Shown here: in pieces, positions 1 through 64,000 of the stretch
How the letters are laid out: each line of letters starts with the position of its first letter
Numbering within the stretch: position 1 is the stretch's first letter
Source: Ascoidea asiatica JCM 7603
Lineage: Eukaryota > Fungi > Ascomycota
Length of the DNA: 64,000 nt
Reading direction: 5' to 3'
NCBI GenBank assembly: GCA_001600695.1
Contig: BCKQ01000003.1
Location: forward strand, 1,090,654-1,154,653
Program-made: the position numbers and the translations under genes
Notes under the pieces: model-generated
Seen by the model: the letters and a program-made list of their open reading frames with translations, nothing else
Told to the model about the DNA's origin: nothing
Database searches by the model: none

Positions 1-500
1 ACGACCATTTAAATTTGTTGGAGGAAAAAATGACAGAGTTCCAGGAACTGCATAACCAAAATTAGAATTTGTATTATATGGATTTGATTCATAATTTGAA
101 TAATTAATTCCTGGAATCTGAGATGATAATGGAGAATTTGTTGAATTATTAGATAATGTTGAAGGTGATGAAGAATTATTATTAATATTATTACTATTAC
201 TGTTATTGTTATTATTATTGTTAATATGATTTGAGTTATAAGTATTTGGTGTATAATAACTATTTGAATTTCTATTTAAGTTTCTATTAATATTTAGGTT
301 TGAATTTGGATTTAAATTTATATTTGCTTCATCTAATGATCCATATTGAGAGTTTGAATTATTTGAAGAAGAAGAAGAAGAAGATGTAAAATATTGATTA
401 TTTGGATTTGGATGATTTTGATTGTAATTTAAAGTAGATATGGAATTATTTGAAGAAATACTACTTGATTTTGAAGAAGGAGGAGTTAATAAATTTGGAT

Positions 501-532
<32 letters not shown>

Positions 533-932
533 GTATTTATACTTAAATTATTCATATTATTATTCATATTATTATTCATATTATTATTCATATTTGAATT
601 TGAATTTGAAGAATAAAACATATCATTTGATAAAGAATTTTGATTAATATTTTGATTAATATTATTTGAAATAGTTGGTAAAGAATTAGACCTTTCTTTT
701 TGTTGTAATTTTAATAATTCTGAATTTTTTTTCTTTTTTTCTCTTAATTTAGCTCTAATTTCTCTAAATTCTTCTGGTTTTCTTTTTAAACCATGATTTT
801 GTGTTAAAACATGAGCATTTAAATGATTTAAAGTTCCATAACCTTTTGTACAACCATTCCATTTACATAAATAAACTCTATCAATTTCATCATGTTTACG
901 TCTTGGTCTTTTTTTCTTTTCACTTGATTGAA

Positions 933-977
<45 letters not shown>

Positions 978-1743
978 TTTCGTTATTATTATGAATAATA
1001 TTTTCATTTTTATTTAATGAAGTTGGTGAAGTTGTTGGAGAAATTATTGAATTTATAGAATTTATTGGATTTATTGGATTTATTGGATTTATTGAATTCA
1101 CTTGATTCATTTGATTCATTGAAGTAAGTTGATTAACTGAATTGATTGAATTCATTTGATTAATTGGATTAATTTGATTATAATTATTAATTGGATTGAT
1201 TGGATTAATTGTATAAGATAATTTTGAAGAATATCTTGAATTCAGATTATTTAAATTACTCAGATTACTATCCATATTATTAAGATTAATATTACTTAAA
1301 TTATTTGAAGAATTATTATTATTATTATAAGAATTATAATTATTATAATTTGAATTATATGAATTCATTGAAGATTGATTATTTATATTTGAAGATTTAA
1401 TTGTTGAAGGATTAGAGATTGAAGATGAATTTGAATTTGAATTTGAATTTGAGGTAGAAGTAGAAATAGAAGTTGAAGTTGAATTTGAATTTGGAGTTGA
1501 ATTAGATATAATTGGATTAATAGGAGTATTATTATTTAAATTTGATTGAAAAGTTGGATAAGAATAAGAGTTACTATTAATATTATTAGTATTAATATTA
1601 TTATTATTATTAATATTATTTAAGTAAGATTGATTCATTTGAATTGATTGTTTATTAGGTAAAGGTAACAGAATTGGATTAAAATGATTTGAAATTGGAT
1701 CTGATATTTCAGCACAAATTAAAGTATTAATTCTTTCTGGCAT
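1..1743 (-). CDS. Con7/Vta2-family C2H2 zinc-finger transcription factor (3' end runs off the window)
   Basis: ATG at 1743 (MPERINTLICAEISDPISNHFNP...), frame still open at position 1 (...FGYAVPGTLSFFPPTNLNGR). Around 760-915 it reads KRPRRKHDEIDRVYLCKWNGCTKGYGTLNHLNAHVLTQNHGLKRKPEEFREIR, matching the Con7-type signature RPRR-x-x-EI-x-R-x-Y-x-C-x-W-x-GC-x-K-x-YGTLNHLNAH. Rest is Asn/Ser-rich. Not in the ORF track because it is truncated. Confidence 0.85.
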
Positions 1744-2269
1744 AATATTAGTTGTAATATTATGTTTATGGTTAAAATTAGTTCAGAAATTAATAATTGG
1801 TTGTGTATATAATTGGATGATTTATTATATATTCAATATATATTTAATGTATTCTTAATATTAATATATTCTTTATATAGTTTTTAATATAATATATAAA
1901 TATGTATATTTAATATATAAATAAAGGTTTATTATAAAGACTACAAATTACAATAAAATAAGTAAATATATACAATATATATTCGGGGCTTTTTTAAAGA
2001 AAAATTAGCTTAAAATAAGTGTATTTTAGTAGGGATTTTTGATTCTTTTATATTCTAAAAAATAAGTTAAATTGAATAAAGAAAAAAAACATTGGAGATT
2101 TTGCACTGCGTGAAGAATGAGCTAATGCAAACTTTTCTAAAGTGTTCTAAAGTACTGATATTAGTAGAAAGTGTGTCAAATTTAAGTGTATTACTAAATT
2201 ACTAAGATTTTAAGATATTAAGAATTAAAAAATTATCAAAGATATCAAATATTAGATACAGTACTACAT

Positions 2270-2317
2270 AAGATACAAGATACAAGATACAAGATACAAG
2301 ATACAAGATACAAGATA
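2270..2317. repeat. (AAGATAC)x6.8 heptanucleotide tandem repeat
   Basis: Read directly from the sequence. Confidence 0.95.
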
Positions 2318-2386
2318 TTAGTTACTAGTTATTAGGTACAAGAACACTAACAATTAGATATCAAATCTGATATTGATAACCAAGAT

Positions 2387-2437
2387 ACACACCCTCACAC
2401 CCACACACTCTTACACACTCTTACACACCCACACTTA
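2387..2437. promoter_or_regulatory. CA-rich tract with two Rap1-like sites (ACACCCACACAC 2397-2408, ACACCCACAC 2425-2434)
   Basis: Matches the yeast Rap1 consensus ACACCCRYACAY; lies ~650 bp upstream of the Con7-type gene. Confidence 0.4.
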
Positions 2438-2937
2438 CTCTAGCTCCTTAAGGCAGCGCACGCAGCACAGGAAAGCGCATACTACTTTATAAAGTACCAT
2501 AAACACAGGAATCTACGTATTGTGCACATTTTTAAGTTGTGCGCTGCTATAGGCAGCTGCACGCTGTATCCAAAGGCACTCCCGTATCAATTGCTATGAT
2601 ACCATGTTATTATGCTATTATACCATTATGATTTTAATATTTTATGCTATTATGCTATTAAGTTCTTAAGTTATAAATATCTAAAGTTTCTAAATGTGTT
2701 ATGTCATTATGTGAGTTATGCAAATAGTAAATTTGGGAGAGTATGGTTTGGAATGACATTATATTATTGTATGTATTCATATGAGATTTTTGATATGAGA
2801 CTGATAACAAGATTGTCCAAAATACAAATGTGCAATTGAAACTAAGATGGTTTGTTTATCTTCTTGTGTCCTGCACAATCAAGATTAGCTCTCTCTGTAC
2901 AGTACAGCCACTATACTCTGCAGTCTCAGGCATGCGA

Positions 2938-3936
2938 GTACGGCACCTTGTAGTCTGGAATTTAGGGGACTTTAGATACACTTTTAATCACTGAGGGTCA
3001 TTTGCCACAAAAGCGCACATGTTTGCTATGTGGACCAGAGTCCATTTAATTTACAAAATATCGGTACAATTTATTAATAATATAATATAATTTAATATAA
3101 TAGAGGCCAGATTGGCGCACTTTTCTTCAAAGACTCTCCTAATATTGCTTAGATATTTCCCAAATAATTTGATTCTTGGGGTTATTTGGAGATATCAATT
3201 GGGTCTGCAACTAAAATTTGATTGATTTATTGATTAATTGATTGATTGATTGCAATTGTACTGTAGTTAAGTACAATTATAAATATTATTACTGCGTGCA
3301 TTGAGGTTTACCCTACATACGCAATTATAGTGATTCGTATTAATGCTAAATTATTAATTAATTCAATCAGACTAATTTAGCAAATGAGGGTAGCAGAAGT
3401 TTAAAAGCTTGGCTTGATTGTTTTTAATTGGTTGATCTGATTGTTGAAGCTCTAATCATTGTAATAATTTTGAATTATTAATCAATTGAGCTAGTATAAG
3501 GTTAGAGTTTGGTGCTAAAAACTCCACCATCAAACCCTAACCTTATCTATGCTAAGAGGCTTCAAATTTTGTTCAAGCTCTGATTAAAAATAAATTATTG
3601 GAGTATTGCTGTGGTAGCAGAGTACAATTTCTGTACTACATTATCTCTGTGGTATTAATATTAATACTAAAATATCACTCAACCATTTTCATTTTTATTT
3701 TCATTTTTAATTTCATTTTTAATTTTCACATGCTTTAGGCTAACTTTGATCTTAACTTGCACACTTTTCCAACTTGACAAGATAAACACATAACTTGAGG
3801 TTACCCCACTTGTTTCTACATACACCACTTTCTATCATAGCAACTCAGCATTCACTACCATAGTAATACTAATGTTATTATAATTAATATTATTATTATT
3901 ATCAGGCTACAGCCATACAAACATTGCTACTTTTTG
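2938..3936 (+). ncRNA. Candidate ~1 kb structured non-coding RNA (class unknown)
   Basis: No ORF; at least six mutually compatible helices found by eye, closed by a long-range 2948-2957/3903-3912 helix, with mismatches mostly G-U on the + strand. See findings. Confidence 0.4.
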
Positions 3937-4004
3937 CAATTATTATGAATACAGTAAACATTAAAAATATTACAGGCGATCATGAAATATTTTAATTCAA
4001 TTAC

Positions 4005-4012
4005 GTCACGTG
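4005..4012. promoter_or_regulatory. Cbf1-type bHLH site GTCACGTG next to T-tracts
   Basis: Exact RTCACGTG consensus followed by poly(dT) runs. Confidence 0.5.
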
Positions 4013-4612
4013 CTCCCCTTTTTCTATTTTTTTCTCCTTTTTTATGGATCTTAAGATAAATAAAGACTTCCGAATGACCCTTTTTTTTTCTCTATTACTT
4101 TTCAGAAATCTATTTTTTTTTTTTTAAATGAGTTCAATATTCTACAGCATACTAAATTATTTCATCACTTTTTAATGGTTGTGATTTACAAGAAATTGTG
4201 AATACCATTGAAAAGAGTTTTTTTTTTTTTATCAAAGTTTCAATATTTGTACTTTTATATTGTAGATCAATTATTTCATATTATTACTACAAAACTAATC
4301 CAATTCATCAAAAATTGATTCCCAAAACTGCAAGTTTTTAGTTGAGCTTAAAAATGTGGGTGGATGTACGTAAATGTTAGCGAAGGTCTTTGGCTGTATT
4401 TGGTGCATACTGACTGTCTTGCAGCTCTTGGCAGTATTCTGCTGCAGATAACAGCTGCCAAAACTACAACAACCAAATATCAAAACTATATCAAAACTAT
4501 ATCAAAGGATTCAATAAATTTGATGCCTTTAATTAGTTTTTCAAAATTTCATAATATCATGATAATAATAGCATATAACAAAAATACAGTATATTTATTA
4601 CTCATATATTAC

Positions 4613-4656
<44 letters not shown>

Positions 4657-4708
4657 TAACAATTAAATCTATATATTTTTTTTATTTCTTTCTAAGATAT
4701 TTTTTTTT

Positions 4709-6628
4709 TCATTGATTTTCAATAATACTACCATAATTATAGAAATCATATTCATTTAATGCATTATATTTTTTCGGCTGTTCAGGTAATTTTATACCTT
4801 GTTTTTTCATTGCTTCAATTCTTAAATTTTTAAAATTTGATAAATAATAATGTGAATTATCATCAAAAATAACTGGATAATTTTTATCTCCAAATGGTCT
4901 TAAATATCTTGCTTTTATATAAAATTTATTATCTTTTTCAAATTCATTTTTATTCATTCCAATTTCATTTAAAATATTTATTGATTCTTCTGAATATGAA
5001 TCAATTGATTTAATACTTGACATTGATGATAATCTATCTTTATCTTTATCTTTATTATTATTATTATTATTATTCTGAAATAAATACATTTTAGAATTCT
5101 TTAATTTACTTGTTTTATTATTATTATTTATTTTCCTTTTATTCTTCTTCTTATTATTGTTATCACTATTATAATCTGTGATATTGCTTATATTACTATT
5201 ATTCAGATATTTGGTGCTTGGTGAAACTTGATTAGATGATATATTAATCACACCTAATTCTTTATCCTTATCTCTTTCTTTATCTTTATCTTTATTTTTA
5301 TCTTTATCATATATATTCTCACTTTCATTATTATATCCTAGATTTGATTTAGAATTTGGTGAATTTGAAAATACTCCTCTCAGAGATGAATTTATTGAAA
5401 TATATGAATCGTTTCTTTGTAAAAGTCCTTTATTTCCAAAAATTGAATTATTTTCATTACTATTTATATCATTATTATTCAGATCATTACTATTACTATT
5501 ATTATTATTATTTTCATCTCTTTGTGGTAACCAAAATCTTTGGCCATCATAATATCTCAAACCTTTATTCATTCTTGCATATCTTGATTTAGATTTTGGA
5601 TGACTTATTAAAGCTTCAACACTATCAAAATGTTTATAATCATAATTTTTTCCATTAAATGTAACTTTAAAATCATAAATTAAATCTCCAATACCAAAAG
5701 AATCTTTTAAAGCCATAATAAATTTTAATCTACATGAATTTGATAAATTTTCATAATTATATTCTTTATAAGAAAATGAATTCCAATGTCCAATTGCAAA
5801 TAAAATTAATTCACAACATAATAATGAATTTTGTATTGCAATTGATAAATTATAATCATTTGAATTAGAATTTGAATTTGAATCTTCTGAAGAAGAAGAA
5901 TTTTGAAAATTTGATAATAAATTAAAATAATTTAATATACCTAAAATTATACCTTGCCAATAAGATGCAAAAATTATTAATTTAACACATAAAAATTTTC
6001 CCCATGGATTAAATGGCATTAAATCATTATAAAGACATTTCCAAAACATAACTAAACAATATAATGATAAACTTACAGTACAATTATAAATTATTGTAAT
6101 CCAAATATATGGTGAAAATATTGATAAATTATTAATATTATAAATATTTAAAAATTCAAAAATTGCAATTAATAAACATAATATTGGTTTTAACCAAACA
6201 TATTGTAATATACCTCTTTTAATATTTAAAAATGTATATGGATCACTAATATCAACTTGATTAAAAAATAAATTAAATGGAAATGGTTGTGTTGTTGGAA
6301 TTCTACCAGATGTCATTATTATTATATTTCTTTCACCACCTAAAATATCTGTTAATAATGTAAAAAATGTATAAATTACAAAAGCTTCATAAATTTCTCT
6401 AATTGGTTCAATAAATTTTGAAATATTTGGTGCAATTAAATTTAAAAAACATGATAAAGCATATAATGGTAACATTATTTGAATTCTATTGATTAATCTT
6501 TGTTGTAATGGTTTTCTATAATTTAAAAGATGTAAACATATTGAAGTTAATGATATTATAACCGCAATAAAACTACATAATCCAGATATTACCACTATTG
6601 GTATTGGTAAAAGTATTGATGATTCCAT
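4709..6628 (-). CDS. HFL1: TMEM184/OSTalpha-family vacuolar membrane protein (Hfl1-like)
   Basis: N-terminal multi-TM domain with HLLNYRKPLQQR, IREIYEAFVIYTFF, KRGILQYVWLKP, KFLCVKLIIFASYWQ; C-terminal FGDKNYPV resembles the Hfl1 Atg8-binding region. Confidence 0.9.
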   Translation of the reverse strand: MESSILLPIPIVVISGLCSFIAVIISLTSICLHLLNYRKPLQQRLINRIQIMLPLYALSCFLNLIAPNISKFIEPIREIYEAFVIYTFFTLLTDILGGERNIIIMTSGRIPTTQPFPFNLFFNQVDISDPYTFLNIKRGILQYVWLKPILCLLIAIFEFLNIYNINNLSIFSPYIWITIIYNCTVSLSLYCLVMFWKCLYNDLMPFNPWGKFLCVKLIIFASYWQGIILGILNYFNLLSNFQNSSSSEDSNSNSNSNDYNLSIAIQNSLLCCELILFAIGHWNSFSYKEYNYENLSNSCRLKFIMALKDSFGIGDLIYDFKVTFNGKNYDYKHFDSVEALISHPKSKSRYARMNKGLRYYDGQRFWLPQRDENNNNNSNSNDLNNNDINSNENNSIFGNKGLLQRNDSYISINSSLRGVFSNSPNSKSNLGYNNESENIYDKDKNKDKDKERDKDKELGVINISSNQVSPSTKYLNNSNISNITDYNSDNNNKKKNKRKINNNNKTSKLKNSKMYLFQNNNNNNNKDKDKDRLSSMSSIKSIDSYSEESINILNEIGMNKNEFEKDNKFYIKARYLRPFGDKNYPVIFDDNSHYYLSNFKNLRIEAMKKQGIKLPEQPKKYNALNEYDFYNYGSIIENQ

Positions 6629-7085
6629 TTTGTAAAAGATATATGTATAAATATAAATATAAATATAAATATAAAAAGAATATATTAATTATTATATTAA
6701 TTATTATATTATCAAATATAATAATAACATGCTAATTTTTTGATTAAATTTATAATGATATTATGGTTATAACTACTACCTTAAAATGAGAATTGAAAAG
6801 ATGAGGATTAGATTTTATTTAAGAAAAAGACTAAATGAATCAAAAGAATATTATCAAACGACCAATTATATATTCTACTTGTTATATTGTCTCTATTCTT
6901 ATTATGGAATTAATATATTTATGATTAAAAACTCTTGTATTATAAATTTAATATAAATTGATTATAAATTTATTCAAAACCGAGTAATAAAAACAGCAAA
7001 ACAGAGATAAACAAAATTGTTGATTGTCAATGGATCATTTCTTCGGAAAGCGGTTTAAAGCCAGTCGTTAAGAGAAAAAAACAGA

Positions 7086-7093
7086 GTCACGTG
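7086..7093. promoter_or_regulatory. Cbf1-type site GTCACGTG in HFL1 promoter
   Basis: Exact consensus ~460 bp upstream of the HFL1 ATG. Confidence 0.55.
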
Positions 7094-7998
7094 CAAACAT
7101 TCTTCAAACCACTTTAAAAATAAACCTTTAATAAACAGACACCAAATATAAAATGATAAACAAGATGATATAAATAATGATAAATAAGATAGATTTGAGA
7201 ATGAGGATTGGTGTTTTGTAGGGCGTGAGAGTATTGCTGTAGTAGTTTGAAGATGTTGGTGTTCTTTTGTCTATGAAAACAAGACTAATTAGAGAATAAA
7301 TCAACAAGAAATTTTGTTGACAAAAAATATTACTCGAGTTAAGCTATTCTCGAGTAAAATACTTTGAAATAGGAGAATGAATCTCATTGTGATAATCATT
7401 AAAGAAACAATTCTTAATAGTTTGTTAGCTTTTGAATCCAGTTTTATAGAAAGAAATATAATATAAATTAAAATAAATTAAAATTGAGTAATAAATATAA
7501 AATTTAAATAGGCATTATATCACTAAAGAAGTGAATGGACAAAAATTATTTTGCAAAAAATTATAAGAAATAATTAATGAAAATGAAAAAATAAAAAAAT
7601 TTTAAAATAAAAAAGTAAAATAAGATAAAAATGATAATTATATATATAAAAAATCAATAAGGGAAAGATGTTTTATGTAAAAAAAAAAAAGCCAGAAAAA
7701 AAAACTAGGTAATAATATATATTGAAGAAGAAACTTTGTTTTTTTTTTTAAAATTTCATTAATTTTTTTTTTTTCTTGAAATTTTCAAAACATTATTTTA
7801 AAGACTATTAACAGGAATTAAGATGATAATGAATGTATGATTTCGCTTTTGTTTTTTGTTTTTTGTTTTTTTATTATTTTGTTATGTATGATATTGTTTT
7901 TGATATTTTTTTCTTTAGCGGTTGGTTAGTTGATTTATGTATTTTAATTTTTGATTTCATACCTAAGGATAATATTAAGGATATTATTAAGGATATTA

Positions 7999-9219
7999 TT
8001 ATAATAGATAAGTTTTTGCAACTTCATAAGCAGTCCAACAAATTGCAGTACTTGGAATATTAAATAAGATTCTTGGTCTTAAACCTTTTAAGAAATTAGA
8101 ATAACCACCATCTAAATTTTTTATATATATAAAAGCATCTTTGAAACCATTAATTCTACCTAAATTTTCTTTATTTTCCATAAATATTAAACCTTTAGTT
8201 TGTAATAAAGTTTTTATACAATCTAATGGAGTTGTTATAGCAGCAGCAAAAGCACCAGCTAAACCACCAGATATTACATGTAATAAAGGATTATAATTAT
8301 GATTTGGATTTAAAATTGAAGAAGAATATTCATAAATACCAAAATTTATAGCTGCAAAAGGTATATTTAATAATAAAGTTGTTGGATAAGATATATAAAA
8401 AGCTTTAAAACCTTCATTTTTATAAATTTGATTTGATAATTGAAATACATTAATTGAATTTGAATTTATTGCTTGCATTCTTTGTTTTAAAGTATCAAAT
8501 GGAGTCATTAAAGCATCACTTGCAGTTGTTGCACATATACCAGATAATGAAGCTATTAAAGGATGATCTTCATGAGTTATAAAATTATCTTTTTTTATTT
8601 TATGATCCTGTATAATATTATTATTATTATTATTATTATGGGTATTATTATTATTATTTCTTGATTTAATGTAATTAACTAAAAAAGTTTTAGTATTTTC
8701 AAAAACACTAAAATAAACAGCATGAGCAGGACCAGCTCCTAATAAAACTGAAGATATACCTCTCCATAGAGCCATTGAACCTTCTTGAGAAGAGATTTTT
8801 GCAATTGAAGCAAAAACACCATTTGGTAAAATTTGATTTTTAAATTTTGATAAATTATTTATATTATTTATATTATTTATGTTACTTATATTATTGATAG
8901 TATTTAAATTTGAAGAAGAATATATTTGCATTCTTGTTTTAATTGCATCAATTGGAAACATTAAAGTATGTTCCATCATACCTGCAAAAGCTCCACAAGC
9001 TAATTGAGCTATAAATGGAAAATTATCAGGTAAAGCTTCATAATCAATTTCTTTTTCATTATTTTGATTATTTATAATAATATTATTTGAATTATTGATA
9101 TTGTTATTGTTATTGTTATTAGTATTAGTATTAGTAGTAGTTGAATGTTGATTTGAATTTAAAGTCATTGGTAATAATAAAGAATCAGAAGAATTTTGAA
9201 GTACTTTTTGAGAAGGCAT
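7999..9219 (-). CDS. MRS4: Mitochondrial iron carrier (mitoferrin, Mrs3/Mrs4)
   Basis: Three carrier repeats PIDAIKTRMQ, PFDTLKQRMQ, PLDCIKTLLQ; mitoferrin-specific DYEALP, GAFAGMMEH, GAGPAHAVYF, SYPTTLLLNIPF, PSTAICWTAYE. Confidence 0.92.
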   Translation of the reverse strand: MPSQKVLQNSSDSLLLPMTLNSNQHSTTTNTNTNNNNNNNINNSNNIIINNQNNEKEIDYEALPDNFPFIAQLACGAFAGMMEHTLMFPIDAIKTRMQIYSSSNLNTINNISNINNINNINNLSKFKNQILPNGVFASIAKISSQEGSMALWRGISSVLLGAGPAHAVYFSVFENTKTFLVNYIKSRNNNNNTHNNNNNNNIIQDHKIKKDNFITHEDHPLIASLSGICATTASDALMTPFDTLKQRMQAINSNSINVFQLSNQIYKNEGFKAFYISYPTTLLLNIPFAAINFGIYEYSSSILNPNHNYNPLLHVISGGLAGAFAAAITTPLDCIKTLLQTKGLIFMENKENLGRINGFKDAFIYIKNLDGGYSNFLKGLRPRILFNIPSTAICWTAYEVAKTYLL

Positions 9220-10269
9220 TTTTATATTTTATATATTATATTTTATATATTGATAAGATATGAAATGATATGAATGTGAATATGAATATATGAGTGAATA
9301 TGGATGAGTTTATATATGAATATTTATATGATTATAATGTATATTTATATGATTATAATGTATATTTATATATGAATGAAGTTCATTAAATATGATTTAC
9401 CTATGTAATTAATTGATTGATTAATTGATTAATTGATTGATGTAATTAATTGATGATTATTGAGAGTTAATATTAATAATGATATTAATATAATTTGGTA
9501 TATTTTTTAGATTAAAAATATTTACGAATAAGAATTGACGGATAATAATATATATATAAAATAAGTTAAAATTTAAGACTTATTATAAATTAGTTGATTA
9601 GATTTGATATAGTTTTAATGGATATTTGAACCAGTGTAAATTAAAAATTACTATTATTATTCTTAATATATTACTCTTAGTGGTATGAGTATTACTATTA
9701 TTTGTATTTTTATTGATATATTGATAATGATAATGATAATGATAATTGATAATAAATAAGAGTAAATAATAGATATAAATAATAAAGGATTAAATTTTCA
9801 AAATCCAAATTTCAATATCGAAAATTTAATAAGTAAATTCCATTACCTGTTAATGATTAATGAAATTTTTTATGATGATAAATTTTTGATATAATTGATA
9901 TTTTATTTGATATTAGATAATTTACTTTTCAACCAGCTGAAAAGTAAGTGAAAAGTAAGTGAAAAGTGACTGAAATAGTATTTTAGTAGTAATAAATGGA
10001 ATATATTAGTGGTAACAGTACTAGTAGCAGTGTTAGTGTTGATGTTTATGCTACATTTACTGCTAAAAAAGAGAGAGATTTTTGCGGCAGCGGTGATAAT
10101 TTTTTTGATTTTTTTATAATGAAAACCCCATGAAAGCGAGAATGCCCTGCTGAATTGGGATGAGTTCAAACAATAAACATAAAAATGTCAAGATTCTTGA
10201 GGCTGGACCTGAGAAAAAGTGAGATTAATTTCCTAAAGAAGTGAAACTTTTCTCAGTTTCGTTTTTTTT

Positions 10270-11045
10270 CAACGATGCAGCACTGGTGGGATGCGGAGTT
10301 AACGGGCATGCAGCAGGCGCAGTTGCCGGTTCGGGTAAGATCCGCATTCCTGAAATGCTTCGTATTTATAATCACTAATTACTAAGACATCTAGGGCTGG
10401 AACTGCTGCATTTTGAACTGGCCCAGGGTAATGGAATGGCTCTGACAGCTTTTCACCCTTGGTTATTCCTGGAAATACACGGGATCTGTCCCGTACTGTC
10501 CCGTGCTGTCCCGTGCTGACCAGAGACTTCTCATATTATCTGCAAAACGAGTGTTTTTATCCCGCGTAGCATCAGCCACTAACATCATTAACGCCACTAT
10601 TGCCACCAATTATACCAAATGAAAACAAACCGAATAAACAAAAAACAAGATCTGCACGTGAGCGGCGAGAATAAAAATCTCAAGCATTGCCTCAAAGGTT
10701 TAATTCGCACCCCATGCTTGTCTCTAAAAGGTATTTGTGGCATATTTCTGTGGCCAATTAAACGATCCCTATTTAACCAATACATTAATGTATTGGCTAT
10801 CAATTAGAAATCAAGAAATGTCAGTTGAATGAGTGTGGTTACGTTAATGAACTGGAACAATGTAAATTCCATATAAATTCAATATAAATTCAATATAAAT
10901 TCAATATATATTCAATATATATTCAATATAAATTCAATTTAAGTTGTATTTCGGCTCAAGTTTTGTTTCCAGATCCAACCAATCAAAGCACTCAACCATT
11001 TTTTTGAAATCAGACATGTTGAGTATATAATTACCACGTGACCTT
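10270..11045. promoter_or_regulatory. GC-richer regulatory island between divergent MRS4 and C2H2 genes
   Basis: CGGGTAA (Reb1-like, ~10333), (CTGTCCCGTR)x3 at ~10486-10515, three GCCAC motifs 10575-10606, CCAAT at 10606/10754/10777 and ATTGG at 10792, CGCACCC at 10706-10712, CACGTG at ~10655 and ~11035. Confidence 0.5.
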
Positions 11046-14000
11046 ACTTGGTGAACTTAGTTTATTATTTCCAAATTTAGTATTTCTGATAATAAAGGTC
11101 TATTATTACTTGTTTTGATATGTTATTACTCTAGTAATGAATTGAGTATTGAAGTGAATGTTACACTACTTGAAACATTGAAAATTCTTCAAAATTCTTT
11201 AAAATTCTTTAAAAATTCTTTACAATTTCTTTACAATTTCTTTACAATTCCTGAAAGAACAATTTCAGAAAGAACTATTAATCATTTAGACTAATAAAAC
11301 TTTTGAATACAAAACGTTGAATAGAATATTTTTTTAATTGTAATTCTAACCTGAATAACTTGAATAACATGTTAATTTTAATATGTTAATTTTTCATTTT
11401 GAACCATTTTTTTTGACCGTTGGACATTTCAATACAACTTTTAATATTTATCGAACAGTAAAAGAATAATATGCAAAATATGCTGCCTTATTATAAAAAT
11501 GAATACTTATCAACATATTATTATTCAAGTTATAGTGGCAGATGTAACGTTATCTTACTTTATTAATTCATTATTTATTCAATATATATAAATAGGAGTT
11601 CCTCAGGTCTGGTCTCAATTTTCACTTTACTTTTTATTTGTGGCTTTACCACAAAACTTTAACTAATTTTTTTTTTTTATTTCGAATTATTCTGTAAAAG
11701 ACAATAAAACACAGCAAGTATTGAAAGTAATTTATGTGAGATTGATTCATTTCATTCACTGCCACTGCCACTGCCACTGACAATCCTGAAACATTTTGAA
11801 ACTTTTGAAACTTTTGAATTCCTCCTTTTGAATTTCTCCTTTTTATGAAAATTCCTCCATCGGTAAGTTAACTAAATATTATATAATATTCCATGTATTA
11901 TTCATTCTCGGTTCCTTTTTAGTTTTGTTTTTCCTCCCATTTATACAACACCTAACCGCATTTTATTTCCTACTCATGTTTCCAGAACATAGACTAGTAA
12001 CAATAGCTTAGCTAAATAAAAACTGAAAAAACCCTTAATAAAAGAAACATTAAATGATTATGTAATCATTTAATAATCTTATGGGAATATGAATTCAGCC
12101 CTTTTTAACAGGTATTCATATTCTTAAATATATAATTATTATAAAAATTTATAATAATTTTTATAAAACTTCAAGTAAAACTGAAATAAAAGATGAAATA
12201 AAACTAAAATTAAATTGAAATGAATGAAAATAACCATAATTGTCTTCTTTTACCAATTATAATAATAATAAATTTTATAATATTTATAAATTAGTCTATT
12301 ATTTACCTGAAATTCCGATAAATAAACTGTAACTTATATTCAATTTTAAAATTTTGATTTACTATTTAACCGATCAATCCATATTCTTTTATTCATTCAC
12401 TATTATCTTTGTATTTATATTATATTTTGACTTCGATATCTTATTATTATTATTACACTAGTAATAGCAAAAGTAAATTTGATTTTCCTTTTCTTTTCTT
12501 TTCTTTTCTTTTTTTTCATTTCTTGAAAATTTCCTCCATTTTAAACATAAACAATATAAACATTAAGTCCTCTCAGGTACTATTCATCATAATAAATGTC
12601 AATTAATTTTATTCAATCATCTTATTATTCAAAATTTCAAGACATTTTCCATTTTATTTTTCACTTATTTTTCACTTATTTTTCAAATCATCTTCTTTTT
12701 ACCAAAGAAATAAACATTATTATTTATGACTCGATCTCATAATCACTTTCTTTCACTAAATATTTTTTATATTTTTTAAGAAAAAGGACCTTAAATAATT
12801 TAAAATAGTTCAATACCTAAAGTTACTTAATACATATTTCAATACATATTTCAATCCTTTTTTTGTTCTTTTGTTCTTTTGATTTGAAAACTACAGTAAT
12901 ACTCTATAAATATATTCTTTCTTCAATTAATTTCAAATTCATTCATTTGACACTTCAAAAAAGAAAACTTTCAATTTACCTTTATCTTTATCTCTCTATC
13001 TTTAAAATTGTAATAAATAATTTACAAATTTTATGGACTTTATATAATATTTCATAACTTTATAACCTCATAACTTCTTAACTTCTTAACTTCTTAACTT
13101 CATAACTTTATATCTTTTCTACTTTTCTACTTTTCAACTTTTTAATTCTAAAAACTTTTTTTATACTAAAATTACTTTAATTAATAACATTCTAAAACTT
13201 GTATTTATATTATAAAATAAATTTGCCTTAATTTAAATTTAACTTACATACACAATACTATTACTCTACAGTAATTTTTAAAATATAAATTATAAATTAT
13301 TCCTCAATTTTTTTAAAACTCTTTTTTTAAAAATTCTTCTTTCAAATTCTTTTTGATAACAAATTTTATTTTCTTCTTCTTTTTATTCAGCTTATTCTAC
13401 TTATTCTTCTTTTTTTAATACATATTTTTCTAATTTTTTTCAAACTTATATAATATTCTGTATATTCTGTATATTTTATATATTCTATATATTCTATACT
13501 CTATATTCTATATATTCTATATATTCTATATAGTCTGTATTCTGTACTGTATATTAATAAACGTACAATTCAAAATAATTGTTTACATTCTAATCTATTT
13601 CAAATTATTATTTTCTTATTAACTTTATCAAAAAGAAGTTATACAAAAGTTATATAAAAGTTACAGAAAAACTTATCTTTATTATAAAAAATTTGTATAA
13701 TATAATATTCAAATACATTATCAATTGAAAAGTTCACTTAAATTCACTTCACTTTAGTTCACTTTACTTTAACTCAATAATTAAATAATTAAATAATTAA
13801 ATAATTAAATATTTCAATATTTCAGGAAATTTTCTTTTCAATTTTTTTTTCACTTTTTTTTTGTTCTTTTCTTTCTTTCTCATTAATTATTATCATATTT
13901 GATTTTGATTCAAATAGAATTCAAATAATATATTTAATATATTCACTTCTATTCAATTACATTTTAATTCATGTTATTTAATGTTAAATAATCTAAAATA

Positions 14001-14250
14001 ATCTAAAATAATTTAAAATAATTTAAAATAATTTAAAATAATTTTAAATAATCTAAAATAACTTAAATTTATTATATCAATATAATAAATATAAATATAA
14101 TTTCCTTAAGATTAAAAATTTCCATTCAATTAATCTAAAAAATCAATCAATCAATCAATCAACAAATCAAATGCTTAGTATTGAAAGGGTCTATAATAAT
14201 AATAATAATAAAACAAATAATAGTATATTTTCATCAAATTATTTAGTTCA

Positions 14251-15357
14251 ATGTCTTCTAATTTTAAACGTTCATATGGAGCAAATTTAAATCTGAATTT
14301 TACTCAAAAGAAAAATCAAAATCAAAACCAAAATCAAATTACAAATCAAAATCAAAATTTCATTCAAAATACTAATCAAAAGATTTCATCAATAAATCCA
14401 GTCTTAAGAAATTCATTCTCAACTCAAAATTTAAATCAATATATTAGTGATCAATATAATTGTAATTTTAAAGATTGTGAAAGCAATAGAAAATTTCAAA
14501 ATGAAAAACAATTAAAAAAACATAATTATGATTGTCATGATAATATATTTTTTTGTACTTTATGTTGTGATAAATTTCCAAGAAATGATAATTGTAGAAG
14601 ACATATTAATATGAAACATAAAATTCAACTTTTTCAAGGTATTAAAAAATATGAATTGATTGATGCTTATGTTTTAAGAATCAAAAGAAAAGATATATCT
14701 TCAGTTAATAAACTGTTTCATAATGTTCAAAATGAAATGAAAAAATATATTCTGAAATATAATCATGAACTGAATTTATTAATAAATGAAAATTTAAATT
14801 CAATTTCAAATGAAATCAAAAATAATTCAAATAATTCTTTAATTTATAATAGTAATAATATTAATCTCAATTCAAATATCAAAAAAAATATTGATAATCC
14901 AAATCAAAATCTATTATTCAATCAAAATCAGTCTTTGAATCCAAATTTATTACATTCTCATACTTCTACAAGAACTCTACGTCCAATGCAATCAATGAAT
15001 TGTCTTAGTTTATCAGAAACTCGTAATAAAAGCAAATCCATTTCTTTTAATGGAATCAATAATATTAACAACAACAATAATAACAACAATAATAATAATC
15101 CGATTCTTCCAAGAATGCCTCAATTGGAAAGAAAAGCAAGTTTTTATCCAATTAATTTTCAATCACCAAATCCAATGATGGAACAACAATCAAATTCATT
15201 TGGATTAAATGTTTCATATCATAATACTTATAGTCCAAGTTCAAAACCTTCAATGATAAATCTCTCAGGAAATAATTCTAGTTCAGGAAACAGTAATTTC
15301 AGACTACCTTCAATAGCTGATCTTCAATTACCTTCATTTGAAAATGATAGAAAATAA
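14251..15357 (+). CDS. Two-finger C2H2 zinc-finger transcription factor, probable repressor
   Basis: YNCNFKDCESNRKFQNEKQLKKHNYDCH and FFCTLCCDKFPRNDNCRRHINMKH; C-terminal FRLPSIADLQLP resembles the LP-S/P-I motifs of fungal repressors. Confidence 0.8.
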   Translation: MSSNFKRSYGANLNLNFTQKKNQNQNQNQITNQNQNFIQNTNQKISSINPVLRNSFSTQNLNQYISDQYNCNFKDCESNRKFQNEKQLKKHNYDCHDNIFFCTLCCDKFPRNDNCRRHINMKHKIQLFQGIKKYELIDAYVLRIKRKDISSVNKLFHNVQNEMKKYILKYNHELNLLINENLNSISNEIKNNSNNSLIYNSNNINLNSNIKKNIDNPNQNLLFNQNQSLNPNLLHSHTSTRTLRPMQSMNCLSLSETRNKSKSISFNGINNINNNNNNNNNNNPILPRMPQLERKASFYPINFQSPNPMMEQQSNSFGLNVSYHNTYSPSSKPSMINLSGNNSSSGNSNFRLPSIADLQLPSFENDRK

Positions 15358-15811
15358 TCAAAAAATGAATTTCCTCCATTGTATTTTAAAACTATGAATA
15401 ATCATTCTTTATTTTCTCTCTATCAATAATCATTTTTAAAAATTCATTGTTTTTTTTTTTGTACTTTTGTCTTTTGTCTTTTCTCTTTTGTTTTCGCTTT
15501 TCTGCTTCAAAATTAAAATTATAGATAAAGTTCATTAAATCATCTTTTTTTTTTTTTTCCATCTTATTTTTCAATGTGTTTCATTTCGTTTAGTTTAGGT
15601 CTTTTATTGTTCTTCAGTATTTTGTTTAATTTTTATTTTTTAACTTCACATTTTTTTTAAAAATTAGTATAGTATAGTATAGTTTCTTTTTCATTTAATT
15701 AACATTTATTTCAAAAAATATGCATTAAATTTATTTTATTTATCATTATTATTTTCTTTTTTTTCATCTCGATGTAATTGTATTATTATTTAGTATATAT
15801 TAATTAAAATT

Positions 15812-16948
15812 TTAAAAAATAGATTTTTGTTCAGGTACAATTGAATTAACTTTACCAGTTTCTATAAAAGATTTAATATTATTTACAATAAATTCTTCCA
15901 TTTTTTTCATTGTTTGAAAAGTATGAGTTCCCATATGTGGTAATGAAACACAATTTGGTAAAGAAATTAAATCTTTATTAACATTAAAAGGTTCATTTTC
16001 AAAAACATCTAAACCACAACTATAAATTTTACCAGATTTTAAATTTTCAATTAAAGCTAATTCATCAATAATTGGACCTCTTGCAGTATTAATAATTATT
16101 ACACCATTTTTCATTTTTGAAATTGTTTCATTATTAATTATATGAAAAGTATTTTTATTTAAAGGTATATTAATTGAAATAATATCTGAATTTTTAATTA
16201 AATCATCAAAAGATGTATAATTTGAATCTTTTTCTAAATCTGGTGATAATCTATTTCTATTATGATATAAAATTTTTTTAAAACCAAATGGTTGTAATCT
16301 ATCACGTACAGCTCTACCAATACCACCATTACCTAAAATACCAATAGTTAAACCACTTGGATCAAAACCAATTGGAGAATTTGCAGTTGGAGCACCATTA
16401 CATTTAACCCAATTATTTTTTAATAAATTTTCATGACCAATTTGAAAATTTCTCATTGCAGATAATAATAAATAAATATGAGTATTTGCAGTTGCTTCAT
16501 TAACTAAATTTGGTATATTTGAAACTTGAATTTTTCTTTCAGAAAAACTTGGAACATCAATTTGATCATAACCTGCACCATTATGAATAATTGCTTTTAA
16601 AGTAGATGGGAAATAATTTAATAATTCATTATCAAATTTACCTAATTGTCTACCAGTATCTAAAGTTCTTGTAATTATATTAATATCACTGAAATCTTTA
16701 TTATTTTTCAAATCATTTATAAAATCTGATCTTTTATAATTTTCATCAATTGTTGGTAATTGAATTACAGTTGCTTTATCATTTAAAGTATCCCAACTTT
16801 CTTGAGCAAATTTTACTGGACCAATTCTTAAAATCTTTGATTTTTTTGAAATTTGATTATTTGACATTATTGAAGTTGAAAATAAGTTTTTTGAAATAAA
16901 TTTTGATGAATTTAAGTTTAGTTTAGATTTAAATAAGTTTAGTGACAT
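15812..16948 (-). CDS. GOR1: Glyoxylate reductase / D-isomer-specific 2-hydroxyacid dehydrogenase with mitochondrial presequence
   Basis: HNGAGYDQID, Rossmann GILGNGGIG, INTARG, GLDVFENEP, LPHMGTHT; basic Ser-rich N-terminus. Confidence 0.88.
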   Translation of the reverse strand: MSLNLFKSKLNLNSSKFISKNLFSTSIMSNNQISKKSKILRIGPVKFAQESWDTLNDKATVIQLPTIDENYKRSDFINDLKNNKDFSDINIITRTLDTGRQLGKFDNELLNYFPSTLKAIIHNGAGYDQIDVPSFSERKIQVSNIPNLVNEATANTHIYLLLSAMRNFQIGHENLLKNNWVKCNGAPTANSPIGFDPSGLTIGILGNGGIGRAVRDRLQPFGFKKILYHNRNRLSPDLEKDSNYTSFDDLIKNSDIISINIPLNKNTFHIINNETISKMKNGVIIINTARGPIIDELALIENLKSGKIYSCGLDVFENEPFNVNKDLISLPNCVSLPHMGTHTFQTMKKMEEFIVNNIKSFIETGKVNSIVPEQKSIF

Positions 16949-17796
16949 TTTAAAAAGAATGAATATATATACAGTATATGAATAAATTGAAAGATATTTA
17001 TATCAAAAAAAAAAAGTATCAATGTTTAATTTTGGAGAATATGAGCTAAATTATCGTAGAATATTGCAACTTCACTAAGGGCAAAAGAAAAGAAGAAGAA
17101 GAAGCAATATTGGCAATAGTCTTATCAGTTTTACTAGTGGAATATTTTATATTATTTTTCCTAAGGAATGTTATCAAACATTAAAAACAAATAACTTTTT
17201 TATGAAAGTTTGATAAAAAGATAAAGGTTTTTTTAGTTTATTTGTGATTGAGATCGTTGTTTCCCAGTTTTTTGACCTAAAAATGGGTAAAAGTCGTAGC
17301 GAGACTCCACCGAGTCGGATCGAGTCGGATATGAGACCAAAACCCCCGGAGAAGTATGCTGAATAAGGAAAGTTATCGGAAGTGTACCGGAAGTTCACCT
17401 GCAGAAAGAATAGCCCCTGCAGCAAAAACACCGGCCCGAGGACATAATTGCCATCACCTAGTCAATCATCAGCCACTTTTATTTTTATTTTTCCAGGGTC
17501 AGGAACTGTCCGCCAGTTATGGAAATGAAAACGGAAACGGAAACTGACACAGGAAATTGGAAAATAAAAAAAGAAGTACCATAATTTTGGTCTTACTTTA
17601 TTCCAAGTCACCTGATGTAAATAGCACCAGTTTTGTGGATTTTATGAATGGAATTTTAGCTGCGGATATTTACTATGGAATTAGATATTTATGTACGGAT
17701 CTGCTTTGCTCTTATATAATCCGCACTCTTTTCTGCCAATTTTTAACTGTTGACTGTTAATTGTTAACTGAGCAGTTTGTTGATGAAGCTATTTTT

Positions 17797-17805
17797 ATTG
17801 CCACT
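17797..17805 (-). promoter_or_regulatory. PACE-like (Rpn4) element AGTGGCAAT upstream of RPN12
   Basis: Core GTGGCAA ~150 bp upstream of a proteasome subunit ATG. Confidence 0.55.
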
Positions 17806-17949
17806 GATAAATAAAAGGATTTGATTAATGAATGTATTAATGTATTATTTATTGAATACTATTATTGTAAAATTATTAATCCATTAAACAATCAAATCAA
17901 GATAAGTTACAATAAGAATCACCATTATTATCCCAATTAGAATCTAGAT

Positions 17950-19014
17950 ATGTCACTTAATACTCTTACACCAAAATTAAAAAAATATTTTGATGAAGAA
18001 AATTATCAAGAATGTTTAAATTTATTACCAAAAATTAAATTAGAATTAGCAAAACATAATTTATTAGTACCAATTTCAAATAAAAATTCAAAATTAAAAG
18101 TCAATGTTGAAGATTTAGTTGTAACAAGATATATTTTAGAAATTGGTGCATTATCTGCAATTAATTTAAAACAATATAAAATTTTTCAAAATTTTATTTA
18201 TCAATTAAAACCATTTTATAAAAATGTTGATAATAATATTAAAAATTTAAATAATAAATCTCCAAATAAAAATAAATTAATGTCTTTATATCTTTTATTA
18301 TTATTAACAAAAGGTGATATTGCAACTTTTCATATTGAATTAATTTCTTTACCAACAAGTACAAATATGGATTTAAAAGATTTAGATAATGATTTATATT
18401 TAAATTATCCAATTAAAATTGAAAGATGGTTAATGGAAGGTTCATATGATAAAATTTGGAAAATTATTAATAATAATAATGATAATAATGATAATGTTAA
18501 TTTTAAAGAATTTCAATTATTTAATGAAAATTTAATTAAAGCAATTAGAATTGAAATTATAAATTGTATGGAATTAACTTATAAAAATTTACCAATTTCA
18601 AATATTAAAAATTTATTATTTTTAAAAAATGAAATTGAAACAATTAATTTAATTAATAATGAAACAAATTGGGTTATTAATTATAATACAAAAATTGTAA
18701 ATTTTAAATCAAAAAATTCATTAAAAAATAATAATTCTAAAAAAAATATATCTGAAGAAGATATTGATAATGATAATGAATATGAAATTAATAATAATAA
18801 TAAAAGAATAAAGCTTAGTAATAATAAAGGTGAGGATGAAGATTTAGATTTAGATTTAGAAATAGATAAAGAAGATGAAGACGAGGATGTAGATGATGAT
18901 GAAGACGATGATGAATTATTGGAAGGTGATAAATCTGAAAAGAAATTAACGCCAAATTTCCGTTTAATTAAAAATTCACTTTTATTTGCAAGACAAATGG
19001 AAACTATTGTATAA
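17950..19014 (+). CDS. RPN12: 26S proteasome lid subunit Rpn12
   Basis: ILEIGALSAI, LYLLLLLTKGDIATFHIEL, YPIKIERWLMEGSYDKIW, C-terminal FARQMETIV; extra acidic insertion before the last helix. Confidence 0.93.
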   Translation: MSLNTLTPKLKKYFDEENYQECLNLLPKIKLELAKHNLLVPISNKNSKLKVNVEDLVVTRYILEIGALSAINLKQYKIFQNFIYQLKPFYKNVDNNIKNLNNKSPNKNKLMSLYLLLLLTKGDIATFHIELISLPTSTNMDLKDLDNDLYLNYPIKIERWLMEGSYDKIWKIINNNNDNNDNVNFKEFQLFNENLIKAIRIEIINCMELTYKNLPISNIKNLLFLKNEIETINLINNETNWVINYNTKIVNFKSKNSLKNNNSKKNISEEDIDNDNEYEINNNNKRIKLSNNKGEDEDLDLDLEIDKEDEDEDVDDDEDDDELLEGDKSEKKLTPNFRLIKNSLLFARQMETIV

Positions 19015-19065
19015 TTTATATCCTATATAATGTATAATGTATATATATATATATTTATATAAATA

Positions 19066-20007
19066 TCATTCAAGACAAGTATAAAAATTTTTATAAGAAT
19101 TATCTAAATCAAATAATAATTGACGAATTTCTTCATCATTTAATTCATCATTTACATTCATATGATTTAATTTAATTAACCAATTAATTAAATCTTGTCT
19201 ACCTTGAAAATCTAATTTATGTTTCGGTTTATCATCTTTATTGTCATCTTTATTACCATTATCGTTTTCTTCTTGATTACTTTCTTCTTCTTCAACTTCA
19301 TCATCAGTTCCTAGGATATTATTAATTGAGGTTACAAGATCCGAGAGTAATGGATATAATTGATCCTTTGCTTTATAATTCAATTTCAAAGCATCCATAC
19401 AAGTTATAAAATTACCAGTAGCTTCCGCCACTGCTCTTGAAGATATATTATTTGTATTTGAAGTGATGTTTGGAGTGGTGTTGCTATTAGTTTTAGGAGT
19501 AGTATCTGTATTGGTATCAGTACTAGGAGCACTATTATTATTTATATCTAATTGATGCTCAAGAGTTGCAGGTACACCAATTTCAATTCTTGAAGTTGCT
19601 AATGGACAATTAATTCTATAAATTTTCTTAAAATGATTTAAATCTATAAACTCATTTTTAATTGTTTCATTTTTTAAAATTATATTAAATTGATTTAATA
19701 ATCTTAAAACTGTAGGAGTATAATTATCTAAATTTTTCTCAATTTTATTACCATTACTATCAAAATCTATAAATTTTTTAATTAATTTATCTTTTAAATA
19801 TAATTTTTCTAAATATTCCAATGTTAATATTATTGAATACAATTCTGCTAAAGTTTCATATTTTTCTCTTTGATTGAAATTTGATGAATTATAAAGTGAA
19901 ATTTCTTTATCTAAATTAACATTTGAAAGTAATTTATTTGATTGTATTAAATTATAAGTTGGATTTTGAACCGTCGACACTGGTGCATAAGGAGGAGGTA
20001 ATCCCAT
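19066..20007 (-). CDS. VPS28: ESCRT-I subunit Vps28
   Basis: REKYETLAELYSIILTLEYLEKLYLKD, VAEATGNFITCMDALKLNYKAKDQLYPLLSDL, IRQLLFDLDNSY. Confidence 0.95.
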   Translation of the reverse strand: MGLPPPYAPVSTVQNPTYNLIQSNKLLSNVNLDKEISLYNSSNFNQREKYETLAELYSIILTLEYLEKLYLKDKLIKKFIDFDSNGNKIEKNLDNYTPTVLRLLNQFNIILKNETIKNEFIDLNHFKKIYRINCPLATSRIEIGVPATLEHQLDINNNSAPSTDTNTDTTPKTNSNTTPNITSNTNNISSRAVAEATGNFITCMDALKLNYKAKDQLYPLLSDLVTSINNILGTDDEVEEEESNQEENDNGNKDDNKDDKPKHKLDFQGRQDLINWLIKLNHMNVNDELNDEEIRQLLFDLDNSYKNFYTCLE

Positions 20008-21037
20008 TTCTATATCTACTTATCTCTATGTAGTTCTATCTATATCTTTACTGTTATATCTTTTGGCTATTATCTGATAAGAGACTGAATCAGAATCATC
20101 AAAAACTGCTTATTCTTCTTCTTCTTCTTCTGTTATTAGACCTTCTTTTGTGTTTATCAAAAGATAAGAAATACATACCACATGATTCAAATCATGTCGC
20201 CAATTGAGTGGGTCTCTCCGTCTTTGTTTTTCAAATCCGCGGCTCGTCTAAACCACGGAGCCTCGTTCTTGCTCCGGCTGCCAACCACCGGCGCTTAGTC
20301 GAGCTCCTTCGGCTGCTGGCAATTGAAAAGGCTTGCTCCAAAACTTCTCAAATTTGCTAACATTTGATAGTTTTGTATGTCGAGGAACAACTCCATTGAA
20401 AAGTACCTTTAATTCTCATACAAAATATGGAAAAAATGGAAAATATATAGAAAATATACAAAAAACACTGTAAAAGTTATGAAAGATGTAGAATATATTA
20501 CTAATATTCTTTATAAAATATATATCATTCAATTCAATTCATTTAATAAACTTGTCGAGTCTGTATAAATCTGCAATTTCTATCTTCGATACAGTAAATT
20601 TCTCTCTTTAACAATTATTTTATTGAGAATTTTAAATGAAAATCTTGAATTGAATTCTTTTATTTTTTATCAATTATTATTAAATCATTAATTTTTATAT
20701 AATAAAAAAAATTTTAATATCTTTTTGTCTTATATTTAATCTTATAATATTATACATTAATCTATTCTCCTTGATTATCCTTGATATTTTTTGATCTCTT
20801 TATTATCTCTTACTTCTTTTTTAATTCTCTTTCAATTCTCTTTTAATTCTCATTGATTATCTTTCTTTTTCTTGATTTACTAATTAATTTATTAAATAAA
20901 CTGAAATCCATCAAAAATAATTCAAATTCATTAACAAAATCAAATCAATTAATCAATTTTATATAATATAAGATATTTTAAATACAATATAATACAATTC
21001 ATATAATATAATTCTTTACATATTATTATAAATTATT

Positions 21038-21533
21038 ATGCCACCAAATGAACCATTTATTGTTAATTTAGGTGCTTCAAATCATTCTTTAGTTAGAGGT
21101 TGCCCAGGTGTACCAAAAACTTGTCCAAGAATTGAAGGTGTTTTAGAAATTAGATCAAAAGATGGTTCTCCATTTAAAATTAATAATGTATTTCTTGAAT
21201 TAAATACAATTCAATCTGTTAATAATTCAAATTCTTCTTTTACTTCAAATGAAACTTCAAAAACTTATAATAATTATTCAAATTTAATATTTAGTTCAGA
21301 TTATTTATCTAATAGTAATACCAATAATAACAATATTAATAACAATAATGAAGTTTTAGGATTAGATATACCTTTTGTGATTCCATTGATTAAAAATATT
21401 ATATCTTCTTGTAAAAATTCAAGATGGAATGCAAAAACAATTCATAATATAACAACTAAAATCTCTTGGTCAAGTAATACTTATAACAATTATAGTTCTT
21501 CATCAAGTTTATCCATTTCAAATAATAATAATA

Positions 21534-21578
<45 letters not shown>

Positions 21579-23023
21579 TATCAAATATAAATAATAATGG
21601 TAATAATGGTGATAAAAACTTATTTATTATATCATTTCCAATAATTATTAAAAGGTTTGATACTTTACCTTTATATCGCCAATATAATGAACCAATTTCA
21701 AAAACTATAATATCAAAAGATAATCAGATTTCAATAAATTATTCTTTACCAAATTCTTCAATTGGTCCAAATGATGATGTTCTTATTTATTTCAAATTAC
21801 AAAATTTAAAAGATATACAAAATAATAATTCAAATACATCATCTAATTCTGATAATAATAATAATAAAAATATAATCAAAAATGCATTTAAAAGAAAAAA
21901 TAAAATAATCAGATTAAAAAAAATTAATTGTTCAATTCAAGAAATTTTAGATTGTCATGATTGTGGTTTATTATCAAAACAAAATAAAATTTTTGAATTT
22001 AATAAAAATTTTGATCAAATTTTAACAAATTCAAATAATATAACTACTGAATTTTTATTCCAATTTCCTGATGATATTTCGATTGATATTTTAAATAGTC
22101 TTTCAAATCATAATTCTTTAACTTCAACTTTAATTAAAAAAGTTCCAAGTCAAATATCTTCTTCAAAATCAAATTTTTTAAATCAAAATATTAATATCAA
22201 TGATGATAATAATATTGATAATGATAATTATTTACCAAAAAAATTAAAAAAAAGTACAACTTTACCATCAAATTTAAATGATTATGATAATCATAATTCA
22301 AGTTCAAATTTAATATCAAATTCTAAATTTGATAAACATAAACCTTCATTATCATATTCAAATTCATATTCTTCAGGTTCAAAAACTTTTGTAACAAATA
22401 CAAAATTATTAGATGAAATTAATACTGGTATTCCAATATCTCATATGAGAGGTTTTACATCAGAAGGTAAATTATTTTCAATAAGATATGAATTAATTTT
22501 TAAATTTAAATTTTATAATCATGAAACTATTCAATTTCAACAACCAATAACTATTTGTCCATATGATAGAATTTCAAGTTCAAAATTATTAAAATGGGTT
22601 TTAAGAGAATGGGATTATGCAAATTTTGTTAATAGTACAAGATTTGTAACAAATTTTGGTAATTCAATTAATCAAAGAAGAAATACTTTTAATACATCAT
22701 CATCTTCAAATTATAATTCAAATGGTGTAAATTTTAATCAAAGTTTAAATTTTAGAAATAGTGTTTATACAACTTCAACTTTTAAAACTCAAAATCAATT
22801 TAATAATCAATTCAATAATCAATATATTGATCAATATGGTAATCAATATAATAATCAATATAATAATGAGAATGATAAAGAAAATGAATTTAATCAAAGT
22901 ATTTATCAACCAAGAGCTCCACAAATTTATAGACCAAGAAATGAAAGAGATTGGAAATTACTTGGATTATCAGAAAAAGCTCTTGGAATGCATGGAAGAT
23001 CAATTATTCATTATATTGATTAA
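21038..23023 (+). CDS. Arrestin-fold protein of the Rgl1 (S. cerevisiae) / Art1 (S. pombe) type, Rho1-GEF cofactor
   Basis: N-terminal VRGCPGVPKTCPRIEGVLEIRS, GLDIPFVIPL, IKRFDTLPLYRQYNEP, GFTSEGKLFSIRYEL, QPITICPYDR; interrupted by poly-Asn. Confidence 0.65.
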
Positions 23024-23952
23024 AAAAGAACATTTTATTATATTTTATTATATCTTTTTTTTAATTTAAATTTTGTTTTTGTTTATTGTTTGTTTTTTGT
23101 TTGTTTTTGCTTGAAGATTTACTTTTTTATTGGTATTGTTTTATAATGGCTTTTTATTTTCGAAAGTCTTTTTGATTTGTTTGTTTTTGTTAAATATCAA
23201 TTACTTCTTTTCTTTTTTGTTGCTTTAAAACTTTGGAGCTTGTGATGCTTAAGTTTTTTTTTATTTTCTTTTCTTTCTCTATCATTGATTTTGAATCCTT
23301 TTTTCGCATATCCTTTTATATATCCAAATTTTTTCTTCTTTTCTTTTCTTTTCTTTTCTTTTGTTTCCTTCTTTGCTTTTTATTGTTCTTTTTAAATATT
23401 ATTGCTTATAACTCTGGATTTTTATATATTATTATTTCGCTTTTAAATTATTGTCTTTGGCTTTCAGGATTTTTATGTTTATGTTTGTTTCAACTTTTAT
23501 TTCTTTTTTTATTTCTGATTTAAATTTTACTTTTACTTTAAGTTTTTATATATATTTAATATAATGTTTTAAAATATTAAAATATTAAATATTACGCAAA
23601 TGTTATTATATAGAATAGTAAAAAAGAGTAAGTTAAAGAATATTGATTTTATTAATTTGATTTGAAATTGGTTGATAAATAAAGATGCATTTAAGAGATA
23701 AGTTATATAAGTATAAGTATAAGTATATAGATATAGATATGTAAGAAATGAATTAGAGATGAATAATAAAAAGAATTAAATTATAAAAATAAAAAATTGA
23801 TTTGAAGTATATTTAATTATGTGATTTACATATCTTAAGTTATAGTAAGTAAGTAAGTAAATAAAAAATGATTTTTTTTTTTTAATAAGAATTGAATGAA
23901 AAATAAATGAGATTAAATAAGTTTATATATTGTAATAAAATATTATTTTATA

Positions 23953-24192
23953 TTATATTTTACATAATAAACAACGATAAGAAGTAAAACCTTTTGATTT
24001 AGTAATTTGATTATTATTTTTATAATTATTTAAAATTTGTTTTGATTTAATTGTTGGAAAAATAAATGGTGATAAATATAATAAAATTATTAAAGAATTA
24101 TAATTTTTTTTATTTAATTTAAAATTTAAATTTGAATTAAATCTTTTAAAACTATTATTTTTAATAAAAGTGAAAGAATATGTATGTGACAT
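23953..24192 (-). CDS. Putative 79-aa microprotein (basic N-terminus, one hydrophobic segment, C-terminal RCLLCK)
   Basis: True ATG, almost exclusively A/T-ending codons like neighbouring real genes, TATATAAA on the minus strand at 24347-24354, and a large promoter island upstream. Confidence 0.6.
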   Translation of the reverse strand: MSHTYSFTFIKNNSFKRFNSNLNFKLNKKNYNSLIILLYLSPFIFPTIKSKQILNNYKNNNQITKSKGFTSYRCLLCKI

Positions 24193-24689
24193 TATGAATA
24201 TATTTGTAATTATGTATTTGTAATTATATTTGAGATTAAATATTTATGTTTATATTTGTTTTTTATATTATTATTATGATGATTGTTATTGTGGTAAAGA
24301 TAAATTAAAGTAAAATTTTAATAAAAAAAAGGAAGCAAATAAAGTATTTATATAAGAAGGATATTGAGGAAACTAATGAAATCAAAAATATAAACAAAGA
24401 GAATATTAAAAGATTATTTTCAAATTAAGCATATCACAATGGCATATTTTATTAAATATGAACTGATTTCAAAACGATTTACAAAAATTATTTTGACTTG
24501 AAATTGAAATTGAAATTAAGTTTGACGAGATAAAAGAGGAAACTGTTAACTTCACTAGTATTTATCAGTATTATTATTACCAGTAATCAGTCTAATGGCA
24601 TAATTAAGTATTGTTTAACGTTATAAATAAAAGTTTGTGAATTTTATTTATGAATAAAAGATATATAAATTGGTGACATTGAAATTAGA

Positions 24690-25560
24690 GTTGGCCAATC
24701 AGCAAGCAGACCGGGCTCAGTTCACTGATCGTTTTGATAAGAAGTTTACCTTTTTGTCCCAAAATCGAAATTTGACATGGGAAGTTTGAAGAAGTGGCAA
24801 GAAGAAGTTTCAGGGAAAAGCGAATGAAGCTCAGAGAAAGCAAGAAATACCTCTCAGACGTTTTCATACTCTCTTTCGTTTGTTCCTTCTTCGTTCATTT
24901 GCCGATTCACAATCGATTTGCAATGTAATTGAAAAAGATCAAGGAGGAAAAGTTGGAGAAAGAAAAGCAAATGGTGTTTTTTGGTGGCAAAGACAGGTCA
25001 TGGCCCAGTCGCTTGAACTTTCTTCCACGACTCAGCAAGAAATCTCCGGACACAAAAACCGAAAAAGTGAGGAATTATTGAATTATTGAATTGTTGAAGC
25101 TGAAGCTGGGACTTTGCAGAGTAAGAGCAATTCATCAGCAATTTCGTGAAGAAATTGAGCTCCGAAGAGATTCGCCACAAAAACGTACGATTTTTTCCAG
25201 GCCGAACCTGCGCAACACAAACAAAAGAACAATTTTCGAAACGCGTAAACACTTAAAACGCGTAAAACGCGTAAAACAACCCCGGGCGGGCTTTGTTGCA
25301 GCAGGACACTTGTAAAGAACTGCAGAATATCACTACCAGATCTATGGAGCCACACTTTCCTCGTATCACTCGGCTAATAATTGCACTCTCGTAAAGGAAC
25401 GAAAGAATGCCACAGTACGCCATGTTGTGCCACAATTTGCTAACAACTTTTCGTTTATTCGTTTCATTACCTCGGGTTATACACAAAATACAATTTTGTT
25501 TGAAGCAATGCACGTGGCACTTGGTCTTGTATTTCGAACCGGATCTGAGTGCAAAAAAAA
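24690..25560. promoter_or_regulatory. Motif-dense divergent promoter island
   Basis: GGTGGCAAA (PACE) 24983-24991; ACGCGT (MCB) x3 at 25241, 25258, 25267; GACACAAAA 25049 and GCCACAAAA 25174 (MSE-like); CACGTG ~25511; CCAAT ~24695. Confidence 0.7.
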
Positions 25561-25758
25561 TAGATATAATTACGTAAGCTCTTATGTCAGCTCTAAACCA
25601 TATTTTAGAAATAATTTAAAAGGAGGCAATATATGAAATACATCATTTTATCACAATTTAAAACAACAACAACAACAACAATAACAACAAAAACTAGGAA
25701 TTGGTAATTGTTATTCTAAGTTAAGTTAACTTTAAATTAATGAATACTGTTTTAAATA

Positions 25759-27156
25759 ATGGATGAAATATCAAATGATACACTCAATTACAATTCAATT
25801 TCTTCAAATACAATTTTAAAGATTTTAAAATTTCAAGATTTATTATCAAGTTTAAATAAATTTAATTTTTTGAAAAAATTTAAAAATTCAATTGATTTTG
25901 AAAAGTTAATTTATAAAGAAATTCCAATTGATTCTAAATTAATTTCAAATCATTCAAATATTGAATTAATTAAATTTTATTCAAATGATTTCAACAATTC
26001 TATTGAAAATGAAAATGAAAATGAAAATGAACTAAATAATAATGAAATTTATTTAAATTGTTTAAGAATTAAAAATAAAAACAATATTAAAAAAAATGAT
26101 TATACAAATCCCTTAATAATTTTAATTCCAGGTTTAGGTGGTCAATTAGTTCAGTTTCAAAATATTATTCAAGATTTATTAAATTTTAAATCAATTAATA
26201 ATAATCAATTCTTTGATATTTTTGGAATTGATTTACCTGGTTTTGGATATTCAAAAATTAAAAAAAATAATGGTAAATTATTTAAAAAAATAAATGAAAA
26301 TGATTTAAAAAATTTAAAAAATTCAATATTTAAATTAATTAAAAATAATAATAATTCAATTACAATTAATTCAATTTCAAAAATTTTATATTCAATAATA
26401 ATAAATAAAAATGATTCATTTTTTAAATTTAGAAAAAAAATTATTTTAATTTCACATTCTCTAGGTACTCATATTTCTTTTAATTTAATAAATCTTTTTA
26501 ATAAAAATATTATTAATAATAATCAAGAAATAAAAATTTCAATTGATTCATTGATTTTATTATCACCTCCTTCAATATCCAATAATTTTAATTCTCAAAT
26601 AAATGATTTAAATTCAAATAAATTTATAAATAATGTAAAAAATTTTTCAATTTCATTAATTTTTAAAATCTTTAATTATTATCCAAAATTATTTGATATT
26701 ATAAGAAAATTTGATAGAATTAATGGATTAAATTCAATTTCTATCAATAGATCCATATTTAATAAAACCATTATTATTAATAAAATTAATCAATATAGAT
26801 TAAATATTGATGTTGATAGTTATATTTGGTTAAAATATTTTAATGGTATAAAATTTAATAAAAATCGAAAAGATTTGAATTTACATTTAAATTCAATATT
26901 ATTAAATTATTTAAAATTGAATAAAAATATTAAAAATTTGAATATTTTAATAATTTCTGGTAAAAATGATAAAATAACTCCTTTTAATGAATCTTCATTA
27001 AGTATTTTCAATATTCTCAATAACAATAATAGTCCAAATAATTTAAAAGATTCTAAACTAAATATTTCTTTAGCTCCAATTGAAAATTGCGGACATTCTT
27101 TATTTCTTGATCAACCAATAGAATTATCAAATAGAATTTTGAAATTTTTAGAATAA
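25759..27156 (+). CDS. Alpha/beta-hydrolase fold protein
   Basis: ILIPGLGG, IDLPGFGYS, nucleophile elbow ISHSLG, acid ISGKNDKITP, catalytic His ENCGHSLFLDQP. Confidence 0.85.
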   Translation: MDEISNDTLNYNSISSNTILKILKFQDLLSSLNKFNFLKKFKNSIDFEKLIYKEIPIDSKLISNHSNIELIKFYSNDFNNSIENENENENELNNNEIYLNCLRIKNKNNIKKNDYTNPLIILIPGLGGQLVQFQNIIQDLLNFKSINNNQFFDIFGIDLPGFGYSKIKKNNGKLFKKINENDLKNLKNSIFKLIKNNNNSITINSISKILYSIIINKNDSFFKFRKKIILISHSLGTHISFNLINLFNKNIINNNQEIKISIDSLILLSPPSISNNFNSQINDLNSNKFINNVKNFSISLIFKIFNYYPKLFDIIRKFDRINGLNSISINRSIFNKTIIINKINQYRLNIDVDSYIWLKYFNGIKFNKNRKDLNLHLNSILLNYLKLNKNIKNLNILIISGKNDKITPFNESSLSIFNILNNNNSPNNLKDSKLNISLAPIENCGHSLFLDQPIELSNRILKFLE

Positions 27157-30100
27157 TGTAACTTTGATATTATTTATTATTTATTTACTATCCGATAAAG
27201 ACCATTGGATATAAATCAATCATTATAACATGGTTCGAGAATAACTTTGATAAAATAATTGAATTTTATATGTTTATGCACAATTATTATATGGATTATC
27301 AAAAATTATTAAGAATTATCAAAAATTATTAAGAATTATCAGCGATTATTAAAGTGAAAAAAGAAATTAATTTTGTTATTTGGACCAATGAAATCATTCC
27401 GTTAGAAATAGAATGGTATTGATGTTTGAATATTATTCTATATAAGAGTAAATTTGAATTTAGAATGGAATTAGAGTTAAATTAAATCCAAGCTTTCGGT
27501 TCACAAAGTTGTAGAAGTAAATAAGTTTTCTTTTAACAAATGTTATCCTTGTATCGTTTCCTGGAATCGCAACTTTAACGCGGGTACAGGCACGGCAAAC
27601 GGCTGCAAATCTTGCAGTTTCAAAGTTAGGACATCAAGGTTGCAGGCTAAGTGTAAACTTAAAATGTTTTTGAGTTTATGAACAGATTGCATATTTTTAA
27701 TTAACGTCGTCGACATTTGAGCTCGGCAATTAGTTAAGTTTGATTATTACTCTGGTTCAATTGTAAAAAAGTATTCAAATTGAAATTTAAAATAAATTAA
27801 TTAATGTAAAAGAGTCCTAAATATTCAATTTCATTATTAATTAAAACATTTTTGTTATTTTGGATTTGCGTTAAAACAGGGTGAACTTCTATTTATTTTT
27901 TTTTTTTATTTTCTTTTTATTTTTTTATTTTTCAAATTTGGCTTAAAGTTAATTTGAATTTTTATGCTGATCTGTTATAAGGTGTAAGTTTTATACTAGT
28001 TGGTTAGTTTAATTAAAAATTATATTTACCTTGGATGGAGGGCTCAAAGAATTGTTTTTTATTCAACTAATATTAATTCACGAATTTTTCTTCGGTCATT
28101 ATCTTATTTCAATATGTCATAGAAAGTACTATTGATAAAAAAAAACTTAAATTAAAAAAAGTTTTCTAGATTTATTTCGGGGACTAAATAAAAAAAATGG
28201 CATATTTTTTATCAATGATGAATGGCTTTTTTCTTTTTCCTTTCACTTGGTATGAAAGTAGTATTGTTTTTCTGGTAAATTATTTTTAAATTTAACATCA
28301 CAATGGAAATGTTAGGTTTAATATGAAATTTGATGTTTTATTAACAATGGCAAAATTAACTCAATTACTAATCTCTTTTGATAAAATGTTAACAATCAAT
28401 TTCAATAATAAATTTCAATAATCAATTTCAATAATCTATTAGTTGTTGTGAGACATAGATATGCTGCCTCCTGCATTTTTTAGTGGTTCAAGGAGCTTAC
28501 CACAACATTTTCTGGGATGGAATTAATGTAAACTGACTTCGAATAGGTGTCGAGTAACGTTTTTTAGCGTACACTTGAATAATAATCAAATGAAAATAAA
28601 AATAAAAATAAAAATAAAAATAAAAATAAAAATAACAATGGCAAAGATACAACTAAATGAAATGAAATGAAGTGAATTGAAATTAATCAAAATGAAATAT
28701 CAAATAGGTGGCAAAAAAAAAATATTTTTCTATTGTTTAATTTACATTTCGTAAGTTCACGAATGAAAGGCAGGTATAAAGTCTCGTCGATGAACACATT
28801 ATGCCATTCTCCCCTCTTTTAAGAGATGATTGTCAGTAATTGGATAAAATGAAATTCTGTGTAAATATAATGATATATATCTAACTACTTATATACCTCT
28901 TTATATTATATATTCAGGAATATAAATATATATAATGCAGAAAAACATGGTGATACTTGTAAATTACTATATATTTATATAGTAGAAGTACTAAACAACA
29001 ACCAATATAACTTTCATTATAACATATTTTCAATGCACAATTATTAATTTAATCTTATTGGTACTGTCAAAGAAGAAATGTATACTGTAATACAAATACA
29101 ATTCAACCATAAAAGTGATGTTTGTGTAGTATTTTCAATACTGTAGATGTATATGTTATATTAACAATTACTATTCTTACTATTCGTAATTGAAACTCAC
29201 TAAAAACATGGAAAATTTTGAAAAAAAGCCATGAATTTTGATTGAAATTATACAATATGGAACTAAAATATTATTTTGAATTGGAAGAAATTGATTTTTT
29301 GTATATTGGAATAAAAAGAAGATTGACTAGCAATACTTTTACATTAGTTATAGTACTTGCATCACTATAAGTAAATACTTCTAACCACAAATTTAAAAGT
29401 CGCCTTGGAACTACTGCAAAATATTTCGAGAAAATGAGTTCTTTGCTTGTGAGAAAATTTTTAATTGGTGAAAAAGTTTTAGAATAACATTTCACTAAAA
29501 ATTAGTCATATTCAATACGATACAATAAATCCTATTCTTCGTACAAAACTAAATACAGTACACACAATATAAAATATAAAATATAAAATATAAAAAATAT
29601 TTTCAATGAAATATCCGAAAAAGACATGTTAAATAATGTATGAAAAATACTTACTTTAATATATAACCTTGAAAACAAATCATTAGTGTGCTGAAATGGC
29701 GAGAACTAAATAGAATGAAAAACAAAACTAAAGAGTCAAATTTCAGCTATTTAAAAGTAAAGTACCAATCAAACGAGTGAGCTCTTCATAAGACCAAAAG
29801 AATACTTTTTTCAATCTAAAAGATATTCAAATTTAGTTTTTAAAATAATCTCCAATGGAGTGAATCCTTTTTTTCTACCCTTTAAACTTCTCTGGTTCTG
29901 GTTCTGAGTCTTAGACTAGTCAATCTTTTATAATGCCATTACTCAAGGTTGAAATTCTTGAGAAAAAAACCATTAGCACAAAAACAGAAGCATTATTATT
30001 TGCTATTTGGCAAGAAAGGTCTTTCACTACTTCACATAAATATTTTTATTTAACTGGGAATCTTTTATATGTGCTTGTGCTCTGATAATATATTAATACT

Positions 30101-30601
30101 TACTCTTAATCTTATACCGACAGTGATATAACCTTCGGTATTTTTCATGGATTTAGGTTTCCTGCCTAACAGCAGACGCTTAAAGAAGTAGAACCTAAAA
30201 TCTTATTTGTTTTCAGCCTTAATCTGGAAAAGCTCCAACGTACCAAGACCTTACAGAAATGAGCAGTAGTTAGAAGAAACGTAAAAGATGCGCTGGAAAT
30301 ACACCATTACCTCCAAGACCTGTTCACGTTTTTAACTTTCAAAAGCTTCACCATAAATTCGTACGTGTACCAAATTTCTCTGGTAATTAATAAGTGACTC
30401 CTGATGGTTAAGTTGGTATGTTTTTTTATTTTTTGAAATAGATAGAAGACTATCTAATATCAAAAAGAGACTCAGACATACTGTCTGCAGTCCTGCATCA
30501 GGATGCTGAGTCACACCCTAATTTGGTACTGCTTTACCTCCTCCACAGCGCGTCGATTGCAATTTCTGGGATTCTTTTGCGTTTGCCGTACTCGCAGTTA
30601 C

Positions 30602-30635
30602 AGTTGCGGTTGTAGCCACGGCTACAACCGCAACT
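30602..30635. repeat. Perfect 16-bp inverted repeat with 2-nt spacer
   Basis: AGTTGCGGTTGTAGCC-AC-GGCTACAACCGCAACT. Confidence 0.95.
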
Positions 30636-31634
30636 TCAGCCGCTACCACAACCGCAACCACAACCACTCCCATTCTTTCTCAATTCGATAAAAAGAGAAT
30701 AAACAGATAAAAAACAGATAAAAACAAACAATGAAATGAAAAAAAAAGTGGTATTGTTCCCGAATGGGTTTCTGCCGAGACTTTTTCAAATAAAATAATA
30801 AAAAGATAAAGGAATTTTTAAAATAAGAATCCAATCAGAGAAGAATATAAGCAAATATACTATTAAATATATCAAAGTTTAAAAATTTTTATGGCTCTGG
30901 TTTGTTTGTCAGTCCTTGCTTTATCTTTTTTCTTTTTTTGGGTCCTTGGAGTCTGAGACTTTTTAGTTTGGATTCTATTTCACCTATAAATAATATCTGA
31001 GATTCTGTTGCTTGAGAATCACCACGTCTACTGCCTCTTATCTGTTATCTTAAATATTGGATATAGAATATTGAATATTGAATATTGAATACTTTTTGAT
31101 ATCTGAAAATGTTTTTTGAAATAGCTCCGATTTTATTTGGCTCTATCTAGTTATTGGGCTTGGGTATTGAAATAAACTAAATGTAAACTGGACTATACGA
31201 AAATTAGGAACGTGGAAATATGAGAAAGGGAATTCCTTGAACAGTTGTAAATAATTCAATTGAATCTAATATTTTCTATTTAATTTTTGGTTCTTTTTTA
31301 GTAAATTCACTAAAACTACTGTAAATCATTTGATTTCTTGAAAGTAAAAGAATTCACTCTTTTCTTTTTTGTTAAATTTCTTAATTTTCTTAAGGAAAAA
31401 ATTTAATATAAATTAAACATCTTTTTCATCATTTTGAGTTAAATTTTATTTTTCATTTTTTTAGTTTTTATTTGAAATAAAAAAAAGAAAAAAACGAGAG
31501 TTGTAATAATTTTATTTTATTTAAAAATATAAATTGATTTTTTTTACTTTGGCTCTTTCAATTGATATATAATAAAAAATAATTCAATAAGTAAATTAGT
31601 TATTCTTATACAGTAACAGTAAAGTTAAAAAGAT

Positions 31635-33578
31635 ATGAAGTCAACAAGAAGTGCAATGCAATTGAATAATATCCTAAATAAAGAAGAAGATTTAATTAAT
31701 TCTTCTAAAACTTTTAATTTTATTCAACTAAATAGGAATACAATCTCTAATCACACTCTAAATGATAATAATCATAATAATAATAATAATAATAATGAAA
31801 ACAATAATAATGATAAAAATTATTTGAAATTATCACTTGAACAAAATATTAATGATTCAAATTCTAATTCAAATTCAAATTCAAATTCAAATTCTCCTTT
31901 AAAAATCAATTTCGCTTCAAATAATAATATTTCTAAAAATTATACTCTTAATTCAATTTCACCAAAATCAACTTCATTTCCATTTTCAGTTTCATATTCA
32001 TATTCAAAATTAAAATTAAATTCATTTTCAGACTCTTACTCTAATTTAAATTCTTACTCATATTCTAATTCTAATTCTAATTCTAATTTTAATCATAATT
32101 CTAATTCAAGTTCCATTTCCAATTCAAATCCAAATTCAAATCCAAACCCAAATTTTGTATTAACTTCAAATCAATTCAATTATAATGATAATTATTCTTT
32201 AAGTTCTGATAATAATCATAATAAAAATCATACTTATTTACCTCCACTTTTTCCAAAATCTAATATTATAATTCCGTGTAAAACTAATTTTGAATATAAT
32301 AATGAATTAAATAATAATAATTTTAAAAGAAGAAATACTTTAGATGAAAATTTATTTACATCTTCAAATAATTTCATAAATTCTCCAATTATTGATCAAC
32401 TGGTTTATTCTCCAACCGAATATCAAATAAATTCATTTTCTTTTAATTCAAATGATAATCCTAATTCAAATGATGATAATCTTAAATTTAAAAATAATTT
32501 CAATCAAATTTCTTCAAGTCCAATAGAATTCCAAAACTCTAATTCATTTAGTGAAAATAATAAAAGAACTAGAGATAAATTTGAATTTGAATTTGAATAT
32601 AAGTATGAATATGATTATCAAAATCAAAATCAAAAGAAAGATCAAAAAGAAGAAGAATTTATTGATAAAAAATTTAAGTTGAATTCATTTAAATTAGAAA
32701 GTTTTAATAAATTTAATAATATGAGTATAAATAATGAATATCATAATCAAAATCAAAAACAAAATTATCTTAAATTGGCAAAAAAAAGACATTATAAACC
32801 ATATCAAACTGCAACTTCAATTCAAAAACGTACTGGTAGTAAAAGACCACAAGGTAGACCTTTTACATCACATCTTCAAGCAAGATTTGTACTTCATAAA
32901 GATCTTAAAAGTTTATTTTCTTCATTAACTAAAAAACAACATACAAAATATTCAAAAATTCAAAAATTTCAACTGGTTTCAAAAAATTTTAATATAAATT
33001 TTAATTCAAATATAAAATATACTGAATTTTCAAATTATTCAAATTTTTCAACAAAAATGAAACAATTAAAATTTGAAGAAAATAAAAATATTGAAAATAA
33101 AGGTAATTTTGAAAATGAAGAATGTTTTGAGAATGATATTCATAAAGAATTATTAAAAGTATTTGATATTAAAGATTTATCATTTGTAAAAGTAATAAGA
33201 GATTGTAATAGTAAGATTATAAAATTGGAAACATTTAGACCATTAGAAAATGATTTAAATATATATTTTGAAGATTTGTTAGATTGTAAGATAAATAAAT
33301 TGAATTATAATTTAAAAATGAATGAAAAAAGTGAAAAAAGTGAAAAATATGAAAAAAAAAATAATTTTTTATCTAAAAACAAAAATAAAATTTGTACAGC
33401 AGAATGGATTAAAAAAAATATAACATATCCAAGATATAAATCCAATATGAAAATTCATATCTTAAAAGGAGTTTATGATGAAATTATTTATAATGATAAT
33501 AGAATGTTGGAATGGGATATTTTAAATAATGACTTGAAAAGTTCCTACAAAAATATTTACTTAGCTAAAGAATCTTAA
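31635..33578 (+). CDS. Hypothetical protein, possible nuclear regulator (low-complexity N-terminus, basic globular C-terminal domain)
   Basis: 647-aa ORF with host-like codon usage; MQLNNILN N-terminal motif, (NS)n tracts, SP sites, basic patch KKRHYKPYQTATSIQKRTGSKRPQGRPFTSHLQARF. Family not recognised. Confidence 0.7.
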   Translation: MKSTRSAMQLNNILNKEEDLINSSKTFNFIQLNRNTISNHTLNDNNHNNNNNNNENNNNDKNYLKLSLEQNINDSNSNSNSNSNSNSPLKINFASNNNISKNYTLNSISPKSTSFPFSVSYSYSKLKLNSFSDSYSNLNSYSYSNSNSNSNFNHNSNSSSISNSNPNSNPNPNFVLTSNQFNYNDNYSLSSDNNHNKNHTYLPPLFPKSNIIIPCKTNFEYNNELNNNNFKRRNTLDENLFTSSNNFINSPIIDQLVYSPTEYQINSFSFNSNDNPNSNDDNLKFKNNFNQISSSPIEFQNSNSFSENNKRTRDKFEFEFEYKYEYDYQNQNQKKDQKEEEFIDKKFKLNSFKLESFNKFNNMSINNEYHNQNQKQNYLKLAKKRHYKPYQTATSIQKRTGSKRPQGRPFTSHLQARFVLHKDLKSLFSSLTKKQHTKYSKIQKFQLVSKNFNINFNSNIKYTEFSNYSNFSTKMKQLKFEENKNIENKGNFENEECFENDIHKELLKVFDIKDLSFVKVIRDCNSKIIKLETFRPLENDLNIYFEDLLDCKINKLNYNLKMNEKSEKSEKYEKKNNFLSKNKNKICTAEWIKKNITYPRYKSNMKIHILKGVYDEIIYNDNRMLEWDILNNDLKSSYKNIYLAKES

Positions 33579-34772
33579 CATTTATTCCCATAATTTTTTT
33601 TTCATTTAATTTTCAAATATCAAAATTTTTTATATTACGTTTAGCTAATGTTTTTTTCTCATACTTTTTTTTTTTACTCAAAATCACTATTTACTACTCA
33701 TAACTTGCATTGACATTACTTATTATTTATTTACTTATTTATTTATTTCATTTCTTATATATCACCCAGTATATTATATTATAATACTTTATTCACTCAA
33801 AATGTTTTATAGTATAACTTTTTATATTTTAAAATCACTGAAAAATAATGATTTTTGTAATAAATAAGGATTGTATAACATTTTTAAAGGAGATTATTTC
33901 AAAACATCTAACATTTCCTAATTTGAATATTAATTTGAATGAAATTTGACTGTTTTGACATCAACGTTAGATTTATTTGAACTGTTTAAGTTAACAAATT
34001 AAAAAGATTGAAACGTTAGTTCGATAAAGTTGGTACACAATAACATTAACGTTTTATATTAACGGTAAATTTTATCACATCACAAGGGACTTACGTTAAC
34101 GCAAGTTAAAAGTCCAAACTGAACTTTTTAAGTTTAAAATTATTAAACTAACACTAACGCAATTCACTGTACCTAGAGCATAAAAAAATCAAAGTTTACT
34201 TTACTTCAAAGCAGCATAGTGTACAATAATTTTAATACATCTGTAATTGAATGTAACCATGTGTAAATAAGAAAGTTACCATAGTAACAATCTACCCTGG
34301 TACAATAGACAATAGAATGAAACGTTAAATGATTCGTAGGGTTGGAAATTACTATAAAGAGAATTAATTAAAAAAAAATGGAGAACCTAAAAAGCAATTT
34401 ATGAAAGAAATTAAGATACTAAAAAGGATTTCCCAAGCAACAAATATGCGTAAGTGAAAACACAAAATCCATGGATAAAAATCAGGTTGAACGCCTGTAT
34501 CAAGATAAGAAAGTTTGTTTTCTTCTTTTGTCTTTTTGTTTTGTGGTTCAAAAACAATTCTGGCGTAGTAAAACCAGCTAAATCCAGAGGAAACAAAACA
34601 CAAACCCAGATATTCGAGAAAATAGCAGTTATTGCAGTCCTTTGTGGGTCAATTTGAAAGCAGCACTGTAGGCACAACAAAGGTGTTCAAATTGGTCGAG
34701 AAGGATTCCATTTTAGTTATGGCTACCAATTATAAGCAAAAATACCAACAATAAGAAAATAACTGTCACTCT

Positions 34773-34814
34773 GATAGCAGCTCGGATAGCAGCTCGGATA
34801 GCAGCTCAGATAAT
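34773..34814. repeat. 12-bp tandem repeat (GATAGCAGCTCG)x3.5 giving four phased GATA motifs
   Basis: Units start at 34773, 34785, 34797, 34809. Confidence 0.9.
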
Positions 34815-35187
34815 TTTCTTGGGGCCCAGCCAAGCAGACATGGCAACTGCAAAAAGTGGTGCCATAATCTCCACACGTTTCCAGCCTGGCGAGTGATGCT
34901 TCTTTCTCTTATATTTTCTTCTCTTTTTTTGTAGTGCGTCCTCGGTCGAAGCACGAAACAGTCCAGATACGAGTTGCCTCAAATACGAGCACACGAGCAC
35001 ACGAGCCACAGATGCAAATGCAAATGCAAATGCAATTGCAAATATGCCTGTTTTCCAAAAAAATAAATATTCATTTATCCGATCTCATGCTATATAATAC
35101 GAATGAATACAAACATTAGTGTTGTAAAAAAAAATACCTTTAATATTTTAGTTAATCTCTTTGAAACAGAGAATACTTTTAGAATAT

Positions 35188-36774
35188 TCAATTTAACCAA
35201 CTTTCTGACTCGTTCAATGGAAACTTTTTTGATATAACTTCAAAAACATCTGGAAATGGATTTGTTTTGGAAAGTCGTACTTTTTTGAACTTAGAAAATA
35301 TTACACCTTTTAAGAATCCAGAATCTATTAATGTAACTAAAAGATTTTCAACTAAATTATCATTTATTATTCCTTCATTTCCATTCATATTACTATTATA
35401 TTCATCAGAAGTATCTAATTTGAAAATATAATCACTTTCATTATTGAAAATATTTGAAGAGTATAAATCATTTATAGATAATCTTAATCCAGCTTTAAAA
35501 CTATTATAATCTATAGTAAAAATTTCTGTTTCAAGTTTTTTAATTGAATCTGGATGATTATTATTATTACTATTATTATTAAAATTATTTGAAATTAAAT
35601 TTTTTCTAACTAAAAAGATTCTTTTGAATAATTTTCTAAATATTAAAATTGAACCTTTATTAATTAATAATATTAATGATTTTTTTGATTTGAAATAATT
35701 TTTATTTTCATATAAATGTTTTATAAATAATTTATAATTACCCATTTCTAAAGATAATTGAATATTTTTATAATATTTAATAAATATTTCTAAATTTTCA
35801 TAATTTTTTCTTACATTTTTTTTACCAATTAATAATCCAGTTAAAATTAAATTTTCAAGATTTTTTATAAAAAATTTATTACTAGTAATATTATTATTAT
35901 GATTATGATAATAGTTATTGAAACACCAATAAAAATTTGAATAACTTTTAAAAATTTCATTTTTAATTAAATAATATTTACCTAAATAAAATTTATATAA
36001 AATTTGTTGATATTTTGGAAAAATTTTAAAATTTAATTTATTAATTTGATTTAAATTTATAAAAATATTTTCACAATTTAATGGTTGATTTAATAAAAAA
36101 TAAATTTTACATAATTTTATTGATAAAAATAATAATAATTTTATTTTATTATTTGTTTTTAAAAATGAACCTCTGATATTATTAATTAATTTTAATAAAA
36201 TTATTGGAATTTTATTTAATAATAAATTTTGATTTTTTGAAATAAATTTATCAAATTTTAAAATTATTGGTAAAAAAAATTTTATAAATTCAATTAATAA
36301 TAAATTAATTAAATAACCTTTATTATTATTTTGAAAAAAAATAGATAATGAATTAAAATAATTAAATAAATAATTTATTGAATTTATAATTAAAAATGGA
36401 TTAAAATTTTTAATTAATTTTAAATAATTTTCAATTAAATAATTAAATGAATTAAATTCATTATTAAAAATTTTAAAATTTTCAATAAATTTTATTAAAT
36501 TATCATCTTCATTAATTGATTTATTGATATTATTTTTTAATTCTAAAACTTCTTTTGGTTTTAATAATATATTTATTGAAAGTAATGATAATAATTTTTT
36601 TTGAATTTCAAAATCATTTATTTTTTTATTATTTGATAAATTTGATAAATTTATTAAAAGTTTATTAATTGGATTTGAAATGTTATGAGAATTATTATTA
36701 GATTTAAACTTATTATTATAAGTTAAAGAATTATTATCATTTGAATTGATTTTCCTTTGATTATATGATTTCAT
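35188..36774 (-). CDS. THP1: PCI-domain protein, Thp1/PCID2 (TREX-2) type
   Basis: LCKIYFLLNQPLNCENIF, QQILYKFYLGKYYL, VENLLVTLIDSGFLKGVIF, LSKTNPFP, C-terminal FP..W tail; Csn12-like paralog not fully excluded. Confidence 0.7.
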   Translation of the reverse strand: MKSYNQRKINSNDNNSLTYNNKFKSNNNSHNISNPINKLLINLSNLSNNKKINDFEIQKKLLSLLSINILLKPKEVLELKNNINKSINEDDNLIKFIENFKIFNNEFNSFNYLIENYLKLIKNFNPFLIINSINYLFNYFNSLSIFFQNNNKGYLINLLLIEFIKFFLPIILKFDKFISKNQNLLLNKIPIILLKLINNIRGSFLKTNNKIKLLLFLSIKLCKIYFLLNQPLNCENIFINLNQINKLNFKIFPKYQQILYKFYLGKYYLIKNEIFKSYSNFYWCFNNYYHNHNNNITSNKFFIKNLENLILTGLLIGKKNVRKNYENLEIFIKYYKNIQLSLEMGNYKLFIKHLYENKNYFKSKKSLILLINKGSILIFRKLFKRIFLVRKNLISNNFNNNSNNNNHPDSIKKLETEIFTIDYNSFKAGLRLSINDLYSSNIFNNESDYIFKLDTSDEYNSNMNGNEGIINDNLVENLLVTLIDSGFLKGVIFSKFKKVRLSKTNPFPDVFEVISKKFPLNESESWLN

Positions 36775-36900
36775 TTTGTATTATAAACATATATTCTTTT
36801 CAATTGATTCACTTCATTCATCATCAATTCACTTCATTCAATTCTATTATTTCAATTTATTTCAATTTATTTCAATTTCAAAACAAAAAAATAAATAAAT

Positions 36901-36930
36901 GTCACGTGCGCTTATTGAGACCAGTTTTCT

Positions 36931-36963
<33 letters not shown>
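36901..36963. promoter_or_regulatory. Cbf1-type site plus 32-nt poly(dT) tract, THP1 promoter
   Basis: GTCACGTG at 36901-36908 and T32 at 36932-36963, typical nucleosome-depleted architecture. Confidence 0.65.
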
Positions 36964-37242
36964 CCATTCAATTTTTAATTTTTAAATAATTAGAATATAA
37001 CAACTTATAAAAAAAATTTATTCATATACCATATAAAATAGATAAAAACTTATATAAAAACTTATATAAAAGTTATATAAAAGCAAGTGAAAATAATAGA
37101 TAAAGAGATAAATAAAAATGAAAACAAAATTGAAGATGTAATGTAATTAATTTTGATGTATTTTAATAAAAAGCGAGGTATAAATTGATAAATGTGGATA
37201 TGTAATTGTAATTGTAAATGTTGATGTAAATGATAAATTGAA

Positions 37243-37893
37243 TTATACTAAACTTCTTGGACCTGAGAACATGAATTGAACAATTGTTATTTGACCAAGA
37301 CCTAAGATAATCATGAGTAAGACACTAAACATACCTAAATAATAAATTCTTGATTCAGTTGATTGTACAGTACTCATATTTCTCCATTCTCTTGCTCTTA
37401 AATAATCCATTAATTTTTTCATTTTTATATAATTTCTATCAATTTCTTCAATTGCATTAATTGATAAAGCTTCATCAGAATATTTATTTTTTTCTTCCAA
37501 TTTTTTAAAATTATCAATATCTTTTTCTAATTCAATTGAAAATTCTACTTTTTTTGAATTTGAAATTGAATTTGTTGAAAAACTATTTGTAAAACAAAAT
37601 GAATATTCTCCAATACCAAAAGATCTTAATAAATAATCAGCATATCTTTTATCTTTTGCGGATATAACTTTTTCACCATCTGGAGCAATAATATCAAAAT
37701 CTATTTCAAAATCACCACCTGATAAAACTTGAAAATTAACTAATAAAGAATCTAAATCAGATTTTAATAAAAAATATATACATTCTTTTGCAAATGGAGA
37801 TACAACTAATGACATTGATGTATAAGTTATAGCTTGAGAAATTTGAAATAAATGTATAAAAGATAAAAATAATAATTTATAATTAAATATCAT
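37243..37893 (-). CDS. ERP2: p24/GOLD-family cargo receptor, Erp2/Erp4 type
   Basis: Signal peptide, GOLD cysteines (KECIY, YSFCF), FQVLSGGDFEIDF, YLRAREWRNMSTVQSTESR, C-terminal TM and hydrophobic tail. Confidence 0.85.
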   Translation of the reverse strand: MIFNYKLLFLSFIHLFQISQAITYTSMSLVVSPFAKECIYFLLKSDLDSLLVNFQVLSGGDFEIDFDIIAPDGEKVISAKDKRYADYLLRSFGIGEYSFCFTNSFSTNSISNSKKVEFSIELEKDIDNFKKLEEKNKYSDEALSINAIEEIDRNYIKMKKLMDYLRAREWRNMSTVQSTESRIYYLGMFSVLLMIILGLGQITIVQFMFSGPRSLV

Positions 37894-38545
37894 TTTGATT
37901 ATATTTATATATTATTTATATATTATTTATATATTATTTATATTTGTATATGTGTATATGATTGATTTGGAAATATATTTATGAATATATTTATGGAATA
38001 TATTTATGGAATATATTTATGGGATATATTAATGTAATGTAGTTGATATAATAAATAAGAAAGAAGGATTTAAGTATTAAAATGAATGAATTTTTTTATT
38101 TTATTTTACAATGAATAGAATTGAAATTTGAATTTAGCTTAAGATTTTTTATTAATTTACAAGTATCATAAGATTTATTTAAGAAAGTTGTTCTTGTTAT
38201 TGTTATTACTATTATTATTATTATTATTATTACAATGATGAATTTGAATTTGAATTTGAATAGAAAGAGAAATAAAAAGAAAAAGAGAAGAAAAGAAATA
38301 AATAGTCTGTCATAAAACCTCGATAGAATATAATATAATAATATAATACAATAATAATATAATATGATAATGGTGATATATGAAAAATATAAAAATGAAA
38401 GGGTAATTAAATATTTTTAGTTATTATTTAAATAAGATTTGATCTAAAAATATTAAAAGAAAGAGGGTGAAGTCGAAAAAGACAAGTATTGAAAAAAAGG
38501 CATGAATAAATAAATTAGGAGTAAACAGTTAAATCTGGTAAAGCA

Positions 38546-38610
38546 GTGAAAAAGAAGGTGAAAAAGAAGGTGAAAAAGAAGGTGAAAAAGGAAGTGAAAA
38601 AGGAAGTGAA
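38546..38610. repeat. 12-bp tandem repeat (GTGAAAAAGRAR)x5
   Basis: Read directly; a second 12-bp repeat (TGAGTGTTACTM-like) follows at ~38669-38712. Confidence 0.9.
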
Positions 38611-39093
38611 ACCAGGACTGAAGAACCATGCACGCGGTGTTTCAGCCAGCACGAGAATACTCTGGTAGTGAGTGTTACTCTGAGTGTTACTATCAGTGTT
38701 ACTATGAGTGTTTCTTCTCCGCTGGCAATTTCCGAGTAAAACAAAAACAGTGCCTGCGGGTCAGGTGACACTGCCGCATACTGTATATCTATAGCCCTTG
38801 CACTAGGGTTACTGCTTTAGTCTCGTGACTGTGTTCAAATGATAAGAGAAATGAATAAATATACAATAAATTCATTTTTGTGAACAAGATGATTGATTAT
38901 TTTTATTATTGTCTTTATTATCTTAAACAACAGCTTAAGTATTGGAATACTTCTATTGATTATTCAAAGTCAAAGTCAGTTATACAAAGTAAATATTTGA
39001 AATGATGATTCTTAAAAGTTATTTTATTTTTATATGATTTCTTTAATGATTACTTAAAGTAAAGTAATCTTTATTATATCATTAATCAAAAAA

Positions 39094-40680
39094 ATGAATT
39101 ACAAAGATAACAATAGTGATAATCATCTTTATTATAAATATAAATTTATAATATTTATAATATCATTCAATATTCAATTAATTTCTTCAATTTCAATTTC
39201 CATATCCAATTCATTACCAAATTCATTATCAAATTCATTATCAAATTCATTATTATTAAAAACAAATAATAAACAAGATATTTTAAATCAAGAATATATT
39301 GAAAATAAATTAAAAAAATTTAATTTAACTTCTTCATCAAAAGTAAAAACTAAAATTTCAAATAAAAATGATTATGGATTTTTAAGAGAATCTTTAATAA
39401 TTAATAAATTTTATAATAAAAAAGAATCTTTAAAAAAAAAAAATAATAATAACAATAATAATAATAATAATGATAAAAAATCAATAAAACAAAGATTATT
39501 ATTAAAGATTTCAAAAGGTAAAAAACAAATTTTAAATTCTTCTCATAAACTTACAACTACTTTAAATTCAAATATACCTTTAATTACCAATGAACCTGAT
39601 AAACCTAATGATTTTAATAACCTAAATGACTTAAATGAGATACAGAAGATTCAGGAGATAATTTCTAATAAAAATATTAATAAGAATATAAATGAAAATA
39701 TTAATAAAGATATAAATTTCAATATAATTGAAGATTCTCATTCAACTAATTTTATAAAATCTTATTTAAATTCAGATAATTCAATTGATCAAGAAATTTT
39801 AAATTCTTCAAATATTTTAAATTCAATTAATTTAAATAATAATAAACAATGGTCAACTTCTCATAAAAAAAATGATTTTATTTTAAATAATTGGCCTTGG
39901 GATTTAAATGATAATTCTGTTTATATAATTCCAGATAATAAAAGAATTTTAAAATATAATAATAATAATCAAATTTCATATACTTTATTAGGTATTAAAT
40001 TTTTAAATAATAATAATCAAAATGATTTTAAAATGATTAGATTTTCAAATTGTTTTTTTAATAATTATACCAATAATAAAGGTTTATTACATTCTTTTAA
40101 ATATAATCAATTATTATATATAAAAAATAATATTATTGAATTTAATAATATTGATAATGATATGAAATGGAAATATACAATTAATAATATTAAATATAAA
40201 ATTGAACCAAATTTCATATATAATATTTCAACTTTAAATGATAATCATTATTTTACAATTCATTCAAATAATGGAATTGTATTTTATCAATCTGGTTTAA
40301 AATTTTTTATTGGAAATTTTTTATTAGAAAAAGATAAAAAATTTGGTATAATTAGAAAAATTAAACAATTTTTAATAATTGATAAAACTAATTCAAAATT
40401 TCAAAATGGTGCAATTAAATTAACTTCAAATAATGATATTGATAAATATTGTTTAAAAGAAACAAGTATTTCATTAATTGATAATAATCATAATAATAAT
40501 AATTTTGAATTTAATACTTTTAATAAAAATGATATTAAAGAAAAAATTGAAGAAAAATTAAATCATAATAATAATTGTGATGAAGAAAATTCTTTAGATA
40601 TTGTTTATGATTTAAATGATTTTAAATTCTTTGATACTGAAATTACTTATGATAATATAGATGATGATTTTGAAATATAA
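39094..40680 (+). CDS. Hypothetical protein with N-terminal hydrophobic segment (possibly secreted or membrane-anchored)
   Basis: 528-aa ORF, host-like codon usage; FIIFIISFNIQLISSISIS near the N-terminus; aromatic/beta-rich C-terminal half with three Cys. Family not recognised. Confidence 0.65.
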   Translation: MNYKDNNSDNHLYYKYKFIIFIISFNIQLISSISISISNSLPNSLSNSLSNSLLLKTNNKQDILNQEYIENKLKKFNLTSSSKVKTKISNKNDYGFLRESLIINKFYNKKESLKKKNNNNNNNNNNDKKSIKQRLLLKISKGKKQILNSSHKLTTTLNSNIPLITNEPDKPNDFNNLNDLNEIQKIQEIISNKNINKNINENINKDINFNIIEDSHSTNFIKSYLNSDNSIDQEILNSSNILNSINLNNNKQWSTSHKKNDFILNNWPWDLNDNSVYIIPDNKRILKYNNNNQISYTLLGIKFLNNNNQNDFKMIRFSNCFFNNYTNNKGLLHSFKYNQLLYIKNNIIEFNNIDNDMKWKYTINNIKYKIEPNFIYNISTLNDNHYFTIHSNNGIVFYQSGLKFFIGNFLLEKDKKFGIIRKIKQFLIIDKTNSKFQNGAIKLTSNNDIDKYCLKETSISLIDNNHNNNNFEFNTFNKNDIKEKIEEKLNHNNNCDEENSLDIVYDLNDFKFFDTEITYDNIDDDFEI

Positions 40681-41020
40681 TAGATCATATTTATTTGATT
40701 ATTGTTTTCATTTAATTTGTTTTAAAACTAAATTTCTTTTCAAATCAAATCTTTACTGGGCTTTTCTTTAAAGCTTTAATAAGCCCAAATTTTATTTGAT
40801 GTAATATACTTTAGATTCCTTATTGAATAAAAAAGTTCAGAAATGGAATATTTTTTTTCAAACTCATTCTTGAAATAAAGTCTTTTATTGATAATTGTTT
40901 AATAAATATTTCTTCTTTTTTCTTTCTTTCTTCCACGATTCAAAATGTAGTTCTCCTTTTATATTTGTACCAATATTGCAATTATTATTACTTTTTTATT
41001 ACATAACAATAATAAGTTTT

Positions 41021-41223
41021 GTTCTATTTTTAGAACGCGCGCTATTCTTGGTACCTTGGCCTGCCAAGGCCAGTACCACACAGCGGCATTGCTTCCACCA
41101 ACATCAAAAGCAGTGCTGCGCCACTCTCCTGAACTCAGCAGAACAACCCGCCGCAGCACGATACAAGTAAGACACACCGCCACTATTATGCCACAAAACA
41201 GCCACGACAACCTTTTGAGGCTG
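41021..41223. promoter_or_regulatory. FLC promoter: Rlm1-, Rim101/PacC- and Crz1-like sites
   Basis: CTATTTTTAG 41024-41033; inverted CCTTGGC-CT-GCCAAGG 41054-41069; CAGCCAC 41199-41205, GAGGCTG 41217-41223 and further GCCAC motifs. Confidence 0.6.
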
Positions 41224-41977
41224 GCAGACCCCTGGAGCTGGTATCGCTGTGTTTTGAATTTCTGTTTTCTTTCTTTCTTTATTTCTTTCTTTCTTCGCTT
41301 TCAGATTTTCATCATTTCCATTATTATTAATATTTTCAAGGCTATCGTAACAATCAAACAACAATCAAAGCATTACGACTCCAGTACTAGTAAATATATA
41401 TAAATAAATACTCACTTACAAATATAATAATAATAATAAAATAATTATATACATATTCAATAATCCTAATTTTAATAAAAGAAAGAAAATATATTAAAAT
41501 TTCATTTCAAATAATCATTCAATGAATAAATTAAATTTCATTACTTAATTATTCATTGAAAATCCTAAATAATAATTAGAAATATTTTTTCTAAATTTTC
41601 ATATTTTCACTTTATTAATTGATTATAGTAAATTACAATAAATTTAATTAAACATTTATTAAATAAATTAAGTGATTTGAAAACTTATTTTTATTACAAT
41701 TTTTGACCTACTTAATTACTGACTAGTGATTAGTTACTATAAATACATATCAAATAATTCTTGTCTCTCAAATTATCAAAAAGGGTCATAATTATCAAAT
41801 ATAAAAAAATCACACACATATTAATAATAGTATTTTTTTTTAAATATTTTATATTCTAAATTTATAATTATAAGATAAATTAAACAAATTTTTACTATTT
41901 TTTCATACTAAATCTCATTAAAAAATTTTCATCAATTATCATTCGCTTAATAAATAATTTATAATTTTAAAATTAAA

Positions 41978-44533
41978 ATGGTATCAATATGGGTATTAAT
42001 TTCATATATTTTAATATATTTATCAAATTTTATAAATGCTGAAAAATATATTCAAACTTCTTCTTTATTAACTTGTATGGAAGATTCTGCTTTCACCGCA
42101 AGTTTCTTTGAAGTTACTTTTTATCCAGATAATAATTCTGTAACTTTTGATATATCTGCAATTACAACAATTAATGATTATGTTAATGTTCATTTTCAAT
42201 TACTTGTTTATGGTATAAGTGCTTTATCTGAAAATATTTCTCTTTGTAGTGTTTCAAGTTTATCAAGTCAATTATGTCCAATTTCTTCTGGAAAAATTGA
42301 TGTTTCTTCTTCTTATGATATATCTTCAAGTTATACTTCTTCAATTCCAAGTATTGCATATACTGTACCTGATTTAGATGCTCGTGTTAGAGTCTTAGTT
42401 ACAACTAATAGTTCAACAAATGCAACTGATTTAGCTTGTGTTGAAGCAATTTTAACAAATGGTAAAACTGTTCAAACAAAATATGCTTCTTGGCCAATTG
42501 CTGCTGTTGCAGGTGTTGGTTTAATAACTTCTGGTGGAATTTCTGTAATTGGTCATTCAAATACTGCTGCTCATATTGCTTCAAATTCTTTATCACTTTT
42601 TGTTTATTTTCAAAATTTAGCAATTACTTCAATGATGGCTGTAGAAAGAGTACCTCCAATTGCTGCTGCTTGGGCTCAAAATTTTCAATGGTCAATGGGT
42701 ATTATTAAAGCTAATTTTTTACAAGATATTGTTAATTGGTATGTTCAATCAACTGGTGGTTCTTCAACTTCAATTTTAAATAATAAAGATATACTTTCAA
42801 TTTCTGTTCAAAAAGTTAAAAGAAATTTAAATTATTTATCAACTTCAATGTCTGGAAAATATATTCAAAATATTGTTAATAAAGCAAGAAAAAATAATTA
42901 TTTATTATCTTTTAGTAAAAGATCTGATATAGATTTTGATTATGATGATGGTCTTGATAATACTGATTTATATACAACTGATGAAAAATCTGATGATGTA
43001 ACTTCAAAAATTTTAATTCTTAGAGGTATTCAACGTGTTGCATATCTTGCAAATTTAGAAATTACTGAATTTTTTTTAACTGGTATAATTTTTTTATTAT
43101 TTTTTGCAATAGTTGTTATATTTGGTTTAACATTATTTAAAGCAGTTATTGAATTTTTATTAAGATCAAATGTTATGCATTCTAGTAAATTTTCTGAATA
43201 TAGAAAACAATGGACAATTATTATTAAAGGTACTCTTTATAGATTATGGTTAATTAGTTTTCCTCAAGTTACAGTTTTATGTTTATGGGAATTAGTTGAA
43301 CGTGATTCTTCTGGTTGTATAGTTATAGCTGTAATTTTATTAGTTATATTTTGTTCAGTTTTATTTCAAGCTGCAATTAGATTATTAATTTTAGGTAGAA
43401 AATCTGTTAAAGTTTATAATAATCCTGCTTATATTCTTTATGGTAATGCAAAAATTTTAAATAAATTTGGATTTTTATATGTTCAATATAGAGCAGATTG
43501 TTATTACTGGATTATGGTTAGTTTAATTTATACATTAAGCAGATCAATTTTTATCTCATTATTACAAAGTATTGGTAAAGCACAAGCTTTAGCAGTTATA
43601 ATTATTGAAGTTGTTCATTTTGTTGCATTATGTTGGATTAGACCTTTTATGGATAAAAGAACTAATGTATTTAATATTTTAATCCATTTAACTACAGTTA
43701 TTAATTCAGTAATGTTTTTAATTTTTTCAAATTTATTTGATCAAGCTTCTGTTGTTACTTCTGTTACTGGTGTTGTATTTTTTGTTTTGAATGCTATATT
43801 TTCATTAATCCTTTTAATATTTACAATTGTTACATGTACATTAGCAATGATTTATAAAAATCCAGATTCTAAATATTCTCCTGTTAAAGATGATAGAGTC
43901 AGTTTTATTCCAAAACAAGAAGGTTCAGAAGAAAGTCTGAAAAATGATACTGAATTAATGGCTTTAGGTCAAACAGCAATGAGAGGTCATCAACGTGGAG
44001 CTTCTGGTTTATCATTAACTACAACACAATCTTATACAAGTTATAAAGATGCTGCAATTCCAAGTAGAAGTGGATCATTAAATAATCCTGCAGTTCAACC
44101 AAATTCAGCTATTGGTGGAGTAACAAAACCTGGAGATATATATGGAGATTATTCATATTCCGGAGCAAAAAGTTTTGATAGTAAAACTCTGCTTACAGGA
44201 GGTAATAGTAATCCATATGAAACTACAAGCTCATATCCATATAATGCACAAGGAAATAGTGTAAATGATTTACTTTCTGGAGATAATTCAACTGGTAATT
44301 TAAACTCAAATAATTTAAATTCAAGCACCTTGAATTCAAATTCAAATTCAAATTTTAATTCCAACTCAACTTCAATTTCCAACTCAAATTCAAATTCAAT
44401 TCAAAATTCAAACTCGAATTTAAATCTAAACTCAAATAATACGGGATCGAATTTTAATTCCAATACTGGTTCTAGTACAAACTTTCAAGCTACAAGTTAT
44501 AGCACAACGCCGGGCTATAGAAATGATTATTGA
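41978..44533 (+). CDS. FLC2: Flc/Pkd2 (TRP-like, flavin carrier) family ER membrane protein
   Basis: Signal peptide, ML-like domain (TSSLLTCMEDS, IAYTVPDLDARVRV, ACVEAILTNGKTVQTKYASW), VPPIAAAWAQNFQWSMGII, LRGIQRVAYL, RPFMDKRTN. Paralog number (FLC1/2/3) uncertain. Confidence 0.9.
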   Translation: MVSIWVLISYILIYLSNFINAEKYIQTSSLLTCMEDSAFTASFFEVTFYPDNNSVTFDISAITTINDYVNVHFQLLVYGISALSENISLCSVSSLSSQLCPISSGKIDVSSSYDISSSYTSSIPSIAYTVPDLDARVRVLVTTNSSTNATDLACVEAILTNGKTVQTKYASWPIAAVAGVGLITSGGISVIGHSNTAAHIASNSLSLFVYFQNLAITSMMAVERVPPIAAAWAQNFQWSMGIIKANFLQDIVNWYVQSTGGSSTSILNNKDILSISVQKVKRNLNYLSTSMSGKYIQNIVNKARKNNYLLSFSKRSDIDFDYDDGLDNTDLYTTDEKSDDVTSKILILRGIQRVAYLANLEITEFFLTGIIFLLFFAIVVIFGLTLFKAVIEFLLRSNVMHSSKFSEYRKQWTIIIKGTLYRLWLISFPQVTVLCLWELVERDSSGCIVIAVILLVIFCSVLFQAAIRLLILGRKSVKVYNNPAYILYGNAKILNKFGFLYVQYRADCYYWIMVSLIYTLSRSIFISLLQSIGKAQALAVIIIEVVHFVALCWIRPFMDKRTNVFNILIHLTTVINSVMFLIFSNLFDQASVVTSVTGVVFFVLNAIFSLILLIFTIVTCTLAMIYKNPDSKYSPVKDDRVSFIPKQEGSEESLKNDTELMALGQTAMRGHQRGASGLSLTTTQSYTSYKDAAIPSRSGSLNNPAVQPNSAIGGVTKPGDIYGDYSYSGAKSFDSKTLLTGGNSNPYETTSSYPYNAQGNSVNDLLSGDNSTGNLNSNNLNSSTLNSNSNSNFNSNSTSISNSNSNSIQNSNSNLNLNSNNTGSNFNSNTGSSTNFQATSYSTTPGYRNDY

Positions 44534-45361
44534 ACAATTTTAACTACTTTTTTTTTTATTTTCTCATGAACCATATTTTTGTTCTTTTCTTTTTGTTTTT
44601 TTTTGTTTGATATTCTATAATCTTTTCAAAAGATGCTTTGAGAAAAAAAAATTCTAACACACATTTTTGTTAGTTACTTCTTTTAACTTCTTGCAATTTT
44701 TTTTTTGTTTATCATTAATAATGATAAGCCATAACAATATTATTTATATATCTATTTGTACACTTTGGGTTTCAGGATTTCATATTGTTTTTATTTCAAT
44801 TATTTAGCTCTAGTTTAACTAAACATTGTATTATTTATCAACTTCACTAAAACTTGAGTCTTCAATAAATATTACTTCTTTAAAATCTACTGTCAAAAAA
44901 TTGCCAAGGCACTTGGCTAAAGCAGCTTTCATAACATTAACATTACCATAATAGAAAAGTCACGTTTTAAAGTGTTGATTTTTTTTTATTTCCGGGCAAT
45001 GGAGCCTTTTTTTCGCTCTACGGATTGATGGATTTAAATAAGCGGAATACCGGATTTGAAAAAAAAAAAGAGTGCTGTTATTAAATAAAAGGTGTGTGCA
45101 GCGTAAAGGAGTTTCCCTTTAAAATCTTCCCACTCTCAACGCACAGCAAATATCATCGAAGAACGAGAATCATCAAAAGAACCATCCGAAGAATCATCCG
45201 AAGATTCATCAAAAGATCCATCAAAAGAATTATAATAATCGTTTACTCTTTTATTATTGAAAATAATCAAATCAGAAAATAGCAGCTTTAGGGTTCTTAA
45301 ACTTTACGATCAAGACAATTTTTTTTTTGGTTAGAGACAATTGTTATTGCCTTTAATTGCC

Positions 45362-47479
45362 ATGAATGGTAATATCCATCCTCCTCCTCCTCCTCAAGAA
45401 GGACTATTTAATTCATTAGAAGAAGCAAAATATTATTTGAGAGAGTATATGGATCAAACGAATACTAAAATTGTTATATATAGATCAAATAAAGATAGAG
45501 GAACTGTAAATTATAGATGTAATCTTGGAGGTGTTTATATAAACAAAAGATCATTAACTTCCGAGACGCGTAAAAGAAAATCAACAACTTCAAAAATTAA
45601 TTGTGGTTTTAAACTAATAATAAAATTAGATAAATATTCTCAAAAATACAAGTTAACAGTGCTTTGTCCTGATCATTCTCATCCAGTTTTTCCTCCAGAG
45701 ATATCTTCCTCAAATTCTAATTCACTTGTATGTGTTAAATATAGGAGATCAACAGAGGTCGTTGAATTTATTCACAATCTTGTTAAAGTTAAAAAGAATA
45801 CCGATTTTAAGCAAATAAAATCATCTTTGTATCAACAATTTCCAAAAATTTCGATCACTGATAATGATTTAAGAACTGAATTAAATGCACTTGAAGTTTT
45901 TAATGATAATAAAAAGGATGATTCTTTAACTTATTCCAATCAACAACAACAACTTGTAAAGCAAAATTTTTATAATAATCAAAATAATTCTAATATTTCT
46001 TCTGAAAATATTCAACTGTTTCAAACAAATAAATTTTCCTTAAATAATCAAAATTTATCTTTCAATAATAATTTAAATCTAGAAAACGTCTCAAATCAGT
46101 ATGATTCTTTTAATCTTTTACCAGAAAATGTTAATAATGATAATAGAAACACTGAACTTATTCAAGTTAATCAAAATTCTGCACCATTTTTTTCTTCCGA
46201 TTCTTCAACTGATCAATTTGCTGCAATTTCAAGAAAATTAACAAATGAGGTTGACAAATTTGTTTTCAGATTACTTCAAAATACAAAAATTAGAGATATT
46301 TCTACCATTAGATTTCTTTTAAGTGAAAAATTTCCAAATGTAATTATAACTGATCAAGAAATCTTAGAGGAAGTTGAAGCTTGTTCAAAATTAACTCAAT
46401 TTTTAGAAATATCAAAACAAAAGTCATCTCAATCAGAAAAACAACTAAATCCAAATCAACAAATTTCATTAATAGATAATAATCAACAACTTGGAAATCA
46501 ATTACAATCCCAAAGTTCTCAAGAACCATTATTTAACTCAAATTCTGTTTCATTAAGAAATCCTTCTTCAGAACAAAATTTAAATAATTTACTTACACAA
46601 TCAAATAAATTCAATGGAAATAATTCAATTATTTCTTTCAATCAAGGCTCAATGTTACAAGACATGAATTCACCTATAATACCACAATTGAAGATTGATA
46701 ATGTTCCAGACAAATATTATCAACCTGAACCTCCAAAAGAACAAGATTTTGATACCATGGAAGCAGCGAAATCATATTTAAATAATTATATGTTAGTTAG
46801 CAAAGTTGGTCTTGTTATATATAAATCTGGAAAGGATAGAGGATATGCACTTTATCGATGTGAAAGAGGTGGAACTCCTGAAAAATCAGTATCTAAAAAG
46901 ACAAGAGAACGTATGAAACTTTTAACCTCTTCGGCTGCAGAAGATACTTTACTGAGCCAAAAAAGAAGAAGACTTTCCAAGAAATTGGGCTGTAACTTTA
47001 GAGTTCATGTTAAATTTCAAAAAAGAACTCAAAAATATCGCTTATATGTTCCATGTGCAGAACATTCTCATTCAACATTTGTAACTGATATCAAAAATCA
47101 TCCAGTTTTAAGAAAAAGAACTCCAGAAGTTTATAGTTATATGAAATACTTATATTTTGATGAAAATGTTAAGAAACCTCAATTTATAAGGAGAAAATTA
47201 TTAGAAAAATTTCCATCATTAAATATAATTGATAAAGATATATACAATGACTTACGGAAAATAAAATCTGAACAAAAATTAATTGGACCGAATCCCTTGG
47301 ATTTACCAAATTCCAATAATATTGGGCAAAACATAGATGATAGCTTGGCTAATCTACAAACTTTTGAATTACATTTAGGCCAATTACAGCAGACTAGCCA
47401 GGGTAGTATGAGTGGAATTGGTTTAGATGGCAATAATTCTGCTCAGCTTATATCTCAATTCAATCAAGTTATGCCTTGA
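45362..47479 (+). CDS. MULE-transposase-derived DNA-binding protein with two FAR1/WRKY-GCM1 zinc domains and three helical repeats, no DDE domain
   Basis: First ATG at 45362 (track starts at an upstream TTG). Two copies of F-x-S/T-x-E-x-AK...IY-R/K-S...YRC-x-x-GG...S-x-K-x-x-C-x-F...H-S-H. Confidence 0.8.
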   Translation: MNGNIHPPPPPQEGLFNSLEEAKYYLREYMDQTNTKIVIYRSNKDRGTVNYRCNLGGVYINKRSLTSETRKRKSTTSKINCGFKLIIKLDKYSQKYKLTVLCPDHSHPVFPPEISSSNSNSLVCVKYRRSTEVVEFIHNLVKVKKNTDFKQIKSSLYQQFPKISITDNDLRTELNALEVFNDNKKDDSLTYSNQQQQLVKQNFYNNQNNSNISSENIQLFQTNKFSLNNQNLSFNNNLNLENVSNQYDSFNLLPENVNNDNRNTELIQVNQNSAPFFSSDSSTDQFAAISRKLTNEVDKFVFRLLQNTKIRDISTIRFLLSEKFPNVIITDQEILEEVEACSKLTQFLEISKQKSSQSEKQLNPNQQISLIDNNQQLGNQLQSQSSQEPLFNSNSVSLRNPSSEQNLNNLLTQSNKFNGNNSIISFNQGSMLQDMNSPIIPQLKIDNVPDKYYQPEPPKEQDFDTMEAAKSYLNNYMLVSKVGLVIYKSGKDRGYALYRCERGGTPEKSVSKKTRERMKLLTSSAAEDTLLSQKRRRLSKKLGCNFRVHVKFQKRTQKYRLYVPCAEHSHSTFVTDIKNHPVLRKRTPEVYSYMKYLYFDENVKKPQFIRRKLLEKFPSLNIIDKDIYNDLRKIKSEQKLIGPNPLDLPNSNNIGQNIDDSLANLQTFELHLGQLQQTSQGSMSGIGLDGNNSAQLISQFNQVMP

Positions 47480-47777
47480 GGAAATTGAAACCAAGCACTC
47501 TTATCAATTGAATTAATTTTCATTCCTCTATGCATTTTAATTTTTGTACAATAGATATATATTATACTGTATTTTTAGTAAAGTTAAACCTTCATAATTA
47601 ATGAATGCTTTCCTATGGAACGAGAATATAAATGATATTACTAGAGCGGACTTCTTCCCAGATAAAAAGTCTACAAAATGGTAATCAAAAATTGGTATAT
47701 TTTATTTTAAGGAAAGAAATCAAGGTACAACTAAATGAATATATGGATTATTTCATAAAAAAATATAACAAGCATGT

Positions 47778-50525
47778 TTAAGAAAGCTTTCTTTCATTAG
47801 TTTTCATTGCCCTCTTTCTATATTTAAGATTTTTTGCAGAATTCAATCTGTCAGAACTTTTTTCTTTTGAAATAAAGCGATCAAAGGGATTATTGACTTT
47901 CAAAATATTTAGCGGAATTAAAATAGCATTACTTTTAGGTAATTTTTTCTTCAAATCCTGCTTTGATTCACTAATTATGCTTTTTATATTAGTTAATCCT
48001 CTTTTTTGCAAGTTAATAGAGGTAATATCTTCAGAAGTCTTAACTTCAGATAGAATTCGGTAATTTTTTTTAACAACAAAATTCACATCGTCTACTTTTA
48101 GGAAGTCCAAAAAATGGCAATAGCTGCATTCGTCTTCATCTTTTTCTTCTTCACAGTCATCATCATTTTCACCGTTTTCATTTTCATGAGGGTCATGTCT
48201 GTGCCTAAATTTATGATGATGATGGTGTTTCTTGCTCTTGTTGTCTTCTTCACCTTCACAATCTTCACTATCATCATGCCATTTATCAAAAAAATGTTTA
48301 TGAATATGTTTCTTTTCATCTTCTTCACCACAATCATCTTGATGATGCTTTCTTTTTTGTCCGAAATATGGATAATGAGGTTGTTTATGTCTGTGAATAT
48401 TTTGATGTTTTTTCCATTTTGGATGAGCAAATAAAAGTGAATCTTGATCCATCCTTGAGGTTAAATTTTCATTAGATTCAAATTTATAATTTTCTTGATT
48501 TAAAATGTTATTATCATATTCTGCTTCTAAGTTGTCAGAGTTTTGATCCGCTTTAGAAGATGTTTGAGTTGGTTCTGCTGAATTAGCCTTTTCTTCAAAT
48601 AAATTGTTCAAATGATCATGATGTGAATTTGTGTACCCTTTATTTTCGTTAGAATAAAAATCTTTATAGTATAGGTTTTTTTGATGTTTTCCATGACGGT
48701 TATTATACTCTTCATTGTCTTCATAGTAGTTTTTATTATTTTTTTCATAAAAGTCATCATGACCACTTTCATTATCATAATAATTATTATTATTGTTTTT
48801 ATTATTATACTCATTATCATCATTATCGTTAGCGTTTTCATTTTCATCGTCATTTTCGTCATCATCTTCATCATCCTCATCACAATCATCATAATCCTTG
48901 TAATGATGATTAGAACAATCATCACAATCCTTTTGCTTTTTAATATGTTTTTTACATTGGTAACCTTCACAGAATTTTTTTCTCAGCTTTCTAAAAATCT
49001 CTCTTTTATTTAGATTATTTATCTGATTTTCGGAAGTGTCTTGGACTTCTTCTATTTCAGTATCTTCATTTTGATTATCATCTTGATTTTCATATTCATT
49101 ATCAAATTCTTTTTCAGTTTCACTTTCAAATTCAGTTTCATTTTCATTTTCATGTTCATGTTCATGTTCATTGTTATTATCTTTATAAGTTGAGTTAAAT
49201 TGTTTATTATCATTCATTTCTATTTTATTGGCTATAACTTCTTGAGATTGTTTTTCTTCATTTATTTGATCGAAATTTTTATTTTTGAAAAACTTTCCAG
49301 CAAATAATGCAGGATCTATTTTAGGGTGATAATTAATGGAAGTTTTTGCTGCTGCTGTTGTTGAGTTTAAATTTTCAATTAAGGAATCTGGTTTATAATT
49401 ATTTCTTTTTTGTAGATTGTTAATAGATGATCTATTAAATGAATCATATGCTGGGAATAGAGATAGATTAATATTATCATCATTAATTTTAAGACAAAAA
49501 CTTTCATCTTGGGACATTACATTAATTGTACAGAAAATACTATGAATAAGTTTTGAATAATCAAGAGTTTCAGTCCAAGAATTAGCAAAATTATTGAAAA
49601 AAGATTTCAAATCATTGTCTTTATAATTGTCATTGTCATTGTCATTGTCAATCTCTTTGAAATCCGATGGAGTTTCATAATTGTTTCTATAATTATTTTC
49701 ATAATGATTTTCATTGTCTATTATTTTTAAAGACGGATTTTTATGATCGATTGAATTAATTTCTTTGAATGTGAAAACCAAAAGTGGATTGTCATTGATT
49801 AAAGATTGTTTGAATATTGGTAACTTTTCTTTTGGAAGTTTTAACATATTTTTTGCTGATTTACAATTTTTTAAAATAAAATTTATATCTAAATTTTCAT
49901 TAGTTGATTTTAAATAAGGATCAGTTAAAACTAAATAATAATCAATTAATTGATAAGAATTTGGTAATTTAAAAGGAATTGAAGTTTCTGCAAAATTTGC
50001 ATAATCTAAATTATTTGAATTTTCTTTTGGAAAATTTAAAGGTTCAGTACTATTAAAAATAAAAAGGGTTGTAACATTATTTGGTATAATTATAGTTGAA
50101 AAAGAGTTTTGAATATTTGATAATTTAAATTTTTTACTATTTTTAATCAAATAATTTAAACCAATATCATTCATTAAATTTTCATTATTTAATAAATTTT
50201 TTGAAAGAATTAAAACTTGAGAATTTGAATGATTATTTAAATCTCTTAAATTCGTAAAATCATCACCATATAAAGATGTTAACATTATTGAATTAATTTC
50301 ATTTTTTAAAATTGGAGCAGGTTCATTATTACTATAATATTCAGGATAAGATTTTGAATGTAAAAATTGTGGAGATTGAGATTTTTGAAATTCTTTAAAT
50401 GAAATTTCATTTTCATTTTCATTATTTATATTGGAATTAATTTCAAATTCAAAAGAGTAAACTTCTTTTGCAATTGTTAATAGTAAAATAATGAAAAAAA
50501 CAATATTTAAATGAATCGATAACAT
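47778..50525 (-). CDS. Hypothetical secreted protein with Kex2-type KR sites and His/Cys/Asp-rich region
   Basis: Signal peptide MLSIHLNIVFFIILLLTIAKEVYS; LQKR, LNKR, LQKR; no obvious TM or GPI signal. Confidence 0.75.
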   Translation of the reverse strand: MLSIHLNIVFFIILLLTIAKEVYSFEFEINSNINNENENEISFKEFQKSQSPQFLHSKSYPEYYSNNEPAPILKNEINSIMLTSLYGDDFTNLRDLNNHSNSQVLILSKNLLNNENLMNDIGLNYLIKNSKKFKLSNIQNSFSTIIIPNNVTTLFIFNSTEPLNFPKENSNNLDYANFAETSIPFKLPNSYQLIDYYLVLTDPYLKSTNENLDINFILKNCKSAKNMLKLPKEKLPIFKQSLINDNPLLVFTFKEINSIDHKNPSLKIIDNENHYENNYRNNYETPSDFKEIDNDNDNDNYKDNDLKSFFNNFANSWTETLDYSKLIHSIFCTINVMSQDESFCLKINDDNINLSLFPAYDSFNRSSINNLQKRNNYKPDSLIENLNSTTAAAKTSINYHPKIDPALFAGKFFKNKNFDQINEEKQSQEVIANKIEMNDNKQFNSTYKDNNNEHEHEHENENETEFESETEKEFDNEYENQDDNQNEDTEIEEVQDTSENQINNLNKREIFRKLRKKFCEGYQCKKHIKKQKDCDDCSNHHYKDYDDCDEDDEDDDENDDENENANDNDDNEYNNKNNNNNYYDNESGHDDFYEKNNKNYYEDNEEYNNRHGKHQKNLYYKDFYSNENKGYTNSHHDHLNNLFEEKANSAEPTQTSSKADQNSDNLEAEYDNNILNQENYKFESNENLTSRMDQDSLLFAHPKWKKHQNIHRHKQPHYPYFGQKRKHHQDDCGEEDEKKHIHKHFFDKWHDDSEDCEGEEDNKSKKHHHHHKFRHRHDPHENENGENDDDCEEEKDEDECSYCHFLDFLKVDDVNFVVKKNYRILSEVKTSEDITSINLQKRGLTNIKSIISESKQDLKKKLPKSNAILIPLNILKVNNPFDRFISKEKSSDRLNSAKNLKYRKRAMKTNERKLS

Positions 50526-51273
50526 TATTTAGATTATCAATTGATATGTTTCTCATATTACTTTGCTAAAATCTTGAATGATTGATTTTTACAAAAGTAG
50601 CTATGTTATCAATAAAGATTTAATATTTAAAATATGATTCAAATTGATTTGATTTCAAATTCAATTTCAAAAAAGAAAACATATTTTATTAAGCGCCCAT
50701 AGTATTTTATTTTCAAAGTACCATATTTTAAACAATTTTTTTTTTACATCTCATTAGCCATTTCTATTTTGTCAAGCTAGAGTATTGTTAGAGTCAACAA
50801 CGTTAACTTTCTTTCTTAGCATTAAATTGATGTTGACAGAAGGAGAATGAGCAAAATGAAAATAATTCAATGCTTTTGAATTTAACTCGACACAAAAGGA
50901 TCCGCTGAGTGAATATAAAGAGTTGGTTAGAGTTTTTACATTAGAACTGAAATTGAAAGTGATTTTGTATTTGCAGACAAATAGAAATTAAATTGAAAAA
51001 TAAATAAATAAATAAAAAGAGAATATCTAAACAAATGTGTAATGGCTAGATATAAGCCAATTAACCATCAAGGACATACCTACCTACACAACAAAAAAAA
51101 TACAATTAAAAACCACCACATACATATATAAACTCCACATAATTACAACCGCTGAATCTTAAAGCATTATATGATTAAAAACAATAAAAGCATTTGAAAT
51201 ATTAAGCTTTGAAATTTGATTTATTTTACTTTATTTTTTTTAGATTCCTTTAAGAATCATCTTTTTGATAGAT

Positions 51274-52377
51274 TTACTCAGTATAAATCTTAACTTTTTT
51301 CTTACCTTCGAGCATTTCTTCATCGAATACTTCAGTAAGACCACTTTCACTGATGATGAATTTCTTTGTGAATTCAGGATCTTGGGCAATAAGAGGAGGA
51401 GGAGGAGGAATGTTTGAAGAGAAATTGTTGGTGTAATTGGGGGCAGAACGAGTGCTGATGTTACGACGAGGGAGATTTGAAGGAGGAGTGAACTGAGCAG
51501 GCTCTGGGATGATGTCCAAGCGGGAGATGTAGAAAATGGTGGCGAGAATCACAAGATCCATCAACCAGGATAAAGTGCTGACACAAACCATTCCGGTGAC
51601 AGCTTTACGGATTTGACAATAGTCGGAGGAATTGGAACAAGTTGCAGCCATTAAAATACCAACAGAAACACCAAAGGCAGCAACAGAAAGACAGAATGCA
51701 ATACCACTGTAGAAAATACAACTGGCACTTTTTTCGAAGCTGATTAATCTGAATAAGAATATTAGAGAAATGGCCATGATTATAGAGGAATGAGAAATTA
51801 AGAATGCCCATGCACTTCTATTAATATCATCATCATCTTTATCTAAGTTGATTGAACATAGAATAACAATTATTATTTGGAAAATGATTTGAAAAAATTT
51901 GATTATGGAGTTGATAGTGAATGCATCTTTGGGAATACCTAATAAGGATGTAATAATTTTTGGAGTTTTGAATAAAGGATATTGATAAGTTTCATGAAGT
52001 AGCATAATGAGAACATTATTTCTTGAATGATTTTGATCTGGTCCATTCATATTACTAAATTGATTAAAATTTGAAAATCCAATGTTTCTTTCTTCATCTA
52101 TATGTCTATCGTCTTCCATATTTTTATCATCTGAATATTCTGAAGCGTTATCGTTTTCATTATCTTCATTTTCTTCTTCTTCATTATTATTGTTACTATT
52201 AATATTATTTTCATTTGAATTTTCTTCAATGCTTCCCATAGTTGGAGGAAGTGGAATGTTATTGTCTTGAGAAACTATAGACTGAGTAGGAGGAATATTT
52301 CCAATAGTGGTATTGGTAGCACCAGATATTACTCTATTACTATTATTCTCAAAACTAAAATCTCTATCTTTATTCAT
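51274..52377 (-). CDS. Four-TM (MARVEL-like) membrane protein, paralog A
   Basis: Four hydrophobic segments, Cys pair in second loop, WAFLISHSSIIMAISLIFLFR, TIFYISRLD shared with the neighbouring gene. Confidence 0.75.
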   Translation of the reverse strand: MNKDRDFSFENNSNRVISGATNTTIGNIPPTQSIVSQDNNIPLPPTMGSIEENSNENNINSNNNNEEEENEDNENDNASEYSDDKNMEDDRHIDEERNIGFSNFNQFSNMNGPDQNHSRNNVLIMLLHETYQYPLFKTPKIITSLLGIPKDAFTINSIIKFFQIIFQIIIVILCSINLDKDDDDINRSAWAFLISHSSIIMAISLIFLFRLISFEKSASCIFYSGIAFCLSVAAFGVSVGILMAATCSNSSDYCQIRKAVTGMVCVSTLSWLMDLVILATIFYISRLDIIPEPAQFTPPSNLPRRNISTRSAPNYTNNFSSNIPPPPPLIAQDPEFTKKFIISESGLTEVFDEEMLEGKKKVKIYTE

Positions 52378-52895
52378 CTTGTCTTTTCTTTTTGTTTCTA
52401 ATATTATAAATTAATACAAATTTAATTAAGAGATAACTTTATTATATTCACTAATAAAACAATAAATACTTTATAATAAATGCTGAATTAAAGTGATTAA
52501 AATGGACAAATTAAAAAGAAAAAGGAATAGTGCTGAGCAAAGTATTATATATCCAACCAGCATTCATCTGACGATGTTATAACTTTGAAAATAATTTTAA
52601 AATTTAACTTTTACTTACAATCTTAAAAAAGAATAATATTTACCTAAAAGATATAAAATGCCTAAAGTAATTAAACTATTATTATTGTTTTCTAAAACAT
52701 TCTGGATATATGTATCAGTCGAAGTAATCTAATTACATTTTTAAAAGACTGAGATTTATTAACGTTAGTATTGTAAATATTTGAAATTATATCCAGGAAT
52801 TGAATGAAATTGAATGGATATGAATAGATCTGGTTTTCATCATATCATTTCACTTCGTATTCATAATGATATCTTTGATTATTCCAAAGTACAGT

Positions 52896-53380
52896 ATCTC
52901 GTCTAATAACTAAACACTAATAATTTCTAATAATTACCATAATTTTCAGGTTTATGCCCTTAAAATGAAAAATTAATAAAAAAAATTTAAAAATATCAAA
53001 GCTTTATTTTCTTTTATCTTATCGTTTGGTGGTGGAATTAAAAGACCCACATAGGTGGTACTCAACTAAACCATCTCGTCTAATCGCTATGCTTAAAACC
53101 TGCTTAAGGCCGCATTCCATATAAAAGTATTTTCCAAGATTTATTTTGGTTTCTGATTCTTAAGTTTACACTGACAATAAAATTAATAATACTACTACTA
53201 ATAATAACACTAAGACTAATCTCAATAAAAAATATAATAAAAAAAAATATATTGAATATGGATTAGGCAAATTACGCTACAGCATAATTATTTGTTTACT
53301 GTGAATGTTCTATATCTTTTATTTTACCTGATACTCTTCCAATGCCAACCAATGCTATGGAGTAACTTAATCTCGTTTAT
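52896..53380. promoter_or_regulatory. Repeated ATCTCGTYTA motif (Upc2/Ecm22 SRE-like) in the shared divergent promoter
   Basis: ATCTCGTCTAAT at 52896-52907 and 53073-53084, ATCTCGTTTAT at 53370-53380. Confidence 0.5.
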
Positions 53381-53661
53381 TCATATTGTTTAAAGTCATC
53401 CAGCTTATATTCTACCTTTTATAACTAGAATTGTTTCCTGTTTTTAAATTGATTTTGAATTCTGTTTTGCCTTTTCTTTTTTTTTTTCTCTCTTCTTATT
53501 TAAATAAAGTATTTGATTTTGATTTCATAATAGTTCAAAAACCAGCATTTTCTATTATCAATTTAATATAAAAAAAAGAAAGATTTTAAAAGTTGAAATA
53601 TTTTTAAAACAGGATTTTGTATATAATATAATATATTATAATAAAATAATAGAAATTGAAT

Positions 53662-55131
53662 ATGTCTAATCATAGGCGTAGTTATTCTGTGGATTTAACT
53701 TCAAATCCACCAATTCCTAATAGTAATACAAGCAATAATAATCTTAAATTTCCAACTTCTAATGCTTATTCAATACCACCAATCCCTTCTCAAATCCCAT
53801 ATCAATCCTATCAACAAGTTTCTTCAAATCCATCTCAACAAATGATGAATATTCCATCATCTTATAATAATCAATATAATAATCAATCTAATTTTCAACC
53901 TAATTTTCAATCTCAATACTCAAATCCAATTCCTCAAAATCAATCAAATCTTCCATACCCTCCTGTTCAAGGTCCATCTTATTTGAATTTCAGACCAAAT
54001 ACAAATTCTCAAATTCCTCCTCCAATATATGAAGAATCTGATTCAAATTCAACAACTCCATTACCTCCACAAAATATAAATCCAATTCCAGATATAAATC
54101 CAGTTTCTAATCCAACCCCTCATCCAATTTCAAAACCAATTTCCAGACCAATATCAAATCCAAATTTAAATCCTATTACTGATTCAAACCTTAACCCAAA
54201 TCAAATTCAATCAGAAACTATTCCAGTTAATCAATCTCAATTATCTTCAAGAATGTCTAATATGTCTGTTGGTGGGAAAAGTACTTCTGTTGATCATCAT
54301 CATCAACCTTCTATTATTAATAATGATGATGACGTAATTAAAACTTATGGAAATTTCGATGATGAAAAACTTTCAATTCCTGATGATATTGAAAGTCAAA
54401 ACTCAAGAAATCATATACGAAGTTTATTTTATTCAAGAATTATTCAAAAACCAATTGGTAAAACTCCACAATTTGCTCAAAAAACCTTAGGTTTAAGTCA
54501 AACCGCTTTTTCTTTGAATACTGTAATACATTTCTTAGAAGTTGTATTAGCATCAATTATTATTGGTTTATCTTCCAAATCTTTGAACGATGATAATGAA
54601 ATTAGTGGAAGAGTTTGGGCATATTTAATTTCTCAATCTTCAATTATTTTGGCAGTTTCACTTTTATTCTTATTTAGAATTATGGATTTTGAACATAATA
54701 ATGGAATATTTTATTGCATTATTAGTAGTTCTTTATCAATTGCTGCAATGGGTGTTTGTATTGGAATTTTAATGCCTGCAGATTGTGGTGTTAAGAATTC
54801 ATTATGTGAAATTAGAAGAGCAATAACTGCTCTTGTATGCTTAGCAACATTTACTTGGATCATAAATTTGGTTCAATTTTTAACAATTTTTTATATTTCC
54901 AGATTAGATAATTTATTACCTTCTGCATTTTCTGAAAACTTTAATCAACCTATAATTCGTCCGTCTGAGCCTATTTCAGTTAGTAAACCTTTTAATTTTG
55001 CTAATACTAGAGGATCTGATGGTGACTCTCAAAATCATGCAATTAAAGATTTTGTTTTAAGAAATGGTTCACTTTATGATGCTTCAAGTGCCAACTTGGA
55101 TAGAAAAGTTAAGATTGAACTTTATGCTTGA
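53662..55131 (+). CDS. Four-TM (MARVEL-like) membrane protein, paralog B, with Pro/Gln/Asn-rich N-terminus and PPIY motif
   Basis: First ATG at 53662 (track starts at TTG); WAYLISQSSIILAVSLLFLFR, TIFYISRLD. Confidence 0.75.
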   Translation: MSNHRRSYSVDLTSNPPIPNSNTSNNNLKFPTSNAYSIPPIPSQIPYQSYQQVSSNPSQQMMNIPSSYNNQYNNQSNFQPNFQSQYSNPIPQNQSNLPYPPVQGPSYLNFRPNTNSQIPPPIYEESDSNSTTPLPPQNINPIPDINPVSNPTPHPISKPISRPISNPNLNPITDSNLNPNQIQSETIPVNQSQLSSRMSNMSVGGKSTSVDHHHQPSIINNDDDVIKTYGNFDDEKLSIPDDIESQNSRNHIRSLFYSRIIQKPIGKTPQFAQKTLGLSQTAFSLNTVIHFLEVVLASIIIGLSSKSLNDDNEISGRVWAYLISQSSIILAVSLLFLFRIMDFEHNNGIFYCIISSSLSIAAMGVCIGILMPADCGVKNSLCEIRRAITALVCLATFTWIINLVQFLTIFYISRLDNLLPSAFSENFNQPIIRPSEPISVSKPFNFANTRGSDGDSQNHAIKDFVLRNGSLYDASSANLDRKVKIELYA

Positions 55132-55764
55132 GGTTCATTTCAAAACTAATTGAAATAAAGAAAAGTTAGTTAGGTATTAGAAAAAAAAAAAAAAACTAGA
55201 AAAGCTCGGCATCTTTATATTATCTGGTTTTGAGAAATAGACATGAAGTTTATTAGAGGTTTATTTGGTTTTTTAGGTAGGTTTATTAGATATGATTTGA
55301 TTTGTATTTATTTTAAATTAATGAATTCAGTAACGTTATTAATTTGTTTATATTATGTGTTTATAAACTATAGGAAGGAGGTGGTTTCTTATTTTTATTT
55401 CTATTTTTTATATATATTTTTTCTCTTCTTTTATGTCATAATAGTTTTCATTAAATCAAATCATTACTTATAAACTCATTCGAATATTTTTCAGTTAATT
55501 GTTGTGATTTTTATTTCATCAATCTAAAAAGTAAAATAAATTAATTTGCTTTAATTGAGTTCTACTTATTTTAGAGTAAGTAATGTTGACTTGACTAGGG
55601 TAACGGTAAACACCATTCAAAAAGTTTAGACATCTTTTTCAATTTTCAAATAGCACGGTAAAATTATGAGCTTTTAAAATCCATTAAAAATAGAATCAAT
55701 AAGCAATGCTTTGACAAAATAATTTTACTTCATGAAACAATCTTTCATCAAATAGTTCATTGGT

Positions 55765-58764
55765 ATGTCTTCAGAAGATTCTGTTTTTATTTCTCAAATT
55801 GATTATACAATAAATCAATTAGCAAAAAGGCCTGGTTTGGTTTCTTTTGAAAATATATCAAGAATCGCAGAATTATATGGGTTATTTGCGATACCTGATG
55901 ACTCTCATGCTGATTTTGATAGATTAACTTTAGGTGGTCCATTATTATTAATTGATATTGATTTTGATAAATCTTTAAAAAAAGTTCTTAATGTTTCATT
56001 ATCTTTGGTTTCTGATAATGATGATCAAGATGTGGAAATGAATTCAGATACTGATTTAAAAAATGTAAATAGCTCAAATGATAAACAAATAATTATTGAT
56101 AAAATCAGAAAAAATTTCGAACTTTTAAAGAAAAAAGTATCATTTGCAAATAAATCTCTGGAAAGGTCTGCAAATATAATTTTGTTAAACTCTCTAACTT
56201 CTTCACATATACAAACCAAGTGCAGAAAAAGTCATGAAACTTTTGTTGAAAATCCTATAAGATATGATGTATTGAAACTTAATAATTTTGCTCAAAATCT
56301 TAAATACTTATCTACTTTAGATAAACTTTCAGTATCAAAGGCAATTGATGATAATGGAACTTCAGTTTCTGATTCATATGTGGACTTATTCAATTATATG
56401 AATGAATTAGAAATGCTAATATTTATAATAAATAAGAATGAATATAATTTACTATTAAATCAACAAAGACTTCTATTCAACAGACCTAATTATACTACTC
56501 CTAATGATAGACTTGGTCAAAGCAATCAAAAATTATTCGACATGATGAATGGTTACTTAAAATTGGGAAAATTAGAAAATAATGTCAATAATAAAGTGGG
56601 TATATTCATGAAATATTGGGAAGATAATAAGTTTGTTAATCGAAGAATTTTTAGAAATGAAAAGGACTCTAAAGAGCAAAAGCTCAAAAACATCCGAAAA
56701 AACAACAAAGATGCGGATAATGACACTGTAATGTCTGATGTTAATGAATCAGAATCAAATAAAAGTAGTTCAAATACTGGTAAATTCAATATTCTTAAAG
56801 AACCAGATAATGCAATAAATGATTTATTTGGTCTTCAATATAATTTAAAATTCCATAAAGATATAAAATACATTCAATTTTCTATAAAATCTCATGAAAA
56901 TAATGCTTTACTTCCATTAACGAAAATTCTTTCATCTCCTTACTCTTCTAATCTTATCAACTCATTTTCCATACTACAGTCAAAACTTATGAAACAACCT
57001 TCAAATTTGAACACGAAAATCGATTTTATAGATATCAAGTTACTTGATCATTTTATTACCCCTTGTAATCATGAAAAACTAAAAGCGTGTTTAAGTTTGA
57101 ATTTCTTTCCCAATATATGGATTCCTATTGATTTAATTCCTAATTATTTTGAAAATCATAATCAAAGTTATAAAATCTCAATTGTTTTTGAAAAATCAAA
57201 AGATGAAAATGAAACTGAATTTCAAGATAACGAAGATTTTCAGGCGTTAGATGATCTGATTAGAAAATCAAGGAAAAGGAATAACACTGATGAAATATTT
57301 ATTTCCAATTATAATGATTTGATAACTAGCGAAGAAGATAAAAAGGAGAACTCAAACAAACCTGGGAATGGAGAAAAGCCTAATGCTGATTCAATTTTTC
57401 GTGATTTTGGTTGTAAAGATGAGAAAAATTATTTTGTCCAACTTCCAAATCCTTCTTATGGCAATGACTTTATAACAGATTCGATAAATAATTCCGCGTT
57501 AATTGAAGAAGAGGAAGAAGATGATGATGAACAAAAAGAAAAAAAAAATAATGATGATGATAATATAAGTTTACTAACTAATAATAATTCTATAATAATG
57601 CCAATAAAGTCTAAAACCATAAATGCTCGATGCAATTATAATTATGGCTTATCTTCAAAATTTCAAAAGCTTAAATCTATGGATATTATATTTGAAGATA
57701 TTGAATCAGATAAAAAATCAGCAAGTCCACCAAATGAAGAAATTAGTAATAGTAAAATAGACGATTTTCTAAGAAATTTTGAAAGTTTTTTGATTGATTT
57801 AAGGTCTTGGTGGTTTATGGAAAATCTTATTAAGAGTGTTATTGAAAAATCTTTATTTTCAATGGAAGATAAAACTCAATATTCAACTGATCTAAAAGAA
57901 TTTATAGGAAAGGAACATCTGATATCAAAAAGAAGATCCATAGATGAATTAAATGGAGGTAAATTTTCAAATAAAGATAGAAGATTTAGTATTGGAAGTA
58001 ATTCAAAATTAGATTTTTCTTCAAGACCTAGATCATCTTCTTTTTCGAATACACCCATAAGTGTTGGAAAAACAAATTATGATAACAAAAATATAGATTT
58101 GGATGGCACCTTTGATACATATTCTGAAGAAGGTAAAGGTAATTCTTTAAATGGTGATTTTGAAAATTTAAATGATATAATGAGATCTAGTAGTTCTAGT
58201 TTTCATATAGGTGGTAATAGAAAAAGAAGAAATTCATTAGTTAAATTGAAAAAAGTTTTAAATTCTACACATTTACATCATGAAAATTTAAAATATCTTT
58301 ATAATAATTTTTTTATAAAATTTTCGATTCTTGATTCATCAATTGATGAATTATATGAAGGATTAAATCCTTTAAGTTCAGGAGAATTAACAATAGATGG
58401 AAAATTATATGAATTTAATATAAAAACAAATTTAAATTTATTTGCAGATAAAATTATGAATTCAAGAAATATTATTGGAAATTTAAATAATTTATCAAAA
58501 GAAATAAATCAAATTAGATTATTTATAAATAATGGAAAAGTTGTTAAATTTGAAGTATTTGAAGGAAATGAGAAATTTTTTAGTGATAGTGGATTAATTA
58601 AAAAAATTGGAATAATTGGTATAAATAATAAAGTTGGATGTGGAATCGGAAATATTAATTTAAATCGAAAAATAGGGAATAAAAAAATTATTAAAATAAT
58701 GGAAGCAGTAAATAATACTGAAAGTTTATATTTTATATTAGAGTGGTTACTTAATAATGAATAA
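55765..58764 (+). CDS. MED1: Mediator subunit Med1
   Basis: N-terminal PGLVSFENISRIAELYGL...RLTLGGPLLLIDIDF...VLNVSLSL, FAQNLKYLSTLDKLS, DLFNY, MKYWED match the fungal Med1 domain. Confidence 0.8.
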   Translation: MSSEDSVFISQIDYTINQLAKRPGLVSFENISRIAELYGLFAIPDDSHADFDRLTLGGPLLLIDIDFDKSLKKVLNVSLSLVSDNDDQDVEMNSDTDLKNVNSSNDKQIIIDKIRKNFELLKKKVSFANKSLERSANIILLNSLTSSHIQTKCRKSHETFVENPIRYDVLKLNNFAQNLKYLSTLDKLSVSKAIDDNGTSVSDSYVDLFNYMNELEMLIFIINKNEYNLLLNQQRLLFNRPNYTTPNDRLGQSNQKLFDMMNGYLKLGKLENNVNNKVGIFMKYWEDNKFVNRRIFRNEKDSKEQKLKNIRKNNKDADNDTVMSDVNESESNKSSSNTGKFNILKEPDNAINDLFGLQYNLKFHKDIKYIQFSIKSHENNALLPLTKILSSPYSSNLINSFSILQSKLMKQPSNLNTKIDFIDIKLLDHFITPCNHEKLKACLSLNFFPNIWIPIDLIPNYFENHNQSYKISIVFEKSKDENETEFQDNEDFQALDDLIRKSRKRNNTDEIFISNYNDLITSEEDKKENSNKPGNGEKPNADSIFRDFGCKDEKNYFVQLPNPSYGNDFITDSINNSALIEEEEEDDDEQKEKKNNDDDNISLLTNNNSIIMPIKSKTINARCNYNYGLSSKFQKLKSMDIIFEDIESDKKSASPPNEEISNSKIDDFLRNFESFLIDLRSWWFMENLIKSVIEKSLFSMEDKTQYSTDLKEFIGKEHLISKRRSIDELNGGKFSNKDRRFSIGSNSKLDFSSRPRSSSFSNTPISVGKTNYDNKNIDLDGTFDTYSEEGKGNSLNGDFENLNDIMRSSSSSFHIGGNRKRRNSLVKLKKVLNSTHLHHENLKYLYNNFFIKFSILDSSIDELYEGLNPLSSGELTIDGKLYEFNIKTNLNLFADKIMNSRNIIGNLNNLSKEINQIRLFINNGKVVKFEVFEGNEKFFSDSGLIKKIGIIGINNKVGCGIGNINLNRKIGNKKIIKIMEAVNNTESLYFILEWLLNNE

Positions 58765-58889
58765 GTATAATTATATATATATATATTATTATATATTATT
58801 ATATATTATTATTGAGTTTATATACAGCAAAGTTTTGAAAGCAAAAAAAAAAAAAAATTTAATGCAATGAAATGGAATTAGGATATGTA

Positions 58890-59927
<1,038 letters not shown>

Positions 59928-60056
59928 TTAAAATAATTGAATTGGATTAGCTACTTACTTACTTTATTACTTCAATTCACTGAATTGAATTGAATTGAAT
60001 TGAATTGAATTGAATTAATTTCGATCCTTAATTTCAATTTCTAAATTTTAAACGAG

Positions 60057-60064
60057 CCGGGTAA
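60057..60064. promoter_or_regulatory. Reb1 site CCGGGTAA in COQ5 promoter
   Basis: Exact consensus ~210 bp upstream of the COQ5 ATG, next to a (TTGAA)n repeat. Confidence 0.6.
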
Positions 60065-62096
60065 GTAAATGAAAACTAGAACCATAAAAGTGGATTCAAA
60101 TTTAGAATTAGATTTAATTTTAATATTAATTTTGATTTTACATTTCATTTGATATTAAAAATAACTTTTTTACTTGATTAACAATAATTTGTTGTTGATG
60201 ATGATAAACAATAAATTGTCCATAAATAAATTGATTAGAGCAAAAAAAAATAACAAAAACAACAAAAATAACAATGGGGGTAAAAAAATAAAGTGATCAA
60301 ATTAGCTTAATGATTGTCGTATTAGTACAATTTGTTCAATCAATAATATGAAACAAGAAGTAAATAATATTGAAAAAAAAAGTATCCGAGTTTATTTTTA
60401 CAAAAAGAAGCATATCTGAACAATTGTTTGAATATAAATATTATTTAAACATGTTTATAATTCTATATTACTAGTGGTAAGCACATTAGTATTTCAAATA
60501 TATTTATTACTTATCAGTTGGTTATTGTTACCCAAAATTAAATGATTTTTTCATTTATTAAGAATTTCAAATAATATATTTAAATACACCGAATCATTTA
60601 CTTCTCAATTTGAATACTTTTTTTTGCATTCTAGAAGATTTAAAAGAGGTAAAAGTATTATCCCAAGTATTTTATTTGTGTTTATGTCTTTGTCTTTGCT
60701 TTCATAGAATGGTTTGCTTTATTGTTTTCATATTTTGATTATTATTTTACTTGTACTAAAACAACAAACAAGTTCGAAAATTATAATAAAGAACAATATA
60801 TTATTACTACTTACTTAACTATCCATTGTATTCTAAACCATTGATTGGCTATTAAAAGACTTTGTGGTTAATTTTCTTATATTCGTTGCAAACTGACCCA
60901 TAAATTATTTTCGGGAATAGGTACGGGTCAGTTTCAAAGAAGTGCGGAACTTTTTTGGAAGGAAGAAATTGCTCGCTTCTTGAGACATGGAACAGTGTAC
61001 TGTTCCATGAACAAATTGTGAATGATTTGGTCTCGGATCTAAATTACAGAAACGCAACGCCGTGGTTGTAGCACATAGAAATTCACTAACCTTGGTAATT
61101 ATTATGCAACACACCACATATTATACCTTGATACACAGACACTGAATTGGACCTGTTAAAAATCAGAATTTTTTAATATTTACGTAGTAACTTAAGCTAA
61201 ACTCAATTAAAAAAAGATGTTAGTGAAATACAGTAAGGTGGTAAATATAATTGGTGAAACCACCTGATTGATATTCCATGGTTCCGGATGTGGAAACCGG
61301 TGTGTTTTGTCCAATAGAAAGTCTACATCTTCGAGTCTAATAAGGTTATTTGTTGTTAGTGCACTCAAAATAATGTACCGCTTTTGTTTACTTTGAAAAG
61401 AGCACAGTGCATAGAATACATATTTAAACTTTGAACTTGCTGCGGTGTGCGTGTAGATTTTCAAAGTAAGCATGTTCGAGTACTTTATTTCATTGTAAAA
61501 AGCGTGTCGGCCAATATATGGTGATCATTAGGAATTGGGGTGTCGACCTTGAAATTCTGTGCAATTAAAAAATGCAAAATGGAGAGGTCAATCTCTAGAA
61601 CACTAGAACAAATAAAAAAAGTGGCAATACTTTTACTAGCACTAGTTCTACCAGCAGGGAACCAGCGAGCGACTGGCGCTCATATAAATAAGTAACCACG
61701 AGAGTAAAAGGAAGAAAAACAAAAGTGAAAGAAAAAGTAAAAGCAAAAAGAAATGGAGAAACAACCAATTCATTGAAATGAATATGGATAATGCATCCCT
61801 TAATGATTAAAAAGGGTTCCAGTTATTTTTAGCATCAAATCGTTTGGCGTTCACCAATTTCTCCCACTTATAGAATTATTGTGCCATTAACGCTACGCCC
61901 AAGTTGTTTGTAAAATCGATACAAACAAGAAGACCTATGCAAAGAGAAATCTATGATTTTTGTACAAAATTCAAAACTCAAATAACAAAACAAAAATCAT
62001 ATCACATACAATATCCCTTTTTGAGACAGGATTATTCCAGTATCTCAACTTGGGGCTATTGGTTCGTATGTAACTGAGTTTGATTTTCTCCCAGAC

Positions 62097-62144
62097 TGGA
62101 GCGGGACACTGCCCGCTCCACTTCCGACTCGAGTCTTCCATGGA
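62097..62144. promoter_or_regulatory. Cluster of GC-rich palindromes upstream of the velvet gene
   Basis: TGGAGCGGG-ACACTG-CCCGCTCCA (contains CGG-N8-CCG), GACTCGAGTC, TCCATGGA. Confidence 0.55.
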
Positions 62145-63400
62145 CTGTGTGCGGACCAAGATTAAACTAACATTTTATTATTTGATTGATTGATTGATTG
62201 ATTTCAAGAAATTCAAGGTGTGGGTTGAAATTGTTCTGTTTTACAAGCTATTTCCCTGGTACTTCCAGATCAGAATCTAAATCAAAATTACTTGAAAATT
62301 CTCAAGTATCAAAACATTCATATCGATATTAGTAATAGTTTTCATTATTGGCATTGAAAGTCTTTGGCCAATTTATTTTTTATTTTCATTTATTATTTGT
62401 TTATTATTTATTTAATTATTATTATTTTTTCAATCTTTTCATTATTCTATAAAACAAATTGAATTTCTTCTTTCTTTTCTAACAATCTTTATTCTCATCT
62501 TCTCATCTTCTCATCTTCTCATCTTCTATTCATTTATTCACTGATCAACTCCAGAATCACAGCCCTCACATCTATAAATTTGCCTACAAATCCACTGCCT
62601 TAGCCTCACTACACCCAGCACTCAGCACTACTATTATTACTATTATTACTACTATTACTACTGTTACTATCTCTATTATTACTTGTACCGCACTGTTTCC
62701 TTAACTAAAACTAAAATTAAAACTAAATCCAAAACTAAAAATCTTAAAGCAAAACTGAAAACTTTACTTTTCTTAGCACTTTCCCACTCTTAACTATTAA
62801 ATATTAATAAAAATCTAGCTTTTGGCTTCTTAAAATCAATCATTATCATAAACTTTTTTTCCCCTAATTGAATTCTGATAAATCATCATAAATTTTAACT
62901 TATTCAATATCATTCCTAAAATCATCTAAATTTTATATCATCTAAATTTTATATCATCTAAATTTTATATCATTTTATTTATAAATATATAATTATTGAT
63001 ATATAATAATCAACTTCTTTCTTATTTCTTGTTTATTATAAATCAAATCAAATTAAATCAAATCAAATTAAATCAAATCAACCAAAATCATATCATATCA
63101 TATCATTTCGTATATTATTCGCATGTTTTCAAATTAGCTATTTTTCTATCATTATTATCATAATCACATTCAAAATCATAATCATAATCATAATCATCTC
63201 TTAATCTTAGTTAATTAATAAACAATATAATCATCTTCATAATTATAATAATCATAATAATAATATTTTGATTAATAATCATACTTATAACAATATTCTA
63301 TATATAATCTTTTAATATTCAAATAATACTCAAACATACTCAAATTTATTCATATACAAATATACTTATATAAAAAATACATATAAAAAAAAAAAAAGAA

Positions 63401-64000
63401 ATGACAAAATATACTAAAGATAAAGTTAAACCAATAAGATCTGATTTTATTTCTTCAATATCTTCAAATTTTAATCTTGAAGTTATTCAACAACCTGAAC
63501 AAGCAAGAGTTTGTGAAAAAACAATAACTGCTGCAAGTAGTAGAAGATTAGTTGATCCTCCTCCAATTGTTAAAGTTTCTTTACTTGATCAAAATAATAA
63601 TGATATAATAACCCAATGTCTTGATGCTTTATTTGTAGTTGCAAGTGTTGAAAGATTATCAGATTCTGATATAAATTTTGACTTAAATTATGATACAAGT
63701 AATGAATTAATTGATGATTTAAATAATAATAATAATAATGATTCAAAAATAATATCTTCTATATCTTCTCCATCTTCAATAAATAATTCTCCGAAAACTA
63801 TTTCAAATAATTCTTTAAAGCCACAAATAGCAAATAAAAGAAAAAGAAAATTAAAAAGAATGAAAGAAATTGAATCAAAAAATTTAACAAGTAGTGATAT
63901 GTTATGTGGTACAACTGTTTTAACTGTTCAATATATTAAAGGTGATCCAAATTTACAAGCTTTAGCTGTATTCACTAATTTATCTGTAAAATATGAAGGT
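63401..64000 (+). CDS. Velvet-domain protein (VeA/VelB/VelC/VosA superfamily), 3' end runs off the window
   Basis: Open for 200 codons from ATG 63401: FNLEVIQQPEQARVC...SRRLVDPPPIVKV...MLCGTTV...AVFTNLSVKYEG, matching velvet motifs QQP-x-x-AR-x-C, RR-x-I/V-DPPPIV and F-x-DLSVR-x-EG. Confidence 0.9.
   Translation, partial: MTKYTKDKVKPIRSDFISSISSNFNLEVIQQPEQARVCEKTITAASSRRLVDPPPIVKVSLLDQNNNDIITQCLDALFVVASVERLSDSDINFDLNYDTSNELIDDLNNNNNNDSKIISSISSPSSINNSPKTISNNSLKPQIANKRKRKLKRMKEIESKNLTSSDMLCGTTVLTVQYIKGDPNLQALAVFTNLSVKYEG

What the first reader, a model, noticed from the sequence alone, without database searches (positions are those of the whole stretch)
63401..64000. Divergent, split velvet-domain gene in a budding-yeast-type genome
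Seen: an ORF absent from the supplied track with all three hallmark velvet motifs, but with substitutions at usually conserved positions (ARxCG to ARVCE, DRRP to SRRL, DLSVR to NLSVK) and a ~75-aa low-complexity insert carrying a basic NLS-like KRKRKLKR between the two halves. It has ~3.5 kb of upstream non-coding DNA. Known: velvet proteins (NF-kB-like fold) control development and secondary metabolism in filamentous fungi and are absent from S. cerevisiae and C. albicans; VelB has an interrupted domain. Inference: this yeast retains a diverged velvet regulator whose DNA-binding loop, partners and targets may differ from the VeA-VelB-LaeA paradigm.
Basis: partly seen in the sequence, partly recalled or inferred. 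Interest (0 to 1): 0.8.

Follow-up and report, generated by a model that had tools for sequence, protein, structure and literature searches.

The report
VeA-type velvet regulator gene in yeast
This is the start of an intact 940-residue gene for a VeA-type "velvet" (NF-kB-like) regulator in a very AT-rich filamentous budding yeast, probably Ascoidea asiatica. It is real but ordinary, because velvet genes and their expansion in this yeast group are already published.

Summary
An ATG at window 63401 opens a frame that runs past the window end for 940 codons without a stop (G000:C3:1154054-1156876).

- **Family:** residues 25-293 match Pfam Velvet at 102 bits against a cut-off of 25. An AlphaFold model of residues 1-310 hits only the VosA, VelB and VeA crystal structures with confidence.
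- **The "split":** the ~76-residue insert sits in the family's known variable region, between the DNA-binding part and the dimerisation part. It is disordered N/S-rich filler plus a basic KRKRKLKRMK patch, and relatives in other yeasts carry a similar patch.
- **Key residues:** the three arginines essential in A. nidulans VelB and the dimerisation glycine are kept. The unusual substitutions fall at positions that tolerated alanine in VelB, or were not tested.
- **Class:** a careful tree puts the gene in a yeast-only clade (Saccharomycopsis, Babjeviella, two paralogues in this genome). That clade is sister to the VeA proteins of filamentous ascomycetes, so the gene is VeA-type, not VelB-type.
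- **Context:** the genome has at least 10 clear velvet genes, including VelB types.
- **Novelty:** a 2024 survey defines Sac-VeA and three other yeast velvet clades. A 12-gene expansion in Saccharomycopsis fibuligera was reported in 2016. This scan has already followed up other velvet genes of this genome, and read this same stretch in another window.

It is a new member of a known kind. Function and expression are untested.

The parts
63401..64000 (+). First 200 codons of a 940-codon ORF. The whole gene is G000:C3:1154054-1156876 = L009:155-2977, which would end at window-equivalent 66223.
   Evidence: Pfam Velvet 102 bits over residues 25-293. N-terminus aligns from Met1 with relatives.
63470..63571 (+). 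DNA-binding region of the velvet domain (residues 24-57, strands 1-2 and loop A). R36, R48 and R49 are kept. E39, S47 and L50 are unusual.
   Evidence: Alignments to VosA, VelB and VeA chains. Column analysis. Model pLDDT 91-97 except in loop A. VelB R71/R80/R81 are essential (PMC13389560).
63653..63880 (+). Expanded part of the variable region (residues 85-160). It is N/S-rich and predicted disordered, at the same loop as the VelB insertion (VelB residues 127-239).
   Evidence: pLDDT 45-57 for residues 100-150. VelB construct boundaries in PMC3876986. Variable region described in PMC12077163.
63836..63865 (+). Basic patch KRKRKLKRMK (residues 146-155), a candidate monopartite nuclear localisation signal. 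8 of 15 surrounding residues are K or R.
   Evidence: A basic patch at the same place in most of the 14 yeast-clade relatives. Function is inferred.
63896..64000 (+). Start of the dimerisation region (alpha-subunit, residues 166-200 inside the window). Includes invariant G170 (= VelB G240) and the NLSVKYEG motif.
   Evidence: Role of G240 from PMC12077163.
59850..63400 (.). 3.55-kb upstream intergenic region, shared with the divergent COQ5-type gene at 58890-59849 (-). It holds a somewhat GC-richer core at 60750-62250 (32-37% GC) and several short tandem repeats.
   Evidence: The island is single-copy in the genome. Similar islands occur in many intergenic regions of the window.

Best explanation
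The gene encodes a VeA-class velvet-domain transcription regulator of the Saccharomycotina VeA lineage, inherited vertically in a filamentous budding yeast.

Shown: an intact 940-aa ORF, an N-terminal velvet domain with the NF-kB-like beta-sandwich fold, conserved DNA-binding arginines and dimerisation glycine, and a place in a yeast clade sister to filamentous-ascomycete VeA.

Inferred mechanism:
- It dimerises through residues ~166-293, with itself or with one of the VelB-type or VeA-type paralogues of the same genome.
- It contacts DNA through loop A (R36, R48, R49).
- It enters the nucleus by the basic patch in the expanded variable loop. The first basic half of the VeA NLS1 position is EQ here instead of KR.
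- It acts on transcription through the acidic stretch just after the domain (20 D/E in residues 297-326) and a 640-residue asparagine-rich disordered tail.

Its targets are unknown. By analogy with velvet proteins elsewhere, they would be developmental genes such as those for hyphal growth or sporulation.
For: - ORF intact and far beyond chance. Sequence confirmed in independent contigs.
- Pfam Velvet 102 bits.
- AF2 model pLDDT 77, pTM 0.70. Foldseek top seven hits are VosA 4n6q, VelB 4n6r_B and VeA 9i2s, probability 1.0, target TM 0.66-0.78. The next hits have E > 0.04.
- PDB sequence ranking: VeA 47 > VosA 37 > VelB 28 bits for the protein, and 111.6 > 96.7 > 89.8 for the clade profile.
- An exhaustive search found 402 relatives. 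The best are yeast proteins at 39-43% identity that align from residue 1. After them come 550-610-aa proteins, of which the named ones are VeA, 'velvet protein' or 'velum formation protein'.
- Careful tree: query with five relatives 99/92, yeast clade 100/98, yeast clade with filamentous-fungus VeA 100/95, VelB-type paralogues outside.
- Residue mapping against mutagenesis in PMC3876986, PMC12077163 and PMC13389560.
- VelB-type partners exist in the genome: C4:457814 scores 151 bits with VelB.
- The basic patch is conserved across the yeast clade.
Against: - No expression data: no RNA run holds the sequence.
- No VosA or VelC reference sequences could be put in the tree. The VeA call therefore rests on named VeA proteins in the sister clade and on the PDB ranking, whose margin is modest.
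- Query-specific changes at nearly invariant sites: G39E puts a negative charge in the DNA-binding loop; also E210T, R253I and L278F, the last at the VelB L331 position.
- VosA K37/K39 equivalents are A45/S47, although VeA itself also differs there.
- The C-terminal 640 aa has no similarity to any relative, so no VeA-like LaeA-binding, NLS2/3 or PEST region can be shown.
- No synteny with the two relatives' loci examined.
- The NLS and activation-domain roles are inference only.
Confidence: 0.75

Rival explanations
1. A VelB-type protein, because its velvet domain is interrupted as in A. nidulans VelB.
For: The insert sits at the same loop as the VelB insertion: query 24-84 aligns to VelB 59-117, and VelB residues 127-239 are the insertion. 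PMC12614781 states that VelB is the only A. nidulans velvet protein with a disordered domain inside the velvet domain.
Against: VelB is the weakest of the three PDB matches, at 28 bits against 47 for VeA. The genome's true VelB types score 151 bits with VelB and form a separate clade at 100/95, while the query lies in the VeA-side clade. Variable-region length is not class-specific across fungi (PMC12077163).
Confidence: 0.04
2. A drifting paralogue that has lost sequence-specific DNA binding and acts only as a dimerisation partner or decoy for other velvet proteins, or does little.
For: A long terminal branch (1.22) and query-specific changes at near-invariant positions. These include a glutamate in loop A (G39E) and loss of the first basic half of the NLS1/loop A region. 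The genome holds many paralogues that could cover the function. No expression evidence.
Against: The three arginines essential in VelB and the dimerisation glycine are kept. VelB G74A, D79A and P82A were not among the severe mutants. The core of the model is confident, with pLDDT above 90 for 133 residues. A 940-codon frame is kept open in 23% GC DNA, where shuffles reach at most 152 codons.
Confidence: 0.15
3. A gene acquired by horizontal transfer from a filamentous fungus rather than retained vertically.
For: Most budding yeasts lack velvet genes (PMC10845976).
Against: The yeast proteins form one clade (Saccharomycopsis, Babjeviella, this genome, with Blastobotrys next to it). That clade is sister to, not nested in, filamentous-fungus VeA, mirroring the species tree. 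Composition is typical of the host: 23% GC and 22% Asn.
Confidence: 0.02

Closest known systems
VeA of Aspergillus nidulans and other Pezizomycotina (velvet domain structure 9I2S; VelB-VeA-LaeA complex)
   Same: N-terminal velvet domain. Best PDB sequence match. Same loop A length (11 residues between the AR and the RR). The RR-x-VDPPP motif. A longer linker inside the dimerisation region, as in VeA. Sister position in the tree.
   Different: - 940 aa against about 570.
- The variable region is about 60-65 residues longer.
- The first basic half of the bipartite NLS1 is missing (EQ for KR).
- A strong basic patch lies in the variable loop instead.
- The C-terminal part has no similarity, so NLS2/3, PEST and LaeA-binding regions are not identifiable.
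- E39, K197, T210 and F278 stand at conserved sites.
Sac-VeA clade of Saccharomycotina velvet proteins (PMC10845976), e.g. Saccharomycopsis crataegensis XP_064850504, XP_064850872 and XP_064850873, and Babjeviella inositovora XP_018984191
   Same: Same starred clade at 100/98. Shared N-terminal extension, IIDHS-type motif, basic patch before the dimerisation region, and SP instead of ST after FPGL.
   Different: Only 29-40% identical. The query belongs to a subclade with five unnamed relatives that share SSRRLVDP and A-x-AVF-x-NLSV (P0001-3, P0005, P0007). One of these comes from assembly GCA_000960405.1. The query's variable region is about 45 residues longer than theirs. I could not check that my clade is the paper's Sac-VeA, because its sequence lists did not name these species.
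VelB of A. nidulans (4N6R chain B) with its intrinsically disordered insertion
   Same: A disordered insertion at the same loop of the velvet domain. The essential arginine cluster and dimerisation glycine are conserved.
   Different: A different clade. VelB is the weakest of the three PDB matches. The insert sequence is unrelated, and it carries a basic patch.
Velvet gene expansion in Saccharomycopsis fibuligera (12 genes; PMC5106798)
   Same: A related yeast lineage with an expanded velvet family. This genome has at least 10 clear plus about 4 borderline Pfam hits.
   Different: That paper only counts Pfam domains and characterises no gene. The species here is different, probably Ascoidea asiatica.

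Membership tests
Velvet domain family (Pfam PF11754) | Profile match above the curated threshold | tested here: met
   102.1 bits against a cut-off of 25, residues 25-293, profile positions 2-235 of 237. The six-frame genome scan gives 106.5 bits at this place.
Velvet domain family (Pfam PF11754) | NF-kB-like beta-sandwich fold as in the VosA, VelB and VeA crystals | tested here: met
   AF2 pLDDT 77, pTM 0.70. Foldseek probability 1.0 to 4n6q, 4n6r and 9i2s (target TM 0.66-0.78). The next hits are STAT and NFAT at E > 0.04.
Velvet domain family (Pfam PF11754) | Essential arginine cluster of the DNA-binding region (VelB R71, R80, R81) | tested here: met
   R36, R48 and R49 align to them. R36 and R49 are invariant and R48 nearly invariant in the 60-row alignment. 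Their role is from PMC13389560.
Velvet domain family (Pfam PF11754) | Dimerisation residues (VelB G240 and L331) | tested here: inconclusive
   G170 is kept and invariant. The L331 position is F278, where A. nidulans VeA has Ile. The residue stays hydrophobic, but the effect is unknown.
Velvet domain family (Pfam PF11754) | DNA binding and homo- or heterodimer formation | not testable with these tools
   Needs EMSA, ChIP or pull-down experiments.
VeA class (Sac-VeA lineage) | Phylogenetic placement with VeA rather than VelB, VosA or VelC | tested here: inconclusive
   The yeast clade is sister to named filamentous-fungus VeA at 100/95, and VelB types lie outside. PDB ranking is VeA > VosA > VelB. 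No VosA or VelC reference sequences were available for the tree.
VeA class (Sac-VeA lineage) | Velvet domain at the N-terminus followed by a long C-terminal region | tested here: met
   Domain at residues 25-293 of 940.
VeA class (Sac-VeA lineage) | Bipartite NLS1 overlapping loop A (A. nidulans VeA residues 28-45) | tested here: not met
   The first basic pair is EQ (residues 33-34) instead of KR. Only K40 and R48/R49 remain.
VeA class (Sac-VeA lineage) | C-terminal region that binds LaeA, with NLS2/NLS3 and PEST | tested here: not met
   Residues 301-940 show no similarity to any of 163 relatives. A functional equivalent cannot be excluded.
VeA class (Sac-VeA lineage) | A LaeA-type methyltransferase partner in the genome | not tested
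   No specific profile or reference sequence was at hand. A 2026 review states that laeA is absent from Saccharomycotina (PMC13006574).
VelB class | Closest similarity to and clade with VelB | tested here: not met
   28 bits to VelB, against 151 bits for the genome's true VelB type. Separate clade.

The most novel reading that the evidence does not exclude
In the Ascoidea lineage the VeA branch split into subtypes. This single-copy subtype moved its nuclear import signal into an expanded disordered loop inside the velvet domain. It also changed the charge of the DNA-binding loop (G39E), giving it a new DNA specificity or partner choice within a greatly enlarged velvet network that controls filamentous development in a budding yeast without LaeA.
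Probability: 0.12. Interest if true: 0.5.

Novelty: new member of a known kind. Interest (0 to 1): 0.25.

Why it matters
Reviews still say that velvet regulators are absent from budding yeasts (for example PMC13006574, 2026). Each well-documented yeast member helps correct that view. Ascoidea and Saccharomycopsis are filamentous yeasts with enlarged velvet families. They could show how an NF-kB-like developmental regulator family works without the LaeA and secondary-metabolism context of moulds.

This particular gene adds one more uncharacterised family member with an ordinary architecture. Its value is as a candidate for deletion and binding studies, not as a new kind of system.

Tried and rejected
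1. The word-index protein search with residues 1-310 of the full protein gave nothing: 7852 candidates, none scored. The low-complexity words probably swamped the candidates. The exhaustive search then found 402 relatives.
2. Synteny as support for orthology. The neighbours here are Med1, COQ5, a nucleoside transporter, LicD and GWT1. The neighbours of P0005 and P0002 are GCS, Uso1, Syja_N, a GATase/IGPS (TRP3-type) gene and Med5. Nothing is shared.
3. The GC-richer island upstream (60750-62250) as a possible hidden RNA or repeat. It has no Rfam or tRNA hit and is single-copy. Such islands occur in many intergenic regions of the window, so it is not specific to this gene.
4. Expression. No RNA run holds the sequence.
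5. Strain variation for a selection test. Contigs of the three DNA runs are identical over the covered parts. The many joints reported are low-complexity repeat artefacts.
6. Conserved motifs in the C-terminal 640 residues. None were found.
7. The organism behind assembly GCA_000960405.1 (JXWR01), which carries a close relative, could not be named from the paper library.
8. Supplementary files of the 2024 velvet survey do not mention Ascoidea or Saccharomycopsis by name.
9. VelB-type, horizontal-transfer and pseudogene readings were rejected, as set out under the rival explanations.

Full report
**Observation**

The window is G000:C3:1090654-1154653 of a 20,313,720-base assembly in 71 contigs. 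An ATG at window 63401 opens a frame that leaves the window. On the extended locus it runs for 940 codons to a stop at L009:2977, which is C3:1154054-1156876.

The DNA is 23% G+C. The longest open frame in 500 shuffles of the same bases was 152 codons, and the two other frames hold 78 and 209 stops. The frame is therefore actively maintained. Contigs from three public DNA runs reproduce L009:1-2075 without a single difference, and one run also covers 2147-3100.

- The motifs ARVCE, SRRL and NLSVK are present.
- An insert spans about residues 85-160.
- KRKRKLKRMK lies at residues 146-155.
- The 3.55 kb upstream have no ORF over 88 aa, no tRNA and no Rfam match.

**Is it a velvet domain?**

Yes.
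- Pfam Velvet matches residues 25-293 at 102 bits, against a cut-off of 25.
- By sequence the protein finds only three kinds of solved chains: VeA (47 bits), VosA (37) and VelB (28).
- An AlphaFold2 model of residues 1-310, built on a 60-row alignment, has pLDDT 77 and pTM 0.70, with 133 residues above 90.
- Its seven confident Foldseek hits are exactly the VosA, VelB and VeA crystal structures (probability 1.0, target TM 0.66-0.78). STAT and NFAT follow at E > 0.04.

**What the "split" is**

The published architecture of velvet domains, from 4,999 proteins, has these parts (PMC12077163):
[quoted passage not shown] - a ~100-residue dimerisation region, made of two subunits joined by a linker.

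In this protein the parts map as follows:

| Part | Residues |
|---|---|
| DNA-binding region | ~24-57 |
| Variable region | ~58-165 |
| Alpha-subunit | ~166-211 |
| Linker | ~212-249 |
| Beta-subunit | ~250-293 |

It lies at the same loop as the 99-residue insertion of A. nidulans VelB: query 24-84 aligns to VelB 59-117, and the VelB construct without the loop joins residues 126 and 240. The model gives it pLDDT 45-57, which means disorder.

The five nearest relatives have a variable region about 45 residues shorter. The extra length here is N/S-rich filler of the kind this AT-rich genome produces everywhere. Paralogues go further:
- In the C8 gene the two halves are 163 residues apart.
- In the C1 VelB-type gene they are over 420 residues apart.

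**Are the functional residues intact?**

Alanine scanning of A. nidulans VelB found R71, R80 and R81 essential in the DNA-binding region. The mutants G74A, D79A and P82A were made too and were not among the severe ones (PMC13389560).

| VelB residue | Mutant effect in VelB | Query residue | State in query |
|---|---|---|---|
| R71, R80, R81 | essential | R36, R48, R49 | kept |
| G74, D79, P82 | not among the severe | E39, S47, L50 | changed |
| G240 (dimerisation) | critical | G170 | kept |
| L331 (dimerisation) | critical | F278 | changed; VeA has Ile here |

S47 and L50 are shared with the five nearest relatives. E39, T210 and I253 are peculiar to this protein, as is F278. K197 is shared with two relatives.

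VosA K37/K39 align with A45/S47. The loop here has the VeA length, and VeA also differs from VosA there.

**Which class?**

An exhaustive HMMER search of 1.84 billion representatives found 402 relatives and none closer than about 43% identity.
- The best six are 394-675-aa proteins, five of which align from the first residues. The named ones are Saccharomycopsis crataegensis velvet-domain proteins.
- Babjeviella inositovora and Blastobotrys adeninivorans follow.
- Next come 550-610-aa proteins with an N-terminal domain. Where named, they are 'VeA protein', 'velvet protein' or 'velum formation protein'.

A careful IQ-TREE of 45 domains, rooted on the genome's VelB-type paralogues, gives these supports:
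- query with P0001, P0002, P0003, P0005 and P0007: 99/92;
- a 15-row yeast clade, including the two paralogues C4:558954 and C8:407300: 100/98;
- yeast clade plus Blastobotrys with filamentous-ascomycete VeA: 100/95.

This mirrors the species tree, so vertical descent of a VeA lineage is the simplest reading. It presumably corresponds to the 'Sac-VeA' clade of PMC10845976.

The clade profile ranks PDB chains VeA 111.6 > VosA 96.7 > VelB 89.8 bits.

Caveat: I had no usable VosA or VelC reference sequences, so the tree excludes VelB but does not formally exclude those two.

**Genomic context**

A Pfam scan of the genome finds 10 clear velvet genes and about four borderline ones.
- Three, including this one, fit the yeast-VeA profile strongly.
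- Six of those placed in the tree are VelB-type. One of them scores 151 bits with VelB.

Potential dimer partners are therefore present. Neighbours of this gene are a divergent COQ5-type methyltransferase and Med1 upstream, and a nucleoside transporter downstream. Synteny with two relatives' loci is absent.

The upstream gap holds a 1.5-kb core of 32-37% G+C that is single-copy. Such islands occur in many intergenic regions of the window, where non-coding DNA is on average richer in G+C than coding DNA. It is a genome-wide trait, not a mark of this gene.

**Organism**

The assembly size and contig count (20.3 Mb, 71) equal those listed for Ascoidea asiatica JCM 7603 in PMC5499181. The nearest named relatives are Saccharomycopsis, a related yeast genus by my own knowledge. 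This agrees with earlier notes of this scan. I did not verify the species by a marker gene.

**Mechanism (inferred)**

- The protein is a dimeric, loop-A-mediated DNA binder of the VeA type.
- The VeA NLS1 position (A. nidulans residues 28-45; PMC12169562) has lost its first basic pair here (EQ).
- A strong basic patch sits in the variable loop just before the dimerisation region. Most of the 14 yeast-clade relatives carry one at the same place. It is the likeliest import signal.
- Directly after the domain come 20 acidic residues in 30 (residues 297-326). A 27% asparagine tail follows, without similarity to anything. I read these as an activation or scaffolding part.
- Only two CTG codons occur, both outside the domain, so the ambiguous CUG decoding known in Ascoidea does not matter here (the decoding is my own knowledge).
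- No RNA data exist for the organism in the runs served.

**Novelty**

- A 12-gene velvet expansion in Saccharomycopsis fibuligera was reported in 2016 (PMC5106798).
- The variable region inside velvet domains was described in 2025 (PMC12077163).
- I found no functional study of any velvet gene in this yeast group.
- Earlier follow-ups of this scan had already reported the family expansion in this same genome, and this same stretch was also read in another window.

The gene is therefore a sound, intact new member of a known kind.

Noticed in passing
window 1-64000 (e.g. 10000-10900, 24500-25700, 30000-31000, 34300-35200, 60700-62400): Non-coding DNA is on average richer in G+C (26.4%) than coding DNA (22.0%). 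Many intergenic regions hold a 0.5-1.5 kb island of 32-46% G+C. That is the reverse of the usual pattern and may mark promoters.
   Followed up: partly
G000:C1:656573-658801 (L031:1544-3871) and G000:C8:407279-408547 (L029:1768-3993): Paralogous velvet genes whose two domain halves are separated by very long low-complexity variable regions: over 420 residues in the VelB-type C1 gene and about 163 in the VeA-type C8 gene.
   Followed up: partly
alignment A3 (yeast VeA clade), columns ~347-370; window 63836-63865: A basic patch (QKQRKSR, FKKRKP, KHKRPK, KLRKRKKR, KSRKQKRRR, KRKRKLKR) just before the dimerisation region. It is conserved across the yeast VeA clade and absent from the filamentous-fungus VeA consensus.
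   Followed up: partly
literature: A 2026 review (PMC13006574) still states that velvet proteins are absent from Saccharomycotina. This contradicts PMC5106798 (2016), PMC10845976 (2024) and this genome.
   Followed up: yes
window 59975-60015, 62495-62530, 62920-62975, 63040-63100: Short tandem repeats in the upstream gap: (TGAAT)n, (CATCTTCT)n, three copies of a 16-mer ATCATCTAAATTTTAT, and (AAATC/AAATT)n.
   Followed up: no
G000:C4:419639-559868: Four velvet genes (three VelB-type and one VeA-type) lie within about 140 kb on contig C4, a loose cluster.
   Followed up: no
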